A DNA stretch of 64,000 nt, taken from contig CASGEB010000001.1 of the NCBI GenBank assembly GCA_949300375.1, forward strand, positions 12,468 to 76,467, in the 5' to 3' direction. The notes below the pieces were generated by a model that saw nothing but the letters and a program-made list of their open reading frames with translations, was not told where the DNA came from and made no database searches. The stretch is from an uncultured Pseudomonadota bacterium (GTDB lineage: Bacteria > Pseudomonadota > Alphaproteobacteria > RF32 > CAG-239). This document shows, piece by piece, positions 1-64,000 of this stretch; position 1 is the first letter of the stretch, and the number at the start of each line of letters is the position of its first letter. Both the position numbers and the translations under genes were made by a program.

Positions 1-1
1 C

Positions 2-1024
2 AAGACTGAAGCTGTTTTGCGCCGCGACGAAATTATTCCGCGGGAAAAATTCAAAAACGGCGACCGCGTCCGCGCCTATGTTCTGGATGTTCGCCGCGAA
101 ACCAAAGGCCCGCAGATTTTCTTGTCCCGCACTTGCCCGGAATTTATGGCCAAATTGTTTGCCTCTGAAGTTCCGGAAATTTATGACGGCATTGTCAAGA
201 TTGTCGCTGTTGCCCGCGATCCGGGGTCAAAAGCCAAAATCGCCGTCAAAACCGATGATATGACCATTGACGCTGTCGGCGCCTGTGTTGGCCTGCGCGG
301 TATTCGCGTTCAGGCGGTTGTAACAGAACTCCAGGGTGAAAAAATTGATATCGTTCCTTACAGCGAGGATAAAGCCCAATACATCGTCAGCGCTTTGGCG
401 CCGGCCGAGGTTACCAAAGTCGTTTTGGATGAAGAAAACAACCGCATTGAAGTCGTTGTGCCTCAGGAGCAGTTTTCGGTTGCCATCGGCCGCCGCGGTC
501 AAAATGTCAAATTGGCATCCCAGCTGCTGGGCTGCGACATTGACGTTCTGACGGAAGAACAAGAGCAGGAACGCCGTTCCAACGAAAATAAAGTCCGCTC
601 CCAGCGCTTTATGGAGGCTTTGGATGTCGACGAAATGATTGCCCATCTGCTGATTGCCGAAGGGTTCTCTACTGTTGATGAAATTGCTCTGGTTCCGCTG
701 AACGAACTCTCCGAAATCGAAGGTTTTGACGAAGACCTGGCGGCAGAATTGCAAAACCGCGCAAAAGCTTTTGTTGAAAAACGCAACCACGAATTTGAAG
801 AAAAAAGCAAATCTCTGGGACTGGACAAAGAAATTCAGGCAATCGAAGGCCTGGATCAGGATATGCTTTTGACATTGGCTTCAAAAGGTGTTAAAACCAT
901 TGACGACTTGGCCGATTTGGCTGCCGATGAACTGATTGAGATTTTGGGAGAAAATACTTTGACCGAAGTTGAAGCGGAAAAAATCATTATGGCTGCCCGG
1001 GCTCATTGGTTTGAAGAGGAATAA
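2..1024 (+). CDS. nusA: Transcription termination/antitermination factor NusA, C-terminal part (5' end lies upstream of the window)
   Basis: The reading frame runs in from the window edge. It has S1/KH-type motifs (KNGDRVRAYV, GACVGLRGIRVQAVV, IGRRGQNVKLASQL) and two acidic C-terminal HhH-like repeats. It shows nusA-ylxR-infB synteny and a TAATG overlap with the next gene. Confidence 0.95.
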   Translation, partial: KTEAVLRRDEIIPREKFKNGDRVRAYVLDVRRETKGPQIFLSRTCPEFMAKLFASEVPEIYDGIVKIVAVARDPGSKAKIAVKTDDMTIDAVGACVGLRGIRVQAVVTELQGEKIDIVPYSEDKAQYIVSALAPAEVTKVVLDEENNRIEVVVPQEQFSVAIGRRGQNVKLASQLLGCDIDVLTEEQEQERRSNENKVRSQRFMEALDVDEMIAHLLIAEGFSTVDEIALVPLNELSEIEGFDEDLAAELQNRAKAFVEKRNHEFEEKSKSLGLDKEIQAIEGLDQDMLLTLASKGVKTIDDLADLAADELIEILGENTLTEVEAEKIIMAARAHWFEEE

Positions 1025-1596
1025 TGGCAACCGCGAAAGAAATAAGAAAATGCATTGTCAGCGGTGAGGTGCTGGAGAAGGAACAACTTCTCCGCTTTGC
1101 CCTCACGCCTGACCGGCAGATTGTTCCGGATTTCAAAAAAAAGATTTCCGGAACCGGGATATATGTCAAAAACTCCCGGAAATCCCTCACCGTTGCAATT
1201 GAAAAAAACTTATTTTCCAAAGCCTGCAAAAAGAAAGTCAAAGTTGACGCCCAGTTGATCAGCCTGGTAGAAAACCTGCTAAAAAAACGCGGTTTGGAGC
1301 TGATTTCTCTTTCCCGCAAGGCCGGAATTTTGCTAACCGGATTTGAAAAAGTCAGTGAAGCGGTCAAAAAAAACAAAGCCGCTTTCATTCTGGAAGCAGC
1401 AGACGCCGGAACCGACGGGCATAATAAGATTTTATCTTTATCTCAGGGATTAGAAATTTTTAACTTATACAGTGTTGAGGAGTTAGACAAGGCATTAGAC
1501 AAAGTAAACACGGTTCACATAGCTTTCAAAAAAAGCGAAATGGCAAAATCCGTACATACGGAACTGGCCAGAATCAAAAATTTTCTAAACTCATAG
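1024..1596 (+). CDS. YlxR/DUF448-type RNA-binding protein with a C-terminal L7Ae-like half
   Basis: 190 aa lying between nusA and infB, the conserved ylxR position. The N-terminus is [13 protein letters not shown]-like. The start overlaps the nusA stop. Confidence 0.75.
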
Positions 1597-1627
1597 AATA
1601 AAGACGCAAATACGGAGAAAAAATTAT

Positions 1628-4105
1628 ATGACAGAAACAGAAGATAATGCAAAAAGCAAACTCACATTATCCGGAAAACTCACGCTGAAATTGGGCGATA
1701 AAGCCCAAAATAAAAAAGGGGACGGCAAAAAAGTCATTCAAGTTGAAGTCCGCAAAAAAAGAATTATTTCCCCGGCCGGTACAACAGCTGCCGAACAGAA
1801 AGTAAAAATTGACGAGGCAACCGCCGCAAAATTAAAGCTGATTGCCGAGGCCAAAGAACACGAGGCGCAAAAACGGCGTGAAGAAGAAGAACGAGAAGCC
1901 CGCCGCCGCGAGGAAGAAGAAAAGAAGAAACAAGAACAGGCCGAAGCCGCAGCAAAAGCAGCCAGAGAAGCTTCCGCCCGCGCAGAAGAAACCGAAAAGA
2001 AAAAAGCCGCGCCGACCGAAAATGCCAAACCGGCACCGTCAGAGTCTTTCAAAAACAAAGAGAAAAAAGCCAAAGATTTTGACGATGATGAAGAAGATGA
2101 TGATGGAAATTATTATAAAAAAGGCAAAAAATCTTCTGCAGAAAAAAGTATGTCCCGCGAGAATATGTACGAGCAGGAACGCAAAAAAATCGTTAAACGC
2201 AGCTTTGAACCACAGCGCCGCAGCGGCAAGCTCAGCTTAAACAGCATTACCGACGAAGATGACGATGATTATGGATTCGGAGGCCCGCGCCGACGCTTTA
2301 AGAAAAAGCAGCCTAAACCGGTTGTTGTCCAGCAGCCGCAGGAAAAAATCATCAAAGAAGTAACCATTCCGGAAATCATCACGGTTCAGGAACTGGCTAA
2401 CCGTATGGCCGAAAAAAGCGCCGATGTTATCAAAAAGCTGATGTCCTTAGGCGTTATGGCCACCATCAATCAGCCGATTGACGCCGATACGGCTCAAATT
2501 GTCGTTGAAGAGTTTGGCCACAAGTTCAAACGCGTTGCCGAAAGCGACGTTGAGGTAGGGTTGACCGGACCGGAAGACAAACCGGAAGATTTAAAACCGC
2601 GTCCGCCGGTTGTTACGGTTATGGGACACGTTGACCACGGAAAAACCTCCCTGCTTGACGCCCTGCGCGAAACCAACGTTGCCGCCAAAGAGGCCGGCGG
2701 TATCACGCAGCATATCGGCGCTTATCAGATTCAGGTAGAAACCGGCGACAAAATCACCTTTATTGATACCCCGGGACACGAGGCCTTTTCCGAAATGCGT
2801 GCCCGCGGCGCCAAAGTAACCGACATTGTTGTTTTGGTCGTTGCCGCCAATGACGGCATTATGCCGCAGACGATTGAAGCCATCCGCCACGCACAGGCGG
2901 CCGAAGTTCCGATTGTCGTTGCCATCAATAAAATAGACCTGCCGGGAGCAGACCCGATGAAAGTAAAAACGGCATTGCTTAACCATGGGATTGCCGTTGA
3001 AGAACTTGGCGGCGAATGCCTTTGTGCCGAAGTTTCCGCCAAAAAACGCATTAACATTGACAAACTGGTGGAAGCCATCCTGCTGCAAGCAGAAATTCTG
3101 GATTTGAAAGCCAACCCGAACCGCAAAGCGGAAGGCACGGTCATTGAAGCCAAAATGGAAAAAGGCCGCGGCAGCGTTGCAACCGTTTTGGTTCAACGGG
3201 GAACCATGCACGTCGGCGATATCTGCATTGCTGGCAAAGAATGGGGACACGTCCGCGCAATGTTCAACGAAACCGGCCACAAGATATTTGAAGCCGGCCC
3301 TGCCACGCCGGTTGAAGTACTTGGCTTGCAGGGTACGCCGTCTGCCGGTGATGATTTTATCATTGTCAATGATGAAACTCAGGCCAAAGAAGTTACCAAT
3401 TACCGCATCCGCAAAGAACGCGAAGCTAAACTGGTAAAAAGCGCGAAATCGGCAATGGAACAAATGCTCGACAAGATTAAGTCCGGCGAAGTCAAACACC
3501 TTCCTGTCATCATCAAAGCCGATGTCCAGGGTTCTATTGAAGCGATTGAAGGCACCATCAAAAAACTGTCCAATGACGAGGTTAGCGTCCAGGTTCTGCA
3601 CTCTGCCGTCGGCCCGATTTCAGAATCCGATATTTCTCTGGCCAAAGCATCCAATGCATTTATTATCGGGTTCAATGTCCGTGCCAATCCGCAGGCTCGC
3701 GATATGGCGCGCCGCGACGGCGTAGACATTCGTTATTACTCGATTATTTACGATGTTGCCGATGACGTTAAAAAAGGTCTGGAAGGAATGCTCTCTCCAG
3801 AACTCAAAGAAAAAATCCTGGGCTACGCCGAAATCAGGGAAGTTTATAACATTACCGGCGTTGGCAAAGTCGCCGGCTGTATGGTTACCGAAGGTATGGT
3901 ACGCCGCGGCGCCAAAATCAGGCTGCTGCGTGACAACGTTGTAATCCATGACGGCAGCCTAGGTCAGCTCAAACGTTTCAAAGACGACGTAAAAGAAGTC
4001 AAAGAAGGGTATGAATGCGGTATGAGCTTTGAAAATTACAACGACATTCAAAAAGGAGACTTTATTGAATGTTATGAAATTGAAGAAATCGCTGCAACAT
4101 TATAA
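1628..4105 (+). CDS. infB: Translation initiation factor IF-2
   Basis: 825 aa with GTPase motifs [17 protein letters not shown] and NKID. The N-terminal region is K/E/A-rich low-complexity. An SD (ggaga) lies upstream of the ATG. Confidence 0.97.
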
Positions 4106-4123
4106 CCGGCTGTTTAAATAGTC

Positions 4124-4156
4124 AAAAGCCTCTCTTTTCAGAGAGGCTTTTCTTTT
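4124..4156 (+). terminator. Rho-independent terminator after infB
   Basis: An 11-bp perfect stem aaaagcctctc/gagaggctttt with a 6-nt loop, followed by cttttaatc. Confidence 0.8.
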
Positions 4157-4344
4157 AATCAATCACAAACAACATTATTTCTTTATATTTCGCAATCAGA
4201 TTTTGCAAATTTTTCCGGGCAATAAATTTTAGGAGCGTGATTATAACAGCCTTTTTTTATTTGACAAGTTTTCAATCTCTATTGAGTTTTAAGATAAAAA
4301 ACTCTATATAATATATAGTTTGACTATTATGTTAAGGAATTGAA

Positions 4345-6210
4345 ATGAAATCAGGAAGAAACCTCATTATCTGGCTGGCAATATTCGTGGCGCTGTCGTT
4401 GGTTATGAATATTTTCAACGCCTCTCAGCAGATAAAAGATTATAACAAAGTCGCATTCTCCGACTTCATGAACTATGCCGATAACAAACAATTGTCTGAT
4501 ATTATGGTAGAAGGGCCGAATATTACCGGAACAACCACAAACGGCGAAAAATTTACGACTTATGCCCCTTATGATCCGACAATGATTGAAACCATCCGCA
4601 AAAGCGGCGCAAAGGTCGAGGCAAAACCGGTCGACACGTCGGCCAACACCTTTTGGGGCGTCCTGATTTCATGGTTTCCGATGATTCTGCTTATCGGCGT
4701 CTGGATTTTCTTTATGCGTCAGGCCAACTCCGGCAATAACAAAGCCATGAGTTTCGGAAAATCGCGCGCCCGGCTGATTGAGAACACCAAAAAAGTAACT
4801 TTTGCCGATGTTGCCGGCTGTGATGAGGCCAAAGAAGAACTGGAAGAAGTCATTGAGTTTTTAAAAGAACCGCAGAAATTTCAGCGTCTGGGAGGAAAAA
4901 TCCCCAAAGGCGTATTGCTCGTCGGCCCTCCGGGAACAGGTAAAACCCTGTTGGCAAAAGCCGTTGCCGGTGAAGCAAATGTGCCGTTTTTCTCAATCTC
5001 CGGTTCTGACTTTGTCGAAATGTTTGTCGGCGTCGGCGCTTCCCGCGTGCGTGATATGTTCCAACAGGCCAAAAAGAACTCTCCCTGCCTGCTCTTTATT
5101 GATGAGATTGATGCCGTCGGCCGCCACCGCGGAGCCGGACTGGGCGGTGGAAACGATGAACGCGAGCAAACGTTAAACCAGCTGCTGGTTGAAATGGACG
5201 GTTTTGAAGCCAACGAAAACGTCATCGTCATTGCAGCCACCAACCGGCCGGATGTCTTGGATCCTGCCTTGCTGCGTCCCGGACGATTTGACCGCCAGGT
5301 AACGGTAACCAATCCTGACAAAAAAGGGCGGGAAGAAATCCTGAACGTTCATGTCAAAAAAGTTCCTCTTGCCAAAGACGTCAATATTTCGGTCATTGCC
5401 CGCGGAACGCCGGGTTTCTCCGGTGCCGATCTGGCAAATCTGGTCAACGAGGCAGCTCTGCTGGCTGCCCGCAAAAACAAGCGGAAAGTAACCTCCAAAG
5501 ATTTTGACGAGGCCAAAGACAAGGTTTTGATGGGCGCCGAAAAGAAATCAATGGCTATGGACGAACAGGAGAAAAAACTGACAGCCTACCACGAGGCCGG
5601 GCATGCCATTTGTTCGCTGTATGTTAAAGAAACCGACCCAATTCATAAAGCCACAATTATCCCGCGCGGCCGGGCTTTAGGTATGGTTCAGCAATTGCCG
5701 GAAAAAGACCAGTATTCTTATTCCCGGCTGAAGATGCTCTCCCGTTTGGTCATCATGATGGGAGGACGTGTCGCCGAGGAGCTAAAGTTCGGCCACAATG
5801 CCGTTACTTCCGGAGCATCTTCCGACATTGCCGCAGCCACCAATCTGGCACGTTCAATGGTAACGGAATGGGGAATGAGCGACCTGCTCGGCCCGGTTCT
5901 TTACGCCGAAAACTCCGGCGAGGTTTTCTTGGGAAAATCCGTTACCCAAAATAAAAACATCAGCGAAGAAACTGCCCGGCTGGTCGATTCCGAAATCAAA
6001 CGTATGGTAACGGAAGGATACGAAAAAGCCAAAAAGCTTCTTCAAAATAAAGAAAAAGAGTGGGAACTGCTGGCTCAGGCATTAATAGAGTACGAGACGC
6101 TTACTGGTGATGAAATCAAAAAAGTCATTGCCGGAGAAAAGCTGGATAAAAGCGACGAAGGGCCGGTAAGCGAAGAAAAACGAACTCATTCTTCAGTTCC
6201 GGAAGTTTAA
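4345..6210 (+). CDS. ftsH: ATP-dependent zinc metalloprotease FtsH
   Basis: 621 aa with two N-terminal TM segments, Walker A GPPGTGKT, the AAA second region of homology, and the zinc motif HEAGHA. Confidence 0.97.
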
Positions 6211-6212
6211 AC

Positions 6213-6269
6213 AAAATCCCCGGGTTAATTGTCCACAACAACAGAACAATTAAAACCCGGGGATTTTTT
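6213..6269. terminator. Long hairpin between convergent ftsH and the HAD-like gene (bidirectional terminator)
   Basis: aaaatccccgggttaattgt ... acaattaaaacccggggatttt, with A/T runs on both sides. Confidence 0.75.
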
Positions 6270-6283
6270 AATCAATAATCACA

Positions 6284-6994
6284 CTACTTCTGCGTTGTAT
6301 TTTTATACAGCCATTCTTTAAACTCGACCACATCCTTAACTTCAGGAATCCAATCAAGTTCTTTTGGCAAATCCGTTGTAAACTCGCAACGCATTCTCAC
6401 AGGATGCGCCCCGCTGTTAATCGCCGCATACTGATTATAAATACGATCATCCACCAAAACCGTTTCTTCCGCTTTCAGACCGTACCGTTTATAACAATCG
6501 CGCAACATATCTTCTTTGGCTGTATCATGCATAAATTTTCCATGCTGCACACATTCAATTGTTAAAAAATCAGTAACATCAGCCAATAAAGTATTAAGAA
6601 ATTTCTTTTTTGTTTCCACGTCAAAGGTCGCAGACATTGTAAACTGCCGATACCCTTTCTGATTTAACTCTTTAAGAACTTCAACAACATTTGGATATAA
6701 TGGCCGATTGCAGAAAAACTCAGGCGAATGGCAAAAGTCATAATCAAGCTCTTCCCCTAATTCAGGGTGGGTTTTAAGCTCTAACGCCCCATACTTCGGG
6801 CTGACCGGCAGAACTTTCGGAAGATCTTCCCATTGAATATTTCCATATTTGGGCGCATATTTCGGATGCTTGGTCAAAAAATTATAATAAGCAAAATTCA
6901 AATTCGCCAATACCCCGTCAACATCCCAGAAAATGTTTTTAATCTTCACGTTCGCTCCAATCCCTTTTTCACTAGGCAACAAAGTTTTTTCCAT
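6284..6994 (-). CDS. HAD-superfamily hydrolase, NT5C-like (putative 5'(3')-deoxyribonucleotidase)
   Basis: HAD motif I, FWDVDGVLA, lies near the N-terminus and the size is about 220-236 aa. An alternative GTG start at 6949 has a better GGAG SD than the ATG at 6994. Confidence 0.55.
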   Translation of the reverse strand: MEKTLLPSEKGIGANVKIKNIFWDVDGVLANLNFAYYNFLTKHPKYAPKYGNIQWEDLPKVLPVSPKYGALELKTHPELGEELDYDFCHSPEFFCNRPLYPNVVEVLKELNQKGYRQFTMSATFDVETKKKFLNTLLADVTDFLTIECVQHGKFMHDTAKEDMLRDCYKRYGLKAEETVLVDDRIYNQYAAINSGAHPVRMRCEFTTDLPKELDWIPEVKDVVEFKEWLYKNTTQK

Positions 6995-7065
6995 TTTATC
7001 TTAATTTAATTTGTTAATAATAAAAATTCCCTAACCAATATACTACAAAATCAACCTGTTTACAA

Positions 7066-7098
7066 GCAAAAAAAGAGCCTCCGGCAGGGAGGCTCTTT
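7066..7098 (-). terminator. Rho-independent terminator after trxA
   Basis: Stem agagcctcc/ggaggctct with loop ggcag. On the minus strand it is followed by a 7-nt T run. Confidence 0.8.
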
Positions 7099-7113
7099 AT
7101 ATAAAAAAATTAT

Positions 7114-7428
7114 TTAAACGTGAGAAGAAATCCAAGATTCCAAAACCGCTTTGGAATTCAAACCAACTTTTGTATCAATCTGTTTACCGTCTTTAAACAA
7201 GAACAGCGTCGGAATACTGCGGATTCCATATTGGGCAGCCGTATTCGGAGCTTCATCTACATTCATTTTGCAGATTTTCACTTTATCGCCCATAGATTTG
7301 GAAACCTCTTCCAAAATCGGGCCAAGCTGACGGCAGGGGCCGCACCACTCCGCCCAAAAATCAACAAGTACCAGACCTTTTGATTTTAACACTTCCGCAT
7401 CAAACTGACTGTCGACAATAGATTGCAT
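7114..7428 (-). CDS. trxA: Thioredoxin
   Basis: 104 aa with the WCGPC active site and an SD aaggaaag upstream. Confidence 0.95.
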   Translation of the reverse strand: MQSIVDSQFDAEVLKSKGLVLVDFWAEWCGPCRQLGPILEEVSKSMGDKVKICKMNVDEAPNTAAQYGIRSIPTLFLFKDGKQIDTKVGLNSKAVLESWISSHV

Positions 7429-7519
7429 TACACTTTCCTTTCTTCAATATAATTTTGTAATGTTTCTAATATAGTAAATCTTTTTTTAATATTAAAGAGG
7501 AATTGCACAAAATTCAAAC

Positions 7520-10500
7520 TTATTCTTCCACCGCCATCAAATCCGCCGTATCTGTCCACAAAATCAGCGGAACAATTTCTTTTCCGGGATAAATTTTTGA
7601 CAATAACGCCTTATAAGCAGCCATCTGTTTCCGATAAGCCGACGGAATGTCTTTCGGCGACTTGGCTGCCGGACGATTCGTTTTATAATCCACCAGCAAA
7701 ACTCTGTCTTTTTCAACGGCCAACCGGTCTATCTGTCCTGAAATAATCTTGCCGTCTGCCATTCCCATAATCGGAACCTCAGCTTTTGACGATGAAGAAA
7801 AAACAGCCGAAAATTTGGGTGTTTCCAAAAGGGAGGAAACTTCATCAACAATTCGCTCTTTCTCCGGCTGAGTTAAATCAGGCGCATTTTTTTCCAAATA
7901 CTCAAAAATAACATTCTTGCCGTCCTGCGCATAAACATCCGGCAAAAACTGCAACAGCTTATGAATAATCAAACCCCGGCGATACCGGCTCCGGCCGTGT
8001 TTTCCTATCGGCGAAGACAAAGCCGGTTCATCTTCGTCATCAAGTTTCGACGGGCTCAACGGTTTTGCCAAAATATTTTCTGTTTTTGGTTTTTCTTTCA
8101 ACCACAACGCCGTACAATCTTCATAAACCGGCCTGTCATCCGGCTTTTTAGGCTTAGGTTCAAAATCTTGTCCGCATTCATAAACCAGAATATCATTATC
8201 CGTCGGCGTTCCGATTTCTTTCAAAGAACGTTCACAAATTTTATACCACGATTCCTCATGCGGCTTTGAACGCTCGCTGTTATAATAGCCGCAAATAATC
8301 AGCAAATCTTCCGCACGGGTCAACGCCACATACAAAAGGCGGCGATATTCCTGTAAAGCCTTTTCCTTTTCTATCTCTTTAATCTTCCGGCAGGTATCGT
8401 CATAATCCTGTGAAGACAGCGGATAATAAAACAAATCGTCCCACAAAATGCCGCTTTCGTTTTTAACGCTCACGACGCGAACCGTATCAGGAAGAATGAC
8501 AATCGGCGCCTGCAGCCCCTTTGATCCATGAACCGTCATAATCCGCACGGCATCAGCCTCGCTTTGCTCCAGCTCGCGTTTGATTTCAACTTCATCACTG
8601 CTTATCCAGTCAATAAACCCTTGCAAAGTCGGAATATGTTCTTTCTCATAATCTATCGCCAGATTCACAAACTCGTCTATACCGTCTTCCGCCTCATATC
8701 CGAGCCTGGCCACAAATTTTCTCCGACCGTTTAAGCCGTTTAACACTTCGGCATAAATCTCAAACGGCCGCATAAAACCGGCTTTTGAACTAAGATTTTG
8801 CAAAACAAGGTAAGCCTCGGCATATTCCGGTTCATCTTTCAGCCGGCTCCAAAGGCTGACCCCTTTTCCCCGTTCGCAGCACAGTTTTTCCAAATCCTTA
8901 TCATCCAAACCGAACAACGGGGATTTTAAAACTTCTGCCAAAGTCAGATCATCTGTCGGCAGCAGAAGAAACTTGCCGAGAGAAACCAAATCCTGCACGG
9001 CAATCTGCTCCAACAGCTTAATCTTATCAACTCCGGCAATGCTGACATCGGCATTTTTACAGGCTCTGACCAGTTCTTCAACAAAATTGTTGCGGCGCTG
9101 CACCAGAATCATAAAATCTTTGTATCTGACCGGACGTTTCTGCGACTTTAGTTCTTGCCGGCTTTCCACCATTTTTTTAATTCGCTCGGCAATCTGCCTG
9201 GCCAAACGGGAACTGGTCGATTCAACACTGATGCGTTCCATGGAAGGCAGCCAGACATCGCGGTTTTCGCCTTCTTCCGGTTCGGTCAGCGGCCAAAGTT
9301 CAACCCTGCCGGCCTCGCCCGCCCGAAAAGGAATATGCGTAATATCTTCACCCTCGTCCGCCACGCCGTCCCGCCCGGGAGAATTGCGGAAAATATGATT
9401 GACCGTTTCTAAAACCGCCGCCGTTGACCGGAAAGAAACCTCCAGATTTACCTTATCAAAGCCTCCCGGAATTTCACGGTTTACCGCTTCGGAAAAATAT
9501 GTCTGCATCTCGGCAAAACCTTTGGGATCAGCGCCCTGAAAACTATAAATCGACTGCTTTTTATCCCCGACGGCAAACACCGTTTTCTGAACATTTCCGG
9601 CTCCGGCATCATCAAAAAACTGTTCCGTCAGCGCCCGGATAATAGCCCATTGATCCGGCGAAGTATCTTGCGCTTCGTCAATCAAAATATTGTCAATACC
9701 GCCGTCCAGCTTAAACATCACCCATTGCGGCACTCCTTTATTCTCCAGCAGCCGCCGGGCGGTAACAATAAGATCTTCATAATCCATCTTGGAACGGACG
9801 CGTTTAAAATGTGTATAAGCCGAAATCAAATCTTCCGCCAAAAACAAAATCGCTTTCGTACTGGAAGCCAGCCGTACGGCTGCCATCTTTTTTTTAAGCC
9901 CGTCAAGCCTGTCCGCCTCGGCAAAAAAGACATCCTCAAACTCCGGATCTGCCGCCAAAACCGCTTTTGTCGCCGCTTTTGCCGGAATGGTTCCGTCTTT
10001 GTTAAAAAAGCATCCGGCATACGCGTCAAAGTCGTCTTCCAACAACGGGCGCTCTAATAATCCGGCCAAAATTTCGGCTTTTTCTTTTTCCTTTATCCCG
10101 CCTGCAGCCCAACTATTCATTAATCGGACGGCTTTATCGCGGTCAAAACCTGCGATAAATTCTCTCTTAACCAATTCCTCGCTGCAATCCTCCGGCAGAT
10201 TAAACCTTGTCATCAATTCTGCAAAAACATTTTCCGCATTTCTATAGCGCTCAAACATTTGGGCAATTTTATTCCGGTTCGCCGCAATCGTATTCATAAT
10301 CTCCGGAAAAGAAAATTCGCTGACCTTCCGGGTCAAAAAGCTCAACGCCTGTCCGGCGCAGCTGTCCGGTTCCTCCTCGATTTTTTTCAGCAATTGAGAC
10401 TGAATGTCTGCCAGCGCTTCCGCCGCTGCGCGGTCGTCCATCACCTCAAAATAAGGAGAAATATGAGCCTCCAGCGGAAAACGTTTCAAAATTTCCTGGC

Positions 10501-10915
10501 AAAAAGAATGAATGGTCTGAATTTTCATCCCGCCCGGCGTATCCAGCAAAACGGCAAACAATCGGCGGGCGGAAGCTTCCAGTTTTTCAAGTTTTTCTTT
10601 ATCATCCGGCAGCCGGCCGAGTAAAGCCTCCAATTCCTCAAAAAGCTCTTTCTGCGGCATAACCGCCCACTTGCTCAATCTTTCGGAAATACGCGAACTC
10701 ATTTCGACTGCCGCCGCTTTGGTATAAGTCAGGCACAATATCCGCCCCGGATTCCCGCCGCCCAGCAAAATACGCAAAACCCGGTCGGAAAGCACTTTGG
10801 TCTTTCCTGTACCGGCCGAAGCCTGCACCCAGACAGACTTTTGCGGATTCGCCGCCCGGCGCTGCTGTTCGGTTGCCCATCTGCCGCGATTTTTTCTTTC
10901 CTGCTCAATCCTCAT
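7520..10915 (-). CDS. addA: Double-strand break repair helicase AddA (alphaproteobacterial type; UvrD-like helicase plus C-terminal PD-(D/E)xK nuclease)
   Basis: 1131 aa with Walker A ASAGTGKT, UvrD helicase motifs and a C-terminal nuclease motif (IDRLAV..LLVDYKT). It overlaps addB by 11 nt and trxA lies downstream, as is typical in alphaproteobacteria. Confidence 0.9.
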   Translation of the reverse strand: MRIEQERKNRGRWATEQQRRAANPQKSVWVQASAGTGKTKVLSDRVLRILLGGGNPGRILCLTYTKAAAVEMSSRISERLSKWAVMPQKELFEELEALLGRLPDDKEKLEKLEASARRLFAVLLDTPGGMKIQTIHSFCQEILKRFPLEAHISPYFEVMDDRAAAEALADIQSQLLKKIEEEPDSCAGQALSFLTRKVSEFSFPEIMNTIAANRNKIAQMFERYRNAENVFAELMTRFNLPEDCSEELVKREFIAGFDRDKAVRLMNSWAAGGIKEKEKAEILAGLLERPLLEDDFDAYAGCFFNKDGTIPAKAATKAVLAADPEFEDVFFAEADRLDGLKKKMAAVRLASSTKAILFLAEDLISAYTHFKRVRSKMDYEDLIVTARRLLENKGVPQWVMFKLDGGIDNILIDEAQDTSPDQWAIIRALTEQFFDDAGAGNVQKTVFAVGDKKQSIYSFQGADPKGFAEMQTYFSEAVNREIPGGFDKVNLEVSFRSTAAVLETVNHIFRNSPGRDGVADEGEDITHIPFRAGEAGRVELWPLTEPEEGENRDVWLPSMERISVESTSSRLARQIAERIKKMVESRQELKSQKRPVRYKDFMILVQRRNNFVEELVRACKNADVSIAGVDKIKLLEQIAVQDLVSLGKFLLLPTDDLTLAEVLKSPLFGLDDKDLEKLCCERGKGVSLWSRLKDEPEYAEAYLVLQNLSSKAGFMRPFEIYAEVLNGLNGRRKFVARLGYEAEDGIDEFVNLAIDYEKEHIPTLQGFIDWISSDEVEIKRELEQSEADAVRIMTVHGSKGLQAPIVILPDTVRVVSVKNESGILWDDLFYYPLSSQDYDDTCRKIKEIEKEKALQEYRRLLYVALTRAEDLLIICGYYNSERSKPHEESWYKICERSLKEIGTPTDNDILVYECGQDFEPKPKKPDDRPVYEDCTALWLKEKPKTENILAKPLSPSKLDDEDEPALSSPIGKHGRSRYRRGLIIHKLLQFLPDVYAQDGKNVIFEYLEKNAPDLTQPEKERIVDEVSSLLETPKFSAVFSSSSKAEVPIMGMADGKIISGQIDRLAVEKDRVLLVDYKTNRPAAKSPKDIPSAYRKQMAAYKALLSKIYPGKEIVPLILWTDTADLMAVEE

Positions 10916-13784
10916 TATCTTTCACCGACCATTCTTTTATTCTTGCCAAATGTTCATAATCCGAATATTCCGGGATATTTTTCGGATTCGGCTGGCAGAC
11001 ATAGGCTGTTGTTTCAAACTCAAAATCACTGATGTATTGGCGGAGGATTTCAAGATTATCGCTCAGAACCTGTGCTATATCGCCGGAAATTTCCGTTTCC
11101 TGCCGTCCAAGCTGCCAATAAAGCAGTTTATCAACTTTCCGGGCAGAAAGATTTTCAAAACCGCCGCCTTCTGCAATAATACCTTCTATTGGCAGTTGAG
11201 GCGCTTTTCCTGTTCGCACTTCTTTTGCTTTTCTCGCCCGGCCGGTTTTATAATCAATAATATTAATCTTCCCGTCTTTGGTAATATCCACCCTGTCGGC
11301 AATCGCTTTCAATGTAAAATCCCGTCCGGCCGTTTTAATCGTCAAAGCACCGGGAACCTCGGTATTGACCTGTGCAATCTGTGGTCGGTAAGATTTCTCC
11401 CGACGCAAAAACCAATCAACCGATTTTTCAAAATTAGGCCACCAGAAAGCCCTTGTTTCCTGCGCAACCTTATTTTCGGCAAAATAAGCCTCTCCCAGGC
11501 TCATCAGCTCTTCACGGGCATTTTCCGGCAGTTGGCCGGGATACTTTTCGTTAAAAGCCTGCAAAACGGCATGAACGATTGTCCCGTAATCGGAAAAATC
11601 AAGTTTCTGCTCTACTTCCTCCAAAGGTTTTAGCTTTAAAATATAGCGGGCATAAATCTCATAAGGATCGCGCATCCATTTTTCAATTGCGCTTGCCGAC
11701 AAAGCGTCCGGCCGCAGTCTGACCGGAGGCCGAGGAGCCGGCGGGTTCAATCGGATAAAGTCATCAGGTTCGTCAAATTTTCCTGCCCAATAGCCATAAG
11801 GTTTAAGCTCCCGTTCAACAATTTTCTGTCCCAAAGCTTTCAACACCGTTTCCAAACGCAGCCACCAGCGCGACTTGACCATCGGCGTTCCCTGAACACG
11901 TTCGGCACGCGTAAGATAAACCTCCTTGCCGCACAACAAACGGGCAAAATCCAGCGCCGCAATTCCAACCGCCTTTTCCGGCAGAGGAAAACCAAAATCT
12001 TTTTTCATTGGGCGGGACATCCATGGATCAGAAGAAACCGCTCTGGGCCAGCTTCCTTCATTGACCTCGCCGACAATGACAACATCAAAACTGTTCAGCC
12101 GCGCCTCTATCGGGCCCAGAATTTTCAAACGGGGATGCCCTCCGAATTTCGGACGAACGTTAACACCGGCCATAAAAGCCTCTAGCAGGCCGCCGTAATC
12201 AGAAGTTTCAATTTCGCCCAAAACTTCGGCATTTTCATACAAATCGGCAACAAACTGCGCGGCTGCTTCGCCGTCATCGCCCCGCCACAAAACCTGCTCA
12301 CCATCTTGTTCCGGCGTACGAGCCAATAATTCAGCCGTTTTTATATGGCATAACAGCAAATCTTTCAAAGAGCTTTTTGTATTTTTCAGCATCTCTGAAA
12401 ACTTTGCCAGTTGCACAGATATTTCACGAAGAAAATCTTCAAGTCTGCCGTCATCGCCTATGGCGTTCCGCCACCATTTTTCCAAATCTCGGACACAAAG
12501 GCGGATATCCGACGCTTCTCTGCCCAGTCGAAACAACGGATGCTTCAGCAAAGCTAACAACTTAAGCCGCGATTCGCTCTCAGCCGCCTGAATAACCAGC
12601 CGCAAAAAAATGCCGATAGGCGTCAAACTTAACGGACGACCTGCAGAATCATCCACTTGAATATCCCAACGCTCCAATTCCGCCGCTGTCCGCCGGGCCA
12701 AATTTCTGTCCGGCGTAACCAATGCCGCCGTTTTTCCCGGCGTTTCCAAAACCTCGCGCATAATCAAAGCAATCGCCAGCGCTTCTTCGCGCAAATCCGT
12801 GCAATTTAACAGATTAACCTGCTCCCATGCCTGCCGGTCCAACCCTTTTTGCCCGATGTCAAGCCAACGCTCCGTTACCTTTGCCGGACGCATAACTTCT
12901 GAGACAAATAATTCCCGTTGCGTATTTTCGGCCAGGCAAACGTCAACAACCAATTCCCGCGGCATATCCAGATATTCCAACAGCTGCTTAAGCTCAAACT
13001 GCGGATGCGTTTCATCAACGGCATTCCAGCTTTCATCGTCAAGTTTCCTGTCCAACGCCGATAACCAGAGTTCTCCGTTCGGCAAATCAAGAACCGTCTT
13101 AACCAGCTTTTTCATCAACGGATAAGTTGCCGTTGTTCCGGCAATAACAATCCTTTTCGCCGGACGGTTCTGCTGCCAGATGTCGCATTGCACCTCCAAC
13201 AACCGATTGCGTCGCTCGGCCGGGTCAATAACCTGCCTTTCTTGTAAAATCAACGGCCAATATTCGGTAATAATCTTTAAAAATTTCAGAGTTTCCTGCC
13301 AATGCTCGGCATAATCCGCCGGCACAAGCTTTTCCAGTTCCGAAAAGTCAAGCTGTTCATTTTCGGCCAGATCAATCAGCCCGGAAAGTTCCTGCGCCAG
13401 ATAACAGGCCTGGTTCAAAGACATTTTTTCCATTCCGAAATCGCCGGGCTTGGCCATAATAATCTTGGCAAACAAAAGATTGCGTTCTGTTGCGCTGACT
13501 GCCGGAAACATCCCGGCCAAATACTGCCGGCCGCCGCCACCGGTCAAAAACAACTCATCTTCTTCTGCCTCGCCGAGCGGCATCATCCGCGGCAAAAGCA
13601 TCGGAGAGAGCCCCTCTTCCCGCACAAAAGCCTCAGCCAGAGCTTTAACGGCCCGGCGGTTTGGCAGCAAAAACAAGACATCGGCCAAAGCCGTTCTGTC
13701 ATTTTGATATTCTTGCAAAAATTTTCGGGCAAGAACGTCAACAAAGCCGCAGCTGGCGGGAATATTATAAATCTTCCTTTTCAT
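10905..13784 (-). CDS. addB: Double-strand break repair protein AddB (alphaproteobacterial type)
   Basis: 959 aa lying directly upstream of and overlapping addA. The C-terminal PD-(D/E)xK-like motif is DRVDIT..INIIDYKTG. Confidence 0.85.
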   Translation of the reverse strand: MKRKIYNIPASCGFVDVLARKFLQEYQNDRTALADVLFLLPNRRAVKALAEAFVREEGLSPMLLPRMMPLGEAEEDELFLTGGGGRQYLAGMFPAVSATERNLLFAKIIMAKPGDFGMEKMSLNQACYLAQELSGLIDLAENEQLDFSELEKLVPADYAEHWQETLKFLKIITEYWPLILQERQVIDPAERRNRLLEVQCDIWQQNRPAKRIVIAGTTATYPLMKKLVKTVLDLPNGELWLSALDRKLDDESWNAVDETHPQFELKQLLEYLDMPRELVVDVCLAENTQRELFVSEVMRPAKVTERWLDIGQKGLDRQAWEQVNLLNCTDLREEALAIALIMREVLETPGKTAALVTPDRNLARRTAAELERWDIQVDDSAGRPLSLTPIGIFLRLVIQAAESESRLKLLALLKHPLFRLGREASDIRLCVRDLEKWWRNAIGDDGRLEDFLREISVQLAKFSEMLKNTKSSLKDLLLCHIKTAELLARTPEQDGEQVLWRGDDGEAAAQFVADLYENAEVLGEIETSDYGGLLEAFMAGVNVRPKFGGHPRLKILGPIEARLNSFDVVIVGEVNEGSWPRAVSSDPWMSRPMKKDFGFPLPEKAVGIAALDFARLLCGKEVYLTRAERVQGTPMVKSRWWLRLETVLKALGQKIVERELKPYGYWAGKFDEPDDFIRLNPPAPRPPVRLRPDALSASAIEKWMRDPYEIYARYILKLKPLEEVEQKLDFSDYGTIVHAVLQAFNEKYPGQLPENAREELMSLGEAYFAENKVAQETRAFWWPNFEKSVDWFLRREKSYRPQIAQVNTEVPGALTIKTAGRDFTLKAIADRVDITKDGKINIIDYKTGRARKAKEVRTGKAPQLPIEGIIAEGGGFENLSARKVDKLLYWQLGRQETEISGDIAQVLSDNLEILRQYISDFEFETTAYVCQPNPKNIPEYSDYEHLARIKEWSVKDNED

Positions 13785-13929
13785 ACCGGCAAGTTTAAGA
13801 CAGATTCCCGATTAGTCAACCCCAAACACGGAAAACCTGAATATACTGCACAATTTATTAAAATTTCCAAACAAAGGGTTGCCTTTGCCGCAAGAATGGA
13901 ATAAAAGAAAAGCAGATAAGGAAAGTTAA

Positions 13930-14679
13930 GTGCAGCAAGATTTCAACTCAAAAATAAACGACTATGAAAACAACCGCCTCCCGTCCAAGCTGGCGGCTCT
14001 TCGCATTGCCGGAGAATATCTGCAGACACGCATCCGCAACGGCTCAAACCCGAAAATCATTTATGAGCACGGCGTTCATGTTTTCAACGTTGCCAAAATC
14101 GCCCGCGCCATCGCCCGTGAAACCGGCGGCGAAATAAACCCCGAAACAGCCTATATTTTGGGACTCCTGCATGATGTCGGACGTGTTAAGGATGAAACGG
14201 TAACCATGGTGCCGCACGGCATTGAAGGCTACCGCTACCTGACCAAACTCGGTTATCCGGGAGCTGCTCCGATATGTTTAACCCACAATTTTATCGATAA
14301 AGACATCAAACCGGGAGATTATCCGACTTACAGCCCGGCATTATTCAACCAGACCAAAGGCTTTCTGTCACAAATCGAATATAACGATTATGACCGGCTG
14401 ATTCAGCTCGGCGATTTGTTCTCCCGCGGAAAAGAAATCCTCAGCATCCGCCAGCGGCTTGATAAAAACAAACAATTTTACAAGATAAAAAAACTCTCCT
14501 ACGAAGACAAAGCTTTTGCCTTAAGAGACTATTTCGATGACAAATTCGGCATTGACGTTGAAAAAATCGTTGCCGATGAATTTGACCTGACCAAACACAC
14601 CAACGGCACAATCACAATCTTTCTGCTTCCCAACAAATATGCTTACGCACAGGAGCGCCGTTTTAGTTTGGTAAAATAA
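13930..14679 (+). CDS. HD-domain phosphohydrolase family protein
   Basis: 249 aa with a GTG start behind an aagga SD. The metal-binding motif is H..GLLHDVGR. The 3' end overlaps the convergent nucleotidyltransferase gene by 37 nt. Confidence 0.6.
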   Translation: MQQDFNSKINDYENNRLPSKLAALRIAGEYLQTRIRNGSNPKIIYEHGVHVFNVAKIARAIARETGGEINPETAYILGLLHDVGRVKDETVTMVPHGIEGYRYLTKLGYPGAAPICLTHNFIDKDIKPGDYPTYSPALFNQTKGFLSQIEYNDYDRLIQLGDLFSRGKEILSIRQRLDKNKQFYKIKKLSYEDKAFALRDYFDDKFGIDVEKIVADEFDLTKHTNGTITIFLLPNKYAYAQERRFSLVK

Positions 14680-15380
14680 TCCTCGGCAATTGCCGTCGCT
14701 TCCGGATTGCCGACATGAAACCATTTTCCCTGATGAATATAATACCCCAGCCGTTTTTCCCGTTCCAAACGGTCAAAAATATCTATCAGCCAATAACGCC
14801 CCTCCGGCTCATTATCAAAAACCCGCGGATGAACAATCAAAACACCGCCGTATAAATATGCGGCTTTAGCTTCCCGGTCGCGCCGACGTTCCAAAGAGCC
14901 GTCGGCTTTAATGTTATAATCGCCGTTTCTGGCCGTATCATAAGCATTTTCTAGCGGTTGCAGCATTAACATCATATCATATTTTTCACCGTCCCAGGCA
15001 TTCATCATATCTTGAATCAGACAATGCCCCGGCGCCTCTGTCCACAAAGCATCACTGTTAACGACCACAAAAGCCTCCCGCCGCATTTTCGGCAAAGCGT
15101 GTTTTATACCGCCGCCGGTTTCCAAAGCCTCTTCTTCTTCCGAAAAAATAAAATTCAAGCCTCCCTTTTGCCGCAAATGATTTTTAATCATCTCGCCTTT
15201 ATAACAGAGATTAACAATACAATCTTTTATCCCTGCTTCCTGCAAACGCTCGACATTATAATCAATCAGAGCCTTTCCGGCAACTTCGACCAGCGGTTTG
15301 GGCTTGTCATCCGTCAGTTGCAACATTCTTTTACCGCGCCCGGCCGCTAAAATAAAAGCTTGAATAATTTTTTCCGGCAT
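14643..15380 (-). CDS. Sugar-phosphate nucleotidyltransferase (MurU-like)
   Basis: 245 aa with the N-terminal LAAGRGKRM signature of NTP-transferases. It is packed 3 nt downstream of rdgB. Confidence 0.7.
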   Translation of the reverse strand: MPEKIIQAFILAAGRGKRMLQLTDDKPKPLVEVAGKALIDYNVERLQEAGIKDCIVNLCYKGEMIKNHLRQKGGLNFIFSEEEEALETGGGIKHALPKMRREAFVVVNSDALWTEAPGHCLIQDMMNAWDGEKYDMMLMLQPLENAYDTARNGDYNIKADGSLERRRDREAKAAYLYGGVLIVHPRVFDNEPEGRYWLIDIFDRLEREKRLGYYIHQGKWFHVGNPEATAIAEDYFTKLKRRSCA

Positions 15381-15383
15381 TTT

Positions 15384-15992
15384 CTATTCCTTCGCAAAAC
15401 ACGCGGCTATCATCTTGTCAAACGCCCGGCCGCGATGAGAAACTTTGGCTTTTTCATCGGGCAAAAAATTGGCAAAAGTCTTGTCAAAACCATCAGGCAC
15501 GAACACCGGATCAAAACCAAACCCTTTGTCACCGCTTTTTTCGGGAACGATTCTGCCGTTAACCCTGCCTTCAAAAAATTTTGTTTCCTGCCCGGGAACG
15601 GCCAAAGCCAGAACACAGGAAAAATGTGCCGACCAGTCAGACGTTCCACAGCTTTGCAACTCGCCGACAAGCTTGTCCATCGCTTTGTCAAAATCACGTT
15701 TGCCGTTAGCATCTTTCGGAGCATAACGGGCTGAATAGACGCCCGGACGTCCGTCCAGAGCATCAACGCACAAACCGGAATCATCGCCGAGACATGGAAA
15801 ACCGGAAATTTTTGCCAGTGTTTCCGCTTTCAGACGTGCATTTTCTTCAAAAGTCGTTCCGGTCTCTTCAACATCCGGCAGATTCAGTTCATCGGCTGAA
15901 ACAACCTCAACCCGAAAAGGTGCCAGCATCTTGCGGATCTCGGCAACTTTACCCTGATTATGCGAGGCAATGACAATTTTTTGCAAATTCAT
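15384..15992 (-). CDS. rdgB: dITP/XTP pyrophosphatase (Ham1/RdgB family)
   Basis: 202 aa. Ham1-family similarity runs throughout (IASHNQGK.., FGFDP.F.P). It abuts the rph stop with no gap, the conserved rph-rdgB pair. Confidence 0.9.
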   Translation of the reverse strand: MNLQKIVIASHNQGKVAEIRKMLAPFRVEVVSADELNLPDVEETGTTFEENARLKAETLAKISGFPCLGDDSGLCVDALDGRPGVYSARYAPKDANGKRDFDKAMDKLVGELQSCGTSDWSAHFSCVLALAVPGQETKFFEGRVNGRIVPEKSGDKGFGFDPVFVPDGFDKTFANFLPDEKAKVSHRGRAFDKMIAACFAKE

Positions 15993-16706
15993 TTACTTAA
16001 TCTCCAAAGCTTCTTTTTGTTTGACAATCAGCTCGGCAATTCCTTTTTTCGCCAGACCGAAAAGTTTGGCATATTGCGCCTCGTCAAAAGGCTTTTCCTC
16101 TGCCGTTCCCTGAATTTCAACAATTTTTCCGCTTTCGGTCAAAACAAAGTTCATATCCGCCTGCGCCGAAGAATCTTCCAGATAATCCACATCCAAAATT
16201 TCTTCTCCGTTATGAATGGCACAAGAAATTGCCGCAACAAATTCCCGAATGGGATTAACCAAAAGTTTGCCCTCTTTGCGCAGTTTCTCAATTGCCAGAT
16301 ACAAAGCAACAAAACCGCCGGTAATCGAAGCCGTCCGGGTTCCGCCGTCAGCCTGGATAACATCGCAGTCAATGCAAAAGGACATATCTTTTAATTTTTC
16401 CAAATCCACCACCGAACGCAGCGCTCTGCCGACCAGGCGCTGAATCTCCTGCGTCCGCCCGGACGGTTTGGTTGTCTCCCGGGGCACGCGTACTTGGGTA
16501 GAACGCGGCAGCATACCATATTCTGCCGTAATCCAGCCGCGGTTTTGTCCCTTAAGCCAGGTCGGAACCTTATCCTGCACGCTGGCCGTACAAACCACAT
16601 GCGTCCCGCCGCATTTTATCAAACAGGAGCCTTCGGCATACGGATTAAAATTCGGAATAATTTCCACATCTCTGATTTCGTCATTTTTTCTTTGTGAATG
16701 TCTCAT
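15993..16706 (-). CDS. rph: Ribonuclease PH
   Basis: The likely start is MRHSQR (ATG at 16706, agga SD); the ORF-track start at 16724 adds 6 aa. RNase PH similarity runs throughout ([30 protein letters not shown]). Confidence 0.93.
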
Positions 16707-16730
16707 AATTTTTAGTCCTAACAATTACGG

Positions 16731-18755
16731 CTATGCTATCTTGCCGGTTTTAAACAAATGATAATATTTATATACGCTGCCGTTTTCCACATCCCAGCTA
16801 AAATCTTTTTCCATAGCTCTGACGGCCATTTGCTGCAGCTTATCCGCCTCGTGTTCAAAAACCTCCGTACTTTTTTTCAAAACGTCGGCAAAAGCGTCAA
16901 CATTGTTTTTGAGTTTTTTGGCATCTTTCTCCGTCCCGAAAACCTGCTCGTTTTCGCCGTAAAATACCAGCGTCCGGAAACCGTCAACCCCGTCTTCTAT
17001 CGTATCAACCAATCCGCCGGTTGACATTGCAGCCGGTAATGTTCCTTTTGCCATTGCTTCCATCTGGGTAAGCCCGCAAGGCTCAAAACGGCAGGGCATC
17101 ATATAAAAATCGCTGGCCAGCTGAATAACATAGGCAAATTCGTCTTTATAACCGCGAAAAACAAAAATCCGCTTTGCCGCTTCCGGATCCTTCACCGCCA
17201 CATAGTCCTTCAACCTGGTCAAATATTCAAAATAACGAGCATCTCCGGCACCGCCCAAAACCCAAATCGGCGCTTCCCGGTATTTACGCGCGGACAAAAA
17301 TTTGATAATCGCTTCCGCGGCAATATCATAACCTTTTTGCTCCACCAGGCGGCTGGTCGCGCAAAACATCGGAATATCGGCACATTTGTCAGCCAAAGAT
17401 GAAATATCGTCAAACTTATAAAAATCCACCAGCGGCAGCGTCTTCTGCTTAAATCCGTCATCTGCCGCCAACTTGGAAATCAGCTTGATAAACTCTTTTT
17501 TATTATGCTTTTTGACCCCGACATCCTTTTCGTTATAACATCTGAAATCGGTTCCGTCAAAATAACGGTTAATCCGCTCAAGTTTATCGGCCAGCGGAGC
17601 TATCAGCTTTTTGTCATACCCGTTGACAATGCCGAAGAAATTTCCGTTTTTCTGACGCTGAGCAAGCAGTTCGGCAAAATCATAACCAAACTCTTTTTTA
17701 GAAACCTCCTGCGCATAATTCTTTGAAACCGTCACCAAGCGGTCGGCCAGTTGAAGATTGCAGCCGGCCTGATTATAAGTATCGCTGACAACCAGAGTTT
17801 TCTCAATGCGGGGATTGTTTTTCAGACAAGGTTCTGCCGACAAAAGGATTGGTTTAACGGCGTCTTCGTAAAGAGAATTAAGAATTTTGACGGTATTTTC
17901 ATAATCCCAGCCCTGATATCCCATATGATGAATCAGATGAATAATCGGAATATTGCAGATTTTGTCTGCCAAAATTTTATCCATCCGCCCCTGTGCGCGG
18001 CGATAAGCCGCCAGATATTTGCACAAACCGGCCAACGCGCCGCTATGCCAGTCATTGGCTATCAGAATGTTTGGCACATTAAGCTGCGGAAATTTTCCCG
18101 ATAAAATATTTTCAAGCAAAACAAAAACACATTTTGAAAAAAATGCAAAACGCTCAACCTCATTAACGCCGAGCTTATTAAAAACATAGCAGCCGTCCAA
18201 ACATCCCGGATTCCGATAATCCGTTGTAATGGTAAAAAAGCGCCGGTTAGCCAGAAAGATATAACTGCAGCGTCCGTCGTCAGCGGAATAAACCTTCACG
18301 CTAAACCGGCGGACAACTCGGTTTTTGCCGACAAACGGCACATTAATTTCACCAATTTTTGTGATATTGACCGAACGATTTTCGGCACCTGTATAAACAT
18401 TTTTGCGGAGAGTGGCTTTTTTGTGGGAAGTATCGCCGGTATAAAGGGGGGTAACAACGCTAATTCTGTCGCCTCCGGGAGCAAACACCCGGTTAAAAGC
18501 TTCCGGAAGTTCGGTGGCGACAACGCCGAGCCCCCCGACTTTCATAAAGGTTGCCGTCTCGGAAGAAATCATCCAGGCTTCGATTTTTTCAATCTGCGGC
18601 CATTTTTTCAAAGACATACATTGCTCTTTTGCAACCCCTTTTAGATATTCTTCAATCTTATCAACGCGCTCCGGCAAAAATTTCAAATAGTCCTGATAAT
18701 TATGTTTAGACAACAAACTTGAACCCATTTTTCCTTTCACAGGTTTGTGCTTCAT
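16731..18755 (-). CDS. GT5 glycogen/starch-synthase-like glycosyltransferase, unusually long
   Basis: It carries the KVGGLG motif (FMKVGGLGVVATELPEAF), SRLVEQKG and a C-terminal FEPCGLTQMEAM motif. The maximal ORF starts with TTG at 18842. The ATG at 18755 has a gagag SD, so the start is uncertain. Confidence 0.75.
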   Translation of the reverse strand: MKHKPVKGKMGSSLLSKHNYQDYLKFLPERVDKIEEYLKGVAKEQCMSLKKWPQIEKIEAWMISSETATFMKVGGLGVVATELPEAFNRVFAPGGDRISVVTPLYTGDTSHKKATLRKNVYTGAENRSVNITKIGEINVPFVGKNRVVRRFSVKVYSADDGRCSYIFLANRRFFTITTDYRNPGCLDGCYVFNKLGVNEVERFAFFSKCVFVLLENILSGKFPQLNVPNILIANDWHSGALAGLCKYLAAYRRAQGRMDKILADKICNIPIIHLIHHMGYQGWDYENTVKILNSLYEDAVKPILLSAEPCLKNNPRIEKTLVVSDTYNQAGCNLQLADRLVTVSKNYAQEVSKKEFGYDFAELLAQRQKNGNFFGIVNGYDKKLIAPLADKLERINRYFDGTDFRCYNEKDVGVKKHNKKEFIKLISKLAADDGFKQKTLPLVDFYKFDDISSLADKCADIPMFCATSRLVEQKGYDIAAEAIIKFLSARKYREAPIWVLGGAGDARYFEYLTRLKDYVAVKDPEAAKRIFVFRGYKDEFAYVIQLASDFYMMPCRFEPCGLTQMEAMAKGTLPAAMSTGGLVDTIEDGVDGFRTLVFYGENEQVFGTEKDAKKLKNNVDAFADVLKKSTEVFEHEADKLQQMAVRAMEKDFSWDVENGSVYKYYHLFKTGKIA

Positions 18756-18898
18756 TTTTACTCTCTCAACCCGGCAGACACAATGTAGCTTATCCCCCAT
18801 ATTTTGGACATCAGAGACTTCTGCTATTGACTTGTCTGCCAATAATTACTAAATATCTTATATATACAATCAATATCCTAAATTTTAAAGAGGAAAAG

Positions 18899-19498
18899 AT
18901 GAAAAAAGAAAAAATAGTTGATAACCAAAATCCTGAGGAAATCCAAGCTCCGGAAGATATTGAAGACACCGAAGAAACCACCGGAAAAGACATTGAAGAA
19001 CAAGAGGAAGAAGCCATTGATTTCAGTCAGGAAATTGAAAAACTGAAAGCCGAAAATCTCTCTTTAAAAAATGAGTTTTTAAGAGCTTACGCCGATGCGG
19101 AAAATACCAAAAAACGCTGCGCTCAGGAAATTGAAAAAAACACCAAATATGCCATTTCATCTTTTGCCAAAGACCTGCTGAACGTTGCCGATAACCTGCA
19201 CCGCGCGATTGAAGCCTTGCCGGATGCAGAAAAGTCCAAATGCGAAGAGGCAAAAAACCTGCTGAAAGGTGTTGAACTGACCGAAACGGAGTTAATGAAA
19301 GTCTTTAAGAAATTCGGCATTCAAAAAGTAGAAAGCCTGGGAAAAGTCTTTGACCCAAATTACCAAAGAGTTATTCAGGAAGTTGAAGACAAAGAAAAAC
19401 CGGCCGGTACCATTGTTGCCGAACTGCAAACCGGGTATATGATTAATGACCGCATTTTGCGCGAGGCAATGGTCGTCGTTACCAAAGGCGGCAACTAA
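18899..19498 (+). CDS. grpE: Nucleotide exchange factor GrpE
   Basis: The start is MKKEK behind an agaggaaaag SD; the ORF-track start at 18719 overlaps the divergent gene and is unlikely. GrpE similarity includes RAYADAENTKKR and FDPNYQ. Confidence 0.92.
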   Translation: MKKEKIVDNQNPEEIQAPEDIEDTEETTGKDIEEQEEEAIDFSQEIEKLKAENLSLKNEFLRAYADAENTKKRCAQEIEKNTKYAISSFAKDLLNVADNLHRAIEALPDAEKSKCEEAKNLLKGVELTETELMKVFKKFGIQKVESLGKVFDPNYQRVIQEVEDKEKPAGTIVAELQTGYMINDRILREAMVVVTKGGN

Positions 19499-19518
19499 CT
19501 GTTAATAATTCAGAATGT

Positions 19519-19549
19519 AAAACTCCGGAAAACACTTCCGGAGTTTTTT
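19519..19549 (+). terminator. Rho-independent terminator after grpE
   Basis: A 12-bp perfect stem aaaactccggaa/ttccggagtttt with a 5-nt loop and a T run. Confidence 0.85.
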
Positions 19550-19560
19550 ATATATTTGGT

Positions 19561-19796
19561 AACCACAAAACACAGTTTTATAAAAGGCTGGTGCTACGCA
19601 GTTACTTTCCAACAACGTGTACCAAACAGATACACGAGGAAAAAAGAAACAAGCATGACCGATCTTAAAAAATTAAAACTTGATATATGAGGCAGATAAT
19701 AAGAAAAGGAAATTTTGGCGACAGGAGTGTATAAAAACATACATGACTTAGCCAAAATTTCCTTTTCTGTATTAGGTGCCCATAGAGCAAGTTTTA
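19561..19796. repeat. Nested-palindrome element locus 1: degenerate A-type unit plus intact B-type unit
   Basis: The B unit has lower stem aagaaaaggaaattttggc/gccaaaatttccttttct and upper stem tgtat/ataca. The right end gcaagttttaaa contains the fabG stop codon. Confidence 0.8.
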
Positions 19797-20531
19797 AATC
19801 ATGGCCATTCCGCCATTGATATTAATAGTCTGCCCCGTAATATACTGCGCCTCATCGGAAGCCAAAAATGCCACAACATTGGCAATATCCTGAGCTTCAC
19901 CGAGCTTGCCTTCCGGAATTTTCGCCAACAGGGCTTTTTTAACATCTTCCGGCAAAACATCAGTCATCGGCGTACGGATAAAGCCCGGCGCAATCGAGTT
20001 TACGGTAATGCCGCGGGAACCGACTTCCTGAGCCAGACATTTGTTCATGGCAATCATACCGGCCTTGGAAGCGGAATAGTTGGCTTGGCCGGCATTCCCG
20101 GTAACACCGACAACCGAGGCAATACCGATGATACGGCCGTAACGGCGTTTCATCATACCGCGAACGGCAGCTTTTGCCAATTTGAAACCGGCGGAAAGGT
20201 TAACATCCAAAACCAGCTGCCAGTCTTCATCACTCATTCTGATAAAGAGATTGTCGCGTGTCAAACCGGCATTATTTACCAAAATATCAATACGGCCGAG
20301 CTTTTCCTCAACTTTTTCAACCAAAGACTTTACATCTTCAGGATTTGTCAGGTTAGCCGTAAAGACCTCAACATTGGAACCGAGTTCTTCTTTCAGTTTA
20401 AGCATTGGTTCTTCGCGCATATCGGTCAAAGCCAATGTAGCGCCCTGAGCATGCAGCGTCCGGGCGATTTTATCACCCAAACCGCCGGCGGCACCGGTAA
20501 TCAGGGCAATTTTTCCATCTAATCTAAACAT
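19794..20531 (-). CDS. fabG: 3-oxoacyl-[acyl-carrier-protein] reductase FabG
   Basis: 245 aa SDR with TGAAGGLG, NNAG and the YSASKAG catalytic motif. It lies directly downstream of fabD. Confidence 0.93.
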   Translation of the reverse strand: MFRLDGKIALITGAAGGLGDKIARTLHAQGATLALTDMREEPMLKLKEELGSNVEVFTANLTNPEDVKSLVEKVEEKLGRIDILVNNAGLTRDNLFIRMSDEDWQLVLDVNLSAGFKLAKAAVRGMMKRRYGRIIGIASVVGVTGNAGQANYSASKAGMIAMNKCLAQEVGSRGITVNSIAPGFIRTPMTDVLPEDVKKALLAKIPEGKLGEAQDIANVVAFLASDEAQYITGQTININGGMAMI

Positions 20532-20552
20532 TTGTTTTCTCCATATAACGAG

Positions 20553-21497
20553 TTAAAAACTTTTTGCGAGTTCTTCAATTTCGGCAGGCGAACCGACCGA
20601 CACAGCGCAGATTTCTTTGTCGCTTCTCTTAATAATTCCCGAAAGAACCTTGCCGGCGCCAAGCTCAACGGCATTGGTTACGCCTTGTTCTTTCATATAA
20701 ATAACGGTTTCGCGCCAACGGACAGATCCGGTAACCTGCTCAACCAAATGCTTGACAATCTCTTTTTCATCCGTAACGGCTTCTGCCAAAACATTGGCAA
20801 TCAGCGGAATCTGCGGTTTATGAGCCTCTACTTCGGCCAATGCCTTTGCCATAACTTCGGCGGCCGGCGCCATCAACGGACTGTGAAAAGGTGCGCTGAC
20901 CGGCAGCTTTATGCATCTTTTTGCCCCAAATTCCGGCGCAATTTCAACGGCTTTTTCAATTGCCTGAATATGCCCGCTCAAAACGACCTGCCCGTCGGCA
21001 TTGTCATTTGCCGCCACACAGGTATATCCGCCTTCGGAACAAGCCTCGGCCAGAGCCACGACATCTTTGAAAGAAACGCCAATAACAGCGGCCATTCCGC
21101 CAACCCCGACCGGCACGGCTTTCTGCATGGCATCGCCGCGCGTTCTGAGCAATCTGGCCGTATCAGCCAGCGAGAATACGCCGGCGGCGCAAGCCGCAGA
21201 ATATTCGCCCAGCGAATGCCCGGCGACAAAGCTGGCCTTATCCTTAAGCTGAACGCCAAATTCTTTTTCCAAAACTCTGACCACAGCCATCGAATGAGCC
21301 ATCAACGCCGGCTGGGCGTTGGTCGTCAGCGTCAAATCGCTTTCCGGCCCTTCTGACATAATCTTAAACAAATCCTGCGAAAGGGCTTCGTTAACTTCCT
21401 GAAAAACATCTTTGGCCGATTTAAAATTCTCTGCTAATTCCTTGCCCATGCCCACAAATTGCGAGCCCTGGCCCGGGAACACAAAAGCATATTTCAT
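20553..21497 (-). CDS. fabD: Malonyl-CoA-ACP transacylase FabD
   Basis: 314 aa with FPGQGSQ and the active-site GHSLGEYSA. Confidence 0.93.
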   Translation of the reverse strand: MKYAFVFPGQGSQFVGMGKELAENFKSAKDVFQEVNEALSQDLFKIMSEGPESDLTLTTNAQPALMAHSMAVVRVLEKEFGVQLKDKASFVAGHSLGEYSAACAAGVFSLADTARLLRTRGDAMQKAVPVGVGGMAAVIGVSFKDVVALAEACSEGGYTCVAANDNADGQVVLSGHIQAIEKAVEIAPEFGAKRCIKLPVSAPFHSPLMAPAAEVMAKALAEVEAHKPQIPLIANVLAEAVTDEKEIVKHLVEQVTGSVRWRETVIYMKEQGVTNAVELGAGKVLSGIIKRSDKEICAVSVGSPAEIEELAKSF

Positions 21498-21599
21498 TAA
21501 AACCTCTTTATTCTATTAATATCGCGTTAAGGTTTATCGATTATTGTCATAAAGTCAAGACAAAAACCCATTTTATACCATCGCAAAGGAAGTCATATC

Positions 21600-22028
21600 A
21601 TGTTCAAACTCGTTCCCGGACTGGCACAGAAAGCCCGCGTTGCCGATCTGAAGCTCTGCACCGTTTTGTTTGAAGACAACCGCTTTTATCCGTGGATTTT
21701 TCTGGTTCCTAAACGGGAAAACGTCAAAAATATGACTTTTCTGAGTATGGAAGACCGCCTGCAGCTGATGCGTGAGATGGCGCTCTGCGAAAAAGTTATG
21801 GCCGGATTGTTTCCGCATGACCAGACCAACGTGGCAATGATCGGCAACAAAACGCCGCAGCTTCATATCCACATCCTCTGCCGCAAAGAAGGCGATCCCG
21901 ACTGGCCGACCACCGTTTGGAACAACCATTCGGAACCTTACGCCCCGGAAGAAAAACAAAAGATAATTTCCCGCATCAAAACCGCAATAGAAAAAGAAAA
22001 AGCCAACGAAATTTATTGCCAAAATTAA
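21600..22028 (+). CDS. HIT-family protein
   Basis: 142 aa with the histidine triad PQLHIHIL and an SD aggaag upstream. Confidence 0.75.
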   Translation: MFKLVPGLAQKARVADLKLCTVLFEDNRFYPWIFLVPKRENVKNMTFLSMEDRLQLMREMALCEKVMAGLFPHDQTNVAMIGNKTPQLHIHILCRKEGDPDWPTTVWNNHSEPYAPEEKQKIISRIKTAIEKEKANEIYCQN

Positions 22029-22089
22029 GAATTCTTTGAGGATTTCAGGCATATAATCCAGCCAAAGGCAAGGAAACGGACATAAAAAA

Positions 22090-24372
22090 ATGGCAAGAAA
22101 AAAGAAAAAAGAAAAAAACATTATCATCAGAATTCTGTGGCGCATTTTCGGAGCGGCATTAATTGTTTTTCCGCTTTACGCTTTTCTCAGCTGTATTTTC
22201 TGCCACGTCGGCGATAATTCCTTTTTGTCCGCCTCTGCCGCGCCGGTCAAAAACCTGTTGGGAAGCGGCGGGGCAAACACAGCCGCGTTTATTTTCAATT
22301 ACTTCGGCATTGCGCTTTTTCCGTTTCTCTGCGCAATAATGGCCTGGGGCTGGCAGCTGGCGCGCGCCAAAGAACTCGAATTTCCGGCTTACCGGACTTT
22401 CTCTCTCCTTTTCGGCATTTTGAGCTTTTCCATGTTTTTAAGCCTGCTGCCTGATTTTACCGGCGTTTTCCGCCTCGGCGGAACCGTCGGCGCGCTTTTT
22501 GCCGGCCATATTCTGACACTTTTCAAAAAGCTTTATGTCTACGGCTATGCCGATTGGATTTTCGGCACGATTTTGCTGCTGTTCTCCATCTTTTTCTTCA
22601 ACTTTGCCGCCGGCATCACCTGCCGCAGCTGGCTTGCTTTCGGCCGCCGTCTGTCCGGCTGGATTAAAATCGGCGCTTTATGGACAGCCGCCGCCTTCCG
22701 CTACATTTTCAGCTTTGCGCCGCGCCGCCGCGAGGAAAAGCTTAAAGAAACGGCAAAAGAAAAAACGCCGCGCCGTAAAAAAGAAAAAACTGCCAAAAAC
22801 AAAGAAGATAAAAAAGAACCGGGCTTTGAAAAATCAAAACCTTATGCTCCGGAACCGGCCGGCGATGATTATCAGTATCCAAGTGTGGAAATCCTTTCAA
22901 AGCCAAAAGAAAAGAACACCCACAACGTCAGCCAGAAAGAGCTGGACAAGATTGCGCTTGATTTGGAAAACGTTTTGCAGGAATTCGGCATTAACGGCAA
23001 AATCGTCAAAATCCGCCCCGGACCGGTCGTTACTCTCTATGAACTGGAACCCGCCCCCGGCACCAAAACCGCCCGCGTTATCAGTCTGGCGGACGATATT
23101 GCCCGCTCAATGAGCGCCGTTTCCGTCCGTATTGCCGTTGTTCCGGGCAGCAACACCATCGGTATTGAAATGCCGAACCCGACCCGTGAGATTGTTTATT
23201 TAAGAGAATTGCTTGACAGTGAGGAATTCAAAAACGCCAAAGGGGCATTAACCGTTACGCTCGGCAAAGACATCGGCGGCAAAAATGTTTATGCCGACCT
23301 GGCCAAAATGCCGCACTTGCTGGTAGCCGGAACAACCGGTTCCGGAAAATCCGTCGGCGTCAATACCATGATTTTATCGCTGCTCTACAAAATGCGTCCG
23401 GACGAATGCAAACTCATTATGATTGACCCGAAAATGCTCGAATTTTCATTATACAATGGAATTCCGCACTTGTTAACGCCGGTGATTACCGATCCGGCCA
23501 AAGCCGTTATCGGATTAAAATGGGCGGTTAAGGAAATGGAAGACCGCTACCGCGCCATGGCTCAGCTGAATGTCCGCAATATCTCCGGCTATAACCAGAA
23601 ACTACGCGAACTCAAAGCCAGCGGACAAAAAATCAAACGGACGATACAAACCGGATTCGATACCGAAACCGGAGCTCCGATTTATGAAGAACAAGACTTA
23701 GACCTCACGCCGCTGCCATATATTGTTATCATCGTTGATGAAATGGCCGACCTGATGCTCGTTGCCGGCAAAGAGGTTGAAGCCGCCATCCAGCGCCTGG
23801 CCCAGATGGCGCGTGCTGCCGGACTGCATTTGATTATGTCCACCCAGCGGCCGTCCGTCGACGTCATCACCGGCACGATTAAAGCCAACTTCCCAACCCG
23901 CATCAGTTTTCAGGTAACGTCCAAAATCGACAGCCGCACCATTTTGGGCGAACAAGGCGCGGAACAACTGCTCGGCATGGGCGATATGCTCTATATGCCG
24001 GCCGGCCAGCGTCCGTTGCGCGTTCACGCCGGATTCGTCAAAGACAGCGAAATTGAAAGCATCGTCGAATTCTTAAAAGCGCAAAAAGCGCCGGAATACG
24101 TTGAAGGCGTAACCGAAGGACAACTGAACGAAAAAGACAGCGGCGCCGTCTTTGACAAAGGCAGTTTCGGCGGAGGTTCCGGCGGCGGAGAAGACGATTT
24201 GTACGCGCAGGCCGTTGCCATCGTCAAAAACGATAAAAAAACCTCCATCAGTTACGTTCAGCGCCGTCTGAGAATTGGATATAACAAAGCGGCGACCCTG
24301 ATTGAGCGTATGGAAGAAGAAGGCATTATCAGCGCCCCCGACCACGCCGGCAAACGGGAAATTCTGGAATAA
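22090..24372 (+). CDS. ftsK: DNA translocase FtsK
   Basis: 760 aa with N-terminal TM segments, a K/E-rich linker, Walker A GTTGSGKS and a C-terminal winged-helix gamma domain (ISYVQRRLRIGYNKAA). Confidence 0.95.
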   Translation: MARKKKKEKNIIIRILWRIFGAALIVFPLYAFLSCIFCHVGDNSFLSASAAPVKNLLGSGGANTAAFIFNYFGIALFPFLCAIMAWGWQLARAKELEFPAYRTFSLLFGILSFSMFLSLLPDFTGVFRLGGTVGALFAGHILTLFKKLYVYGYADWIFGTILLLFSIFFFNFAAGITCRSWLAFGRRLSGWIKIGALWTAAAFRYIFSFAPRRREEKLKETAKEKTPRRKKEKTAKNKEDKKEPGFEKSKPYAPEPAGDDYQYPSVEILSKPKEKNTHNVSQKELDKIALDLENVLQEFGINGKIVKIRPGPVVTLYELEPAPGTKTARVISLADDIARSMSAVSVRIAVVPGSNTIGIEMPNPTREIVYLRELLDSEEFKNAKGALTVTLGKDIGGKNVYADLAKMPHLLVAGTTGSGKSVGVNTMILSLLYKMRPDECKLIMIDPKMLEFSLYNGIPHLLTPVITDPAKAVIGLKWAVKEMEDRYRAMAQLNVRNISGYNQKLRELKASGQKIKRTIQTGFDTETGAPIYEEQDLDLTPLPYIVIIVDEMADLMLVAGKEVEAAIQRLAQMARAAGLHLIMSTQRPSVDVITGTIKANFPTRISFQVTSKIDSRTILGEQGAEQLLGMGDMLYMPAGQRPLRVHAGFVKDSEIESIVEFLKAQKAPEYVEGVTEGQLNEKDSGAVFDKGSFGGGSGGGEDDLYAQAVAIVKNDKKTSISYVQRRLRIGYNKAATLIERMEEEGIISAPDHAGKREILE

Positions 24373-24383
24373 AGGAAACACAA

Positions 24384-24860
24384 ATGAACAAAAATCAATC
24401 AGATAAGGAATTATACATTATACATACTTCTAAAAAGTTTTTTTTGAATATTTTCTTAATATTGTTAAGTTCAATTATTGCAATTCTTGTTATTATGATA
24501 TTTGCAATAACCCAAAAACACCAAATATATGTCCCTTTTATCGCCATGATACTGTTGATGGATATCTTATTCGCTTTAAAATTTTTATCAATTATTACTT
24601 CCAAAACAAACGGTATGATAATAAAAACAGACGGAATTGTCTGCCAACTTCATCCCTACAACCCCCCAAAATTCTATCCATTCGAAAATCTTAAAAATAT
24701 TTTTCCTGACAGCAAATACCCGCAAAAAGTACTTATTCTTGATTATGGTACAAAAAAAGGAATCATTTTTTTCAGCCTTTACAAAGAACCTCAAGAACAA
24801 ATTTTAGCACAAATTATATCTGCCTGGGAACAATATAAACAATACAAAAAACAACAATAA
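24384..24860 (+). CDS. Hypothetical membrane protein (two TM helices plus a small soluble domain)
   Basis: 158 aa in a very AT-rich stretch, with an SD aaggaaa 7 nt upstream. Its architecture resembles that of the next gene. Confidence 0.5.
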   Translation: MNKNQSDKELYIIHTSKKFFLNIFLILLSSIIAILVIMIFAITQKHQIYVPFIAMILLMDILFALKFLSIITSKTNGMIIKTDGIVCQLHPYNPPKFYPFENLKNIFPDSKYPQKVLILDYGTKKGIIFFSLYKEPQEQILAQIISAWEQYKQYKKQQ

Positions 24861-24877
24861 AAATTTTATGCTGACTA

Positions 24878-25378
24878 ATGAATCAAGAATTCAAAGTTTC
24901 TAAATCCCGTTGTTCTGAAATAATCCGCATTACGCTTCCATGCGTCCTTTGCAGCGGTATCTTAACCATACACTATGCAGATAAAGATCCTTTAAGAGCG
25001 GCTTTTTTAGCCGTTATATTTTTATATTCCCTGTACCTGTGCATAAAATACATTCAGATAAGAAACAAACCCCTCTTAATCATAACCTCTCAGGGAATTG
25101 TCGACAATTATTACGGATTTGACTTTATTTATTATTCCGAAATACAGAATATTGAGCTGATAAATCATAAAAAACAGAACACAATCAAAATTAAGATTAA
25201 AAATATCAACAGCATTCTTCAAAGATTAAATAAACCTCAAAGATTACTCCGAAAACTAAAAAGACAGTACAATAAATATTGCATACAAGTCCCTACTTAT
25301 CTCTTTCAAGAAGATACAGAAGAAATATTCACCGTTCTTAACAACGCTTTTAATGAGCACCAACAGCAAAATAATTAA
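24878..25378 (+). CDS. Hypothetical membrane protein (two TM helices plus a small soluble domain)
   Basis: 166 aa, AT-rich, in tandem with the previous gene and with the same predicted topology. The motif LLIITSQGIV matches GMIIKTDGIV in its neighbour. Confidence 0.5.
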   Translation: MNQEFKVSKSRCSEIIRITLPCVLCSGILTIHYADKDPLRAAFLAVIFLYSLYLCIKYIQIRNKPLLIITSQGIVDNYYGFDFIYYSEIQNIELINHKKQNTIKIKIKNINSILQRLNKPQRLLRKLKRQYNKYCIQVPTYLFQEDTEEIFTVLNNAFNEHQQQNN

Positions 25379-25484
25379 CTGCTTTTCTCTTCGGCTAAAA
25401 TTACCACAAAAACATAAAAACACCTTAAATAAACCCTTTTTATTTATACATGCCTTAAACATCTCTACAAGTGAAAAACACCGG

Positions 25485-25754
25485 CAACCGCAGAACGCAG
25501 TTTTTACCAAAAATTACGAAGAATGAGGCTAGTAATAAGAAAAAACCTTTAAGGCGACAGGAGTGTACGTAGTGGTACATGATTAGCCTTAAGAACTTTC
25601 TATACTAAACACCCTTTCAAGCCGCTGTAAAACTGCGGTATGTGAGTCAGATAATAAGAAAAAAGAATTTTAGCGACAGGAGTGTATAAAGACATACATG
25701 ACTTAGCTAAAATTCTTTTTTCTGTATTAGGTGACCGCAGAGCGCGGTTTTACC
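25485..25754. repeat. Nested-palindrome element locus 2: array of a terminal fragment, an A-type unit and a B-type unit
   Basis: The A unit is at 25521-25610 (stem partly decayed, upper stem tgtac/gtaca). The B unit is at 25647-25754 (stem agaaaaaagaattttagc/gctaaaattcttttttct, upper stem tgtat/ataca). It ends 1 nt before the hppA stop. Confidence 0.85.
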
Positions 25755-28166
25755 CTATATTTTCATCTTGTAGAAAGACCGATATACAAACACCAATCCC
25801 AACAATAAGAAGAAAATACCCAGGCCGAGAGATACACATCTCGGAGCCGCTACGGCCATCTCAACCGCCAGCAAACCGAACAACGTCGTAAATTTGATAA
25901 TCGGGTTGAGAGCAACGGAAGACGTGTCTTTGAACGGATCACCGACCGTATCGCCGACAACCGTCGCATCATGCAGCGGCGTGCCTTTCTCGTTCAAATC
26001 GACCTCAACCACTTTCTTGGCGTTATCCCATGCGCCGCCGGCATTCGCCATAAACAAAGCCTGGAACAAACCAAATACGGCAATTGAAATCAGATAGCTT
26101 GCAAACAGATTTGCGTCAAAGCAGGCAAAAGCAATCGTAAAGGAAAAGATTACGATAAAGATGTTAAACATACCCTTTTGCGCATAAATCGTGCAAATCT
26201 TGACCACTTCCTGAGAATCTTTCTGCGAAGCAGCTTTCTTACCGCTCAGTTTGATATGTTTTTTAATAAAATCAACCGCACGATAAGCACCGGTCGAAAC
26301 CGCCTGCATTGAAGCGCCGGAGAACCAGTAAATCACCGCACCGCCGAGAATAAGGCCGAACAGGACTTGCGGATCCAGCAGATTCAGTTTCAGGTTAAGC
26401 AGCAGGATAATCGAGAAAATCATCGTCGTTGCGCCGATAACGGCCGTACCGATAAGCACCGGCTTGGCCGTTGCTTTAAAGGTATTTCCGGCGCCGTCAT
26501 TAGCCTCCAGCAAATGTTTGCCTTGCTCAAAATTCGGTTTAAAGCCGTATTTTTTCTCAATATCTTTATCAACGTTCTTAATACCTTCAATCTGAGAAAG
26601 TTCAAAAACAGACTGGGCATTGTCGGTTACCGGACCATAGCTGTCTACGGCAATCGTAACCGGCCCCATGCCAAGCATACCGAAAGCCACCAGACCAAAA
26701 GCAAACACTGTCGGATAAACCATAAAGCTGTCCAAACCGGATTGAGCGGTAAAGAATGCAACCACCATCAGGCCGACCATAACGGCACCTTGCCAGAAAG
26801 CCGAGAAATTACCGGCAACAATACCGGAAATAATATTCAGCGAAGCACCGGCCTCACGGCTGGATTTGACAATTTCCTGAACATGCTGGGATTTTGACGA
26901 AGTAAAGATTTTGGTAAATTCCGGAATCAAAGCCGCAGCCAAAGTACCGCAGCTGATAATCAGAGAAAGTCTCCACCACAAATCGGGGCTGAGATCGCCG
27001 ATCATCACATAAGAAACGCCGAAAGTAACGGCAATCGAGATAATGGAAGTAAACCAAATCAGGCTGGTCAATGGTTTTTCAAAATCAAAAAATTCCTTTT
27101 TGCCGTAAAGGGCGCAAGAAACTTTGTTATTGAGCCAGTAAGAAACTAATGAAGTAATAATCATCAGGAGTCTCATGGCAAAAATCCAGACAATCAGACG
27201 AGCCTGAAAATCAATGCCGTTCGGCATCAGGGTCAAATCGCCGTTCGGGGCATACATCATACCGGCGCCCAAAACGATAAAGCTGATAAGAGCCACGCCG
27301 GTAACGCCGTAAGTTTCAAAACCATCGGCAGTCGGGCCGACGGAGTCGCCGGCATTATCACCGGTACAATCGGCAATCACGCCCGGATTGCGGGCATCAT
27401 CTTCACCGATTTTGAAAATAATTTTCATCAGGTCTGCGCCAATATCGGCGATTTTGGTAAAAATACCGCCGCAAATACGCAAAGCCGCCGCCCCTAAAGA
27501 TTCACCGATGGCAAATCCGATAAAGCAGGCGCCGGCGCTTTCTTTCGGCACAAACAACAAAATGGCAATCATCATAATCAGTTCAACGCAAATCAGCAAA
27601 ACGCCGATAGACATACCGGAACGCAGCGGCAGGCTCATAACCTTGTAAGCCTTGGCTTCCAGAGAAGAAAATGCTGTGCGGGCATTGGCATAATTGTTAA
27701 TGCGCATACCAAACCAGGCCACTGAATAAGAACCGAGAATACCGAGAACCGACCAGGAAAGGATTGTCAGCACTTTCGGCATCGGCGTTGCGTTGAGATA
27801 ATAGAAATAGTAGAAAATACAAACCGCAATAAACAATTCCAGAAGCAAAAGCAGTTTAGCTTGTTGTTTCATATAGGTTTTGCAGGTCGCATAAATCAGT
27901 TCCGATACTTTCAGCATGGCTTCGTGAGCAGGCATTTTTTTGATTTTAAGAAATTCGTACAAACCAAAAAGCATACCAAGGACGCAAATGCTCATGCCGT
28001 AAAACAAAATCTGCGATCCGAGGACGGAATAACCGAAGATATTGTATTCCACATCCAAAGACGGAATTTTGAGGTCGATTTCTGAAGCATACGCCCCTTG
28101 AACCACCCCGACCAGCGCCAGCATCAGAGCGCCGGCGAAAGTCTTAAATTTTTTCAAACCAAACAT
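25755..28166 (-). CDS. hppA: Membrane-bound proton/sodium-translocating pyrophosphatase
   Basis: Multi-TM protein with GDNAGD- and DTVGDPFKDT-type motifs and GNTFKAT. The start chosen is MFGLKK (28166, SD aaggaaaa). The ORF-track start at 28307 adds 47 non-membrane residues and is unlikely. Confidence 0.9.
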   Translation of the reverse strand: MFGLKKFKTFAGALMLALVGVVQGAYASEIDLKIPSLDVEYNIFGYSVLGSQILFYGMSICVLGMLFGLYEFLKIKKMPAHEAMLKVSELIYATCKTYMKQQAKLLLLLELFIAVCIFYYFYYLNATPMPKVLTILSWSVLGILGSYSVAWFGMRINNYANARTAFSSLEAKAYKVMSLPLRSGMSIGVLLICVELIMMIAILLFVPKESAGACFIGFAIGESLGAAALRICGGIFTKIADIGADLMKIIFKIGEDDARNPGVIADCTGDNAGDSVGPTADGFETYGVTGVALISFIVLGAGMMYAPNGDLTLMPNGIDFQARLIVWIFAMRLLMIITSLVSYWLNNKVSCALYGKKEFFDFEKPLTSLIWFTSIISIAVTFGVSYVMIGDLSPDLWWRLSLIISCGTLAAALIPEFTKIFTSSKSQHVQEIVKSSREAGASLNIISGIVAGNFSAFWQGAVMVGLMVVAFFTAQSGLDSFMVYPTVFAFGLVAFGMLGMGPVTIAVDSYGPVTDNAQSVFELSQIEGIKNVDKDIEKKYGFKPNFEQGKHLLEANDGAGNTFKATAKPVLIGTAVIGATTMIFSIILLLNLKLNLLDPQVLFGLILGGAVIYWFSGASMQAVSTGAYRAVDFIKKHIKLSGKKAASQKDSQEVVKICTIYAQKGMFNIFIVIFSFTIAFACFDANLFASYLISIAVFGLFQALFMANAGGAWDNAKKVVEVDLNEKGTPLHDATVVGDTVGDPFKDTSSVALNPIIKFTTLFGLLAVEMAVAAPRCVSLGLGIFFLLLGLVFVYRSFYKMKI

Positions 28167-28394
28167 ATGATTTTCCTTATAGATTGATACCAACAAACCA
28201 ACGGAAACCAAACGGATTCCCGCCGTGGTTCTGCCCGTTATCTTATTATTTCTTTCTAAACAATCGGTTAAGAATCGACAAATATAATCTTTCCGCTCCG
28301 GCATCAAAAATATTGTTGGAAAAGAAAAAGATTTATTTTGGCATCAGCCCCGGGCGTGCTAATATAATTATGTATGATTTTGAGGAGAAAAAAG

Positions 28395-28661
28395 ATGAAA
28401 AAATTATTAATGCTGGGATTGTTGTTTGCTGTCGGAGCCTGTGCCGTTTCCGAAACCAAAGTCAAAGAAACCTACCCCTACGGTATGAATGAAAAAGAAT
28501 GGAATCAGCTTTCCATAAAAGATAAAGCCGCCATCCGCCGTGATTTTTACTTTTATGAAAAAGGCTCAACCTCTTTCGTTAATCCGAAGCTGGAAATCGA
28601 AGGCCGACAGGATAGCAGCCAAAGCGTTTTCTTAAAACAGGAGAACAGACGCCCGCAATAA
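28395..28661 (+). CDS. Small putative lipoprotein
   Basis: It has the signal peptide MKKLLMLGLLFAVGAC with a lipobox Cys, and an SD gaggag upstream. Confidence 0.55.
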   Translation: MKKLLMLGLLFAVGACAVSETKVKETYPYGMNEKEWNQLSIKDKAAIRRDFYFYEKGSTSFVNPKLEIEGRQDSSQSVFLKQENRRPQ

Positions 28662-28669
28662 ACTAAAGC

Positions 28670-28698
28670 AAAATCCCGTTTTGGCGGGATTTTGTTTT
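28670..28698. terminator. Bidirectional hairpin terminator
   Basis: Stem aaaatcccg/cgggatttt, flanked by A and T runs, between convergent genes. Confidence 0.75.
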
Positions 28699-30271
28699 AT
28701 CTGCTGTGCGTATTATCACGCATTGCCAACAGCAAAGTGTTTTTATTCTGGCGGTTTGTGGCTGTAAATTTGCCCTTAAACTTATTGGCTCTGTTCATCA
28801 ACCCGTTATAATCATTGCTTTTTCTGCCGTTCTTTTTATGGTTTTTGTTAATAAAATCAACTCTGGCTTTGACCATATGGTCATAAAAATATTGTTCATT
28901 CAAAGCCTTATCTGAAATCCCGTTAGCCAGTTCCAGAATTTTATCCGTGCTGCGGACATTTTTGCGGCCGCGTGCCTGATAAATTCCGTCGGCAATAATC
29001 TTCGATGCCGTTCTTGATGAGTGGTTAACCCTGATATCAAACAGCAGCAAAGCAATGCTTTCATTCTTAAAATCGCCGATTCGATAATGGTCGTAAAAAT
29101 CGCACTTATAAATCAGTTCGCATTGTTCCTTGTTCAGATTTTTAATATTTTTTGCTGTTGGAAAATCAAGCTTTCTGGCCAGTTCTTTATTATTTCTCCA
29201 AAAGCTGTTTAACGTAACGCTGGTAATCCCCATCTGCGTCGGATAGTCCCACGGCACATTGCGGTACCCGCCTTCATTTTTAAAAATAATTCCCATAAAC
29301 CGCTGAAATTTCTCGTCATCCAAACCATATTTTCTTCTGATTTCTTCCGGAAACTGTCCTTTTTTTGAAACACCGGCCTCTGTTTTCTTATGTTCTTTTG
29401 TTTTGGAGGATTCAACGGCTTTCTCGACCGGCTTGGCCTCTTCTTTTGTCTCCGGAACAATTTCTTCTTCCTCCCAAAATTCTTCCGATTCGACAAACTC
29501 CGCCATATTCTCGTCTTCCGGCAGATTTTCAGCCCTGATAAAGTTCTCGGTCTTGTCTTTTTCTTTCTGTTTGGATTGCAATTGCTGGCTTGCATACATT
29601 CCGCCGCCCAGCGTCAAAGTCGTCAAAGCGGCTCCAATAACCGTCTTCTTGGCCAAATCGCAAAAACGCCGGGCATCAAGACTGACTTTTCGCGTTCCGC
29701 CGGAATTTTCCAGCAAAATTTTCGCACCGTTAAAAGCTGACTTGGCGCCTTTGGCCAAAAATGCGGCAAATTCGGCGGCTTTCTCTTTTGCATTTTTCAA
29801 AAGATAGCGGTTATAAGCTTCCGACATTGTCTCAATATTGTCCAGGCCAAGCTCAGTCAGGCACTCATCCCGGATTCCGCATTCATTTGTCTTCCGGGTA
29901 TAAATCACAGCCCGGCGATAATCGCGATGAGCCGCCCGCATAATCTCGCCGACCATCTCGCTGTCCGCTTTATCGCTGTCCCGATCCTTAAAAGGCACAA
30001 CAAACGTCCCGCCGTTAAACAAAATCTTACGCGGCGCGATGCCCTCTTCTTTATAACGTTGAATGTCCCTGTACTGCCGGCTGAAATAACCCCTGATAAA
30101 ATTTTCTTTCGCATCGGCTATCGTCAAAAAATTTCTGATATAAAAACACGGAATAATCACCGTCTGGTTATCAATTTTAATAACTTGCGGCGTCATATTA
30201 TATCTGGCATATTCCTGTGTCAAAAACCGGGATACCGCATCATTGGGAATATCTTTGGCATTCTTGCTCAT
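28697..30271 (-). CDS. Hypothetical protein with a central TM segment, an acidic linker and a C-terminal GH108-like (N-acetylmuramidase-fold) domain
   Basis: The C-terminal segment FKNEGGYRNVPWDYPTQMGIT...LLFDIRVNHS matches the EGGY..GIT and D..N pattern of GH108/PF05838. The N-terminal ~240 aa have no recognisable motif. The start taken is MSKNAK (30271). Confidence 0.6.
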   Translation of the reverse strand: MSKNAKDIPNDAVSRFLTQEYARYNMTPQVIKIDNQTVIIPCFYIRNFLTIADAKENFIRGYFSRQYRDIQRYKEEGIAPRKILFNGGTFVVPFKDRDSDKADSEMVGEIMRAAHRDYRRAVIYTRKTNECGIRDECLTELGLDNIETMSEAYNRYLLKNAKEKAAEFAAFLAKGAKSAFNGAKILLENSGGTRKVSLDARRFCDLAKKTVIGAALTTLTLGGGMYASQQLQSKQKEKDKTENFIRAENLPEDENMAEFVESEEFWEEEEIVPETKEEAKPVEKAVESSKTKEHKKTEAGVSKKGQFPEEIRRKYGLDDEKFQRFMGIIFKNEGGYRNVPWDYPTQMGITSVTLNSFWRNNKELARKLDFPTAKNIKNLNKEQCELIYKCDFYDHYRIGDFKNESIALLLFDIRVNHSSRTASKIIADGIYQARGRKNVRSTDKILELANGISDKALNEQYFYDHMVKARVDFINKNHKKNGRKSNDYNGLMNRANKFKGKFTATNRQNKNTLLLAMRDNTHSR

Positions 30272-30331
30272 AAAATTGTCTCCGCTATATACTTTAGCAG
30301 TATTATAACAAAGACTGGTCATAGAATCAAT

Positions 30332-30356
30332 AAAAAAGGGCTGTCGCGGCAGCCCC
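30332..30356 (-). terminator. Rho-independent terminator after the csoR-like gene
   Basis: On the minus strand the stem is ggggctgc/gcagccc, followed by ttttttatt. Confidence 0.8.
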
Positions 30357-30360
30357 GTAA

Positions 30361-30651
30361 TTATTCTTCAAAACGGTCAAAAAGCATTTTCAGTTCCGCA
30401 ATTTTTTCGGCCTTGTCCTCCTCACTGTCAAAAGACTGGGCAACACAAGACTGCAGATGACGGTTCAGAATATTCCCTTCCACAGCCCTGATTGCAGAAC
30501 GAACGGCCTTCAGCTGAATCAAAATTTCAGGACAATACCGGTTTTCGGCAATCATCTTTTTCACACCTTCCAACTGGCCGAGAATCCGGTTCAGCCTCGG
30601 CAATTCTGCTTCATGGTTCGGATGCTTTGAAAAATTTTGACCTCCTGTCAT
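30361..30651 (-). CDS. csoR: CsoR-family metal-sensing transcriptional repressor (Cu(I)-type C-H-C ligand set)
   Basis: 96 aa from MTGGQN, with LNRILGQLEGVKKMI..RYCPEILIQLKAVRSAI..NRHLQSC. By my count the ligands are Cys40, His65 and Cys69, the same 25/4 spacing as canonical CsoR. Confidence 0.8.
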   Translation of the reverse strand: MTGGQNFSKHPNHEAELPRLNRILGQLEGVKKMIAENRYCPEILIQLKAVRSAIRAVEGNILNRHLQSCVAQSFDSEEDKAEKIAELKMLFDRFEE

Positions 30652-30655
30652 CTTT

Positions 30656-30841
30656 TTAACCCTTATGGCAAGAACATTTATCACTGCATTTATGCTCTTC
30701 ATTGCAATGGCAGTCATCGCCGCAGGTACAATGCTCGTTGCATCCGCAGCCTTCTCCGCATTGATGCGTTTCATCGCAAGTGCAGTTATCGCCGCAGGTA
30801 CAGTTCGGATTTTTACATTTCGGATTGTTGCAATTTCTCAT
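30656..30841 (-). CDS. Cys/His-rich metallothionein-like small protein (61 aa, 16 Cys, 5 His)
   Basis: MRNCNNPKCKNPNCTCGDNCTCDETHQCGEGCGCNEHCTCGDDCHCNEEHKCSDKCSCHKG. A strong SD aaggag lies 6-7 nt upstream of the ATG at 30841. The stop is 4 nt before the csoR start. Confidence 0.65.
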   Translation of the reverse strand: MRNCNNPKCKNPNCTCGDNCTCDETHQCGEGCGCNEHCTCGDDCHCNEEHKCSDKCSCHKG

Positions 30842-30864
30842 TTTTTTCTCCTTCTTTGACAATA

Positions 30865-30915
30865 TACCCCCACAGGGTACAATTGAAATATACCCCGACG
30901 CGGTATAAAAGTCAA
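30865..30915 (-). promoter_or_regulatory. Sigma70-like promoter with two CsoR-type palindromic operators
   Basis: On the minus strand: -35 ttgact (30915-30910), a 17-nt spacer and -10 tatatt (30892-30887). Palindrome ATACC-n7-GGTAT (30890-30906) spans the spacer and the -10. Palindrome TACCC-n5-GGGTA (30865-30879) lies just downstream. Confidence 0.55.
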
Positions 30916-30992
30916 TAAATTTTTCGTCCCCCGTTGAAGATAATAAAATCAATCTTATATACCAAACATCACATTAACAATAGAGGAAAAAC

Positions 30993-31253
30993 ATGTACAC
31001 GCCCAAACAAGGAGATAAAGTGGAAATCAAAGATTTTTCCAACCGCCCGTTTCAGGAAGACGACGAAAAAAACTTTTTTGTAAAAACCATTGCCGAAGAA
31101 AAACTGATTGATACGGCCGCCGGCCTGGACGATGAAGAAGAGTTTGAAAAAGATATGCTCAATTACGGCGACTTTGAAGACCTGCCCGACAGCGACCGCG
31201 AAACCATCTGCCGCAGCAAAGGCATAAACATAAACAATTGTCTGAAATTATAA
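30993..31253 (+). CDS. Hypothetical small acidic protein
   Basis: 86 aa with an SD agagga upstream and many D/E residues. It is divergent from the metallothionein-like operon. Confidence 0.4.
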   Translation: MYTPKQGDKVEIKDFSNRPFQEDDEKNFFVKTIAEEKLIDTAAGLDDEEEFEKDMLNYGDFEDLPDSDRETICRSKGININNCLKL

Positions 31254-31266
31254 CCATAAATTTCTA

Positions 31267-31298
31267 AAAATTAAAATATATCAAAATTAAAATATATC
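31267..31298. repeat. Perfect 2 x 16-bp tandem repeat (aaaattaaaatatatc)
   Basis: Read directly from the sequence. It lies about 30 nt upstream of the -35 of the DUF805 gene promoter. Confidence 0.9.
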
Positions 31299-31326
31299 AA
31301 AAAGTTCCCCTTACTTAAAAAAAAAA

Positions 31327-31354
31327 TTGACATTTCTCCCAATCCTTTTATCAT
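31327..31354 (+). promoter_or_regulatory. Sigma70-like promoter of the DUF805 gene
   Basis: -35 ttgaca (31327-31332), a 16-nt spacer and -10 tatcat (31349-31354). Confidence 0.45.
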
Positions 31355-31387
31355 ATGGTAAAACAAATAGTTATAGGGAGACAATTA

Positions 31388-31993
31388 ATGACAACCTCTG
31401 TCCCAACCGGAATATGGCAATCTTATCTAAACGCTTTTCGCCGCTATTTTAACATTTCCGGTTATGCTGCCCGTAAAGAATTTTGGTCTTTCACACTGAT
31501 AAACATTTTATTTATCTTCTTATTAATATATTTCGCTCGTACAGTTCCCCTTTTAACTATCATAGCTGTTCTCTATGGCCTTTTCATGCTGATTCCGATG
31601 GCCGCGATAACAATCCGGCGTTTCAATGATGCCGGCAAAAGTATTTGGACGCTTTTTCTGCTACAAATAATCTCTTTCGGCGTTTCTTTTGTCTTACCTG
31701 CCGTCGGCGCTAAAACTATTCAACTTTTAATAAGCCTATATATCTTGTATATTTTACTCCGCGACACCAGAGAACATCCTGAAACGGCAGAAAAAGCCAC
31801 TGTCGGCGCCCGGATTATTTTCACCCTGATGTACGTCGTTCCTTTACTTCTTATCATTGCTGTACTGGTTACCGGAATATTCTCCGGATACTTCAAGGCA
31901 ATGACAAAATACAAAGCCCTTAAAACACTAAATCAGGAAAAACACGTTGAAATGCTCTGCCCGCAGTCTTCATTTCCGTTTCATTTAACATAA
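31388..31993 (+). CDS. DUF805-family inner membrane protein
   Basis: It carries SGYAARKEFWSFTLIN and ITIRRFNDAGKS signatures and several TM helices. The start taken is the ATG at 31388, behind a gggaga SD. Confidence 0.7.
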   Translation: MTTSVPTGIWQSYLNAFRRYFNISGYAARKEFWSFTLINILFIFLLIYFARTVPLLTIIAVLYGLFMLIPMAAITIRRFNDAGKSIWTLFLLQIISFGVSFVLPAVGAKTIQLLISLYILYILLRDTREHPETAEKATVGARIIFTLMYVVPLLLIIAVLVTGIFSGYFKAMTKYKALKTLNQEKHVEMLCPQSSFPFHLT

Positions 31994-32035
31994 ACACGGT
32001 CTCTCCCGCTTAAAAGAAACGGCAGTTCATCCGGA

Positions 32036-32728
32036 TTATTTTCGGCGCATTTTGCGAATTTGTTTTTTGACCGCTGGAGAAACGCGAAAAGATTCGCAGA
32101 TTTTTTGCAAAGTTTTGTTAAAACTCCAGTCATCCATACCGGACTTTTCCAAGTAACCAACTGTTTGTACCGGAAATTTGATAAAACATTCCGCCGCCAG
32201 CCAGGCCTTTGCCATTTTTACATAATATCCCGCGGGTTCAGATTTATCCAATATCTCAAATATCTTCCCGAGATATTTTTCTTCAACAAAAAACCAAAGC
32301 AACGCCACCAGACCGAAACGAATTTCAAATTCTTTGCTTGAAGACAGATATTTTTGCAGCCATTTCCACCCGATTTCCTGATTCTTCTTTAAAACTTTAA
32401 AACTTGAGCAACAGCAGTCGCACACAGACCAGCTGTTAATCTTGGGCACAAAATCTTCAAGATACGGTCGGACGGTTCCCCATTCCGCTTTGGCATACCC
32501 AATAATCAAACCCTGCAGCATAAGGCTTTCCATATAAGTCTCATCCGGATCGGACAAATACCCCTGCCAGTCGTCTGCTGCAACTTCCTGAGCCAGTTTT
32601 CTCAGTTTGGGAATCCTGACGCCCAACACGTTTTCAACCCCCGGAAGCAGCGCCGCCGAAAATTTCTGATACCCGCCTTCTGCCAGCTGTTCCAAATTTT
32701 GTCTGATTTCTTCTTTATATGCTTTCAT
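32036..32728 (-). CDS. DNA alkylation repair enzyme family protein (AlkD-like HEAT repeats)
   Basis: 230 aa. The N-terminal pattern ..KFSAALLPGVENVLGVRIPKLRKLA.. is typical of PF08713. Confidence 0.6.
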   Translation of the reverse strand: MKAYKEEIRQNLEQLAEGGYQKFSAALLPGVENVLGVRIPKLRKLAQEVAADDWQGYLSDPDETYMESLMLQGLIIGYAKAEWGTVRPYLEDFVPKINSWSVCDCCCSSFKVLKKNQEIGWKWLQKYLSSSKEFEIRFGLVALLWFFVEEKYLGKIFEILDKSEPAGYYVKMAKAWLAAECFIKFPVQTVGYLEKSGMDDWSFNKTLQKICESFRVSPAVKKQIRKMRRK

Positions 32729-32817
32729 ACTTTTTTATCCCCGGATATCATACTGTCTTGATAAATTCCTGCCAAGAATTATCTTATATTAATAAAAAAA
32801 TTTTTTCAGAGAAAGAA

Positions 32818-33924
32818 ATGCCGTTAACGTTTAATATAACAAAACAAACCTTGGAACTGAATATCAGCGGAAATTTTTCAGGCTATGACAATGAAGCCGA
32901 AAAAACGGCTCTGTTTAATGCCGCCGCCAAAGCCCAAAACATTTTGGTTAAAGCTTCCGGCTTAGGACACTGGGACTCCACGCTGGTCGTAATTTTGTAT
33001 GAACTCGCCAAACGCGCCGGCAAACAAAAAACATCTTATGACTTTTCTTCTCTCCCCGAAAATCTGCGCAGACTGGTTTCTCTGGCTTTGAAAGTTGACC
33101 GCAACCCGCCCTCTCCGCCAAACCGTGCCACTCCCTGGTTGGAAGCCTTGGGCGGTTGGGGATTAAACACATATACGGGTTTTGTCGGCGGCATAAAATT
33201 CCTCGGCCGGCTGTTAAACTCAATCGGGCGTTTTCTGACCGGAAAGGCTGTTATGCGTCCGGTAGACTTTTTGTTTGCCCTGGAAGACTGCGGTTACCGT
33301 GCTGTTGCAATTGTTTCTCTGGTCAGCTTTATGGTTGGGCTGATTCTGGCTTTTGTCGGCGCCATCCAACTGCAGACTTTCGGTGCACAGATTTATGTGG
33401 CCAGCCTGGTAACAATCGGTATGACCAGAATTATGGGTGCCATCATGGCCGGCATCATCATGGCCGGCCGCACCGGCGCTTCTTATGCCGCGGCCATTGG
33501 CACGATGCAGGTAAACGAAGAAGTAGACGCGCTAAAAACCATGGGCGTTCCGGTTACCGATTTTCTGGTTCTGCCCCGTACCTTAAGCCTTCTCATAACC
33601 ATGCCGGTGCTGACGGTTCTGGCCGATTTTATGGGCATATTCGGCGGTTTGTTTGTCGGGACGGTTATGTTAGATATTTCTTTGCAGGAATATATCAAAT
33701 ACTCGGTTGACACTTTCGGCATGACCAATTTTCTGGTCGGTGTTTTTCATGGCTTTTTATACGGGTTGATTATCTCGCTTTGCGGCTGCTATTACGGCAT
33801 CAACTGCGGACGCAATGCCGACAGCGTCGGTATGGCCGCTACCAAAGCCGTTGTTTCGGCAATTGTCTGGATGATTGTCGTTACCGGCATACTCACATTT
33901 ATCTTTAAGGTTTTGGAAATATGA
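32818..33924 (+). CDS. MlaE-family ABC transporter permease with an N-terminal STAS-like extension
   Basis: The C-terminal ~260 aa are MlaE-like (multi-TM, GAQIYVA..TRIMGAIMAGIIMAGRTGAS). The start taken is the ATG at 32818. It overlaps the next gene by 4 nt. Confidence 0.8.
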   Translation: MPLTFNITKQTLELNISGNFSGYDNEAEKTALFNAAAKAQNILVKASGLGHWDSTLVVILYELAKRAGKQKTSYDFSSLPENLRRLVSLALKVDRNPPSPPNRATPWLEALGGWGLNTYTGFVGGIKFLGRLLNSIGRFLTGKAVMRPVDFLFALEDCGYRAVAIVSLVSFMVGLILAFVGAIQLQTFGAQIYVASLVTIGMTRIMGAIMAGIIMAGRTGASYAAAIGTMQVNEEVDALKTMGVPVTDFLVLPRTLSLLITMPVLTVLADFMGIFGGLFVGTVMLDISLQEYIKYSVDTFGMTNFLVGVFHGFLYGLIISLCGCYYGINCGRNADSVGMAATKAVVSAIVWMIVVTGILTFIFKVLEI

Positions 33925-34685
33925 GCAGACAGCAGCCGGAAATAGAAGTAAAAAACCTGACTCTGGGTTATGGAAACTTTACACTGATGAAAGACATCAG
34001 TTTCCAAGTCAACAAAGGCGACATATTCATCATTATGGGAGCCAGCGGCGGCGGCAAAAGCACGCTGTTAAAAGCCCTGACCGGACTACTGGAACCTTTT
34101 GGCGGACAAATCCGCGTCGGCGGCACGGATTTTACCAAGGCCTCGCCGCAGCAGCGCAACCAAATTATGCAGCGCTGCGGCATATTATACCAGAGCGGAG
34201 CCCTGTTCAGCTCAATGACTCTGGCCGAAAACATCGCCTTGCCGCTGCAACGCTATACGGCGTATTCCTCCAAATTAATCAGCGAACTTGTATCTTTGAA
34301 ACTGGCGCTTGTCGGGCTGTCCGGATTTGAAGACTATTACCCTTCAGAAATCAGCGGCGGGATGAAAAAGCGCGCCGGACTTGCCCGCGCCCTGGCTCTT
34401 GACCCTGAAATCGTCTATTTTGACGAGCCTTCCGCCGGACTCGACCCGATAAGCTCAAAGCTGCTTGACGACCTGATTTTGGACCTCAACCAAAGTCTGG
34501 GAACAACCATTGTTATTGTAACGCATGAACTCGATTCAATATTTGCCATCGGCAGCAATTCGATTTTTCTGGATGCCGATACCAAAGGCATCTCCGGCCG
34601 CGGCAACCCTAAAGAACTTTTAAAAACCACAAAAAACCCCAAACTTCGCGAATTTTTAACGCGTGGAGGAGAAAAAAATGCCTAA
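33921..34685 (+). CDS. MlaF-like ABC transporter ATP-binding protein
   Basis: It has Walker A GASGGGKST, the signature SGGMKKR and Walker B VYFDEP. Confidence 0.9.
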   Translation: MSRQQPEIEVKNLTLGYGNFTLMKDISFQVNKGDIFIIMGASGGGKSTLLKALTGLLEPFGGQIRVGGTDFTKASPQQRNQIMQRCGILYQSGALFSSMTLAENIALPLQRYTAYSSKLISELVSLKLALVGLSGFEDYYPSEISGGMKKRAGLARALALDPEIVYFDEPSAGLDPISSKLLDDLILDLNQSLGTTIVIVTHELDSIFAIGSNSIFLDADTKGISGRGNPKELLKTTKNPKLREFLTRGGEKNA

Positions 34686-35439
34686 ACAACCCAACAAAAC
34701 CTTAATCGGCCTTTTTATTGCCGCCGGCATTGCCATCATTGTTATCACGGCCGGCATATACGTTAAAACCCGCCTGTCAGGCAATAAACAAAACACTGTT
34801 GTAATGTATTTTGAAGAATCCATCAAAGGTCTGACCGTCGGTTCTGCCGTCATATTTAAAGGGGTAGAAATCGGAAACGTTACAAAAATCGGCATTATCG
34901 CCGACCCCGATTCAATGGATTTCGGCATTGTCGTCTACGCAGAATTAAACAATCAGAACATTAAAGCAATTGCCGAATATAGAGACAAGAAAAAACTTCT
35001 CGAAACAATGATAGAAAAAGGTCTTCGCGCCCGCTTAACCACCAAAAGCTATGTTACCGGTCAGTTAATGATTGAATTTGCTATTCTGCCAAACTCTCCG
35101 GCTTTTGCCCAAACCAACCGCCAGGGTTATCTGGTCGTGCCGACAACCCTGTCATCATTGGCCGAACTGTCCAAAGACCTGCAAAGCCTGCCTGTCAGAC
35201 AAAGCATTGATAACTTCAATAAATTCTTTACGAACCTGAACGCTCAAATGCCGCAGGTTGAAAGCATCATTGATAAAATTGATTCCCTGATGGGCAACAA
35301 CCCGCGCGCCGTAACCGGAACGTTGTATAACCTGAACCAAACCATGGCCAGCATTCGCGAGGCTTCCGATTCCTTCCGCAACCTGACAGACTATCTGGAA
35401 CGCCATCCGGAAGCCCTTTTGAAAGGAAAAGAAAAATGA
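34678..35439 (+). CDS. MCE/MlaD-family substrate-binding protein
   Basis: It has an N-terminal TM anchor followed by an MCE domain (GLTVGSAVIFKGVEIGNV). It overlaps mlaF-like by 8 nt. Confidence 0.8.
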   Translation: MPKQPNKTLIGLFIAAGIAIIVITAGIYVKTRLSGNKQNTVVMYFEESIKGLTVGSAVIFKGVEIGNVTKIGIIADPDSMDFGIVVYAELNNQNIKAIAEYRDKKKLLETMIEKGLRARLTTKSYVTGQLMIEFAILPNSPAFAQTNRQGYLVVPTTLSSLAELSKDLQSLPVRQSIDNFNKFFTNLNAQMPQVESIIDKIDSLMGNNPRAVTGTLYNLNQTMASIREASDSFRNLTDYLERHPEALLKGKEK

Positions 35440-36005
35440 AAAAACTAATAAGCTTATGCGCATTTTTTCTTCTTTGCGGCTGTATCGGTTTCACGGAAAG
35501 CCCGCCGTCTCAGTTTTATATGCTCAAAACCGTCCCGGCTGAACCGATAAGCCGGACACGCTTAAACATCGGCATTCAGGAAGTCCAGATTCCCGAATAC
35601 ATAAACCGTCCGCAAATTGTAACAATTGAAAACAAAGTAGAATACAACATATCGGAGTTCAACCGCTGGAGTTCATCCTTATCCGGCATTATCCGCCGCA
35701 CGCTGGCGTCCGATATGGCCTATCTGCTGCCCCAATCGTTCATAAAACCAAGCAGTATCATAAGCGACAATTACAACTACACCATTTCGATTGAAATCAA
35801 CCGGCTGGACGGTGAATTTGATAAAAACGCCGCACTGGAAGCCTGGTGGTACATACTGAACCGCAAAGGGCAAATTGTCTATCGCGGACAAACAAGCTTG
35901 TCTCAGCCGGCCGGAGACAACTATGAAGAACTTGTCTCCGCTCAAAGCCTGCTTTTGGCAGAAATGGCAAAAGAAATCATACAAAAACTGTTAGCCGTTC
36001 AATAA
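35436..36005 (+). CDS. ABC-type transport auxiliary lipoprotein (PqiC/DUF330-like)
   Basis: It has the lipobox FLLCGC and is about 190 aa. It is the last gene of the MCE operon, with a 4-nt overlap. Confidence 0.6.
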   Translation: MKKLISLCAFFLLCGCIGFTESPPSQFYMLKTVPAEPISRTRLNIGIQEVQIPEYINRPQIVTIENKVEYNISEFNRWSSSLSGIIRRTLASDMAYLLPQSFIKPSSIISDNYNYTISIEINRLDGEFDKNAALEAWWYILNRKGQIVYRGQTSLSQPAGDNYEELVSAQSLLLAEMAKEIIQKLLAVQ

Positions 36006-36112
36006 CCTTTACGCTGTTTCAATAAAACTCCCGGTACAGATTGACTTCTCCGGAATATTATGCTATTTTTTTCAGGCAAAAATAAAATTATGTCTAATTA
36101 ATATTTTTATGT

Positions 36113-36967
36113 ATGAAACATTTTATTATTACCAAAGCTGCCGGCCTTAACATTTTATGGCTGTGGGACAGTCGGTTGGAGTATTTTCAAAAACTTGACG
36201 AAGGTATCTTTGCCCGAAGCAGTCCGTCTAATACTGAAGCTCAAATTGGAGATTCTGAAAAAGACTTTCGTTTCTTTTGGTTGGAAGACGATAACCTTTT
36301 TCAAACGCCAGAGCATTGTTCTGCTGTTAAAAACTACAAAAAATGTCTGCTATACCAAAAAAATAATTTTTGGTATTTAAAACAGGACAAATCTTCAGAC
36401 AAAGAAGAATGCCTGGGAACAGCAGATAATTATAAATCGACTGCAATGACAAAAGAAACTTTTTATATAAAAGATATTTCAGAAAAAGATTATATAATAA
36501 GTTTTCTGACAATTGAACCTTTTAGCCTTGTTCAAAAAAAATACTGCTTTCCCTACTGTGTTTACAACAACCTGATTATCGTCGGCCGAAAAGATGAATA
36601 TTTTGACATCTACCAAAACGGAAGACTGTTGCAAGAAAATATGGTAATGATTAACGATTACCGCAGTCCGGCAAAAATATACGGATATGTGCAAGAAGCA
36701 GAAGCTTACCGCTTTTTGGCGTCAGAGCTAAGCGCAATATCTTTCAACAATGCGTATTTGGCATTGGACAAAGAAAAAAAAGCCCGGCTGTATTTCGTTG
36801 AAAACGGAAATGCAACAATGATTGACAGGGGAAAGTTAAAAGAGAGCCGCAAAGGTTTTCAAATTAATGACAAACTCTATCCTGTCGTAGATTCATCTGT
36901 GCAGTCGGATAAAGCCCGTCTGACAGTTTATGGAAAAATAAAAAACTTTTTTTTCAAAAAAACTTAA
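36113..36967 (+). CDS. Hypothetical protein
   Basis: 284-aa ORF, AT-rich, with no recognisable motif. It is followed by a strong bidirectional terminator. Confidence 0.45.
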   Translation: MKHFIITKAAGLNILWLWDSRLEYFQKLDEGIFARSSPSNTEAQIGDSEKDFRFFWLEDDNLFQTPEHCSAVKNYKKCLLYQKNNFWYLKQDKSSDKEECLGTADNYKSTAMTKETFYIKDISEKDYIISFLTIEPFSLVQKKYCFPYCVYNNLIIVGRKDEYFDIYQNGRLLQENMVMINDYRSPAKIYGYVQEAEAYRFLASELSAISFNNAYLALDKEKKARLYFVENGNATMIDRGKLKESRKGFQINDKLYPVVDSSVQSDKARLTVYGKIKNFFFKKT

Positions 36968-36983
36968 AAACTAAAAAATCATC

Positions 36984-37020
36984 AAAAAAGACCGGAAAGT
37001 TTAATTTTCCGGTCTTTTTT
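36984..37020. terminator. Bidirectional hairpin terminator
   Basis: Stem aaaaaagaccggaaa/tttccggtctttttt between convergent ORFs. Confidence 0.85.
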
Positions 37021-37021
37021 A

Positions 37022-37726
37022 TTATAATTTAAAGTAATCTTCAAAAGAAATATACTCCCGGCAATTCTGCTCTTTCGCACCAAGAAGCTCTGCCCCGACG
37101 CAAATGCCTGCGATATACAACGGAACAACTTTTCTTTCTTTATAAAGTTTATCCGGATATTGTTTTACCCGCGCCGCAGCAAAATAAGCATTATAAGGCT
37201 TGGCATATTTCACCAGATGCTTCCATGAAACCTCTGCGCAAAATTCTTTCGGAGTAATCAGATAACTATTTGTCATCTTTTTTTGAAAATCTTTATCAAA
37301 TTCTGTATGAAAATATACGCCGCCGATACAATATCCTGTTTGATTTTGAAAGGGCGGAAGCATTAATGCGCTAAAACTGATATAACTCCTGTCTTTTATT
37401 TTGGCTCCGTATCCGACCGGATCTTGATAAAAGGTTTCATACCCCAGAGTATCTTCCGAAAAATCTCGCTGAAAAACCAGCTTGTCTTCTTGAACCACGC
37501 TAAAAAAAGGATGTCCGGTAAAAGTTTCTTCTTCAATCGTTGCAAAAGAACTCAGAGAAAATCGCGTCGGCTTATCCATAAAAATAAACCATTGCCGTTT
37601 CTGCCACATAGTTTCCGAACCCAATTCCATTGCCAAAATTTTATACGACAGAGAACATTTAACGCTAAATTTCACAAAACGTCCGTCCCACCAGCAAGGC
37701 GGTAAAATTTCCTTATAAATTTCCAT
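37022..37726 (-). CDS. Hypothetical protein
   Basis: The ORF runs to 37795. The ATG at 37726 (MEIYKE) is preferred. No recognisable motif. Confidence 0.45.
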   Translation of the reverse strand: MEIYKEILPPCWWDGRFVKFSVKCSLSYKILAMELGSETMWQKRQWFIFMDKPTRFSLSSFATIEEETFTGHPFFSVVQEDKLVFQRDFSEDTLGYETFYQDPVGYGAKIKDRSYISFSALMLPPFQNQTGYCIGGVYFHTEFDKDFQKKMTNSYLITPKEFCAEVSWKHLVKYAKPYNAYFAAARVKQYPDKLYKERKVVPLYIAGICVGAELLGAKEQNCREYISFEDYFKL

Positions 37727-37886
37727 AATGATACTTTTATTAATTAATAATTCTATTAAACACGACAAAATTACTGCTCTTTGCATAAAAGTCAAGAAGA
37801 AAGGATTGCCGGATTATATCTTGACAATTACAATATGTAGCATATATTATATATATAAGAATTAATATATTACAAAAGAGGCAATT

Positions 37887-38393
37887 ATGAAAAATCTTAT
37901 ATTATCCTTATTGACTTTTATTCTGTATCCGGCACAGGTCTCTGCTAATCCGGCCTGCCCTGTTTGTACCGTTGCCATCGGCGCTTCTATCGGCATTGCC
38001 CGGAGACTCGGCATTGAAGATTCCGTTGTCGGCTTGTGGGCAGGAGCCTTGCTGACACTTCTCGGCTATTGGTGTATCAAATTTTTTGATGGCAAAAACT
38101 GGCGTTTCTGGGGACGGGACTTTCTTTTAATGCTGCTTTCCGTTGGAATGATTGGTTTTATCTATATCAGCGAGGTTGTTTACCAACCGCATGTCATCTG
38201 GTATGTATTTTATCTTGATCCGATTTTGTTCAGTACCCTGCTTGGGATGTTTATTTACATTTATTCGCAAAAATTTTATCAGTGGATGAAAGCCGGAAAC
38301 GGCGGGCATGCCCATTTTCCGTTTGAAAAAGTTGTTCTGCCGCTCGTCCTCCTGCTCCTTGCCAGTTTTTACCTGAACAATTTTCCGGTTTAA
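37887..38393 (+). CDS. Hypothetical integral membrane protein with a signal peptide
   Basis: 168 aa with a signal-like N-terminus, a CPVC motif and 4-5 hydrophobic helices. SD agagg lies upstream. Confidence 0.5.
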   Translation: MKNLILSLLTFILYPAQVSANPACPVCTVAIGASIGIARRLGIEDSVVGLWAGALLTLLGYWCIKFFDGKNWRFWGRDFLLMLLSVGMIGFIYISEVVYQPHVIWYVFYLDPILFSTLLGMFIYIYSQKFYQWMKAGNGGHAHFPFEKVVLPLVLLLLASFYLNNFPV

Positions 38394-38426
38394 TATGGAT
38401 AGACGCCGGAAAACAAAACAACCGCA

Positions 38427-38506
38427 TCAAATCCGCCGGGACTCAACACAAACAAAAACCACCCGCTAAAGGGGTGGCATTTGTTTATGGCGTACCCGGA
38501 GGGATT
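38427..38506. repeat. Direct repeat copy 1 (duplicate of the tRNA-Arg 3' end plus its terminator)
   Basis: 80 nt, 79/80 identical to 38610-38689. It contains tggcgtacccggagggatt (the last 19 nt of the tRNA, minus strand) and the hairpin ccaccc/gggtgg. Confidence 0.95.
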
Positions 38507-38609
38507 ACTCTGCGCTATAGCTTGAGTTGCACGGGCGCTCATACGCTTCCGCGTACCGGCGTTCTCCCGCCCGCCTTTCGCTGGTAGTCAAACCCACTTC
38601 CTCGTGGGT
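38507..38609 (-). other. GC-rich 103-nt spacer made of tRNA-like fragments (possible tRNA pseudogene or tRNA-derived RNA)
   Basis: On the minus strand, gcgcccgtgcaactcaagctatagcgcagagt resembles a tRNA-Arg acceptor plus D arm. gaggaagtgggtttgac resembles the variable/T region. An 8-bp hairpin gaacccac/gtgggttt and a tacgc-GGAA-gcgta hairpin are also present. Confidence 0.35.
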
Positions 38610-38689
38610 TCAAATCCACCGGGACTCAACACAAACAAAAACCACCCGCTAAAGGGGTGGCATTTGTTTATGGCGTACCCGGAGGGATT
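38610..38689. repeat. Direct repeat copy 2 (overlaps the genuine tRNA-Arg 3' end and its terminator)
   Basis: See copy 1; the period is 183 nt. Confidence 0.95.
38630..38661 (-). terminator. Rho-independent terminator of tRNA-Arg
   Basis: On the minus strand the stem is ccaccc/gggtgg, followed by tttttgtttgt, 10 nt after the CCA. Confidence 0.75.
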
Positions 38690-38747
38690 CGAACCCACGA
38701 CCCTCGGCGTCGGAGGCCGATACTCTATCCAACTGAGCTACGGGTAC
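38671..38747 (-). tRNA. tRNA-Arg (anticodon CCG), CCA encoded
   Basis: Manual cloverleaf: acceptor gtacccg/cgggtac, D arm gctc..gagt, anticodon stem tcggc/gccga with loop cuCCGac, T loop ttcgaat. There is one U-U mismatch in the T stem. Confidence 0.9.
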
Positions 38748-38896
38748 ACAAACTGTCGCGAATAGTATTACAACAAAATTTTCAATAATTCTACAAAAAA
38801 AGTCATTTACCTCAATTTTTTCTTGACTTCTAGCAAAATTATAGTTATTAACAAGCCAACAGGTTTATTTTATGGTTAAGACAAAGGATTATAACA

Positions 38897-39190
38897 ATGG
38901 CTAAAAAATGTGATATTGCAGGAACCGGCGCTATGAGCGGAAACAATGTCAGCCACGCTAACAACAAGACCCGCCGCCGCTTTTTGCCGAATTTGCAGAA
39001 TGTTTCCCTGCTGAGCGAAACATTAGGCAAAATCTTCAAACTTAAAGTTTGCTCCAAAACACTGCGTTCTATTGAACACAACGGCGGTTTGGACGCTTAC
39101 TTGGAAGCTACTTCTAATACAAAACTGACTGAAGAAGCAATCAAAATCAAAAAATCAATTGCAAAAAGCAAGGCAGCAGCTGCCGAATAA
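38897..39190 (+). CDS. rpmB: 50S ribosomal protein L28
   Basis: 97 aa; MAKKCDIAGTGAMSGNNVSHANNKTRRRFLPNLQ is the canonical L28 N-terminus. Confidence 0.95.
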   Translation: MAKKCDIAGTGAMSGNNVSHANNKTRRRFLPNLQNVSLLSETLGKIFKLKVCSKTLRSIEHNGGLDAYLEATSNTKLTEEAIKIKKSIAKSKAAAAE

Positions 39191-39215
39191 GCGCTTCTTT
39201 CAGAAGATTTCAGAC

Positions 39216-39243
39216 AAGAACCTCTCCGGAGGTTCTTTTTTTT
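39216..39243 (+). terminator. Rho-independent terminator after rpmB
   Basis: Stem aagaacctc/gaggttctt followed by a T run. Confidence 0.8.
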
Positions 39244-39352
39244 ATCCCCATAATTAACAGGTTGTGCAAAATCTCCGCCAAAATTCTTTGTATTTTGCAA
39301 AAATCTCCGCTATAAAAAGTCAGATTAAAAAACATCAGGACTGTCATAAATT

Positions 39353-40828
39353 ATGGAAAACATCGATACCGCAAAACTGCCTCAGAATATTGAAGCCGAA
39401 CAAGCCCTGCTCGGCGCTTTGCTTGCCAACAACAAAGCCTTTGAAAAAGTTTCCGAATTTTTAAGGCCGGAACATTTTGCCGATCCTGTTCATGCCAAAA
39501 TTTATGACATTATTTCCAAGCTCATCAGCAAAGGTCATATCGCCGACGTTATTACGCTGAAAAATTACTTTGAACAGGAAGGCTTGCTGGACGAGGTCGG
39601 CGGCTACAAATACCTGATACAACTGGCCGACAGTTCCTCTCCGCTGACCAATGCCGAATATTACGCCCAGTTTATTTATGACAAATACCTGCGCCGCGAA
39701 CTCATCAATACCGGCTTTGAAATAGTAAATGAAGCTGCCAAAGAAGACCTTGACACCAATGCGTTTGAACAAATAGAAAACGCTGAGAAAAAACTGTTTG
39801 AGCTGTCCAATCAGGGGGACACCCGCGGCGGCTTCATTGATTTTTCCGAAGCTCTGAACAACTCACTGCACTTGATTGCGGAAGCCTATGAAAAAGACGG
39901 AAAAATTTCCGGACTTCCAACCTCCCTGGATGCTCTTGACTATATGATCGGCGGCCTGAACAAATCAGACCTGATAATCATCGCCGGGCGTCCGGCTATG
40001 GGCAAAACGGCTTTGGCCACAAACATCGCTTATAATGTCGCCGAATATATGGCCAACAATAAAAATATGGATCCCAAAATGCGCGGCGTTGCTTTTTTCT
40101 CGCTGGAAATGTCCGCTGACCAGCTGGCCAGCCGTATTCTTTCCACCGTCACCCAGACCAACGGCAAAAAAATGCGCAACGGCGAACTCGACAAAGCCGA
40201 ATTTATGCGGATTGCCGCCGCCGTACAGGAACTGGAACAAATTCCGCTTTATATTGACGACACCCCGGGCCTAAACATCAACACCATCCGAACGCGCGCC
40301 CGCCGACTGCGCCGCAACAAAGGACTCGGAGCAATCGTCATAGACTATATCCAGCTGATTACCGGTTCCGGCAGCAAAAAGAATGAAGGCAACCGCGTCC
40401 AGGAACTTTCGGAAATCTCCCGCGGCTTAAAAATTCTCGCCAAAGAATTAAATGTGCCGGTTATTGCCCTTTCGCAGTTAAACCGCGGAGTCGAACAGCG
40501 TGACGACAAACGCCCCGTTATGTCCGACCTGCGTGAATCCGGATCCATTGAACAGGACGCCGATATTGTTATGTTTGTCTACCGCGAAAATTATTACATT
40601 CAAAACGAAGAACCCAAACAAAAGGCCGGAGAAACGCCTGAACATTTCCAAAAACGCCAGGAAGAATGGGAAGAACGCGTCCGCCGCACCAAAAATATTG
40701 GTGAAGTCATCATCGGCAAACAGCGCCACGGTTCAACCGGAACCGTTCAGCTTTTCTGGAACGGAGAATTTGCCCAGTTCGGCAACCTGGCCAAAGATGA
40801 ATACCTGCCCGAACAGGCACGGGATTAA
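39353..40828 (+). CDS. dnaB: Replicative DNA helicase DnaB
   Basis: 491 aa with the N-terminal motif NIEAEQALLGALL and Walker A GRPAMGKT. RecA-fold motifs are present. No intein is visible. Confidence 0.96.
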   Translation: MENIDTAKLPQNIEAEQALLGALLANNKAFEKVSEFLRPEHFADPVHAKIYDIISKLISKGHIADVITLKNYFEQEGLLDEVGGYKYLIQLADSSSPLTNAEYYAQFIYDKYLRRELINTGFEIVNEAAKEDLDTNAFEQIENAEKKLFELSNQGDTRGGFIDFSEALNNSLHLIAEAYEKDGKISGLPTSLDALDYMIGGLNKSDLIIIAGRPAMGKTALATNIAYNVAEYMANNKNMDPKMRGVAFFSLEMSADQLASRILSTVTQTNGKKMRNGELDKAEFMRIAAAVQELEQIPLYIDDTPGLNINTIRTRARRLRRNKGLGAIVIDYIQLITGSGSKKNEGNRVQELSEISRGLKILAKELNVPVIALSQLNRGVEQRDDKRPVMSDLRESGSIEQDADIVMFVYRENYYIQNEEPKQKAGETPEHFQKRQEEWEERVRRTKNIGEVIIGKQRHGSTGTVQLFWNGEFAQFGNLAKDEYLPEQARD

Positions 40829-40848
40829 AAACAACTGAGCATTTTATC

Positions 40849-40883
40849 AAAACGCGTATCAAAGTTTTCAATACGCGTTTTTA
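40849..40883 (+). terminator. Rho-independent terminator after dnaB
   Basis: An 11-bp stem aaaacgcgtat/atacgcgtttt followed by ttatt. Confidence 0.75.
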
Positions 40884-40905
40884 TTAACACTTATTTAAAT
40901 AAGTA

Positions 40906-40934
40906 TTGATATTTATTGAAAGGAAGGGTATAAT
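40906..40934 (+). promoter_or_regulatory. Near-consensus sigma70 promoter of the pilin-like gene
   Basis: -35 ttgata (40906-40911), a 17-nt spacer and -10 tataat (40929-40934). The SD aaggaga lies before the ATG at 40961. Confidence 0.6.
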
Positions 40935-40960
40935 TTATGTCATAAACAAGGAGAAAACTT

Positions 40961-41326
40961 ATGAACTTCTTCAAAAAAAACATCTGGACAATTTGCCTGA
41001 TTTTAACAGCCGTCCTGATTTCAGAACCGACAATGGCGGCAGAAGGTCAGGGAACATTAATCGGAATAGCCAAATCAAAAGCTCTGACGACATTTCAAAA
41101 TGTTAAAAGCATTATCTTTATCGTTGGTGGTTTCGGTCTGGTATTGCTGGCTTTCGGCGCAATCTTCGGCAAGATTAAATGGTCTGCTTTTGCTTCATTG
41201 GCTGTTGGCCTGGCCATTCTGGCTGCGGCTGGCGCCATTGTCCAATACGCAACCGGTGATACAGAGATAAGTGCAACCGGCCGGGATGGATTCGGAGATA
41301 CTTTCCAGGATTCGGCAACCAATTAA
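40961..41326 (+). CDS. TrbC/VirB2-like type IV secretion pilin candidate
   Basis: 121 aa with a signal peptide ending in AAE and two hydrophobic helices separated by GKIKW (IIFIVGGFGLVLLAFGAIFG-KIKW-SAFASLAVGLAILAAAGAIVQY). This matches the VirB2-family layout. The call rests on architecture only. Confidence 0.45.
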   Translation: MNFFKKNIWTICLILTAVLISEPTMAAEGQGTLIGIAKSKALTTFQNVKSIIFIVGGFGLVLLAFGAIFGKIKWSAFASLAVGLAILAAAGAIVQYATGDTEISATGRDGFGDTFQDSATN

Positions 41327-41353
41327 AATAAGGCACTGTTCCGACAGTGCCTT
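41322..41353. terminator. Hairpin between the convergent pilin-like and Cys-rich genes
   Basis: Stem aaggcactgt/acagtgcctt. A U-rich tail follows only on the minus strand (tattttaatt). Confidence 0.65.
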
Positions 41354-41425
41354 CCAACGGAGAGAAGCTCTGCAAGTAAACCCAATTTACGAGATTAATT
41401 TTCTCATTGAGTCTCTCTCCGCCTT

Positions 41426-41809
41426 TCAATGCTTTCCGCACTTGCAGCCGGTATGTTTTTTGCCGGTTTTCTTACAGCAGTCATCGCCGCGTCCGCAACG
41501 GCAGACATCGTCGTTGCCGCAATCTCCGCCGCAGGAACATCCGTCTCCGCCGCCGCAATGGCAGGAATTTTCAGCCTGAATTTTGGCGTAATATTCAAAC
41601 TCGCCGCTGCCGTCCGAATTAAAATGCGCCGAAAAACTGCCGGAACTAAAACTCAATTTTTCCGATTCGGTAACAGGTTCATCTAAAATCCGCCCTTCCG
41701 CTATCGCCTCCTGCATTTTTTCGAGTCTTTTCTTTTTTCCTTCGCAACAGGCGCATCCCGAGCCTTGTATCGGGGTAGAGATTAACATTTTTGCCAACCA
41801 TCCGAACAT
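41426..41809 (-). CDS. Cys-rich protein with a metallothionein-like C-terminal tail
   Basis: 127 aa with an SD aaggaga 7 nt upstream. The N-terminal motif is GCACCEG. The C-terminus is SCHCGGGDGCSCGGDCGNDDVCRCGRGDDCCKKTGKKHTGCKCGKH, with 11 Cys in 46 aa. Confidence 0.55.
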   Translation of the reverse strand: MFGWLAKMLISTPIQGSGCACCEGKKKRLEKMQEAIAEGRILDEPVTESEKLSFSSGSFSAHFNSDGSGEFEYYAKIQAENSCHCGGGDGCSCGGDCGNDDVCRCGRGDDCCKKTGKKHTGCKCGKH

Positions 41810-41874
41810 TTTGCTTTCTCCTTAAAATCATTTATTGTATTATAGCGATAATTCATTAAAAAAGAGGAAAAGAT

Positions 41875-42309
41875 TTGCAGGAACGCTTTTGGGAACATAA
41901 AAAACTCACTGATTTTACGGAAGACGAATGGGAAGCCGTTTGTATGAATTGCGGAAAATGCTGCCTGCTCAAACTTGAAGACGAAGACAGCGGAAAAATC
42001 TTTTATACAGATGTCGTCTGCCGCTATTTTGACCGGAATAGCTGCCGCTGCACCCGCTATCGGGAACGTTGCACGCTGGTTCCGGCCTGTCTGAAACTGA
42101 CCAAAGAAAATGTCGATAAAATCAGCTGGATGCCGCAAACCTGCGCTTACCGTTATCTGGCAGAAGGCAAAGGTCTGCCGGCCTGGCATCCTTTATTGAA
42201 CAACGGACGGATTTCCGATGAATATACCATCAAAGACCGCTGCATTCCGGAAACCGAAGTCAAGGAAGATGAGCTTGAAGACCACATAATCGGGGACGGG
42301 AATGACTAA
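41875..42309 (+). CDS. YcgN/UPF0260-family Cys-cluster protein, copy 1
   Basis: FWEHKKLTDFTEDEWEAVCMNCGKCCL..C.YFD...CRC..Y..R...VPAC..LT, the characteristic YcgN pattern. The start is TTG. Confidence 0.75.
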   Translation: MQERFWEHKKLTDFTEDEWEAVCMNCGKCCLLKLEDEDSGKIFYTDVVCRYFDRNSCRCTRYRERCTLVPACLKLTKENVDKISWMPQTCAYRYLAEGKGLPAWHPLLNNGRISDEYTIKDRCIPETEVKEDELEDHIIGDGND

Positions 42310-42808
42310 TAAAGATTACAATTTAGAAAACAACTATGACCCTCAATCCCGATACGAAAACCTTTCCCGATTCGAACCCGAGTTCTGGAAAAAGAAAAAA
42401 CTGTCGGAAATGAGCAAAGAAGAGTGGGAACTTTTATGCGATGGCTGCGGAAAATGCTGTCTGAATAAATTGGAAATAAAAGGAAAAATAAAATTTACCA
42501 ATACCCGCTGCCGCTTTTTGGACTGTCAAAGCTGCTTATGCCAAATTTATTATCACCGCTTTGAAAAAGTCCCCGACTGCCGCGACATCGACCTTGCCGC
42601 CATTCGCGAAAAGCCCCGCTGGCTGCCTAAAACCTGTGCTTACTGGCTGCTGGACAATGGTTTTGATTTGCCGGACTGGCATCCGCTGAAAACCGGCCGC
42701 GCCGACAGTGTCCATCAGGCAAAAATGTCGTTAAAAGACAAAGAAACCGTCTCCGAAACAGGAATAGAAGATTATGAAAATTACATTATTGACTGGCCGG
42801 ACCTTTAA
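42302..42808 (+). CDS. YcgN/UPF0260-family Cys-cluster protein, copy 2
   Basis: FWKKKKLSEMSKEEWELLCDGCGKCCLNKL..CRFLD..SCLC..Y..R...VPDC. It overlaps copy 1 by 8 nt. Confidence 0.75.
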   Translation: MTNKDYNLENNYDPQSRYENLSRFEPEFWKKKKLSEMSKEEWELLCDGCGKCCLNKLEIKGKIKFTNTRCRFLDCQSCLCQIYYHRFEKVPDCRDIDLAAIREKPRWLPKTCAYWLLDNGFDLPDWHPLKTGRADSVHQAKMSLKDKETVSETGIEDYENYIIDWPDL

Positions 42809-43484
42809 TTATGCCGAAGCTCTGGGCTACGACATCAAAGTCGTCAAATCGCCTCGCGCCAGCAAATTAATATTAAAAATAGACAACAAGGAACGGATTC
42901 CTGTTTTAACCATTCCGCGCTATTGTTCAAGCAAACGCGCATTGGAATTTGTCCGCAGCAATCAGGGATGGATAGATTCCTGCCTGGATAAACTTCCGCA
43001 GATAAGAAAATTTCAAAACGGCGAGCAAATCTCCCTTTTCGGCAAAACCTACACAATCAGACATATGCCCAAAGCCCGCGCCGGTGTTTTTTTTGACGGC
43101 GATTCCGTCTGTATTTCCGGCGGACGGGAGTTTCTGCACCGCCGCCTGCGCGATTTTATCAAAGAACAGGCTCAAAAAAAATTCTATCAGACTTCCCAGC
43201 GCCTGGCGGCAAAAATCAGCTGCCGGGTCAACGGCGTGAGCATAAAAGATACCAAAAGCCGCTGGGGCAGCTGCTCAAACCGCAATAACATTAATTACAA
43301 CTGGCGGATTTCTCTGGCTCCGGATTATGTCATCAAATATCTGATTGCGCACGAAGTCGCTCATTTGCGCCATCCAGATCATTCCGAAGAATTTTGGAAT
43401 TGTGTTGCATTTTTAAATCCCCGTTACGAAAGAGGTCGTGCTTGGTTAAAAGAACATGGCAAAGAATTGTATATATACGAATAA
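42774..43484 (+). CDS. YgjP/DUF45-family zinc metallopeptidase (M48-like)
   Basis: It carries SRWGSCS and the HEVAHLRHPDHS zinc motif. It overlaps the previous gene by 35 nt. Confidence 0.8.
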   Translation: MKITLLTGRTFNYAEALGYDIKVVKSPRASKLILKIDNKERIPVLTIPRYCSSKRALEFVRSNQGWIDSCLDKLPQIRKFQNGEQISLFGKTYTIRHMPKARAGVFFDGDSVCISGGREFLHRRLRDFIKEQAQKKFYQTSQRLAAKISCRVNGVSIKDTKSRWGSCSNRNNINYNWRISLAPDYVIKYLIAHEVAHLRHPDHSEEFWNCVAFLNPRYERGRAWLKEHGKELYIYE

Positions 43485-43563
43485 CTCTCCTGCCAAACTT
43501 GATTAATCCGCAAAGAATTTCTATATTTAAATACAGACATAACAACAATGGAGAAAAATCTCA

Positions 43564-44292
43564 ATGGAAAACAAAATTTACACTGCCCCTGTCGAAACGA
43601 CAGTTGTCAATGAAGGTCTGCGCCAATACCTGATGAAAGTATTCAATTATATGGCCGGCGGCCTTTGCATTACGGCTCTGGTTTCCTGGCTGATGGTCAG
43701 CAATCCTTCGATTTTGCGTATTTTTTATAACATCACGCCGCAAGGCGCCAGCCTCTCCGGGTTCGGATGGCTTGCTTTTCTGGCGCCGCTGGTTATCGTA
43801 TTTGCCTTTGGCTGGGTCATCAACCGCGGCACAGCTTCTCAGGTTAAAGGGGTATTTTGGCTTTATTCCGCATTGATGGGCGTGTCTCTTTGCCCGATTC
43901 TGCTGTTGTACACCGGAGAAAGCATCACCCGCGTTTTCCTGATTACGGCTGCAACTTTTGGCGCCATGAGCCTTTACGGCTACACGACCAAACGTGATTT
44001 AAGCGGTATGGGAAGCTTTTTGTTTATGGGTTTGATTGGCATAATCATTGCCTCGCTGGTAAATGCCTTCTTCTTGAAAAGCACCGGAATGTCTTATGCC
44101 ATCTCTTTCATTAGCGTTTTGGTCTTTACCGGACTGACGGCTTATGACATTCAAAACATCAAAGCCATGTATGTTGACTACGAAGACAGCGAAACGGCAT
44201 CCAAAAAAGCCGTTGCCGGCGCTTTGTCTTTATATCTTGATTTCATCAACATCTTTATTCACCTGTTGCAGCTGATTGGCGACAGAAAATAA
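43564..44292 (+). CDS. Bax inhibitor-1/YccA-family membrane protein
   Basis: 242 aa with seven hydrophobic helices and BI-1-family similarity (YLMKVFNYMAGGL..., TAYDIQ). Confidence 0.85.
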   Translation: MENKIYTAPVETTVVNEGLRQYLMKVFNYMAGGLCITALVSWLMVSNPSILRIFYNITPQGASLSGFGWLAFLAPLVIVFAFGWVINRGTASQVKGVFWLYSALMGVSLCPILLLYTGESITRVFLITAATFGAMSLYGYTTKRDLSGMGSFLFMGLIGIIIASLVNAFFLKSTGMSYAISFISVLVFTGLTAYDIQNIKAMYVDYEDSETASKKAVAGALSLYLDFINIFIHLLQLIGDRK

Positions 44293-44316
44293 TTTTCCGG
44301 CAAATTTTTAAGATTA

Positions 44317-44347
44317 GAGGAGCTTGATATTTCAGGCTCCTTTTTTT
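44317..44347 (+). terminator. Rho-independent terminator after the BI-1 family gene
   Basis: Stem aggagcttga/tcaggctcct (one G-U pair) followed by a 7-nt T run. Confidence 0.75.
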
Positions 44348-44413
44348 CAAAAAAATCAGTCTCCCACCGGATAAAAAGAAAATCTCAAGAGACTGAATCT
44401 TTTTGAAAAGTAT

Positions 44414-45343
44414 TTACAGACGATGGCTAAAATAAATTTTTAATGTCGTAAAAATATTCTGAATTTGTTTTCTAATTTCTGGCTGATTATCACAATGAGA
44501 AACATCAGGTTCAACAATCAAAGTAGATTTTTTCCATTTGCTATGCAAATAATAAGCCTGCTCTACCAAACAATCATTGTCTTTACCACCGTGAAGAATA
44601 GCGCCATGAATACCATTAACATCAAGCTCTCCAAGATGTTGTTCCCAAAAAACATCGTCAAAAAAATAATGATGCACGCTATAATGAAGAAAAATTTTAT
44701 TAGCAATTAAATTCTCTTCAGATTCAGGTTCTACCGGAATATCAACATTATTAGTCGCCAAAATATCAAAATAATGCGTCATTTTAGAGCTATAAAACAA
44801 TGCGATTTTTTTATTTTCCGAAAAAACCTTTTCATAAAATTGTTCATTCAAGGGCCTAAAAGAAGTCAAACCATCACTAAATTCAGCCCATTGTTGCGGA
44901 AACTTAACTTTTGATTGTTCAAACGTCCACAATTCATCCGTATTTCGTCCTAAAAAAATTCCGCGCAATATTAAATGCAAACAATTTTGAGGATATTTTA
45001 GCGCATACATTAATCCCAGTACCGTTCCCCAAGAACGTCCAAAAATAATACACTTGCCTAGTTTTTCCTTTTGCCGGATATTCTCCATGTCAGATATGAG
45101 ATGAAATAATGTATTGGCACGCAACTCACCTTTAGGAGTACTTAATCCGCAACCTCTCTGATCAATCGTAAAGACCCGAAAAAAATTTAAATCAATTAAA
45201 TCTAAAATACGAAAATTAATCTTGCCGCCTGGACCGCCATGCAGCATAAGAACCGGAATTCCATCAGGCCTGCCATATTCTCTGTAAGCAACCGTATGAA
45301 TTTCATCAACTTTTATAAATTTTTGCAGATAACCTTTACTCAT
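44414..45343 (-). CDS. pip: Proline iminopeptidase (alpha/beta hydrolase)
   Basis: 309 aa with HGGPGG and the nucleophile-elbow motif GRSWG. The gene is visibly more AT-rich than its neighbours. Confidence 0.8.
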   Translation of the reverse strand: MSKGYLQKFIKVDEIHTVAYREYGRPDGIPVLMLHGGPGGKINFRILDLIDLNFFRVFTIDQRGCGLSTPKGELRANTLFHLISDMENIRQKEKLGKCIIFGRSWGTVLGLMYALKYPQNCLHLILRGIFLGRNTDELWTFEQSKVKFPQQWAEFSDGLTSFRPLNEQFYEKVFSENKKIALFYSSKMTHYFDILATNNVDIPVEPESEENLIANKIFLHYSVHHYFFDDVFWEQHLGELDVNGIHGAILHGGKDNDCLVEQAYYLHSKWKKSTLIVEPDVSHCDNQPEIRKQIQNIFTTLKIYFSHRL

Positions 45344-45443
45344 AATATTTTCAGATAACAGAAAATAAAAAAATGTAAACCGTTTTCTTGACCAAACATC
45401 TTTCTAAGATACCGGCCAAGAACAATTTATTTCAAAAAAATCA

Positions 45444-45472
45444 TTGACTTGCCGGCAAAAACTGTCTATAAG
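45444..45472 (+). promoter_or_regulatory. Sigma70-like promoter of the rpmH operon
   Basis: -35 ttgact (45444-45449), a 17-nt spacer and -10 tataag (45467-45472). Confidence 0.5.
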
Positions 45473-45549
45473 AGGCTGTAACCCGAGAATTTTCACTGCG
45501 CTTTGCTTTGAAAATTTTAAATAAATAACTAAAAAACCGGAGAAACAAA

Positions 45550-45684
45550 ATGAAACGTACATATCAACCCAGCAAGCTGGTAAGAGCACGCCGTCACGGC
45601 TTTCGTACCCGTATGGCAACTGTCGGCGGCCGCAAAGTTCTGGCTGCCCGTCGTTTGAAAGGACGTAAAAGACTTTCTGCTTAG
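45550..45684 (+). CDS. rpmH: 50S ribosomal protein L34
   Basis: 44 aa, [44 protein letters not shown]. It is not in the ORF track because it is too short; I translated it by hand. Confidence 0.95.
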
Positions 45685-45703
45685 TTTTCTTTGAAAGCAA
45701 ACT

Positions 45704-46117
45704 ATGACTGAAGTTTTTATCTTAAAAAAACGCAAAGATTTTGTAAAAGTCGCCTCGCAAGGTCAAAAAATGGTATCATCTTCTTTGATTCTGCAGGCGG
45801 CTTTTCATATCCCTGCCGTAAAATCAATTTCCGGCGGCGCCGGTTTGGGATATACCGTAACAAAAAAAATCGGCAAAGCCCATGTCCGCAACCGGACAAA
45901 ACGCCGATTGCGCGCTGCTGCCCGGGAGATTTTTCCCCGCCATTCCCTGCCCGGCGTTTCTTATGTTCTGATCGGACGCCATAATACGGCATCCTGCAAT
46001 TTTGCCAAGCTCAAAGAAGAAATGGCTATCGCGCTGAAACGCGTTAATAAAATACTAAAAAAAGAGAAACCGGACAATGAAAAAACTCCTGGCTCTGCCG
46101 CTGATTCTGCTGATTAA
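45704..46117 (+). CDS. rnpA: Ribonuclease P protein component
   Basis: A basic 137-aa protein (ILKKRKDF.., [22 protein letters not shown]) in the rpmH-rnpA-yidD-yidC order. It overlaps yidD by 41 nt. Confidence 0.85.
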
Positions 46118-46322
46118 GCTTTACCAATTTCTTATTTCCCCGCTTTTTCCCGGAGTTTGCCGCTATCGCCCGACCTGCTCGCAATATATGATTGAGGCTC
46201 TTCGGACTCACGGCGTCTTCAAAGGCCTGTGGCTCGGAATAAAAAGAATATTGAGGTGTCACCCTTGGGGCGGCAGCGGCTACGACCCGGTTCCGCCAAA
46301 AGAAAAACCGCATAATCATTGA
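46077..46322 (+). CDS. yidD: Membrane protein insertion efficiency factor YidD
   Basis: It carries YQ..ISP.....CRY.PTCSQY..EAL..HG and GSGYDPVP. Confidence 0.9.
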
Positions 46323-46422
46323 TAATTGCTTGCTTTGCAGCAGAATATAGATTAAATATGTTATAAAATATTTTTTATTGCAAAAAACTGAAAGACAAAG
46401 TCAAAAGGAGCTGTTGCGCATT

Positions 46423-48105
46423 ATGAAAGAAGAAACCAGAGGTCTGTTCCTCGCCGTTATATTATCCGTTATTGCCATTTTCGTTACCAACTATCTGTTC
46501 CCGACAACGCCGGCAGCCCCGCAAAACAATGCGGAGCCGGAAATCATCGCAAATGAAAACCCGGCAAATTCACAAAACGAAGATAAAATCATAATTGATG
46601 AAAAGCCCCTGACCACGGCTGAAGCCATCGCCTCTGAAAAACGCATAAAATTTTCCAATGACGTCGTTCACGGCAGCATCCGCCTGAAAGGCGCCCGTTT
46701 TGATGAGCTTTATCTTTCCAAATACAAAGTCGGACTGGAAAAAGACAGTCCCGACGTCGAACTTTTATCCCCGGCACGGACTATTGAACCCTATTATGCA
46801 GAGTTCGGCTGGCTTTCCAATGACCGGAGTTTGAAATTGCCGGACAACACGACCGAATGGCTGGCCAAAACCAGGGAACTGACACCGGAAAAACCGCTTG
46901 TGTTGGAATATAACAACGGACAGGGTCTGCGTTTTATCCGCAAAATCAGCCTCGATAAAAACTATATGTTTAATATTGAACAGTCTGTTGAAAACAACAC
47001 CGGAAAAGAAATCACCCTTTATCCTTACGGGCTGATCAGCCGGACGATTGATGAAAACAAAAACGCTCAAAACGCTGTTGTCCACGAGGGAATGCTCGGC
47101 GTCATCGATTCATCGCTGAAAGAAATCAAATACTCATCATTAAAAAAGCAAGGAGAAAAGGAAGAATTCAAAACCAGCGGCGGCTGGGTCGGATTCGGCG
47201 ACCGTTACTGGTTCAGTTCGCTGGTCTTCGGCAACAATCAAAACGCCAAAGTCAAATTTGGCAAAACCGCGGACAATGTTTATCAGGTTGACTACCTCGG
47301 CGACGCTGCCAGCATCGCTCCGGGCTCCATCGGAACCCAGAATATTCGTTTTTATTCCGGTGCCAAAGAAATCAAACTGCTGGATAACTACACCAAAAAA
47401 TATAATATCGACAAATTCGATTTGGCAGTTGATTTTGGCTGGTACTACTTCCTGACCAAACCATTTTTCTACATTCTGGACTTTTTATATCATATTATCG
47501 GCAATATGGGATGGGCGATTTTGCTCTTTGCCGCCCTGCTTCGGCTGCTGATGTACCCGATTGCCAACAAATCTTACGAGAGTATGTCTAAAATGAAAAA
47601 AGTTCAGCCCAAAATGCTGGAAATTCAAGAAAGATATAAAGATGACAAGGTAAAAATGCAGCAGGAAGTTATGAATCTGTACCGCAAAGAAAAAATCAAC
47701 CCTGCTGCCGGATGCTTGCCGGTTCTTATCCAAATTCCGGTATTCTTCTCTCTGTACAAAGTGTTGAACATCTCTATCGAAATCCGCCACGCACCATTCA
47801 TCGGCTGGATTAAAGATCTTTCCGCGCCGGATCCTCTGACAATTTCGGTTTGGTCGCACCTTCCTGTTCCCGGAATCCTGGACATCGGCATTTGGCCGAT
47901 TTTGATGGGCGTCAGCATGTATATCCAGCAAAAACTGAATCCCGCACCGGCCAATAAAGACCAGGCGCGCGTTTTTGCTCTGCTGCCGCTAATCTTTACC
48001 TTTATGCTCGGACATTTTGCTTCAGGTTTAGTCATATACTGGACATTGAGCAATCTGCTTTCCATTATTCAGCAAAAAGCCATTATGCGCAAAGTCGGAG
48101 TCTGA
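46423..48105 (+). CDS. yidC: Membrane protein insertase YidC
   Basis: It has a large periplasmic domain and then the 60-kDa insertase core (YPIANKSYESMSKMKK.QP....IQE.YK.D). The start is the ATG at 46423, or TTG at 46378 in the ORF track. Confidence 0.93.
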   Translation: MKEETRGLFLAVILSVIAIFVTNYLFPTTPAAPQNNAEPEIIANENPANSQNEDKIIIDEKPLTTAEAIASEKRIKFSNDVVHGSIRLKGARFDELYLSKYKVGLEKDSPDVELLSPARTIEPYYAEFGWLSNDRSLKLPDNTTEWLAKTRELTPEKPLVLEYNNGQGLRFIRKISLDKNYMFNIEQSVENNTGKEITLYPYGLISRTIDENKNAQNAVVHEGMLGVIDSSLKEIKYSSLKKQGEKEEFKTSGGWVGFGDRYWFSSLVFGNNQNAKVKFGKTADNVYQVDYLGDAASIAPGSIGTQNIRFYSGAKEIKLLDNYTKKYNIDKFDLAVDFGWYYFLTKPFFYILDFLYHIIGNMGWAILLFAALLRLLMYPIANKSYESMSKMKKVQPKMLEIQERYKDDKVKMQQEVMNLYRKEKINPAAGCLPVLIQIPVFFSLYKVLNISIEIRHAPFIGWIKDLSAPDPLTISVWSHLPVPGILDIGIWPILMGVSMYIQQKLNPAPANKDQARVFALLPLIFTFMLGHFASGLVIYWTLSNLLSIIQQKAIMRKVGV

Positions 48106-48108
48106 TTT

Positions 48109-48753
48109 ATGGAAACAAAACCGGAAGAATTGAGTCCCGAACAAATAGAAGCCGGAAGAAAGCTTTTCTCCGGCCCCTGTACTTTTATGCTCAGCGCAGC
48201 CCGCTTAGACCAGCTTCCGGTTTCCGAGCTTGGCGAAATTGCCTTTGCCGGCCGTTCAAACGTTGGCAAATCGAGTTTGATTAATGCCCTGACCGGGAAA
48301 AAAAATCTGGCTAAAGCCTCTAACACGCCCGGCCGCACCCAACAACTGAACTATTTTAATCTTGGCAATCAACTGCTGATGGTAGATTTGCCGGGCTACG
48401 GCTTTGCCCAGGCGCCGGAAAATCTGGTCAGACAATGGCAGAAAATGATTTTTACCTATCTGCAGGGGCGGGTAAACCTGAAACGAGTTTTTCTGCTGAT
48501 AGATTCGCGCCACGGAATCAAAAAAGTCGATGAAGAAATTATGAAAATGCTTGATGCCGCAGCCGTTACTTACCAGATTGTCTTAACCAAAACAGATAAA
48601 ATTTCCGCCCGGGAACTGCAAAAAATCATTTCAGAGACCAACGAGAAAATAAAAAAACACGGCGCGGCTCATATCCGTCTCTTGGCAACCAGCTCCGAAA
48701 AAAAACAAGGGTTGGAAGAACTCCGGGCCGAGATTGCCGGCATCGCTCAATAA
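48109..48753 (+). CDS. engB: Ribosome biogenesis GTP-binding protein YihA/EngB
   Basis: G motifs [15 protein letters not shown] and TKTDK. It lies 3 nt after yidC. Confidence 0.9.
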
Positions 48754-48758
48754 TCCTG

Positions 48759-48787
48759 TTGACTAAAAAACCGTTTGAACATATATT
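48759..48787 (+). promoter_or_regulatory. Sigma70-like promoter upstream of a small hydrophobic ORF
   Basis: -35 ttgact (48759-48764), a 17-nt spacer and -10 tatatt (48782-48787). Confidence 0.4.
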
Positions 48788-48900
48788 GAAAATACAAAAT
48801 TTATTATTAACTTTAATTATAGTGCTTTTATGAAATAAAAACTTGCATACCGTTTTATTTATAAATTTTTCAAATTCATTAACCACTAAATAAAAATACT

Positions 48901-49035
48901 ATGCTTGAATTTTTAAGATCATTAAACGGCTGGCAGATTGCAGGATTAATCTGGGTCGGATTTACAGTGATTGTATATTTGCTGATGTGGTATGACGTAT
49001 ACAAATACCGCCACATTAACAAATATGATGATTAA
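48901..49035 (+). CDS. Possible 44-aa single-TM peptide
   Basis: MLEFLRSLNGWQIAGLIWVGFTVIVYLLMWYDVYKYRHINKYDD, translated by hand. No clear SD. It is bracketed by a promoter-like site and a strong terminator. Confidence 0.25.
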   Translation: MLEFLRSLNGWQIAGLIWVGFTVIVYLLMWYDVYKYRHINKYDD

Positions 49036-49036
49036 T

Positions 49037-49078
49037 AAAAAACAGGATTCCGGCTTAAAAACCGCAATCCTGTTTTTT
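49037..49078. terminator. Bidirectional hairpin terminator
   Basis: Stem aaaaaacaggatt/aatcctgtttttt with an inner cgg/ccg pairing, between convergent genes. Confidence 0.8.
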
Positions 49079-49775
49079 ATGCCATTTTTTTATAAAAATC
49101 TTTTCTTTCTCTTCGGCTCATTGACCACAAATTTCCCAATCCGTTTATCGGCTGAACTTCATATTTTGATTCAAAATCAAACCCCCGGCTCAAAAACAGA
49201 CTGGTTGTTTTGGTATAACAGTTCATTGGGCAAAAACCGTAAAAATCCACCTGAATCAACCCGGTTTTCCGAAGAACGGCTATTGCCTTTTGATACTCCT
49301 GGCTGGTATTAACCCTGTCGCTGTCATCAAGAATAATCATCCCGCCTTCAGCCAGCTTTTGCACCGCCGCCGCACAACATTCCGCACGTCTTTTACCGTC
49401 GACCACAATAACATCAAATAAATCTTCTTGCTCAAAAATGGCATTTTCATAAATCTCGCCCTCATCCCGCCAGCGAACCTCCAGGTTAGATTCCGTCATT
49501 TCTGCCTGCCATTTCTCAAACCATTTCGGATTATCTTCAATACTAATGACCTTTTCCGCTCTTGCTGCCCAAAAATGCGAGGAAGAACCGCAGCCGTACT
49601 CAAAAATCTTCCTGTTCCGATAATCAAACTGCGACAAATATTCAATCGCCGGAAAAGTGTACCAGGGAATCGGCTTTCCGTCCCGATCGGCACAAATTTT
49701 TTCATCAATAGATTTTTCCAAAGCAAAATCTTTCTGCAGCATTTCAATCGCTTTGGCAAACTTCTCGCTGTACAT
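49077..49775 (-). CDS. Putative class I SAM-dependent methyltransferase
   Basis: 232 aa with a Rossmann-type motif IFEYGCGSSSHFWA..KVISIEDN and a later VVDGKRR...GGMIILDD. The family assignment is tentative. Confidence 0.5.
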   Translation of the reverse strand: MYSEKFAKAIEMLQKDFALEKSIDEKICADRDGKPIPWYTFPAIEYLSQFDYRNRKIFEYGCGSSSHFWAARAEKVISIEDNPKWFEKWQAEMTESNLEVRWRDEGEIYENAIFEQEDLFDVIVVDGKRRAECCAAAVQKLAEGGMIILDDSDRVNTSQEYQKAIAVLRKTGLIQVDFYGFCPMNCYTKTTSLFLSRGFDFESKYEVQPINGLGNLWSMSRRERKDFYKKMA

Positions 49776-49857
49776 GGCTCTCTCCGTTGAAAAAACATTT
49801 ATGGCATATATATCATACTGGCATAAAAAGCCAACTTTTATTTACAGGAGAAACAAA

Positions 49858-50064
49858 ATGAACATTGTACGTCAAATCGCCTTAACTTTAACCATTATCG
49901 GCGGAATCAACTGGGGTCTGATCGGTTTCTTCGGATTTAATCTTGTTTCCTTCATCTTCGGAGAAACCGGTATTCTGACTCAGATTATTTATATGCTGGT
50001 CGGGATTTCGGCTGTTATTGCAATTCTGGACTTGCCTTATTTCCGCGCTAAAATAGAAGAATAA
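49858..50064 (+). CDS. DUF378-family small membrane protein
   Basis: 68 aa, with IGGINWGLIGFFGFNLV typical of DUF378. The SD acaggaga lies upstream. The ORF-track start at 49657 overlaps the divergent gene. Confidence 0.75.
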   Translation: MNIVRQIALTLTIIGGINWGLIGFFGFNLVSFIFGETGILTQIIYMLVGISAVIAILDLPYFRAKIEE

Positions 50065-50073
50065 AAAGGCAAA

Positions 50074-50104
50074 CCGCCGGGAAACTTTCCCGGCGGACTT
50101 TTTT
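50074..50104 (+). terminator. Rho-independent terminator after the DUF378 gene
   Basis: Stem ccgccggga/tcccggcgg followed by acttttttat. Confidence 0.85.
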
Positions 50105-50204
50105 ATACAATCAAAATCTTATCATTTTACAACCATTAACTGTTTTTAAATAAGCTCCTTTTTATACTGCAAACAACTTAACGCCTTTATAAAAGGAGAA
50201 ATTT

Positions 50205-51170
50205 ATGCCTCTGAGCAATTTCCGCCGCATTCTTATCCTCATATTTGTTCTTGTGCTTATTATCATAAATGCCAAATTGTACAACAAATATCATACATTT
50301 TTTTTCGAACCCCAACCGCTTTTCTGGTGCAGCAGCACTCTTCCCTTAGATAAATTGACCGACTGCATCAACAATCAATATAAAGATTCCCGTTACGCTA
50401 AAAAAAGCTCGGAATTACTTCAACAGAGGCCTTCAACAAAAGAAGCAATGTCCATATCGCCGATAACATTAACTAACACATATACGGAAATCTCCGACTT
50501 TAAAAATTTGAAAAAAGAAAACAACTTCGGCATCATCAACAACGGTTTTGCCGGCACTCTTACCCGCACGGATCAATATGAAAAATTAAAGCTGCATCTT
50601 CCCCAAACGGAATTTCCGTTTTTTTCACTGCAAAAAATCACCTTTCCTGATTCAAAAAATAAATGCCAGCCGGAAATTGAAAATATTTTATCACCGGTTG
50701 CCGTTTCTTACTGGAAATATCCTTTCTTCAGACCTATGTTCTCTTCTGATTTGCTCATTACTAAAAATCAAAAAGGCTACAAGCTCTACGCCGCCGGTTA
50801 CGAGGTCGTTCCGCTGAAAGACAAAAAAGGGTTCTTTACAGTCTCCATAATGAATTTCTGCCCGCAAAAAGACCGCTTTACTTACTGCGGTACCAATTAC
50901 ATCCGCTTTATCGATACCTATCCGCATTTCTCCGACACTATCAAACAGGCAGACATTCCGGAAAAATATAAAAAACAAAAAGACTTCTATGAAGGCTGCC
51001 CGCCTTATCCGCAAAAATTTGCAATATCCTCCGCCCCGGAGTACCCGGAACAAATTCTTTATCTGAGCGCTGACCGGAGAAAAAATCCGTCAAAACTCTA
51101 CGTTAAACTTTATAACAGAATTTTTGCCATCGACCTCCGAACAACAAACAAAAAAGGAAAAACAAAATGA
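50205..51170 (+). CDS. Hypothetical protein with an N-terminal membrane anchor
   Basis: 321 aa with an SD aaaggaga upstream and no recognisable motif. It overlaps the next ORF by 4 nt (ATGA). Confidence 0.45.
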   Translation: MPLSNFRRILILIFVLVLIIINAKLYNKYHTFFFEPQPLFWCSSTLPLDKLTDCINNQYKDSRYAKKSSELLQQRPSTKEAMSISPITLTNTYTEISDFKNLKKENNFGIINNGFAGTLTRTDQYEKLKLHLPQTEFPFFSLQKITFPDSKNKCQPEIENILSPVAVSYWKYPFFRPMFSSDLLITKNQKGYKLYAAGYEVVPLKDKKGFFTVSIMNFCPQKDRFTYCGTNYIRFIDTYPHFSDTIKQADIPEKYKKQKDFYEGCPPYPQKFAISSAPEYPEQILYLSADRRKNPSKLYVKLYNRIFAIDLRTTNKKGKTK

Positions 51171-52240
51171 CTGACATAACGCCCGAGGATTTTCTGCCCG
51201 AAAATTTTGAACAATTTCAAAACCGGATCCCCGGACTAAAAATCTCCGACCGATTAGCTGCCGGCAATCCGCTGAAAAAACTGTTACATCATATCGAAAA
51301 TAAACAAAACAACGGAATTCTTTTCAAATTAACATATCTTGCCTGGATTGCCTATCTGACACTTTTTGCCGGATCTGCCTTATATCAAAAACACCCTTCG
51401 GCACCGGCAATGATGATTATGTTATTTTCCGTATATACCTTTGCAGTCATTACTTGGAAAAAATCTCCGATTACCCCTTACTGCCTGCCTCAGATAACCT
51501 TATTTTTCAAAACTTATTCCGTAATAAACCGCGCCCTAAAACAAGCAAAAGAACAAAACACCGGCTCCAAAATCTCCTTCAGAAAAAAAATAAAACAAAC
51601 TTTTTTCAACAGGTTCTTCATCATTGCCAACATCGGAAGAATTGAACGGCTTTCCACGGAAGAAGAAAAGCGTCTTCTAAAAATCAGAAAATTTGTCGAC
51701 CAGGTATTCATTGACCGTTTTATCCTTTTTCTGGGATTTTTTGCTTACATAATTCTTTATTGTCAAAATGCACTTTATCTCAGCAATCCGGGAATAGACC
51801 ATAAAAACGCCATTATTAATTTCATAAACGACGTCTTCTTTGCCTCATCGTCCCTCAGCAGTCAGGCTTTTCTAAATTTTATGTTTCTCAACATTATTTG
51901 TATTATGTTTTTAATATACGGCGGAAACATTTTCGCCCCGTATCAGTGGCAAAAGATACGCAAATTCATAAAAAACAAGCCCTGCGGAAAATTCAAAAAA
52001 TTTATTTTCCGCCCGATAATAAAAATAATCTATTTCCTGTTGATGCTTTATATATTCATAACTTTATGCTATGGAATTCCGGTATTTTATTCGGATTTTG
52101 AACTTTCGGGAAAATGGATTCCCGTTCTGGCCGTTTTTGGAGCCTGTGCTATGTTCTTCCATTTTTCATCAATCGCCGCAATCACATTCATCCGGCAGCT
52201 GGCTTTATTTTTTAACCGTTTTTGCCGAAAAGAAAACTAA
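51167..52240 (+). CDS. Hypothetical polytopic membrane protein
   Basis: 357 aa with multiple hydrophobic helices. It is translationally coupled to the previous ORF. Confidence 0.45.
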   Translation: MTDITPEDFLPENFEQFQNRIPGLKISDRLAAGNPLKKLLHHIENKQNNGILFKLTYLAWIAYLTLFAGSALYQKHPSAPAMMIMLFSVYTFAVITWKKSPITPYCLPQITLFFKTYSVINRALKQAKEQNTGSKISFRKKIKQTFFNRFFIIANIGRIERLSTEEEKRLLKIRKFVDQVFIDRFILFLGFFAYIILYCQNALYLSNPGIDHKNAIINFINDVFFASSSLSSQAFLNFMFLNIICIMFLIYGGNIFAPYQWQKIRKFIKNKPCGKFKKFIFRPIIKIIYFLLMLYIFITLCYGIPVFYSDFELSGKWIPVLAVFGACAMFFHFSSIAAITFIRQLALFFNRFCRKEN

Positions 52241-52294
52241 AATCTTTTCTGCTGAAACATTAACGATATTTTACCTATACCGGGAACTAAAAGC

Positions 52295-53323
52295 CTAACG
52301 GATTAATCTTGCTGCTTTGGAAGATATCTGCATCAACGTATAACTGACAATCTCCTCAACCGGCATATTTGTCGTTTTACAATCCCGTTCACACTTATAC
52401 AAAAGCTCAATAACCCCGAGAACATTATTTTTATTCCAAATATTCAGCTGGCGCTTGAAACTTCCTTCGCGAAAGAAAATAATCCGCGGAACCAGCCGCC
52501 CCATCGCCCGTTCAATGCTGTCGCCGTTTTCCATATAAGACAACGCCGTCAGAATTTTATTAAAATGATAAGTCAGGGTTCGTACAATCGAAATCGGTTC
52601 ATTCCCTTCATTAATCATTTTCTGATAAGCCCGCAGCGCCTTTTCCTTATCTCCGCCGGCCGTAAAATAGCAGACATCATCGCTGCTGGATGCCGATGCG
52701 TCTGAAACAACCGCGCGAACATCATCGCTACCGACAGCTTTCTTATCCCCCATATAAGTTATCAGCTTTTCAATCTCGCCGAGATTTGTTTTACGGTCAT
52801 TGGAAAGGCGGGAACACAAAAGCTGCAAAGCCTCGTTATTAATACTGTAACCGTTTTCGCTCAATTTCCCGCGCACAGTGGAAAACACGTCTTCGTCCCG
52901 GTCATCGTAACAGGCAATCACGCCCATATCTTCCCGGGATTCTCCCAAGGCAACCAAAGAAGATTTTTTATTCAGACTGCCGGAAGAGATAATAATCAAA
53001 GTATCAGAAACCGAACCATCCAAAAGAATTTTTAAATGTTTGGTCAGATTATTATCGGCATCTTTGATAACAATCACACGCCGTCCGCCCATCAACGACT
53101 GGCTGGAATATTCCGCCGACAATGCACCGATGTCTGAAAGAATATCGGAACAATTAAAATACACCACCTGAAAAGGATCATAGATATCCGGACTGATGCT
53201 TTTGGTCAGATTTTTCACATACTCGGCCTGCAAACCTTCATTACTGCCATAAACCAGAAAACACTTTATCTGTTCATCGGGCTTTTTACAGAATTTCTCA
53301 ATTTGCGCCTGTTTATAAATCAC
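52295..53323 (-). CDS. holA: DNA polymerase III subunit delta
   Basis: 342 aa in the leuS-lptE-holA conserved order. The N-terminal pattern is ..FLVYGSNEGL... Confidence 0.8.
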   Translation of the reverse strand: MIYKQAQIEKFCKKPDEQIKCFLVYGSNEGLQAEYVKNLTKSISPDIYDPFQVVYFNCSDILSDIGALSAEYSSQSLMGGRRVIVIKDADNNLTKHLKILLDGSVSDTLIIISSGSLNKKSSLVALGESREDMGVIACYDDRDEDVFSTVRGKLSENGYSINNEALQLLCSRLSNDRKTNLGEIEKLITYMGDKKAVGSDDVRAVVSDASASSSDDVCYFTAGGDKEKALRAYQKMINEGNEPISIVRTLTYHFNKILTALSYMENGDSIERAMGRLVPRIIFFREGSFKRQLNIWNKNNVLGVIELLYKCERDCKTTNMPVEEIVSYTLMQISSKAARLIR

Positions 53324-53871
53324 TAATAGTTCCCCCGCATTCCCATTTCACGGTGAAAATAAGCGCCCAATCGCAAAACAATGTCATTTGCAATAATTTT
53401 TGCCGCATCGGATTGTGTTTTCTTTTGAGCCATAGTTGTTGAATAAGGATTCGCTAAAATATCATAACTCACAAAAGACACGCTGTCCCCTTTCACCAGC
53501 GTTTCATTGCTTGTTGTCGACACCAGTTCATATCTTACGGAATAACGAACACGTTCGCGTGTTGCCGTAATATCCCGGCGCAGCGCCTGCTGAATGATTT
53601 CTTTATCCTGAAGGGTCACAAACAGACGGTATTGCGGATTTTTAGGCATTCCTCTCGGCGTAATCAAATCCAAAAGTTCATTTCGAATTTCCTGACCGAA
53701 ACGGTCTGCAATCGGCTCAACTTTGACTTTAGCCATTTCAGATGTTACCGAAGTATCAAAATTTCCGCTGAAATACCAACCCGAAGAATCCTCTTTCTGC
53801 GCATACAAAGGCTCAAAGCCACAGGCTGATATACAAAATAACGCCAAAAAACCGCCGATTGCTTTTTTCAT
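53323..53871 (-). CDS. lptE: LPS-assembly lipoprotein LptE
   Basis: It has the lipobox ISACG and is about 180 aa. It sits between leuS and holA. Its stop overlaps the holA start by 1 nt. Confidence 0.7.
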   Translation of the reverse strand: MKKAIGGFLALFCISACGFEPLYAQKEDSSGWYFSGNFDTSVTSEMAKVKVEPIADRFGQEIRNELLDLITPRGMPKNPQYRLFVTLQDKEIIQQALRRDITATRERVRYSVRYELVSTTSNETLVKGDSVSFVSYDILANPYSTTMAQKKTQSDAAKIIANDIVLRLGAYFHREMGMRGNY

Positions 53872-54002
53872 ATTCGTCCTTTTATAAAAAATTCACTCAC
53901 AGCAAATTTAACCTCATTTCCGCCGCAAGTCCATAATTTTTTAACGGAAAAACCCCAAAATTACATTAATCCGAACGACAAAAAAGTTTTCCACTTCCAC
54001 CT

Positions 54003-54143
54003 CAGGCCGCTGTAAAAAACGCGGAGAATGAGGCTAGTAATAAGAAAAAAACTTTAAGGCGACAGGCGCGTACATAGACGTACGTAACTTAGCCTTAAAG
54101 TTTTTTTCTGTATTAATAGACCATTATACGCGTTTTTTACGCA
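54003..54143. repeat. Nested-palindrome element locus 3: compact A-type archetype (about 140 bp)
   Basis: The arms are gccgctgtaaaaaacgcggagaatgaggctagtaataagaaaaaaactttaaggc and gccttaaagtttttttctgtattaatagaccattatacgcgttttttacgcaac. The central stem is cgtac/gtacg. The right arm contains the last two codons and the stop of leuS. Confidence 0.85.
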
Positions 54144-56614
54144 ACAAGGTTGATGATTTTATTAGGCACCACTATAACCTTTTTAAGCTCTTTGCCTTCC
54201 AGCTGCCGCTTAACATTTTCAAGCGACAATGCGGCTTTTTCAACCTCTTCTTTCGGCGCATCTTTCGGCAAATCGATTGTACCGCGCATTTTGCCGCAAA
54301 TCTGAACGGCATAAGTAACGGTATTTTCCTCTGCCAGTTTGGCATCGCCTTTCGGCCAGGACGCCGTAATAATCAACGACGTATGTCCCATTCTTGCCCA
54401 CATTTCTTCTGCCAGATGCGGCGTAAACGGACACATCAAAAGCAGCAGATTTTCGTAAAGTTCCGGAGCAATTTCATCCAAAGAAGACAAATGGTTTACA
54501 TAAGTCATCAAAGAAGAAACCGCCGTATTAAACTTCATCTGGTCAATTCTTTCGGTAACTTCAAGAATGGTCTTGTGCATCATCTGAATGTCTTTAGCCG
54601 AAGGCTTGGCATTTTTATTAACCTTCTTAAACAAATTATACACTTTGCCGACAAAACGGTACACACCGTTCAAACTGTCATCGGACCACATTGCCACTTG
54701 GTCAAACGGCCCGATAAACATCTCATACAGGCGGAAACTGTCTGCCCCGTAATTATTGACAATGTCATCGGGATTAATTACATTGCCGCGCGATTTTGAC
54801 ATTTTCTCGCCATTCTCGGCCAAAATCATACCATGCGACGTCCGGCGCTGATAGGGTTCTTTGGTCGGCACATAACCGCAGTCATACAAAAACTTATGCC
54901 AGAAACGCGAATAAAGCAGGTGTAACGTCGTATGCTCCATACCGCCGTTATACCAATCGACATTCATCCAGTAATCCAACGCTTCCTTAGAGGCAAACTC
55001 TTTGTTATTGTGCGGATCGCAATATCTCAGAAAATACCACGACGAACCCGCCCAGTTTGGCATAACGTCGGTCTCTCTGCGCGCCGGCGCCCCGCATTTC
55101 GGACAAGTCGTATTAACCCAGTCGGTGGCCTTTGCCAAAGGAGAGTCGCCGTTATCATTCGGCAGATAATCGGGAACCTCCGGCAAAGTCAGAGGGAGCT
55201 GGTCTTCAGGAACAGGCTGCCAGCCGCAATGCTCACAATAAACCATCGGAATAGGTTCGCCCCAATAACGCTGGCGCGAGAATACCCAATCACGCAGTTT
55301 GAAATTAACCTTCGATTTGCCAAAACCGTTTTTTTCGGCAAAAGCAATTGCAGCCTTCATAGCCTCTTCTTTATTCATACCGTCCATAAAGCCGGAATTG
55401 ATATGCGCGCCGTCTTCTTCCCAGGCCTTTTCGGCAATATCGCCGCCGGACAAAACCTGAATAATCGGCAGATTAAAAGCTTTGGCAAAATCATAGTCGC
55501 GTTGATCATGCGCCGGCACCGCCATAATCGCGCCGGTACCGTAACCGGTCAGAACATAATCCGAAATAAATACCGGAATCAACGTTCCGTTAAACGGATT
55601 CTTTGCTTTAATCCCTTTCAGTTCAACACCTGTCTTGCTGTCATCCATCGTTCTCTGCAAATCAGACTTCTTGGCTGTTTCTTCAACATAAGCTCTGATA
55701 TCTTCAGGATTTTCAAATTGCGACATCAGTTCGGATACAAAAGCATGCTCCGGCGCCATAACCATGTAAGTCACGCCAAAGGCCGTATCCGGGCGCGTTG
55801 TAAAGACTTTGAGCTTTCTTCCGCCTAAAGAATTGCCGTGGACATCAACCAAATCAAAGTCCAGCTCGGCGCCTTCCGAACGCCCGATCCAATTAATCTG
55901 CTGTGATTTAACACGGTCAATAAAATCCAAATCGTCCAAATCATTAATCAAACGGTCGGCATATTTGGTAATTGCTACCATCCACTGCTCTTTGTCTTTA
56001 CGAACGACTTGCGCGCCGCAGCGTTCGCAGCAGCCGTTGACGACTTCTTCGTTAGCCAGGCCGACTTTGCACGACGGACACCAGTTGATTGCCATTTTGC
56101 CTTTATATGCCAACCCTTTTTCAAAGAGTTTGATAAACATCCACTGCGTCCACTTGTAATATTCCGGATCACAGGTGTTAAAAGCTCTGTCCCAGTCAAA
56201 ACTAAAGCCGATAGACTTCAGCTGGCGGGTAAAGTTTTCAATATTGGCTTTAGTGGAAACCGCCGGATGAACACCGGTTTTGATTGCATAATTTTCCGCC
56301 GGCAGGCCAAAAGCGTCAAACCCCATCGGATACAAAACGTTAAAACCCTGCATTCTTTTTTTGCGCGCCACAACGTCCAACGCCGTATAAGAACGCGGAT
56401 GTCCCACATGCAGCCCGGCACCGGACGGATAAGGAAACTCGACCAGAACATAATATTTTTCCTTATGCTTGTCGATTTCTACCTTATAAGCCTTGTTTTC
56501 ATCCCAAATGCTCTGCCATTTTTTTTCAATTTTTTTAAAATTATAACGGTCTTCCGTTTCCCATTCTTTTGCCCATTCCTCAAATGAGCCTTTTCCATTA
56601 TATCTGTCAGTCAT
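54137..56614 (-). CDS. leuS: Leucine--tRNA ligase
   Basis: 825 aa with HVGHPRSYT (HIGH) and KMSKS motifs and a CP1 editing domain. Confidence 0.97.
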   Translation of the reverse strand: MTDRYNGKGSFEEWAKEWETEDRYNFKKIEKKWQSIWDENKAYKVEIDKHKEKYYVLVEFPYPSGAGLHVGHPRSYTALDVVARKKRMQGFNVLYPMGFDAFGLPAENYAIKTGVHPAVSTKANIENFTRQLKSIGFSFDWDRAFNTCDPEYYKWTQWMFIKLFEKGLAYKGKMAINWCPSCKVGLANEEVVNGCCERCGAQVVRKDKEQWMVAITKYADRLINDLDDLDFIDRVKSQQINWIGRSEGAELDFDLVDVHGNSLGGRKLKVFTTRPDTAFGVTYMVMAPEHAFVSELMSQFENPEDIRAYVEETAKKSDLQRTMDDSKTGVELKGIKAKNPFNGTLIPVFISDYVLTGYGTGAIMAVPAHDQRDYDFAKAFNLPIIQVLSGGDIAEKAWEEDGAHINSGFMDGMNKEEAMKAAIAFAEKNGFGKSKVNFKLRDWVFSRQRYWGEPIPMVYCEHCGWQPVPEDQLPLTLPEVPDYLPNDNGDSPLAKATDWVNTTCPKCGAPARRETDVMPNWAGSSWYFLRYCDPHNNKEFASKEALDYWMNVDWYNGGMEHTTLHLLYSRFWHKFLYDCGYVPTKEPYQRRTSHGMILAENGEKMSKSRGNVINPDDIVNNYGADSFRLYEMFIGPFDQVAMWSDDSLNGVYRFVGKVYNLFKKVNKNAKPSAKDIQMMHKTILEVTERIDQMKFNTAVSSLMTYVNHLSSLDEIAPELYENLLLLMCPFTPHLAEEMWARMGHTSLIITASWPKGDAKLAEENTVTYAVQICGKMRGTIDLPKDAPKEEVEKAALSLENVKRQLEGKELKKVIVVPNKIINLVA

Positions 56615-56644
56615 TTTTCATTCTCAATTCAGTTTTTTCAAATT

Positions 56645-57088
56645 TTATCTATATAAACTTGCTCTGTACAATTCCCTTGCTTTCAGGAGGATTCTGTTTT
56701 CCATTCCGCTTTGCAGTCGGCTGCCGGCTTCCTCGTCATACCATTTTCCGTCGCGCAGCACTCTTTTCTCGACGCTGACCTTAATGCCGTCGCTGCGCAA
56801 TTCTTTGGTCAGCACCTGAACCTTGACCATAAACAATTCCCGCGGATAGCCTTCCATTCTGAACCAGTCTGTTACAATCAGCCCTTTTTCCGGATTTCTT
56901 GTCTTCAAAGGCGTAAAACTCATCCGATCCAAAGCGGCCTGCCACAAGAACTCATTTACCGGCAATTCTTTAACCTTTTCCGTTTTTTTATCATCCGCCC
57001 AGGGATTCATCCACGAAAAATACGAGCAGCCGCCGGTCATAACAACAACCGCCAACAAAGTCAAAAGCGTTTTTTTCATCTGTCTCAT
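56645..57088 (-). CDS. DUF3576-family lipoprotein
   Basis: It has the lipobox MTGGCS and FLWQAALDRMSFTPL, typical of DUF3576. It neighbours leuS, as in many alphaproteobacteria. Confidence 0.7.
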   Translation of the reverse strand: MRQMKKTLLTLLAVVVMTGGCSYFSWMNPWADDKKTEKVKELPVNEFLWQAALDRMSFTPLKTRNPEKGLIVTDWFRMEGYPRELFMVKVQVLTKELRSDGIKVSVEKRVLRDGKWYDEEAGSRLQSGMENRILLKARELYRASLYR

Positions 57089-57213
57089 TCCTCAAAAAAA
57101 CAAAGCTTTGCTCAGGTTATAATAAAATCATCCAAAAAACAAGAGTCCAAAATAAAAATTTCACACTTGTATTTCCGCGGCAATCCGCTAAAATACCGGC
57201 AAAACGAAACATA

Positions 57214-58509
57214 TTGGAAAAAAGGATGATTGATCCGCGTCAACAAGCTGCCGAAACCTTGCGGGACATATTGGAAAAGCATTGTTTTTTCAGCGAGATA
57301 AAAAACATTTCTTCTCCTGTCGGACAGCAAAATACGGCTTTTTTAAATATGCTGGTGCTCACTGCCTTGCGCCGGCTGGTCTTTTTGCAAAAAGTCATTT
57401 CGGCTTTTGCGGCCAAAAAACTCCCGGACAAACACGCCTTTGCCCGTTATGCGCTGATTTCGGCCGCTGCCGAAATCCTTTTTCTTGACACGCCCGATTA
57501 TGCCGTGCTTAACAGCTATGTCAGCCTGATAAAAAAACAAAACGACAAATACGTCGCCGGCTTTGCCAATGCCGTTTTGCGAAAAATTGCAGCAGCCAAA
57601 GAAGAACTCCTGAAAGCGGATAACGGCATATTTTTTCCCGACAGTTTTAGAAAACTCCTGGAAAAAGACTACGGCAAAAAACAAACGGCATTAATTGAAG
57701 CCGCCTCTCTGAATGAACCGCCTCTTGATTTGACGGTCAAAGAAAACGCGGCGGAATGGGCAAAAAAATTAAACGGAACACTGTTGCCGAACGGTTCCGT
57801 CCGCCTGGAAAACAACGGAAAAATAGAAAAACTTCCCGGATACAAAGACGGCAAATGGTGGGTTCAGGATTTCTCGGCTTCTCTCGCCGCCAAAACCATA
57901 AGCGCCCCGGCCGGAAAAAAAATTTTGGATCTTTGTGCCGCTCCAGGCGGAAAAACCGCTCAGCTTCTGGCCGCCGGGGCGGAAGTTGTTTCGCTTGACA
58001 TTTCGGAAGACCGTCTGAAAAAATTGTCAGAAAACATCCGTCGTTTAAATTTGCCGGCTCCGCGGATTATTTGTGCCGATGCCGCAAAATATTTGGAAGA
58101 AACATCTGACCGTTACGATGCCGTCCTGCTAGACGCCCCTTGTTCGGCAACCGGAACTTTGCGCCGCCATCCGGAAATCGTCCATATCAAAAACACCCGG
58201 GATATTGAAAAAATGGCTGAACTGCAAAAACAAATCCTTGTCCGGACAGCGCGGGTGCTGCGCCCCGGCGGAGAATTGACATATTGCACCTGTTCCATCG
58301 CCAAAACGGAAGGAGAACGACAAATAACCGCTTTTCTGCAAAACAATTCCGAATTTCAGCTGATACCGCTGTCGCCAGACAATTTTTCCGGAGCAATGCC
58401 GGCTGAAATATTCACCGCAGAAGGTTTCATCCGCACGCTTCCATACCATTTGCAGTCTTGCGGAGGAGCCGATTCTTTCTTTATCGCCAAAATGCAAAGG
58501 ACAAAATAA
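57214..58509 (+). CDS. rsmB: 16S rRNA (cytosine967-C5)-methyltransferase RsmB
   Basis: It has a NusB-like N-terminal domain and the motifs DLCAAPGGKT, DAPCSATGTLRRHPE and YCTCSI. The start is TTG at 57214 or ATG at 57226. Confidence 0.88.
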   Translation: MEKRMIDPRQQAAETLRDILEKHCFFSEIKNISSPVGQQNTAFLNMLVLTALRRLVFLQKVISAFAAKKLPDKHAFARYALISAAAEILFLDTPDYAVLNSYVSLIKKQNDKYVAGFANAVLRKIAAAKEELLKADNGIFFPDSFRKLLEKDYGKKQTALIEAASLNEPPLDLTVKENAAEWAKKLNGTLLPNGSVRLENNGKIEKLPGYKDGKWWVQDFSASLAAKTISAPAGKKILDLCAAPGGKTAQLLAAGAEVVSLDISEDRLKKLSENIRRLNLPAPRIICADAAKYLEETSDRYDAVLLDAPCSATGTLRRHPEIVHIKNTRDIEKMAELQKQILVRTARVLRPGGELTYCTCSIAKTEGERQITAFLQNNSEFQLIPLSPDNFSGAMPAEIFTAEGFIRTLPYHLQSCGGADSFFIAKMQRTK

Positions 58510-58512
58510 ACC

Positions 58513-59421
58513 ATGCCCGCACCCCAAGAAACAACATCCGCCTCAAAACCGCCGGTATATATCCTCGGCAACACGCCTCTCGGCAGATATCTTGCCGCCA
58601 AGTTCATCGTCAAGGGAGAAAATGCCGTCATAATCGCACCGCAGAACAGCTGCGATTCCGAAATCGAAATCAGCCTGCGGGAAGAACACAGCCTGAAAAA
58701 ACAAAAGACAAATGTTCCCTGCCGGCATTATTCCTCCGAAAAGGCAAAAATGCTGATAATCACCTCCCAAAGCCGCAACTTAAAATCCGAACTGATGTTG
58801 CTTTCATCATCTCATTTTTCAAATGCGCCTGTTGTTGTTTTTTCAATGCTCCCCGATTTCAGGATTATTGAAAGCCTGTTGCGGCACAATACAATTCGGG
58901 CATATTTTGACGGCTGGCTGCTCTCAAAAGACAACCAGATTTTCATTCTCGGCGGAGAACCGCAGATTACCCTCTCCAAACCGTTCAATACGCTGGAATA
59001 TTCCCTGAAAGCATTAAGCTGTTTTCATAGTTCCGAGATTCTCTGCCAAACCTGCGAAGATAAAAACCAGGTATTTTGGCAGGCCTTTTCAATCTATGCC
59101 GTCTCAGCCCTGGCTTCCGCCTTTTACCGCCAAAGCATATTCAACATATTGAAAAACAAAGAAAAACAAAGCCGTGTCGAAGCTGCCGTCAATGAAATAT
59201 GCTCCTTGGCCGCTGCCGAAAATATCTCTTTGGATAATGCTGAAATATTAAAAAAAATATACAATACGCCGATAAATTACGCTTACGACACTCAATCGCC
59301 GGGCGATTCGTCCCGCCGGGAAATCAACAACATCAATATGGCCGTTTCGGATTTTGCCCGCCGTCATGATATTGCAATCCCGGCATTGAAAAAAATCCTT
59401 CCCAAAGATATCTCCGCATAA
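58513..59421 (+). CDS. Ketopantoate-reductase (ApbA/PanE)-like family protein, divergent
   Basis: The N-terminal dinucleotide-fold-like segment is VYILGNTPLGRYLAAKF. The length and C-terminal helical region resemble the family. Similarity is weak. Confidence 0.4.
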   Translation: MPAPQETTSASKPPVYILGNTPLGRYLAAKFIVKGENAVIIAPQNSCDSEIEISLREEHSLKKQKTNVPCRHYSSEKAKMLIITSQSRNLKSELMLLSSSHFSNAPVVVFSMLPDFRIIESLLRHNTIRAYFDGWLLSKDNQIFILGGEPQITLSKPFNTLEYSLKALSCFHSSEILCQTCEDKNQVFWQAFSIYAVSALASAFYRQSIFNILKNKEKQSRVEAAVNEICSLAAAENISLDNAEILKKIYNTPINYAYDTQSPGDSSRREINNINMAVSDFARRHDIAIPALKKILPKDISA

Positions 59422-59490
59422 AAATACATTGATTATTGAACAAATAAATTAATCGACTACAATAGTTTGGAAAACCGGAGAAAAGAGGCA

Positions 59491-60561
59491 ATGAATTTTG
59501 ACAATACATTCTTGACAATTTGTGCCGTTGCAAGCTTTTTCTTAAGCTTTGCCGGTTTTTATGTCCTGAATCAGCAGAGAATTTCCCGGCTTGAACGGCA
59601 AATTCCGCCTTTTGCCGTCATTTTTGTTTTTTTCGCTGTTTTCGGCCTGGCCGCAGCATTTGTTTTCAGACAAGACAATGACTTTGTCAGCGGATATTCT
59701 GTGCCAGAACTTCCGATTCTGCTTGCGGCAACCGCTCTGGTCTTTTATGTTTCTTCGCGTTTTTCAGCCAAATATGCCGCCTTGACCATACTGTCCGGCA
59801 CGGCAGTCCTGACCTTTCTTATGCCGGAGAGCCAGCCGTTGCTTCCTCAAATTCCGGCGCCGCTAAGCTTGTTTCTCTCTATATTGTTATGGTTCGCTTT
59901 TAGTTTTTTATACCGTTTTTTAAATGGGGTCGAAAGTGTTATCGGTCTTCACACGATAGCTGTTGCGCTCGGTATATTTTCTTTATCCCTGGCTGCCGCG
60001 CTTCCGCATCTGCTTGGTGTTCTGGCGCTGATTTTGTCTGCTGTTATGGGAGCCTTTCTTTTGTTCAACTGGTATCCCGCCCGTTTGCAGCTTTCCGACG
60101 CCGGCTGCACGGCTTTGGGATTTTTGCTTGGCGGATTAATATTCCGCTCTGCCTCGGAAGGTGCGGCGCCCTGTCTGATAATTTTCAATATGTTTTTCAT
60201 CATTGAAGTTTCCTGGGCCTTGCTGCAAGCTCTGGCTCTAAGAGACAAATATTCAGACATCACGGCAAACACCTCTTATTTCCAGGCCAACATTTCCGGA
60301 CTTTCTCCCGACAATATCGCCAACAACGTTTTACGCCTGGAAATCGTCATGGTTGTTCTCGGATATTTCGAAGCCTATTCTCCGAATATCTACTCTATTC
60401 CGATATTAAGCGCTGTAATCACGGCCTGGTACTTAAGCAAACTAAAACACTGGCAAACCGCTAATCAAAGTTTTCGCGAAATCAACCGAAATGTCATAAA
60501 CGAAATCAAAAGCAATTTTGAAGACATTAAAGACAATATAAACAAGGATAAAAGAAATTGA
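59491..60561 (+). CDS. Hypothetical polytopic membrane protein (weak MraY/WecA GT4-like resemblance)
   Basis: About 10 hydrophobic helices. FLNGVESVIGL sits where GT4 enzymes carry N..N..DG.DGL, but the acidic residues are not conserved. The ORF-track TTG start is at 59467. Confidence 0.4.
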   Translation: MNFDNTFLTICAVASFFLSFAGFYVLNQQRISRLERQIPPFAVIFVFFAVFGLAAAFVFRQDNDFVSGYSVPELPILLAATALVFYVSSRFSAKYAALTILSGTAVLTFLMPESQPLLPQIPAPLSLFLSILLWFAFSFLYRFLNGVESVIGLHTIAVALGIFSLSLAAALPHLLGVLALILSAVMGAFLLFNWYPARLQLSDAGCTALGFLLGGLIFRSASEGAAPCLIIFNMFFIIEVSWALLQALALRDKYSDITANTSYFQANISGLSPDNIANNVLRLEIVMVVLGYFEAYSPNIYSIPILSAVITAWYLSKLKHWQTANQSFREINRNVINEIKSNFEDIKDNINKDKRN

Positions 60562-61925
60562 TGCGGCTGACCGATTTTTTTCATAAAATTTTTCATACCC
60601 GCCCTGATAATCTGAATCTGGCGGTTAATGCCATAGATTTGATTAAATTCAAGGTCGTCGTTGTTGAGTTTTCCGAAAATATAGAAAGCAACAGCGGCGA
60701 AGTCATCGCACGATTGTTAAGCGGCAAAGACGGTTTGGAAGTCTCATATTTTGATGAACCTTTCTCCAAAACTTTTCTAAATCTGGAAAGCCGGACGCTG
60801 TTTGACCTGATTGACCGGGGACAAACAATTTTGGACAAGACGCAGGCCGATGTCCTGATTTGGGGATACCGTGAAGGCAGCAGGATTCGTCTGAATTTTC
60901 AAACCGAAAAACAATATGAAAACGAAGACTGCGCTTTTGTTTCCCTTTTGGACAGTTTATACATCCCGGCAGATTTATTATCATCCGGAAACAAAATTCC
61001 TCCCGCCGTCGGCAATTTGATTTACGGTGCCGTTGTCAGCTCGCTCAATACTTTTTCAAAAGAAAAGAAAATCCAAAAAAGATACTTGCTGAAAAGGATA
61101 ATCAATTCTCTTTCAAAAGACGATTCCGCCAAAAACCTTTCCATTGAATATATGCCTTACATAATGAACTTTCTGGGCATCATTTACCTCAGCTATTGTT
61201 TTGACCGCGGCCAGGGCAAAGACTTCAAAATCGTCAAAAACCTTTTCGATACGGCGCTGAAACATCAGGATTTGATAACAGCGCCCATCCATCTTGGCTG
61301 TATCTACAACCACCTCGGACAGCTTTATGACTGCTCGACCAAATACATTCCCAAACAATCGGCGCGCCATTTCCGGGAAGCCATTAACTATTACCGCCAG
61401 GCACAAAGATATTTGAGCAAATATAACTACCCGTATGATTACGGCTACATTTCTTATAAATTGTCTCATCTGTTTTTAAATTACTGGTTGTACAAAGAAG
61501 ACATTCAGGCTTTGCGCGACGCCGTTTTTCAATTGCGGGAAGCAGAAAAAATTTATACGCTTGCTCTGTTTCCGGAATTCTGGGCGCAAATCCAAGGCGA
61601 ATTGGGCTATATGCTCGGTCTTCTCGGCAATTTTACCAAAAGTGAGGAAATTTCGGAACTTGCCATTGCCAGCTATAAAAACCAGCAAAAAGTCATAACC
61701 GAACGGCGGGCGCCGATGGAATGGGCCAAAAGTCAGGAACACATCGGCGAAATCTACTACCGCCTGGGCAAAAACGCCGGAGACAAAGCCTTGTTGGAAG
61801 AAGCCTTGGAATATTTTCATGATGCTCTCTATATCTTTGAAAATGCTGATAATATTGAAGAAACTCGTAAAATAACCACAAATATCGCCAAAACCAGCCA
61901 GAGCTTAAACATTTTGGAAAGTTAA
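60561..61925 (+). CDS. Hypothetical protein with C-terminal TPR-like repeats
   Basis: About 454 aa. The start ATG overlaps the previous stop (TGATG). The C-terminal half shows repeated A..Y..AL-type helical pairs. Confidence 0.45.
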   Translation: MRLTDFFHKIFHTRPDNLNLAVNAIDLIKFKVVVVEFSENIESNSGEVIARLLSGKDGLEVSYFDEPFSKTFLNLESRTLFDLIDRGQTILDKTQADVLIWGYREGSRIRLNFQTEKQYENEDCAFVSLLDSLYIPADLLSSGNKIPPAVGNLIYGAVVSSLNTFSKEKKIQKRYLLKRIINSLSKDDSAKNLSIEYMPYIMNFLGIIYLSYCFDRGQGKDFKIVKNLFDTALKHQDLITAPIHLGCIYNHLGQLYDCSTKYIPKQSARHFREAINYYRQAQRYLSKYNYPYDYGYISYKLSHLFLNYWLYKEDIQALRDAVFQLREAEKIYTLALFPEFWAQIQGELGYMLGLLGNFTKSEEISELAIASYKNQQKVITERRAPMEWAKSQEHIGEIYYRLGKNAGDKALLEEALEYFHDALYIFENADNIEETRKITTNIAKTSQSLNILES

Positions 61926-62000
61926 CGGTAAAACCTTTCGCGTACCCCAAACCACCAAGAACAATAGCAACAAATATAATACTTTTCCACACTAAGCGTC

Positions 62001-62250
62001 CCTCAGACCGCTGTAAAAAACGCGATATAAGCGCTAAGCAAAAACAACCGCTACTCCGGTTGTTTTTGTCTGCAAGCTCTTTGTAACATCTTGGCAAGCA
62101 AGGAAAGCGTTAGCAACCGCAGCGCGCCTAGATGCCTAAGTCAGATAATAAGAAAAAAGAATTTTAGCGACAGGAGTGTATAAAAACATACATGACTTAG
62201 CTAAAATTCTTTTTTCTGTATTAGGTGGCCACAGAGCGCAGTTTTTACCC
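62001..62250. repeat. Nested-palindrome element locus 4: left end, a 110-bp insert and a B-type unit
   Basis: The left end ctcagaccgctgtaaaaaacgcg is nearly identical to locus 3. The insert carries the hairpin aaaaacaaccg/cggttgttttt. The B unit is almost identical to 25647-25754. The right end gcgcagtttttac contains the stop of the LptG-like gene. Confidence 0.85.
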
Positions 62251-63351
62251 GTCCTCGAGATGGAGAAGAACCGACACGCTAATCATCATCACAATCAGCG
62301 CCGGCGTCCAAACCGCCAAAAAACCCGGAATAATATTATTAATTCCGAAAGCATAAATAACTTGCGACATAAAATAGACGATAAAGCCGGTAGAAAGTCC
62401 GCCGACAATCAGATACATCACGCCGCCGCGCCGGTTATTCGGACGCAGGGCAAAAACCGCCGCCACCAAAACCATGGAGCAAAGCAGAAAAGGCGAGGCC
62501 AGCAGGGATAAATAACGCAGCCTGTGTTTCTGCGCCGAAAAACCCGACATCTCATAAAAATGGATTGTATCCGGCAAATCCCAAAAAGAGATAGATTCCG
62601 GCTCAACAAAATTTTCTTTTATCCGTTCTATTGTCAACGTTGTTTTATACATAAGCCTGTCCTGTGATACGGTTGGCTTTCCAGGCTCATAAATTTTAAC
62701 ATTAATCAACTCAAACGCATCATCCTTCAAATTGGCGGCATAAGCCTCAATCCGGCGCAAATTCTGCGATTCTCTGCTCATCTCCAAAATCGTTACGCCG
62801 CGCAAAAACAATGTATTATGTTCCTGCCGGACAGACTTTGCCTGCAAATAAAGAAATTTATCGGCATTGATTGCCTCGCGCAGCCACAACCCTTTTTCAG
62901 AAAAAAGAACAGCTTTCGGATTGCGTGTTTTAAAACGATAATTCAGCGTCTCGTACAATTCATTCATTCGGGCGGAAATCGGATTAACCACCGTAACATT
63001 GACCACGCCGACCAAAAATGTTGCCAAAAGAACCGGCGCCAAAAAACCCCAGATAGACACGCCCGCGCTCCGGATAATCACAAATTCGTTGCTTTTACTG
63101 AGTTTCCAAAACGTAATCATAGCCGCAATCATCATCACAAACGGGAAAACCATTTCCACGGTTTTCGGCAGTTTGGTAAAAGCCATCTCCATAATCAGGC
63201 CAAAAGATGCGTCGTCCCGGCCGGAAGCCCGGCGCAGCAGTTCAACAACTTCAAACAGCATAACAATTCCGATTACCATCAGCAAAACGGCAAGAAAATT
63301 GTAAACAATCTGTTTAGTCAGATATCTTCCAAGAATAGACTGCGGGTTCAT
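62245..63351 (-). CDS. lptG: LPS export ABC transporter permease (LptF/LptG family, LptG-like)
   Basis: 368 aa with YjgP/YjgQ topology: three TM helices, a periplasmic beta-jellyroll region, then three TM helices. The N-terminus is ILGRYLTKQI...FEVVELLRRA. Confidence 0.75.
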   Translation of the reverse strand: MNPQSILGRYLTKQIVYNFLAVLLMVIGIVMLFEVVELLRRASGRDDASFGLIMEMAFTKLPKTVEMVFPFVMMIAAMITFWKLSKSNEFVIIRSAGVSIWGFLAPVLLATFLVGVVNVTVVNPISARMNELYETLNYRFKTRNPKAVLFSEKGLWLREAINADKFLYLQAKSVRQEHNTLFLRGVTILEMSRESQNLRRIEAYAANLKDDAFELINVKIYEPGKPTVSQDRLMYKTTLTIERIKENFVEPESISFWDLPDTIHFYEMSGFSAQKHRLRYLSLLASPFLLCSMVLVAAVFALRPNNRRGGVMYLIVGGLSTGFIVYFMSQVIYAFGINNIIPGFLAVWTPALIVMMISVSVLLHLEDG

Positions 63352-63415
63352 TATTATCCAATCGTTAGTTCATTTTTGTTCAGAATATAAAATAATCTTT
63401 TATTTATCAAGACTA

Positions 63416-64000
63416 TTATTCGCGGTTAATTTCGGCCAAAATCTTCTTCTCGATTTCCGGCTGGTCTTGCTTGGCCTCAATAACCTCTTTGCGGATTTTC
63501 TGCGTACGGGAAAAAAGCTCAAACAGCTTATCGCCTTCATCCCAGCGGATATTGCGTTCCAAAGCAATTAAATCCTCAACAAAACGCTGAATAAGCTCCA
63601 AAATTGTTTCTTTGTTATTCAGCAGGATATCCCGCCACATTGTCGGATCAGAACCGGCAATCCGGGTAAAATCCCGAAAACCGGAGGCTGAATATTTTAT
63701 AATTTCCTGCTGTTCATAGCCTTCCAAATCAGCCACCGTCCCGACAATGGAAAAGGCGATCAGGTGCGGAAGATGGGAAACCGCCGCCATCACCTTGTCA
63801 TGATGTTCGGGCGTCATGGTATCAATCTTCATTTTGGCTGCCCGCCACATTTCAGAAATTTTTTCCAACGCCGCGGACGTTGCGAATTTTCCTGGCGTCA
63901 AAATGCACCAGCGCCCTTCAAACAATTCCAGAAAACCGGCTTCCGGACCGGATTTTTCCGTACCGGCCACCGGATGCCCGGGAATATAAACAATACCGCT
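63416..64000 (-). CDS. Prephenate/arogenate (cyclohexadienyl) dehydrogenase, C-terminal part (5' end lies beyond the window)
   Basis: SHLPHLIAFSIVGT and GFRDFTRIAGSDPTMWRDI are typical of the TyrA family. The ORF runs off the window end. Confidence 0.85.
   Translation of the reverse strand, partial: SGIVYIPGHPVAGTEKSGPEAGFLELFEGRWCILTPGKFATSAALEKISEMWRAAKMKIDTMTPEHHDKVMAAVSHLPHLIAFSIVGTVADLEGYEQQEIIKYSASGFRDFTRIAGSDPTMWRDILLNNKETILELIQRFVEDLIALERNIRWDEGDKLFELFSRTQKIRKEVIEAKQDQPEIEKKILAEINRE

Follow-up and report, generated by a model that had tools for sequence, protein, structure and literature searches.

In REP/BIME systems, the cognate RAYT (TnpA-REP, Y1/HUH) gene usually has repeats on both sides. 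Among MITEs, the Correia (NEMIS/CREE) and ERIC types are imperfect palindromes of 100-170 bp with terminal inverted repeats, which are co-transcribed and can be terminators or RNA-processing sites; PMC3184786 and PMC10969869 are reviews. REPs are high-copy extragenic palindromes, found chiefly downstream of ORFs where genes are unidirectional or convergent, and they cluster as mosaics with several subfamilies per genome; REP/BIME elements are presumed to be both transcribed and mobilised through single-stranded DNA (PMC3733652, PMC3333891, PMC6006769). IS200/IS605 elements use one strand, carry subterminal hairpins and insert into the lagging-strand template (PMC3333891, PMC6006769, PMC3733652). 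According to the available part of PMC3049150, BOX (boxA-boxB(n)-boxC), RUP and SPRITE of Streptococcus pneumoniae are modular intergenic repeats with stable folds and variable internal modules, transcribed with their neighbours.

The window, by which we mean the whole 64-kb stretch of DNA that was analysed, carries at 25485-25754 an array of hairpin repeats of ~130 nt each. They belong to a previously undescribed family that represents a well-known type of bacterial repeat, though one with unusual structure and polarity. The array consists of one remnant, one decayed unit and one intact unit. With a covariance model, the number of core copies in the window is exactly five, and each lies on the + strand. 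MAGs of 25 gut alphaproteobacterial species contain ~100 further copies. In a scan of 185,579 species the family was confined to these 25, whose records include the names 'uncultured Azospirillum' and Candidatus Scatocola. The host lineage consists of widespread uncultured gut Alphaproteobacteria of humans, mice, chickens and ruminants, and we know of nothing described about its non-coding repertoire. Units occur singly or head-to-tail, with 2-4 per array, and are dispersed at about one per 13 kb. All comparison sequences were metagenome-assembled, and the analysis covered 8-kb MAG pieces and the one 64-kb window; contigs L068 and L069 end inside a unit. The genome scan gave 63 loci, of which L050, L051 and L053 were chance matches to the search pattern and were left out. 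That search pattern forced TAATAAGAAAA and GCGACAGG to look invariant in the alignments A1, A2 and A4, which is no evidence of conservation; the diverged subfamilies found with the covariance model vary at both.

At the Rfam gathering threshold, tRNA-Arg alone passed in the whole window and the units matched no family; in E-value mode, the best matches for 25400-25800 were miRNA-type hairpins, meaningless at 27 bits against a threshold of 70. BLAST of the phage and plasmid collections with the unit gave no match, nor did an exact-pattern scan of IMG/VR for it, and string searches of the literature for the core motif returned unrelated primer matches only. An exact-protein look-up of the leuS protein found none on record.

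The full unit is a single imperfect hairpin of ~127 nt (up to ~135) with four helices. The intact B-type unit of the array (25627-25753, + strand; model match 25642-25741, 111.6 bits) comprises, from the outside in, the outer stem GTAAAACTGCG/CGCGGTTTTAC, a 3x3 loop, middle stems, TAATA/TATTA, an 18-bp lower stem, an internal loop and the apical hairpin GTGTAT..ATACAT. Its lower stem, agaaaaaagaattttagc/gctaaaattcttttttct (25657-25674/25706-25723), is 18 nt long and 100% complementary and recurs at 62.2 kb. Folding of the 146-nt B unit gave an MFE of -59.9 kcal/mol, whereas shuffled sequences reached -27.2 +/- 3.8 (z = -8.6). The outer stem GTAAAA(A)CNGCG/CGCNGTTTT(T)TAC forms a terminal inverted repeat of 10-12 bp with the terminal 7-mers (A/T)AAAAAC ... 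GTTTTT(T/A); on both strands it ends in CGCG followed by T4-T6, and what stands before the hairpin foot is GCCGCTG on one strand and the last codon of the gene on the opposite one. Before the outer stem of full-length units lies a conserved 5' tail (tttcaagccgct; 25615-25626, +), and YYTTCARGCCGCTG stands upstream of GTAAAA in solitary units whose flanks are unrelated. The unit is constant in its apical GTGTAC-type hairpin, in its internal loops and at several purine-purine mismatches. A mini-ORF reading (ATG ACT TAG in the upper stem, SD-ATG in the tail) was rejected, as it is not conserved across subtypes.

An earlier note on this DNA had recognised two stacked stems. These are real, but the unit is larger, with two more covarying helices outside the 'lower stem' of that description. 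The A-type unit at 25509-25619 (+) has an intact 5' half and apical hairpin, and its weak model match (25523-25619) scores 55 bits, against 107-115 bits for intact units. Its lower stem, previously called decayed, is indeed broken, because the 3' half is a degenerate junction form, TTTC(C/T)ATA(C/T)TAA..CCTTTCARGCCGCTG. L055 and L011 have this form at the orthologous position, and further MAGs show it at different sites, so private decay is not the whole explanation. The 'extra terminal fragment' reported at 25487-25507 is also present and can now be assigned: 25487-25508 (+) is the 3' box ccgcagaacgcagtttttacc (3'-box consensus with 1 mismatch) of a lost third unit at the array's far end, where the relatives L055 and L011 keep a complete B unit ending in that box.

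Elsewhere in the window, a solitary unit with the lower stem GGAAATTTTG (variant aagaaaaggaaattttggc/gccaaaatttccttttct) lies at 19673-19797 (+; model match 19687-19786, 115 bits). On its 5' side, at 19570-19672 (+), is a 'Y' module, a shorter related hairpin with the apical GTGTAC..(G)ATACAC, which is itself a dispersed repeat flanking units at many loci; strain variant L066 carries a second 'Y' copy within the unit's 3' loop. A solitary full-length A-type unit at 54006-54140 (+; tail, then hairpin 54012-54140; model match 54028-54127, 107.5 bits) has the lower-stem variant agaaaaaaactttaaggc/gccttaaagtttttttct. The unit at 62007-62249 (+) is composite: its 5' tail and outer-stem strand (62007-62024) are followed by an 'X' module of ~110 nt (62025-62135), which holds a canonical terminator-like hairpin aaaaacaaccg..cggttgttttt, then by a B-type core (model match 62136-62235) and a 3' box to 62249. 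An independent assembly, L067, has the identical composite sequence.

Four helices of the unit are kept paired by compensatory change. The earlier note had argued for selection on the fold, be it of RNA or of DNA, rather than on sequence alone, from lower stems that differ yet stay self-complementary (B at 25.7 and 62.2 kb, variants at 19.7 and 54.0 kb), from the covarying upper stems tgtat/ataca, tgtac/gtaca and cgtac/gtacg, and from the loop strands gacagg(a/c)g and (a/g)a(c)ttag, which hardly change. We located all of these, and the case is stronger than proposed, with four covarying helices and at least 22 stem versions over 25 species. Covariation was confirmed on the collected copies (61 distinct, from the window and 25 MAG species): 97.6% of cells were paired, against 79-81.4% in shuffles (0/500), and 352 cells were double-sided, against 117 in shuffles, while slid controls were 38-50% paired. 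Both-side changes occurred at 26 of 43 pairs, and covariation extends to each of the 10 outer-stem pairs. Within the lower stem, a variable stretch of 10 nt exists in 22 versions, the variable cores being perfectly complementary in 44 of 60 copies and carrying one mismatch in 12, and diverged subfamilies with unrelated stem sequences have the same architecture.

The pairing is strict: 94% of cells are Watson-Crick and, outside one fixed G.U pair (A4 columns 66/84), 1634 cells held 19 G.U and 14 A.C, with 12 of the 19 G.U at a single outer-stem position. In a strand test on wobble pairs the counts were symmetric outside two fixed positions and thus gave no verdict on the RNA strand. The mismatches are purine-purine on one strand only; all conserved ones are pyrimidine-pyrimidine on the mRNA strand. 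The + strand folds better, with a mean energy of -53.4 kcal/mol versus -47.5 for the other, and the better-folding strand is antisense to the mRNA in 64/68 canonical and 18/19 divergent units. One natural chimera (L054:7308-7407), the only one of its kind, has a 5' arm and a 3' arm that come from different types and form 6 mismatches. It follows that the arms can uncouple, although this is almost never seen.

The units are placed with nucleotide precision relative to genes. In 51 of 68 arrays, the array end lies 0-8 nt from a gene's stop codon or supplies it; there, a convergent ORF of at least 80 codons has its stop 8-18 nt past the model core, that is, in or at the 3' box. The stop is one unit length (114-141 nt) away in eight further arrays, and on the opposite array side a stop within 20 nt occurs in 1 of 63. 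In the window, the TAG stop (25755-25757) of hppA, an H+-pyrophosphatase gene (25755-28307, - strand; Pfam H_PPase, E = 1e-183), directly adjoins the B unit's end, with the junction ...aaaataTAGggtaaaaccgcg. The fabG-like gene at 19794-20531 (-; Pfam adh_short_C2) has its TAA stop (19794-19796) inside the 3' strand of the unit's outer stem, the TAA stop of leuS (54137-54139; Pfam leucyl-tRNA synthetase) is the TAA of the unit's terminal GTAAAAAA, and that of lptF/G (62245-62247; Pfam LptF_LptG) lies inside the 3' box of the 62-kb unit. The gene-side junction is nearly always (G)TAA, which is inseparable from the element's own end. The exact abutment could reflect RNA- or translation-level selection instead of target choice.

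The polarity of the units is invariant relative to replication-associated strand asymmetry. Whole-locus GC skew was negative on the unit's + strand at 59/59 loci, so that the + orientation is always on the C-rich strand, the leading-strand template. GC3 skew was -0.29 in genes on the unit's + strand and +0.21 in genes on the opposite strand, and the strand asymmetry is thus independent of gene direction. Only leading-strand genes are abutted; lagging-strand genes make up 38% of coding bases and are served by no array. All units on a contig shared one orientation in 17/17 further arrays, multi-unit arrays were head-to-tail in 26/26 cases, and no locus had units in both orientations or inverted around a gene as in REPtrons.

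Close relatives differ at one and the same junction by the gain, loss or exchange of whole units. The hppA, fabG, leuS and lptF/G orthologues have differing unit types at the same junction, which means that whole units turn over, as had been suspected from the decayed A unit; even strains with identical FabG differ in unit content. The flanking genes (hppA, leuS-lptE, fabG, lptF/G) are syntenic across MAGs. We observed one clean insertion of a 121-nt unit (L024/L028 versus L052), in which nothing but the shared A/T run is duplicated; such runs leave the parsings tried for a target duplication in L024/L052 (TA, TAAAAA or none) ambiguous. Solitary copies have no consistent flanking direct repeat, with the stop codon on one side and the conserved tail on the other, and a search of the window for the end motif returned the units themselves only. 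An all-against-all flank comparison for empty sites found only differently filled ones, so insertion into a naive target was never observed. Homologous recombination through the conserved blocks could yield the same polymorphisms. At one locus, a fabG 99% identical lies beside a grpE 91% identical.

With REP/BIME elements the units share palindromes downstream of ORFs, mosaic clusters and subfamilies. However, REPs measure 20-40 bp, whereas the units have ~127 nt and four helices; the REP foot has an unpaired GTAG (GTGG) or CGTC tag, which is not conserved in the units; and REPs alternate in orientation within a BIME, while the units stand head-to-tail with absolute polarity. IS200/IS605 elements are similar in having an orientation tied to the replication fork, as seen here at every locus, and hairpins as recognition elements; they also insert beside a short specific sequence without target duplication (PMC3333891, PMC6006769), a further likeness that our one clean insertion would allow. 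They differ in having two different subterminal hairpins and no terminal inverted repeat, where each unit folds into a single long hairpin, carries an inverted repeat at its ends and has its better-folding strand on the leading-strand template. BOX elements, as far as the excerpt of PMC3049150 describes them, are likewise modular, stably folding and variable in module number. They come from another host phylum, have another sequence, and their A and C ends pair around B copies, whereas here complete hairpins follow head-to-tail. To our knowledge, replication polarity and stop-codon abutment are not features of BOX. Correia and ERIC-type MITEs are also small imperfect palindromes with terminal inverted repeats, but they have TA target duplications and occur in both orientations, where the units are uniform in orientation and their one clean insertion shows no duplication beyond the A/T run. 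None of these families' sets of defining features was found in the units.

We favour, with moderate confidence, the reading that the units are mosaic, probably mobile hairpin repeats resembling REP/BIME, BOX and IS200/IS605-derived elements, which probably spread by a strand-specific DNA process and would be co-transcribed in 3' UTRs. Our model suggests that units would be spread or replaced as modules by such a process coupled to replication, with the folded hairpin as the putative recognised substrate. A candidate is single-strand 'peel and paste' as in IS200/IS605, which has been proposed for REP/BIME with Y1 (HUH) transposases; site-specific recombination would be an alternative process. 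Such a process, specific to one DNA strand, would explain why the units are polar, why their covariation is purely Watson-Crick and why a target duplication is not apparent. We hypothesize that insertions survive only at the first nucleotides past a stop codon, where the element end (G)TAAAA may supply the TAA itself. A unit there would be co-transcribed in the 3' UTR and would probably serve as, or replace, a terminator or 3'-end-protecting hairpin, a role suggested by the A and T runs that flank the outer stem on both strands. A terminator consensus scan around four copies did not call the units, since their hairpin is long and interrupted, and a promoter consensus scan around four copies gave nothing above shuffle expectation. 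Against mobility of the IS200/IS605 kind speak the single long hairpin in place of two subterminal ones and the strand on which it is more stable: this hairpin, with the purine-purine mismatches, belongs to the leading-strand template, whereas the IS608 paradigm has its active strand on the lagging-strand template. More tentatively, the units may represent a new class of hairpin elements that are mobilised as single strands and share neither sequence nor anatomy with the ends of REP or IS200/IS605, which would integrate strand-specifically exactly at the TAA stop of leading-strand genes and act as mobile, exchangeable gene-end modules (terminators), with a putative enzyme reading the apical hairpin and one strand's purine-purine mismatches; we regard this stronger version as possible but doubtful.

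A competing explanation, which we consider rather unlikely, is that the unit is a purely cis-acting RNA element at the mRNA 3' end (a terminator, a barrier to 3'-to-5' exonucleases or, beside the stop codon, an effector of translation termination) whose fold is selected in the transcript and which spreads only by recombination between 3' ends. REPs, too, are found chiefly 3' of ORFs and are believed to function as RNA (PMC3733652). The unit stands directly after the stop in a single orientation relative to the gene, its outer stem is flanked by A/T runs as in the genome's ordinary terminators, some of which the model weakly picks up (4102-4168, 19497-19569, 36970-37034, 49019-49099), and between hppA and the convergent ORF there is no other terminator-like hairpin. 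This explanation, however, gives no reason for the unit-free lagging-strand genes, and it would have the best-folding strand antisense to the mRNA, the conserved mismatches all pyrimidine-pyrimidine in the transcript and variable helices almost without G.U pairs. The unit moreover interrupts leuS-lptE, which are normally co-transcribed. The strand that folds better would be the transcript if the unit were a gene for a structured small RNA in + orientation, antisense to the 3' end of the neighbouring gene. Conserved purine-rich internal loops, tandem G.A, flips of R.R/WC/R.R (ATA/GAG to GAG/ATA and back), the conserved G.U pair and a (G/A/T)ATAAT hexamer inside the unit, with TTAAAA/GTAAAA 16-17 nt upstream, are consistent with such a gene. 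Yet such promoter-like matches are no commoner than in shuffles, and the putative -35/-10 lies inside the covarying outer and TAATA helices, which a transcript starting there could therefore not form; at half of the sites no gene reads into the unit that way, and there is no Rfam match. We consider a small-RNA gene improbable. Overall, stop-codon abutment, replication polarity and near-exclusive Watson-Crick covariation shift the weight from structured RNA to an element that works at the DNA level on a specific strand and would be transcribed as well.

DNA-level alternatives to mobile repeats were weighed as well. Integron attC sites are structure-conserved, sequence-variable imperfect hairpins immediately 3' of ORFs, often with the stop codon, in which one strand is the active folded form. 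The fixed polarity, strand asymmetry and exchange at a constant junction, right after stop codons that the unit sometimes supplies, could suggest comparable single-strand sites at which a putative site-specific recombinase swaps modules at gene ends. This is very improbable: the terminal 7-mers read AAAAAAC/GTTTTTT and not the core-site consensus RYYYAAC/GTTRRRY, the units are dispersed, tandem units have no ORF between them, and the neighbours hppA, leuS, fabG and lptF/G are syntenic core genes, not cassettes or cassette arrays. We give hardly any credence to an origin without selection on the fold, in which the copies would be recent duplicates of a few palindromic masters whose arms were matched by palindrome-templated (template-switch) repair. 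Pairing that is almost purely Watson-Crick with practically no one-sided intermediates, and the near identity of many copies within subfamilies, would fit it. Against it stand 22 stem versions over 25 species and an architecture common to subfamilies with unrelated stems. Such repair, which the earlier note had named as a possible refutation, may apply where pairing is perfect; it offers no explanation for asymmetric loops, bulges and purine-purine mismatches, which are conserved and not 'corrected', and the recombinant with mismatched arms indicates that arm coupling is not automatic.

The repeat family provides an exceptionally clean data set on structural constraint: four helices covary, non-canonical pairs are conserved and the stem exists in more than 20 versions. 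Its units break assemblies and mark recombination boundaries, which matters for MAG quality and strain tracking. Nucleotide-precise stop abutment, absolute replication polarity and module-level strain turnover are rarely seen together. If the polarity reflects the insertion mechanism, REP-like proliferation would be directly testable in a new system, and the family would point to an unknown enzyme. If it reflects function instead, hairpins located where leading-strand genes end would have a strand-specific role.

Three repeat pieces fill the space between a small ORF (24878-25378, +) and an H+-pyrophosphatase gene (25755-28307, -; Pfam H_PPase). Read from the sequence, these include a 21-nt 3'-box fragment (25487-25508; the 3' box is a unit's terminal motif) and an A-type unit that has lost pairing in its 3' half (~25509-25619). 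The third is an intact B-type unit, which on folding of 25615-25760 (-59.9 kcal/mol, z = -8.6 against shuffles) formed a continuous imperfect hairpin (25627-25753). Its outer stem (GTAAAACTGCG/CGCGGTTTTAC) is followed inwards by a 3x3 loop, two middle stems (both short), TAATA/TATTA, the lower stem, the conserved internal loop and, innermost, the upper stem; the unit holds a perfect 18-nt inverted repeat (arms 25657-25674 and 25706-25723). Full-length units carry a conserved tail, YYTTCARGCCGCTG, before one side only. The two stacked stems described in the earlier note are both real, but belong to a larger unit, a single hairpin that adds the outer and middle stems. The extra terminal fragment it reported is also present, and we identified it as what is left of a third unit, its 3' box; that unit persists whole in the close relative L055.

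All the sequences quoted in that note were found, at 19.7, 25.6, 25.7, 54.0 and 62.2 kb, and the core copies recognized in the window by a covariance model numbered exactly five, each on the + strand. Weaker matches were ordinary hairpins with an A run on one side and a T run on the other, one of which (19519-19547) was scored as terminator-like by a terminator scan. Between ftsK and the array, two small + strand ORFs of 158 and 166 aa (24384-25378), neither with a Pfam match, sit where the region's GC content is lowest (0.376, at 24-26 kb). Elsewhere, an 80-nt direct repeat (38427-38506 and 38610-38689; 99% identical, copies 183 nt apart) overlaps with its second copy the 3' end of tRNA-Arg(CCG) at 38671-38747(-), and resembles the tRNA-end duplication that an element leaves behind on integration or excision.

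Scanning 185,579 species, each represented by one genome, for an exact pattern yielded 63 loci. Three were dismissed as chance pattern matches; the other 60, from 25 species, were in MAGs, the source of all our comparison evidence. Their record titles name uncultured Alphaproteobacteria, 'uncultured Azospirillum' and Candidatus Scatocola (classed in Rhodospirillales by NCBI), and the hosts were human, mouse, chicken and ruminant guts. Over these loci and the window, the covariance model found 103 units in 70 arrays, scoring 100-115 bits on the forward strand and ~40 bits on the reverse; the unit is thus clearly polar. Searches of Rfam 15, IMG/VR, collections of phages and plasmids, and the searchable literature turned up no similar element.

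The proposal that selection acts on the fold was borne out by both the covariation and the nature of the pairing. Across 61 distinct copies and 33 predicted pairs, 97.6% of positions paired, compared with 81.4% in column shuffles (0/500 reached the observed value), double-sided cells numbered 352 against 117, and sliding the partner by 1-3 columns reduced pairing to 38-50%. With the outer stem included (38 full-length units, 43 pairs), pairing was again 97.6%, against 79.1% in shuffles; 26 of the 43 pairs changed on both sides, and all ten outer-stem pairs covaried. Among 60 strictly defined units, the lower stem has 22 versions of its variable 10-nt core; 44 units are perfectly complementary there, 12 carry one mismatch and two are bulged. 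At L054:7308-7407, two types are joined in a chimera that has six mismatches. Subfamilies with entirely different, longer stems (among them the 'GGGTGGAG' type and the types in loci L018, L031 and L012) retain the architecture and the apical GTGTAC..GTACAT hairpin. The apparent invariance of TAATAAGAAAA and GCGACAGG in the alignments is an artefact, since the search pattern demanded them.

Changes on one side only hardly occur in the variable helices. Strict Watson-Crick pairs make up 94% of 1634 cells, with 19 G.U (12 at one outer-stem position) and 14 A.C, leaving out a fixed G.U pair (A4 columns 66/84). RNA helices usually show common wobble intermediates, a pattern from which this near-exclusive Watson-Crick covariation differs. 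Selection on the fold is well supported, and the alternative that the fold is not selected is weak. Mismatched and unpaired positions are strongly asymmetric, with purines on the + strand, including the GA/GG loop, tandem G.A in the upper internal loop, and an R.R/Watson-Crick/R.R motif adjoining the outer stem (ATA/GAG in 16 units, GAG/ATA in seven, also GCA/GGA). Consequently, the + strand is the better fold in 64/68 canonical units (mean -53.4 versus -47.5 kcal/mol) and 18/19 divergent ones.

By crude gene calling, 85 of 100 +-oriented units had an opposite-strand gene on their 3' side. We then searched directly for stops of ORFs of at least 80 codons, measuring their distance from the model core (the matched span). 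In 51 of 68 arrays a stop lay 8-18 nt past the core, that is, in or directly against the 3' box, and in eight further arrays it was one unit length off; on the opposite side, only 1/63 arrays had a stop within 20 nt. Junction sequences revealed that the element end, (G)TAAAAAC, usually supplies the stop through its own TAA; failing that, the stop is a separate one, 0-8 nt upstream. In the window, the genes served are a fabG-like reductase, the H+-pyrophosphatase, leuS (lptE downstream) and lptF/G. Given this placement at convergent gene ends, the + orientation is antisense to the mRNA containing the unit. At eight loci from different MAGs, some with distant subtypes (L009, L010, L018, L021, L042, L045, L046, L060), the unit follows an ORF with a Cys/Lys-rich tail, ...(S/N)CCCKK(A/S)(C/A) (...CNNCKKAC in L021), a gene end that seems persistently occupied by units.

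Unit orientation also followed replication. Units sharing a contig always had the same orientation (17/17 further arrays), and whole-locus GC skew was negative in 59/59 unit-oriented loci (mean -0.144). Measured on their own coding strand, genes lying on the unit's + strand, which account for 38% of coding bases, had a GC3 skew of -0.29 and those on the opposite strand +0.21, so the asymmetry is independent of transcription direction and is the replication skew of the classical kind. The G-rich strand, which is the lagging-strand template, always bears the mRNA-sense version, and the leading-strand template the better-folding version. None of the 70 arrays serves a lagging-strand gene, for which the chance is 0.62^70 (~3e-15) if assignment is proportional to coding bases. 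The window has negative skew from 6 kb on, steadily over the remaining 58 kb; positions 1-6000 (slightly positive GC skew, high AT skew of about 0.2) could mark either a skew switch or one large gene on the + strand.

At orthologous junctions (hppA, fabG, leuS, lptF/G and others), unit type, array length and order vary between species. Loci L024 and L028 differ from L052 by an additional unit of 121 nt, placed after the lptF/G stop and ahead of the resident unit, with no duplication found beyond the A/T run. In the strain contigs L064, L065 and L066, compared over window 19498-20531, FabG protein is identical to the window's and fabG 99.2% and 97.4% identical in DNA, whereas identity in the neighbouring grpE falls to 91.5% and 86.3%. 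The intergenic repeats differ, one contig having an extra 3'-box-plus-Y module and two holding half a unit of a different type. This identity break, which falls in the intergenic space that the repeats fill, suggests a recombination boundary coinciding with the repeats. Two other contigs terminate within a unit, and no empty sites were seen among the compared loci. At L026:902-1075, an otherwise intact unit (76.7 bits) carries an insert, ~70 nt long and G+C-rich, on the 3' side of the apical hairpin, so units can themselves be insertion targets.

Units also carry accessory modules. The ~110-nt X module (window 62025-62135) is nested in the unit's 5' internal loop and includes a hairpin of canonical terminator-like form, AAAAACAACCG..CGGTTGTTTTT, with CTTGGCAAGCAAGGAAAGCGTTAGCAACCGCAGCGCGCCTAGATGCC after it. 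It recurs in many units (L002, L005, L006, L013, L014, L024, L028, L037, L041, L048, L052 and others); the X-plus-unit composite is itself dispersed, and that at 62.2 kb is repeated almost base for base in an independent assembly. The ~85-100-nt Y module (window 19570-19672), with its own closing stem (AAAGGCCGG/CCGGCCTTT) and apical GTGTAC..GTACAC hairpin, is apparently related to the units but shorter and is often found on their 5' side, and L066 has an extra copy in a unit's 3' loop.

A purely mRNA-level role agrees with the stop-codon position, but leaves unexplained the missing units at lagging-strand genes, the Watson-Crick-only covariation and the poorer hairpin of the mRNA strand. An independent small RNA from the + strand is unlikely, as promoter-like matches are at chance level and would sit within covarying helices. 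Absolute replication polarity, hairpin substrates and no target duplication are together the signature of Y1/HUH single-strand transposition, a mechanism established in IS200/IS605 elements and put forward for REP/BIME (PMC3333891, PMC6006769), and REPs lie mainly downstream of ORFs (PMC3733652). By comparison, IS200/IS605 ends have two hairpins whereas the unit has one; relative to IS608 its stable strand is on the 'wrong' template; it fails as a REP on size, tag and alternation and as attC on core sites and cassettes; target duplication, a feature of classical MITEs, is not shown; and no Rfam family matches. The unit works in several respects as these systems do, without their defining features, and we place it among structured mosaic intergenic repeats.

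Given the polarity signature, the REP precedent and the shortfalls of the RNA readings, we favor a model in which units would be spread or replaced through a strand-specific DNA process and survive only at gene ends. There, a unit would be co-transcribed, probably acting as a terminator or protective hairpin. At 53871-54137 a unit separates leuS from lptE, genes commonly co-transcribed in other proteobacteria; if this unit terminates transcription, lptE would need its own promoter there.

Follow-up and report, generated by a model that had tools for sequence, protein, structure and literature searches.

A candidate copper-responsive operon pairing a metallothionein-like peptide with a CsoR-family repressor in uncultured gut bacteria

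Here, we examined a compact operon on the minus strand of a 64-kb window, that is, the whole stretch of DNA that was analysed. Read directly from the sequence, the operon consists of a sigma-70 promoter, an open reading frame for a 61-aa peptide, a gene for a 96-aa CsoR-family protein, and a terminator. The promoter comprises a -35 hexamer TTGACT (30910–30915) and a -10 hexamer TATATT (30887–30892), separated by 17 nt and scoring 10 out of 12 in a promoter scan. A Shine-Dalgarno sequence, AAGGAG (30848–30853), lies 6 nt 5′ of the ATG of the small gene, which occupies positions 30656–30841, stop codon included; csoR (30361–30651) starts 4 nt past that stop codon and is followed by an intrinsic terminator (30332–30356, minus strand), a hairpin with a 7-bp GC-rich stem, a 6-nt loop, and a T-run. 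Thus, the promoter, ribosome-binding site, gene order, 4-nt gap, and terminator put forward in the original prediction were all borne out by direct reading and by the promoter scan.

The same holds for the two palindromes that had been placed in the promoter. Operator 1, ATACC-N7-GGTAT (30890–30906), fills the spacer between the -35 and -10 hexamers and overlaps the latter, whereas operator 2, TACCC-N5-GGGTA (30865–30879), lies just downstream of the -10 hexamer and spans approximately positions +1 to +15 of the operon transcript. Both fit the consensus of published CsoR operators, which are TAC-X9-GTA dyads flanking G-tracts, with two tetramers bound per site (PMC3902906). The shared core, TACC-N7-GGTA, occurs twice in the window, both times at this promoter, against 0.15 copies expected from shuffled sequences, and 9 times in the whole 1.64-Mb genome; of the 7 matches outside the promoter, two were placed in a search for further operators 5′ of transport genes, one inside a tRNA gene and one in a G9 tract within a glycosyltransferase open reading frame. 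A genome-wide search for the palindrome upstream of copA-like genes had been suggested together with the original prediction; the genome holds no Cu-type ATPase gene. Complex prediction of a CsoR tetramer with a 29-bp duplex containing operator 2 gave a score of 0.00, equal to that of the shuffled-DNA controls, and so speaks neither for nor against binding. On the plus strand, operator 2 is located inside the spacer of a promoter-like site, TTGACA-16-TACAAT (30856–30883; 11 out of 12), so that a divergent transcript may be produced and possibly controlled by the same repressor. In sister species, a pirin-family gene is found in divergent orientation at the position of this promoter-like site.

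The same arrangement is shared by dozens of uncultured gut bacteria that belong to two or more phyla. Relatives of the peptide are present in 87 species genomes, mostly of uncultured gut Alphaproteobacteria and Gastranaerophilales, and in 51 of 80 peptide loci, from both groups, the next gene downstream in the same orientation is csoR. The operator follows this linkage: an exact match is found no more than 110 nt upstream of 43 of 49 CsoR-linked loci, in the same position within the promoter as operator 1, compared with 2 of 20 unlinked loci. A second operator box, 26–34 bp after the first, is present in 25 related loci; most of the operator-bearing promoters have a TTGAC-type hexamer at the -35 position, and most related loci carry a GGAG-type motif 5′ of the peptide gene. 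The proposed autorepression layout is supported by this retention of operator, promoter, and gene order across two phyla. Apart from CsoR, the neighbours of the peptide gene vary between lineages. At the order level, 16 of 81 peptide-bearing genomes lack any CsoR-family gene, so that the peptide appears to function outside this circuit as well. In Gastranaerophilales, a TGnTATAAT-type -10 box about 6 nt ahead of the csoR ATG suggests that csoR has a separate promoter.

The 96-aa protein matches the Pfam family PF02583 with 88.4 bits (cut-off 22.8; E = 4e-25), and the genome encodes no other member of this family. The DNA-binding signature reported for CsoR, namely, the RLxR motif, a conserved Gln, and an operator of the TAC-X9-GTA type with G-tracts (PMC3902906), is present here in full, with two dyads at the operon promoter and with Arg19-Leu-Asn-Arg22 and Gln46 invariant among 24 aligned sensors of the clade. 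Likewise invariant are Tyr39, Cys40, His65, Cys69, and Glu86, of which the Cys-His-Cys triad aligns with the ligand positions in the structures of the Geobacillus and M. tuberculosis CsoR. In published work, the Tyr/Glu second shell is described as predictive of Cu(I) selectivity, and the known nickel sensors do not have it in full (PMC4235346; PMC11672702). The protein combines x-C-H-C ligands with this second shell (Tyr39/Glu86), and in a structure search with the clade profile, the top score belonged to the Cu(I)-bound Geobacillus CsoR (4m1p); the best NCBIfam match is RicR, at 63.8 bits, which is far under the cut-off of that model. According to the original prediction, the Cys40/His65/Cys69 set with its 25/4 spacing defines a copper-sensing CsoR. 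The ligands are indeed in place and the copper type is supported, but the spacing by itself leaves the nickel sensor InrS in play, because InrS has the same ligands and a nearly equal score: its structure (5fmn) is the top PDB match for the single sequence and a close second with the clade profile. Assignment of the sensor to copper thus depends on the Tyr39/Glu86 pair and on gene context, and on both counts, it looks specific for Cu(I). A further motif, Pro11-x-His13, located ahead of helix 1 and overlooked in the original prediction, is invariant in all 24 aligned sensors, many of which have the form H-P-C-H; His13 could provide a fourth ligand, in which case a four-coordinate metal would be favoured.

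With respect to gene context, no Cu-type P-type ATPase was detected in the genome, where the sole P-type ATPase is of the Zn/Cd type: it passes the Cd-type model but fails the Cu-type one, carries CPC, Lys, and Asp-x-Gly motifs, and adjoins an ArsR/SmtB regulator, and the single HMA domain of the genome belongs to the same pump locus. Thus, the P1B-1 ATPase CopA or the chaperone CopZ, which are the neighbours expected of a Cu(I)-sensing CsoR, are missing here and are found instead next to the closest relatives of the sensor outside the clade. These two relatives, which are 55–57% identical to the sensor and have the H-P-S-H motif at the N-terminus in common with it, head csoR-copA operons in two other alphaproteobacterial families. 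The adjacent ATPases contain the CPC, YN, and MxxSS motifs and reach 601–603 bits on TIGR01511, for which the cut-off is 397; both operons have a promoter with a TAC-N9-GTA operator, and one of the two displays the dual-operator layout. In the genome under study, given the lack of a CopA-type pump, the CsoR-controlled response would seem to consist of buffering and not of export. One genome (G075) encodes the cassette along with a true CopZ-CopA pair, and no operator was found there in the 290 nt 5′ of copA, a region covering copZ plus roughly 90 nt on its 5′ side; hence, the regulon of the cassette is not necessarily a copper regulon in the general sense. ATPases that adjoin CsoR-family genes in one genus (g5) were rejected as copper evidence: neither YN nor MxxSS occurs in these pumps, and the regulators beside them belong to another paralogue (Cys4 ... 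Cys34-His59-Cys62/63).

The same architecture could, in principle, respond to another signal, with an InrS-like or other four-coordinate sensor (His13-Cys40-His65-Cys69) detecting Ni(II)/Co(II) or Zn(II), and the peptide buffering Zn or Cd. C-x-C-rich metallothioneins bind Cu no more readily than Zn or Cd, and the peptide contains conserved His, as do zinc metallothioneins such as SmtA. The structural matches to InrS and the invariance of Pro11 and His13, with H-P-C-H in many sensors, point in the same direction, and InrS itself binds both Cu and Zn tightly in vitro (PMC4235346), so that specificity is not fixed by ligand sets alone. We nevertheless consider a nickel or zinc sensor unlikely. 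InrS-type sensors are characterised by H-C-H-C ligands and no Tyr at the 'A' position; Tyr39 is invariant in the clade, whereas it is missing from nickel sensors, both known and deduced, InrS having Pro in its place, and His13 is offset by 5 residues from His21 of InrS in the alignment. Furthermore, the H-P-S-H sensors of the two other alphaproteobacterial families share operons with Cu-type P1B-1 ATPases, a Zn/Cd ATPase with an ArsR/SmtB regulator of its own is already encoded in the genome, and no nickel transporter is linked to csoR.

Far less probable is a CstR-like role, whereby Cys40 and Cys69 would sense reactive sulfur species or thiol oxidation, and the peptide would act as a thiol or persulfide buffer in a sulfide-rich gut. 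The animal-gut habitat and the occurrence of a CstR structure (7mq1) among the PDB matches of the sensor are compatible with this possibility, and sensors of reactive sulfur species comprise the largest group of the CsoR superfamily (PMC11672702). However, His65, Tyr39, and Glu86 are retained by every aligned sensor of the clade, whereas in the aligned CstR structures, the sensing Cys is preceded by Asp, and the position of His65 is not occupied by His. The CstR family typically has a C-x-C motif and lacks the Tyr-Glu pair. Moreover, the nearest relatives of the sensor control CopA pumps, and no sulfurtransferase or persulfide dioxygenase genes are found nearby.

The product of the first gene contains 16 Cys (26%), 5 His, and six C-x-C motifs in 61 residues and is devoid of Phe, Tyr, and Trp as well as of aliphatic residues beyond Met1. 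It falls within the operational definition of a metallothionein, that is, a small protein with a Cys content above about 15–30%, C-x-C or C-x-x-C motifs, and no aromatic residues. The gene includes a 50-nt direct repeat (copy 1, 30753–30802; copy 2, 30681–30730; 82% identity), the copies of which are 72 nt, or 24 codons, apart, so that the module C-x-C-G-D-x-C-x-C-x-E-x-H-x-C is duplicated in frame; the shorter homologues of the Gastranaerophilales type (36–42 aa) lack the second C-x-C-G-D-x-C module. In the 19-codon core of the peptide, pN/pS is about 0.2, with synonymous change saturated and the amino acids almost unchanged: there are 10 synonymous and no non-synonymous differences from one related locus (L019), and 8 and 1, respectively, from another (L029). 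This substitution pattern indicates that the small open reading frame is a real gene, with purifying selection acting on the peptide. AlphaFold2 modelling, proposed along with the original prediction, yielded no secondary structure; the absence of a fold fits a disordered apo form, although the model is of low confidence (mean pLDDT 58).

We detected no match to the 61-aa peptide in Pfam or NCBIfam at E ≤ 1. When 30 members of the peptide family were compared with the same profile collections at E ≤ 10, including PF02069, PF00131, PF02067, PF05522, and PF01439, all matches were below threshold, with weak hits to PF02067 in 10 of the 30 (best E = 0.003) and to PF05522 in 5. The suggested check against the Pfam metallothionein profiles thus returned nothing beyond sub-threshold similarity to insect and nematode families, the score of this particular protein on the eukaryotic metallothionein model being 8.5 bits against a curated cut-off of 25. 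The earlier judgement that the peptide stands apart from SmtA/BmtA and MymT holds, given that it matches no Pfam or NCBIfam model at threshold and does not hit PF02069 even at E = 10. A protein-language-model search did retrieve metallothionein clusters among its results, and literature searches by exact motif and by topic found no description of the peptide family.

The small gene might instead be a Cys-codon-rich leader peptide that tunes csoR, as its position immediately 5′ of csoR would allow, or the precursor of a Cys-rich peptide that is modified or secreted, a few radical-SAM target families rich in Cys having appeared with low scores in the protein-language-model search; both proposals are most improbable and were rejected, because Asn, Pro, Lys, Gly, and Asp are conserved like Cys and selection extends across the whole core, twenty loci carry the peptide gene with no csoR after it, the putative separate csoR promoter in Gastranaerophilales is hard to reconcile with a leader, and the peptide has neither a signal peptide or hydrophobic segment nor a maturase or exporter among its conserved neighbours.

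The closest functional parallel, the RicR-MymT system of Mycobacterium tuberculosis, had been drawn in the original prediction and is retained: there, as proposed here, a Cu(I) sensor of the CsoR family acts through promoter palindromes to repress a small cytosolic copper binder rich in Cys (PMC11672702), so the logic of sequestration would be alike while the peptide sequence is distinct. Given that the peptide stays below threshold in every Pfam and NCBIfam model, no homology to described metallothioneins was detected. In addition, M. tuberculosis possesses copper pumps, whereas the genome studied here does not, and the hosts of the cassette are Gram-negative gut anaerobes and Gastranaerophilales rather than actinomycetes. 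The gene arrangement differs as well: mymT is a separate member of the RicR regulon, whereas here the peptide and the sensor are encoded in one operon. With the CsoR-copZA systems of Bacillus subtilis, Streptomyces lividans, and Geobacillus, the operon shares the x-C-H-C ligands, the Tyr/Glu shell, RLxR with the conserved Gln, TAC-X9-GTA operators with G-tracts, and autoregulation. However, a metallothionein-like peptide is controlled in place of a P1B-1 ATPase or CopZ, the effector precedes the sensor, and the invariant Pro-x-His ahead of helix 1 is an addition. The SmtB-SmtA pair of Synechococcus (BmtA family, PF02069) provides another case of a bacterial metallothionein derepressed by metal acting on a dedicated repressor. 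SmtB, however, is an ArsR-family Zn sensor, and the zinc-finger-like fold of SmtA includes aromatic residues; for our peptide, no PF02069 match was obtained. The insect and nematode metallothioneins (Pfam families 5 and 6) resemble the peptide in size, composition, and C-x-C-G-D-x-C-x-C style motifs, but the matches are far under the cut-offs, so membership in these families is not supported, and the likeness is most simply explained by compositional convergence. Finally, Csp3 is a cytosolic, Cys-rich Cu(I) store in bacteria (PMC5171941; PMC11672702), but it is a folded four-helix-bundle tetramer with subunits of about 130 residues, compared with 61 residues and no predicted secondary structure here.

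Taken together, we propose, with a probability of roughly 0.7, that the locus is a Cu(I)-derepressed, autoregulated two-gene operon for cytoplasmic copper defence through sequestration by a metallothionein. The anatomy of the operon, purifying selection on the peptide, conservation of the gene pair and its operators, the sensor fingerprint, and the lack of a copper ATPase are observed directly; that Cu(I) is the inducer, that the peptide binds metal, and with what stoichiometry, and that the circuit closes in a feedback loop, we infer. Without copper, CsoR tetramers would occupy both TAC-N9-GTA operators, operator 1 over the spacer and -10 hexamer and operator 2 over the transcription start, and block RNA polymerase. 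Binding of Cu(I) at the Cys40′-His65-Cys69 site would be relayed through the hydrogen-bond network His65-Tyr39′-Glu86, lowering the affinity of CsoR for DNA and allowing the bicistronic mRNA to be made. From the first cistron, with its strong ribosome-binding site, the disordered 61-residue peptide would be made, the 16 Cys of which, perhaps joined by the 5 His, would wrap Cu(I) in thiolate clusters; the second cistron, 4 nt on, would replenish the sensor. As the peptide lowers the available Cu(I), apo-CsoR would rebind and switch the operon off.

A more ambitious scenario, which we put forward only tentatively and deem doubtful as a whole, is that small-genome gut Alphaproteobacteria and some Gastranaerophilales rely on a sequestration-only cytosolic copper defence that dispenses with CopA. 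It would employ an unnamed modular metallothionein family largely missed by gene callers and a distinct CsoR subclade, whose Cys-His-Cys site would be complemented by the invariant Pro-x-His near the N-terminus (often His-Pro-Cys-His), acting as a fourth ligand or as a handle for metal transfer.

Metallothioneins are a short list in bacteria. Besides SmtA/BmtA, a further known representative, few are named in reviews, that is, MymT (PMC11672702) and Pseudomonas PmtA. The peptide described here would add a sequence-distinct family with representatives in at least 87 species genomes. The conserved linkage to CsoR makes copper buffering a direct and testable hypothesis for the function of the peptide, and the cassette offers a test case for cytosolic copper handling in bacteria that have no CopA pump.

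The cassette also exposes an annotation blind spot. In protein databases, the peptide family is represented by 6 clusters among 5.8 billion predicted proteins and by 32 representatives among 1.84 billion, as opposed to 87 genomic loci. The csoR reading frame remains open upstream over the small gene, yielding a 137-aa open reading frame from position 30774, so that gene finders could annotate CsoR with an extended N-terminus at the expense of the peptide; such calls are probably a cause of its under-annotation. The sequencing runs that contain the stretch are all DNA runs, with no RNA run listed among them, and include chicken and other bird-gut metagenomes; chickens and other such birds are often given copper-supplemented feed, which renders this habitat relevant to copper.

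The metallothionein-like peptide and the CsoR repressor encoded downstream of it constitute a real, well-conserved operon. On the minus strand of the window, the −35 (TTGACT, 30915-30910) and −10 (TATATT, 30892-30887) hexamers, read from the sequence, are separated by a 17-nt spacer and score 10/12 in a consensus scan; operator 1, ATACC-N7-GGTAT (30906-30890), occupies this spacer and runs into the −10 element, and operator 2, TACCC-N5-GGGTA (30879-30865), lies over the likely transcription start. A ribosome-binding site (AAGGAG) is located 6 nt 5′ of the ATG at 30841, followed by the peptide ORF (30841-30656, minus; 61 residues including 16 Cys and 5 His, with no aromatic or aliphatic residue beyond Met1), the 96-codon csoR gene (30651-30361, minus; Pfam PF02583 at 88 bits) starting 4 nt past the peptide stop, and a GC-rich hairpin with a T-run (30356-30332, minus) that closes the unit. 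Sequence reading and scans thus bear out in full the originally predicted anatomy of promoter, two palindromes, 61-aa ORF, CsoR gene and terminator. Both copies of the TACC-N7-GGTA box in the 64-kb window lie at the operon promoter, compared with 0.15 expected in the window, and 9 copies are present in the 1.64-Mb genome. The 4-nt spacing suggests that the two genes are co-transcribed and, perhaps, translationally coupled. The csoR frame remains open upstream through the peptide gene, yielding a 137-aa ORF from an ATG at 30774 (30361-30774, minus), so that automatic callers could report a CsoR that is too long and miss the 61-aa gene.

A search by word index across 5.8 billion predicted proteins returned only 6 clusters related to the peptide, and a DNA-level scan with one genome per species located relatives in 87 genomes. 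Among the ORFs taken from 80 loci for comparison, 71 encode stand-alone peptides that are 36-66 residues long, contain 10-19 Cys and share the N-terminal signature C-x-N-P-x-C-x-x-x-N-C-x-C-G-D/E-N-C-x-C. In the 19-codon core, amino-acid changes are rare and synonymous sites are close to saturation (mean pN/pS ~0.2), with 10 synonymous and 0 non-synonymous differences from the related locus L019, and 8 and 1, respectively, from L029; furthermore, conservation is as strong at the non-Cys residues as at the Cys. Judging from these substitution patterns, the small ORF is a real gene under selection. Its 50-nt direct repeat (copies 72 nt apart, 82% identity) represents an in-frame duplication of a 24-codon module, and the short homologues of the Gastranaerophilales type (36-42 aa) are devoid of the second C-x-C-G-D-x-C module.

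The by-eye impression that the peptide resembles neither SmtA/BmtA nor MymT is supported by the profile search, which gave no Pfam or NCBIfam match at E<=1. When 30 members were scanned at E<=10, only sub-threshold matches to insect and nematode metallothionein families emerged, and a language-model search likewise points to metallothionein families; we interpret the resemblance to the insect and nematode proteins as probable compositional convergence. Literature searches on the motif and topic retrieved no description of the family. By sequence comparison, then, this is a new family of bacterial metallothionein-like peptides under a CsoR-type repressor, belonging to none of the named metallothionein families. 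Functionally, the cassette comes closest to RicR-MymT of M. tuberculosis (PMC11672702). Its regulatory part is that of a normal CsoR system.

The linkage of the two genes extends well beyond the window. In 51 of the 80 loci, from both phyla (Alphaproteobacteria and Gastranaerophilales), the peptide gene is directly followed by a CsoR-family ORF in the same orientation, and an exact TACC-N7-GGTA box lies no more than 110 nt upstream of the start codon in 43 of the 49 CsoR-linked loci that have sufficient upstream sequence, as opposed to 2 of the 20 loci in which no CsoR gene comes next. The box typically forms the −35/−10 spacer (TTGACA-N-ATACCC-N5-GGGTATAAT), and 25 of the 43 box-bearing loci carry a second one 26-34 bp beyond the first. 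The same design is found in L007, a contig of an unrelated assembly, with the DNA sequence divergent throughout. Of the evidence that the repressor would act at these boxes, this phylogenetic footprint is the strongest. In Streptomyces lividans CsoR, an RLxR motif and a Gln are needed for operator binding, and the operator is a TAC-X9-GTA dyad around G-tracts to which two tetramers bind (PMC3902906); Arg19-x-x-Arg22 and Gln46 match these residues, and both operators in the window are exact TAC-N9-GTA. In the Gastranaerophilales loci (L062-L089), a TGnTATAAT extended −10 box lies ~6 nt 5′ of the csoR ATG, which suggests a separate leaderless or near-leaderless csoR transcript, apart from the operator-controlled peptide promoter.

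Pro11, His13, Arg19, Asn21, Arg22, Tyr39, Cys40, Gln46, His65, Cys69 and Glu86 are invariant in 24 aligned sensors, and Cys40/His65/Cys69 correspond to the x-C-H-C Cu(I) site of CsoR (PMC11672702). The ligand set with its 25/4 spacing, on which the original prediction based Cu(I) sensing, is indeed present. It does not, however, prove that specificity, because the nickel sensor InrS has the identical three ligands at identical spacing. Furthermore, InrS is the top hit of a single-sequence PDB search (59 bits, and 57 for Geobacillus CsoR); a search with the clade profile puts Cu(I)-bound Geobacillus CsoR first, at 78 vs 72 bits for InrS. The second coordination shell and the gene context distinguish the two. 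According to Foster et al., the complete Tyr-Glu pair is missing in known or deduced nickel sensors, and the Tyr “appears to accurately predict Cu(I) selectivity” (PMC4235346); in InrS, Pro takes the place of Tyr39, a residue that, like Glu86, belongs to the invariant set. In a class-wide search, the nearest sensors beyond the peptide-linked clade came from two other families (55-57% identity, with the same H-P-S-H motif). Both are encoded by the first gene of a csoR-copA operon. One of these operons has a dual-operator promoter like that in the window, and the 741-aa ATPases of both clear the 397-bit cut-off of the copper model TIGR01511 (601-603 bits) and contain CPC, YN and MxxSS. Because of the Tyr39/Glu86 second shell and the csoR-copA context of these relatives, we take Cu(I) to be the inducer, with a probability of roughly 75-80% given the architecture; the repressor is, most likely, copper-sensing. 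The invariant Pro-x-His, often His-Pro-Cys-His, may provide a fourth ligand or a transfer site.

No copper pump was detected in the source genome, an assembly estimated to be 98.9% complete, which encodes one CsoR-family protein, one HMA domain and one P-type ATPase. At 518 bits, this ATPase lies above the cut-off of the cadmium-type model (313.5), and its 373 bits on the copper model fall short of the 397 required there. It contains CPC, a transmembrane Lys and an Ala-Asp-x-Gly motif, and adjoins an ArsR/SmtB regulator. Their locus, at G000:C27:7300-9836 of this genome and outside the window, comprises the regulator, the HMA domain as a stop-ended ORF of its own and the ATPase (617 aa, Zn/Cd-type P1B), with a TAA splitting the metal-binding domain from the pump. 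Across the order, a clear CopA (>500 bits, with HMA, CPC, YN and MxxSS) is found in 3 of 151 genomes. In about a dozen genomes, an ATPase of another type adjoins another CsoR paralogue (Cys4...Cys34-His59-Cys62/63), and we did not count these as copper systems; in L095-L097 (genus g5 of the order), the Cys4...Cys34-His59-Cys62-Cys63 paralogue shares an operon with an HMA-less ATPase containing CPC and H-N-x-G-S motifs. One relative carries CopZ-CopA in addition to the cassette; in the 290 nt read upstream of its copA, a stretch that spans copZ and ~90 nt 5′ of it, no operator was seen. Seven further exact operator matches exist in the source genome, one within a tRNA gene and one in a G9 tract of a glycosyltransferase ORF; with these 2 of the 7 inspected, the peptide is the only target that appears assignable to the repressor. 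The tract, at G000:C5:25140 outside the window, reads ATACC-G9-TAT just before TATATAAT and fits TAC-N9-GTA; it looks like a slipped-strand phase-variation tract.

From the observed anatomy, conservation and sensor fingerprint, we infer a feedback loop in which apo-CsoR would occupy both operators and block the promoter until Cu(I) binding releases it. The bicistronic mRNA would then yield much peptide, through its strong ribosome-binding site, and some sensor. The metal-free peptide, presumably disordered (the AlphaFold2 model has a pLDDT of 58 and no secondary structure), would bind Cu(I) in thiolate clusters, and the resulting drop in available Cu(I) would restore repression.

On the opposite strand, a strong promoter-like site (TTGACA-16-TACAAT, 11/12; 30856-30883, plus) has operator 2 inside its spacer, and the divergent transcript may also be under CsoR control. 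In the sister species L010-L014 and L017, a pirin-family gene is divergent from the operon region (e.g., L010:2148-2918). No pirin gene is present anywhere in the source genome, where 68 nt (30918-30985) replace 865 nt of the sister species, and the plus-strand site is now directed towards an acidic ORF of 86 aa (30993-31253) and a DUF805 gene.

The carriers are mostly uncultured gut Alphaproteobacteria, including ‘Proteobacteria bacterium CAG:495’, along with Candidatus Gastranaerophilales, some labelled Brachyspira sp. CAG:484; two Fimbriimonadaceae and one actinobacterium also encode peptide relatives. In the 151-genome sample of the order, the peptide is found in 81 genomes and a PF02583 gene in 88 (both in 65, the peptide with no CsoR in 16, CsoR alone in 23, neither in 47). 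DNA of the window is present in chicken-gut, bird and other metagenome runs. Similar Cys-rich segments occur in larger proteins. A 127-aa protein in the window (41426-41809, minus) has a peptide-like tail, C-x-C-G-G-x-D-x-C...C-K-C-G-K-H, with no TACC-N7-GGTA box near its gene. The C-x-C-G-D-x-C repeat heads GrpE-like proteins (~207-241 aa) in Clostridia/Bacilli MAGs (L055, L056, L058, L059, L060 and L071), and is found at the tail of one ferredoxin-like protein and the head of one membrane protein (L061; L063). In a separate profile search, the top-ranking proteins, P0009 (645 aa) and P0010 (232 aa), carry 3-11 tandem N-P-x-C-x-C-P-x-C-x-C-G-x-G-C-x-C-G modules fused to a ThiF/E1-like domain.

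Follow-up and report, generated by a model that had tools for sequence, protein, structure and literature searches.

A dispersed palindromic repeat of uncultured gut Alphaproteobacteria keeps a near-constant strand orientation and joins gene stop codons by one end

We analyzed a 64,000-nucleotide stretch of DNA, hereafter called the window, in which leuS and lptE are neighbors on the minus strand with a spacer of 265 nt between them. Roughly half of this spacer is filled by a palindromic repeat of about 129 nt, the right end of which is joined to the leuS stop codon. Throughout, the plus orientation of the repeat is the one that places box L ahead of box R. The locus contains the following features.

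54137 to 56614, minus strand: leuS (825 aa; tRNA-synt_1 and Anticodon_1 domains), with its stop fused to the repeat
54137 to 54139, minus strand: leuS stop codon TAA, the gene's own, which coincides with the terminal T and adjoining As of the arm
53323 to 53871, minus strand: lptE, the downstream gene, which starts 5 to 30 nt after the leuS stop in most relatives
54012 to 54140, plus strand: full repeat unit, outermost pair G54012-C54140 (covariance model hit 54002 to 54151, 126 bits)
54012 to 54030, plus strand: left outer arm (T/A-run, variable P1 CGCGG, GAGAATG), an 89% inverted repeat
54038 to 54047, plus strand: box L, TAATAAGAAA, with conserved core TAATAAGA, which is also kept in copies not selected by pattern
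54043 to 54060, plus strand: 5′ half of the inner stem (P3), a 100% inverted repeat that varies between copies with compensating changes
54061 to 54091, plus strand: 31-nt center, with conserved flanks around a 6-bp hairpin (from the fold and the alignment)
54092 to 54109, plus strand: 3′ half of the inner stem (P3′), inverted repeat
54105 to 54115, plus strand: box R, TTTCTGTATTA, with bulged G54110 and conserved core TCTGTATTA, which is also kept in copies not selected by pattern
54122 to 54140, plus strand: right outer arm (CATTATAC, P1′ GCG, T-run, A), which includes the complement of the leuS stop

The outer stem, formed by 54012 to 54030 and 54122 to 54140, is 89% paired, and its P1 segment covaries across the family in an alignment of copies. 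The inner stem (54043 to 54060 with 54092 to 54109) is a perfect 18 bp. In the center, GCGTAC at 54068 to 54073 pairs with GTACGT at 54080 to 54085, and the G.T pair that closes this hairpin is conserved, with alignment columns 78 and 99 holding G.T in 83 of 100 copies. Folded as RNA, positions 53990 to 54160 reached -64.6 kcal/mol on the minus strand (z -8.4) and -64.0 kcal/mol on the plus strand (z -7.2), and none of 200 shuffles matched the energy of the native sequence. A sequence-only reading of this locus had described a long imperfect palindrome between the two genes with a 31-nt center that forms its own small stem, and both descriptions hold, the small stem having 6 bp. It had also equated the palindrome with the whole core of the spacer, which overstates its extent by about a factor of two, and had put the end of leuS inside the right arm; the stop codon does pair in the outer stem, but just one or two of the bases preceding it are paired.

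Using BLAST and an unfiltered covariance model, we found five copies in the window, all on the plus strand. In addition to the copy at leuS, the window carries the following copies and parts of copies.

19661 to 19810, plus strand: second full copy (126.8 bits), right end fused to the stop of a fabG-like gene (19794 to 20531, minus strand)
25488 to 25507, plus strand: lone right-end remnant, CCGCAGAACGCAGTTTTTAC, read from the sequence
25508 to 25616, plus strand: copy with a decayed right arm (47.5 bits), head-to-tail with the next
25616 to 25765, plus strand: full copy (127.2 bits), right end fused to the stop of an H+-pyrophosphatase gene (25755 to 28307, minus strand)
62004 to 62024, plus strand: left end of a split copy, separated from the remainder by a 118-nt insert
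62143 to 62259, plus strand: remainder of the split copy (covariance model hit 62112 to 62259, 90.5 bits), right end fused to the stop of an lptF/G-like gene (62245 to 63351, minus strand)

These are the three further loci at which related copies had been noticed from the sequence alone. The remnant, the decayed unit, and the full unit make 25488 to 25765 a small graveyard of copies, all arranged head-to-tail. The 118-nt insert (62025 to 62142) in the left arm of the 62004 to 62259 copy has its own terminator-like hairpin, AAAAACAACCG...CGGTTGTTTTT, and is also repeated, with 15 BLAST hits in the loci that we fetched (numbered with the prefix L), among them L106 at its leuS site and L206 and L207 at their fabG site; this insert is perhaps a second mobile element or else a minus-strand small RNA gene. 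A third repeat type of about 75 to 90 nt, GGTCATGCTTGTTTC...CGTGTA...TACACG..., occupies 19575 to 19662, between the grpE terminator and the 19661 to 19810 copy, and is present in L037 and duplicated in strain L208. Elsewhere in the window, two adjacent genes at 50205 to 52240 (321 and 357 aa) have no Pfam match; the pair is present in L002 and missing from the same-species strain L001, where holA directly precedes the DUF378 gene.

The search pattern TAATAAGAAA-N(40-70)-TTTCTGTATTA matched the window four times, against 0.00 matches expected, and matched at least 119 stretches among 185,579 species genomes. True members of the family have 76 to 82 nt between the outer edges of the boxes; pattern matches of other lengths, which fell in other phyla, were due to chance, as were both matches in a scan of viral contigs. 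Together, the pattern scan and a profile search gave at least 158 copies at 100 loci in 59 assemblies. Going by record titles ('Proteobacteria bacterium CAG:495' or 'uncultured Azospirillum sp. UMGS63', for example), nearly all carriers are uncultured Alphaproteobacteria of the gut or rumen, and we take the carrier MAGs to belong to the GTDB order RF32. True copies also occur in three assemblies labeled Lactobacillus, Lactobacillales, or Lactobacillaceae (L049, L054, L069), for which the labels or the binning are doubtful. The outer stem and T-run resemble a terminator, and on that ground the palindrome could be put down to chance or to a terminator private to leuS; these counts, along with the failure of any shuffle to fold as well, refute that explanation, to which we give practically no credence.

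These data support the earlier assignment to a dispersed palindromic family of the MITE or REP kind, and support its statement that the element holds no ORF and is neither a tRNA nor a CRISPR repeat. At the gathering threshold, Rfam 15 gave a tRNA as its single match in the window and none to the repeat, and E-value scans of three copies returned weak generic hairpin matches, mostly to miRNA precursors, that were far below threshold. We found no published description of the family in the literature, and it is apparently undescribed.

Units are about 125 to 145 bp long and share one anatomy. On the plus strand, the 5′ half consists of a T and an A-run, P1 (about 5 variable positions), GAGAATGAG or paired variants of it, P2 (4 to 5 variable positions), box L TAATAAGA, and P3 (12 to 14 variable positions). 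The center has conserved loop flanks around the small hairpin GYGTAC...GTACRT, and the 3′ half follows with P3′, box R TCTGTATTA with its bulged G, P2′, CCATTATAC or variants, P1′, and a T-run followed by an A. The T-run after P1′ is 3 to 8 nt long and matches the A-run before P1. The consensus fold comprises 41 pairs, in 26 of which both sides have changed, and 94.6% of cells are paired as compared to 75.4% in shuffles. The covariation score was 0.512 against 0.162 for shuffled alignments (0 of 500 reached it), and controls with slid partners scored 0.06 to 0.13. Since the search pattern fixed both boxes in advance, box conservation was checked on 27 full-length copies that had not been selected by it; the box cores were kept in these, with a compensated swap of GAAA/TTTC to GATT/AATC.

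The two strands do not fold equally well. With DNA parameters, the plus strand folded better in 95 of 100 copies (-30.2 versus -25.6 kcal/mol, a difference of about 4.5), and with RNA parameters it did so in 92 of 100. This advantage arises mainly because of G.T pairs, including the conserved one in the central hairpin; the plus strand holds 184 G.U pairs versus 76 A.C. We considered a C-to-T mutation bias acting on the exposed strand and rejected it, as by our own reasoning it predicts wobble pairs on the strand opposite to that observed. A TATAAT in the gene-sense arm was likewise dropped as a candidate promoter, because it occurs in one subtype only.

The plus strand of the repeat lies on the C-rich strand at 98 of 100 loci (p 8e-27), and in 57 of the 59 assemblies every locus obeys this rule. 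With the elements masked, GC skew around copies set to the plus orientation was negative in 108 of 111 cases, with a mean of -0.135. Gene direction does not account for the pattern: the rule holds for 34 of 35 copies between convergent genes, 6 of 6 between divergent genes, 42 of 45 copies fused to no gene, and 23 of 24 within arrays. Genes on the repeat's plus strand have a skew of -0.055 and those on the other strand -0.18, leaving a gene-independent part of about -0.12. The window itself has a plus-strand skew of -0.115 overall, negative from 4 kb to its end, and roughly half of its genes are on the plus strand. The leading strand is usually the G-rich one, and here the G-rich strand carries 66% of coding bases. 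From GC skew and gene-strand bias, the sole basis of the assignment in these incomplete genomes, the plus strand of the repeat is presumed to lie on the leading-strand template. We infer that the orientation follows replication, with its direction read from GC skew, and not gene direction. Among the incomplete assemblies, no contig was seen in which the orientation flips at an origin or terminus. One locus that breaks the rule is L079 (1 to 2440), where a copy at 61 to 195 is fused to an EF-Tu-like stop on the C-rich strand and adjoins an ORF for an HNH_3 endonuclease (369 to 1394) without relatives in the other loci.

We compared the leuS site with that of relatives, using the last 200 residues of LeuS as the query in a metagenome scan. 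This gave 80 loci at 65 to 93% identity, of which about 76 have no repeat at this site; a repeat follows the leuS stop in L126 (93%) and L139 (74%). The repeat-less proteins end in ...IVVPN(K/R)I(V/C/I)N(I/L)VA*, and in these relatives lptE begins 5 to 30 nt past the leuS stop or a plain terminator takes the place of the repeat. Some of them share GTTGCGTAAAAA, and L158, L163, and L181, which have no repeat, read AATATTGTTGCGTAAAAA, the same as the GTT GCG TAA AAA context of the window. The sequence-only reading had raised the idea that the terminal leuS codons and stop come from the element. Because repeat-less orthologues have the same end and the same stop context, the C-terminus is not element-derived, and that idea is refuted. 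The comparison also shows that the repeat at leuS is an insertion in the lineage of the window.

The fusion seen at leuS is the rule for the family. In 85 copies, a long ORF ends no more than 200 nt from the right end, and in 60 of these its stop codon is 16 to 28 nt past box R, most often at 19 to 21 nt, so that the stop coincides with the terminal T and adjoining As of the arm. At the left end, stop fusion was found in 1 to 2 of 36 copies and showed no peak. The fused stops are TAA in 82%, TAG in 15%, and TGA in 3% of cases, compared to background values of 59%, 16%, and 25%, and 58 of the 60 start with TA, such that the right end is joined to T-A-(A/G)-A-A. As at leuS, proteins of fused genes end at the same residue as their repeat-less orthologues in IF-2, FtsH, EttA-like proteins, and two further families, which indicates that the fused stop is the gene's own and is not supplied by the repeat. 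Selection for read-through within operons was rejected as the cause, since fusion is equally common between convergent genes (20 of 41) and co-directional genes (26 of 51). In L054 (1 to 8000), which encodes SU10-like phage portal and adaptor proteins, a copy is fused to the portal stop by its left end, the rare orientation.

The preference for TA brings to mind a cut-and-paste MITE of the Correia/IS630-derived type that targets TA, with the orientation bias arising from later loss of copies that place the stable hairpin on the lagging-strand template. Elements of this type are marked by a TA target duplication and family-specific terminal inverted repeats. In our repeat, a T precedes the A-run in 52 of 85 copies (61%) and an A follows the T-run in 59 of 92 (64%), which is compatible with a TA duplication; the depletion of TGA among fused stops fits as well, and the strand difference of about 4.5 kcal/mol is in the direction needed. 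A symmetric target, however, cannot explain fusion by the right end only. The linkage between the left T and the right A is also weak (odds ratio 2.3, p 0.10), and flanks such as GT..AC and TT..AA look more like extensions of the palindrome than like a direct duplication. We therefore regard this origin as improbable.

Differences between strains and the near-identity of copies at unlinked loci show that the repeat is mobile. With 98% identity to the window across 16 kb, L001 is of the same species; its repeat at the leuS stop shares the outer stem and boxes with that of the window and differs in the inner stem and loop. At this site, a sister-species MAG (BRZ_BN__bin26, L106) has the type found in the window together with a further composite repeat, and L102 has four head-to-tail units; tandem arrays reach five units. 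Four unlinked loci of one MAG (L044, L051, L056, and L099) hold copies that are near-identical even in P1 and the 4-nt runs, and the whole hairpin therefore travels as a unit. Exact-protein look-ups for filled and empty alleles at the strain level gave replacements or other repeats and no clean insertion. A distinct short palindrome that resembles REPs, GTCATTCTCGGGC...GCCCGAGAATG, recurs around the copies in L044, L051, L056, L099, L034, and L019. Three metagenome contigs (L004, L005, L006) end inside the repeat, and spurious ORFs were called over it. The family thus breaks short-read metagenome assemblies, and strains could be told apart by its variable inner part.

The sequence-only reading had held that the element is not a simple terminator, and this is half right, as the outer stem with its A-run and T-run is shaped like the plain two-way terminators of the window. 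Such ordinary terminators follow plus-strand (C-rich) genes of the window at 4106 to 4150, 19520 to 19550, 36984 to 37021, and 49035 to 49079, roughly 10 to 25 nt or more past the stop codon, and none is fused to it, whereas four minus-strand genes (fabG-like, H+-pyrophosphatase, leuS, and lptF/G-like) carry the repeat at their stops. In the window, infB is on the plus strand and has a plain terminator 20 nt past its stop, and in five other species a fused copy is found at infB. At 40849 to 40882 there is a plain two-way terminator, AAAACGCGTAT...ATACGCGTTTTT, that looks like the outer right arm of the repeat made symmetric; it could be the relic of a copy or a coincidence.

The host might accordingly select the hairpin for a function in RNA, either two-way termination or stabilization of 3′ ends, although its copies would still need a way to spread. 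In addition to the shape and the different gene ends of the two strands in the window, this is suggested by contexts at 3′ ends (55 co-directional and 38 convergent versus 7 divergent), by the strong covariation, and by occupancy of the infB, lptF/G, ftsH, ettA, and H+-pyrophosphatase stops in 3 to 5 species each. The plus strand, which is antisense to the fused gene, is also the one that folds better as RNA. In a variant of this explanation, the stronger plus direction blocks antisense or convergent transcription that runs head-on into leading-strand genes. Several observations argue against host selection. The conserved wobbles are A.C mismatches in the mRNA of the fused gene, which is unexpected for a selected RNA stem; a two-way terminator needs no orientation relative to replication, yet nearly all of the unfused copies obey the strand rule; and the arrays and turnover between strains resemble mobile DNA. 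On balance, we think it rather unlikely that host selection explains the family.

Our tentative preference is for a non-autonomous element that moves as folded single-stranded DNA at replication forks and also looks like a two-way terminator. This reading is based on the strand rule, the one-ended join, the head-to-tail arrays, and stems that conserve pairing alone around fixed boxes and bulges. We hypothesize that the repeat is moved or retained as a folded single strand at the fork. Recognition by a structure-specific enzyme would depend on the conserved boxes, the bulged base, and the little hairpin at the center, and pairing would be all that is required of the stems. The join would occur next to T-A-A on the strand exposed at the fork. 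If only joins that spare genes survive, one end would come to lie on the stop codons of leading-strand genes, and repeated joins would produce head-to-tail arrays. Once inserted, the outer stem with its A-run and T-run would act as a two-way intrinsic terminator.

REP/REPIN-RAYT elements, IS200/IS605 ends, and integron attC sites are known systems that work in this way. For IS608, the lagging-strand template is the substrate (PMC3333891, PMC6006769), REPINs carry compensatory changes and form arrays oriented by replichore (PMC3116915), and the orientation of attC sites follows replication (PMC5371416). One close likeness is to the REPIN and REP-BIME elements of the RAYT (TnpA-REP) system, for which a single-stranded DNA mechanism has been proposed (PMC3116915, PMC3333891, PMC2817692). 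These are also intergenic, high-copy, and non-autonomous, occur in clusters and arrays, and persist within a lineage, and in a REPIN two inverted halves likewise fold into a hairpin of about 100 nt, with compensatory changes in the less conserved parts, comparable to the 26 of 41 pairs changed on both sides and the 94.6% pairing described above. REPs carry a GT[AG]G tetranucleotide 0 to 2 nt 5′ of the hairpin foot (PMC6006769), whereas in all 100 copies of our repeat the 14 nt 5′ of P1 lack GT[AG]G and the 14 nt 3′ of P1′ lack C[TC]AC. Our arrays are head-to-tail where REP arrays alternate, we did not find the near-absolute replication orientation or one-ended stop fusion described for REPs, and, where REPs flank a single-copy RAYT gene, a crude motif scan of the fetched loci and the window showed no such gene near our copies.

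The ends of IS200/IS605 elements and their miniature derivatives share with our repeat an orientation bias relative to replication (for our repeat 98 of 100 loci, with 57 of 59 assemblies fully consistent; direction taken from GC skew), a polar join that adjoins a short sequence at one end, and hairpins in which mismatched or bulged bases are conserved. Insertion in that family is 3′ of a fixed tetra- or pentanucleotide and leaves no target duplication; our repeat is joined to T-A-(A/G)-A-A at one end and has no obvious direct duplication. The family differs in having two distinct subterminal hairpins, where our repeat is a single end-to-end palindrome. The better-folding strand of our repeat is on the presumed leading-strand template, and no TnpA turned up near the copies.

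Like attC sites, for example the approximately 125-nt Vibrio cholerae repeats, our repeat of about 129 nt is an imperfect palindrome within the range of 57 to 141 nt, has a conserved stem base and a variable top (P3 and the loop), carries a bulged base (the G in box R), and sits right after an ORF in a fixed orientation to gene and replication. Overlap with the stop codon is frequent among attC sites. The attC strand that recombines in sedentary integrons is on the leading-strand template (PMC5371416). The AAC and GTT triplets are the sole conserved bases of attC (PMC5371416), and among 100 copies of our repeat AAC was present in 40, GTT in 45, and both in 36. Unlike attC, the repeat is dispersed behind leuS, infB, ftsH, lptF/G, ettA, and fabG in conserved gene order, has no cassette array or adjoining integrase, and forms tandem units without ORFs between them.

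Correia elements of Neisseria, ERIC/RU-1, and other MITEs are also palindromic intergenic repeats of 100 to 170 bp, and can serve as terminators or RNA-processing sites (PMC2229807). Comparing the Correia inverted end, the ERIC core, and the E. coli REP consensus with the repeat copies gave no match. The copies do resemble two-way intrinsic terminators in their A-run, stem, T-run, and location at 3′ ends, and differ from them in a stem of about 60 bp with conserved internal boxes, in being multi-copy, and in changing between strains. To our knowledge, neither a replication-strand bias nor a stop-codon polarity has been reported for elements of the Correia or ERIC type.

Movement as folded single-stranded DNA, the reading we tentatively prefer, also faces difficulties. 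No transposase or recombinase was found near the copies: when 801 neighboring ORFs were clustered, housekeeping families alone recurred, and a crude scan for the HUH-Y1 motif over all fetched loci and the window, more than 1 Mb, gave 0 matches. The two segments flanked by inverted copies held the HNH_3 ORF without relatives in other loci and SU10-like phage genes, respectively. The better-folding plus strand is on the presumed leading-strand template, which is presumably the least exposed. Exact stop fusion at about 70% exceeds what a short T-A-A target and a viability filter easily explain, and copies at the stops of the same genes in 3 to 5 species could mean long-term retention under selection. 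Swapping of inner parts between copies is left unexplained by this reading.

Our analysis adds the replication-strand bias, the one-ended stop fusion, and the covariation to what the sequence-only reading had noticed. Few parts of bacterial genomes are as poorly understood as small palindromic repeats, and this family comes from a gut lineage seen only in metagenomes. Few repeat families show so cleanly an orientation that is 98% tied to replication or an exact placement on native stops, and both features bear directly on how the family spreads. We speculate, as a possibility that we consider doubtful, that the repeat is either a new replication-coupled hairpin that homes precisely to native leading-strand stop codons or a domesticated, direction-specific barrier that keeps head-on antisense transcription out of leading-strand genes. 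If either is true, the strand rule and the stop fusion would be functional features and not by-products. In compact operons such as leuS-lptE-holA, insertion of the repeat also adds a likely terminator.
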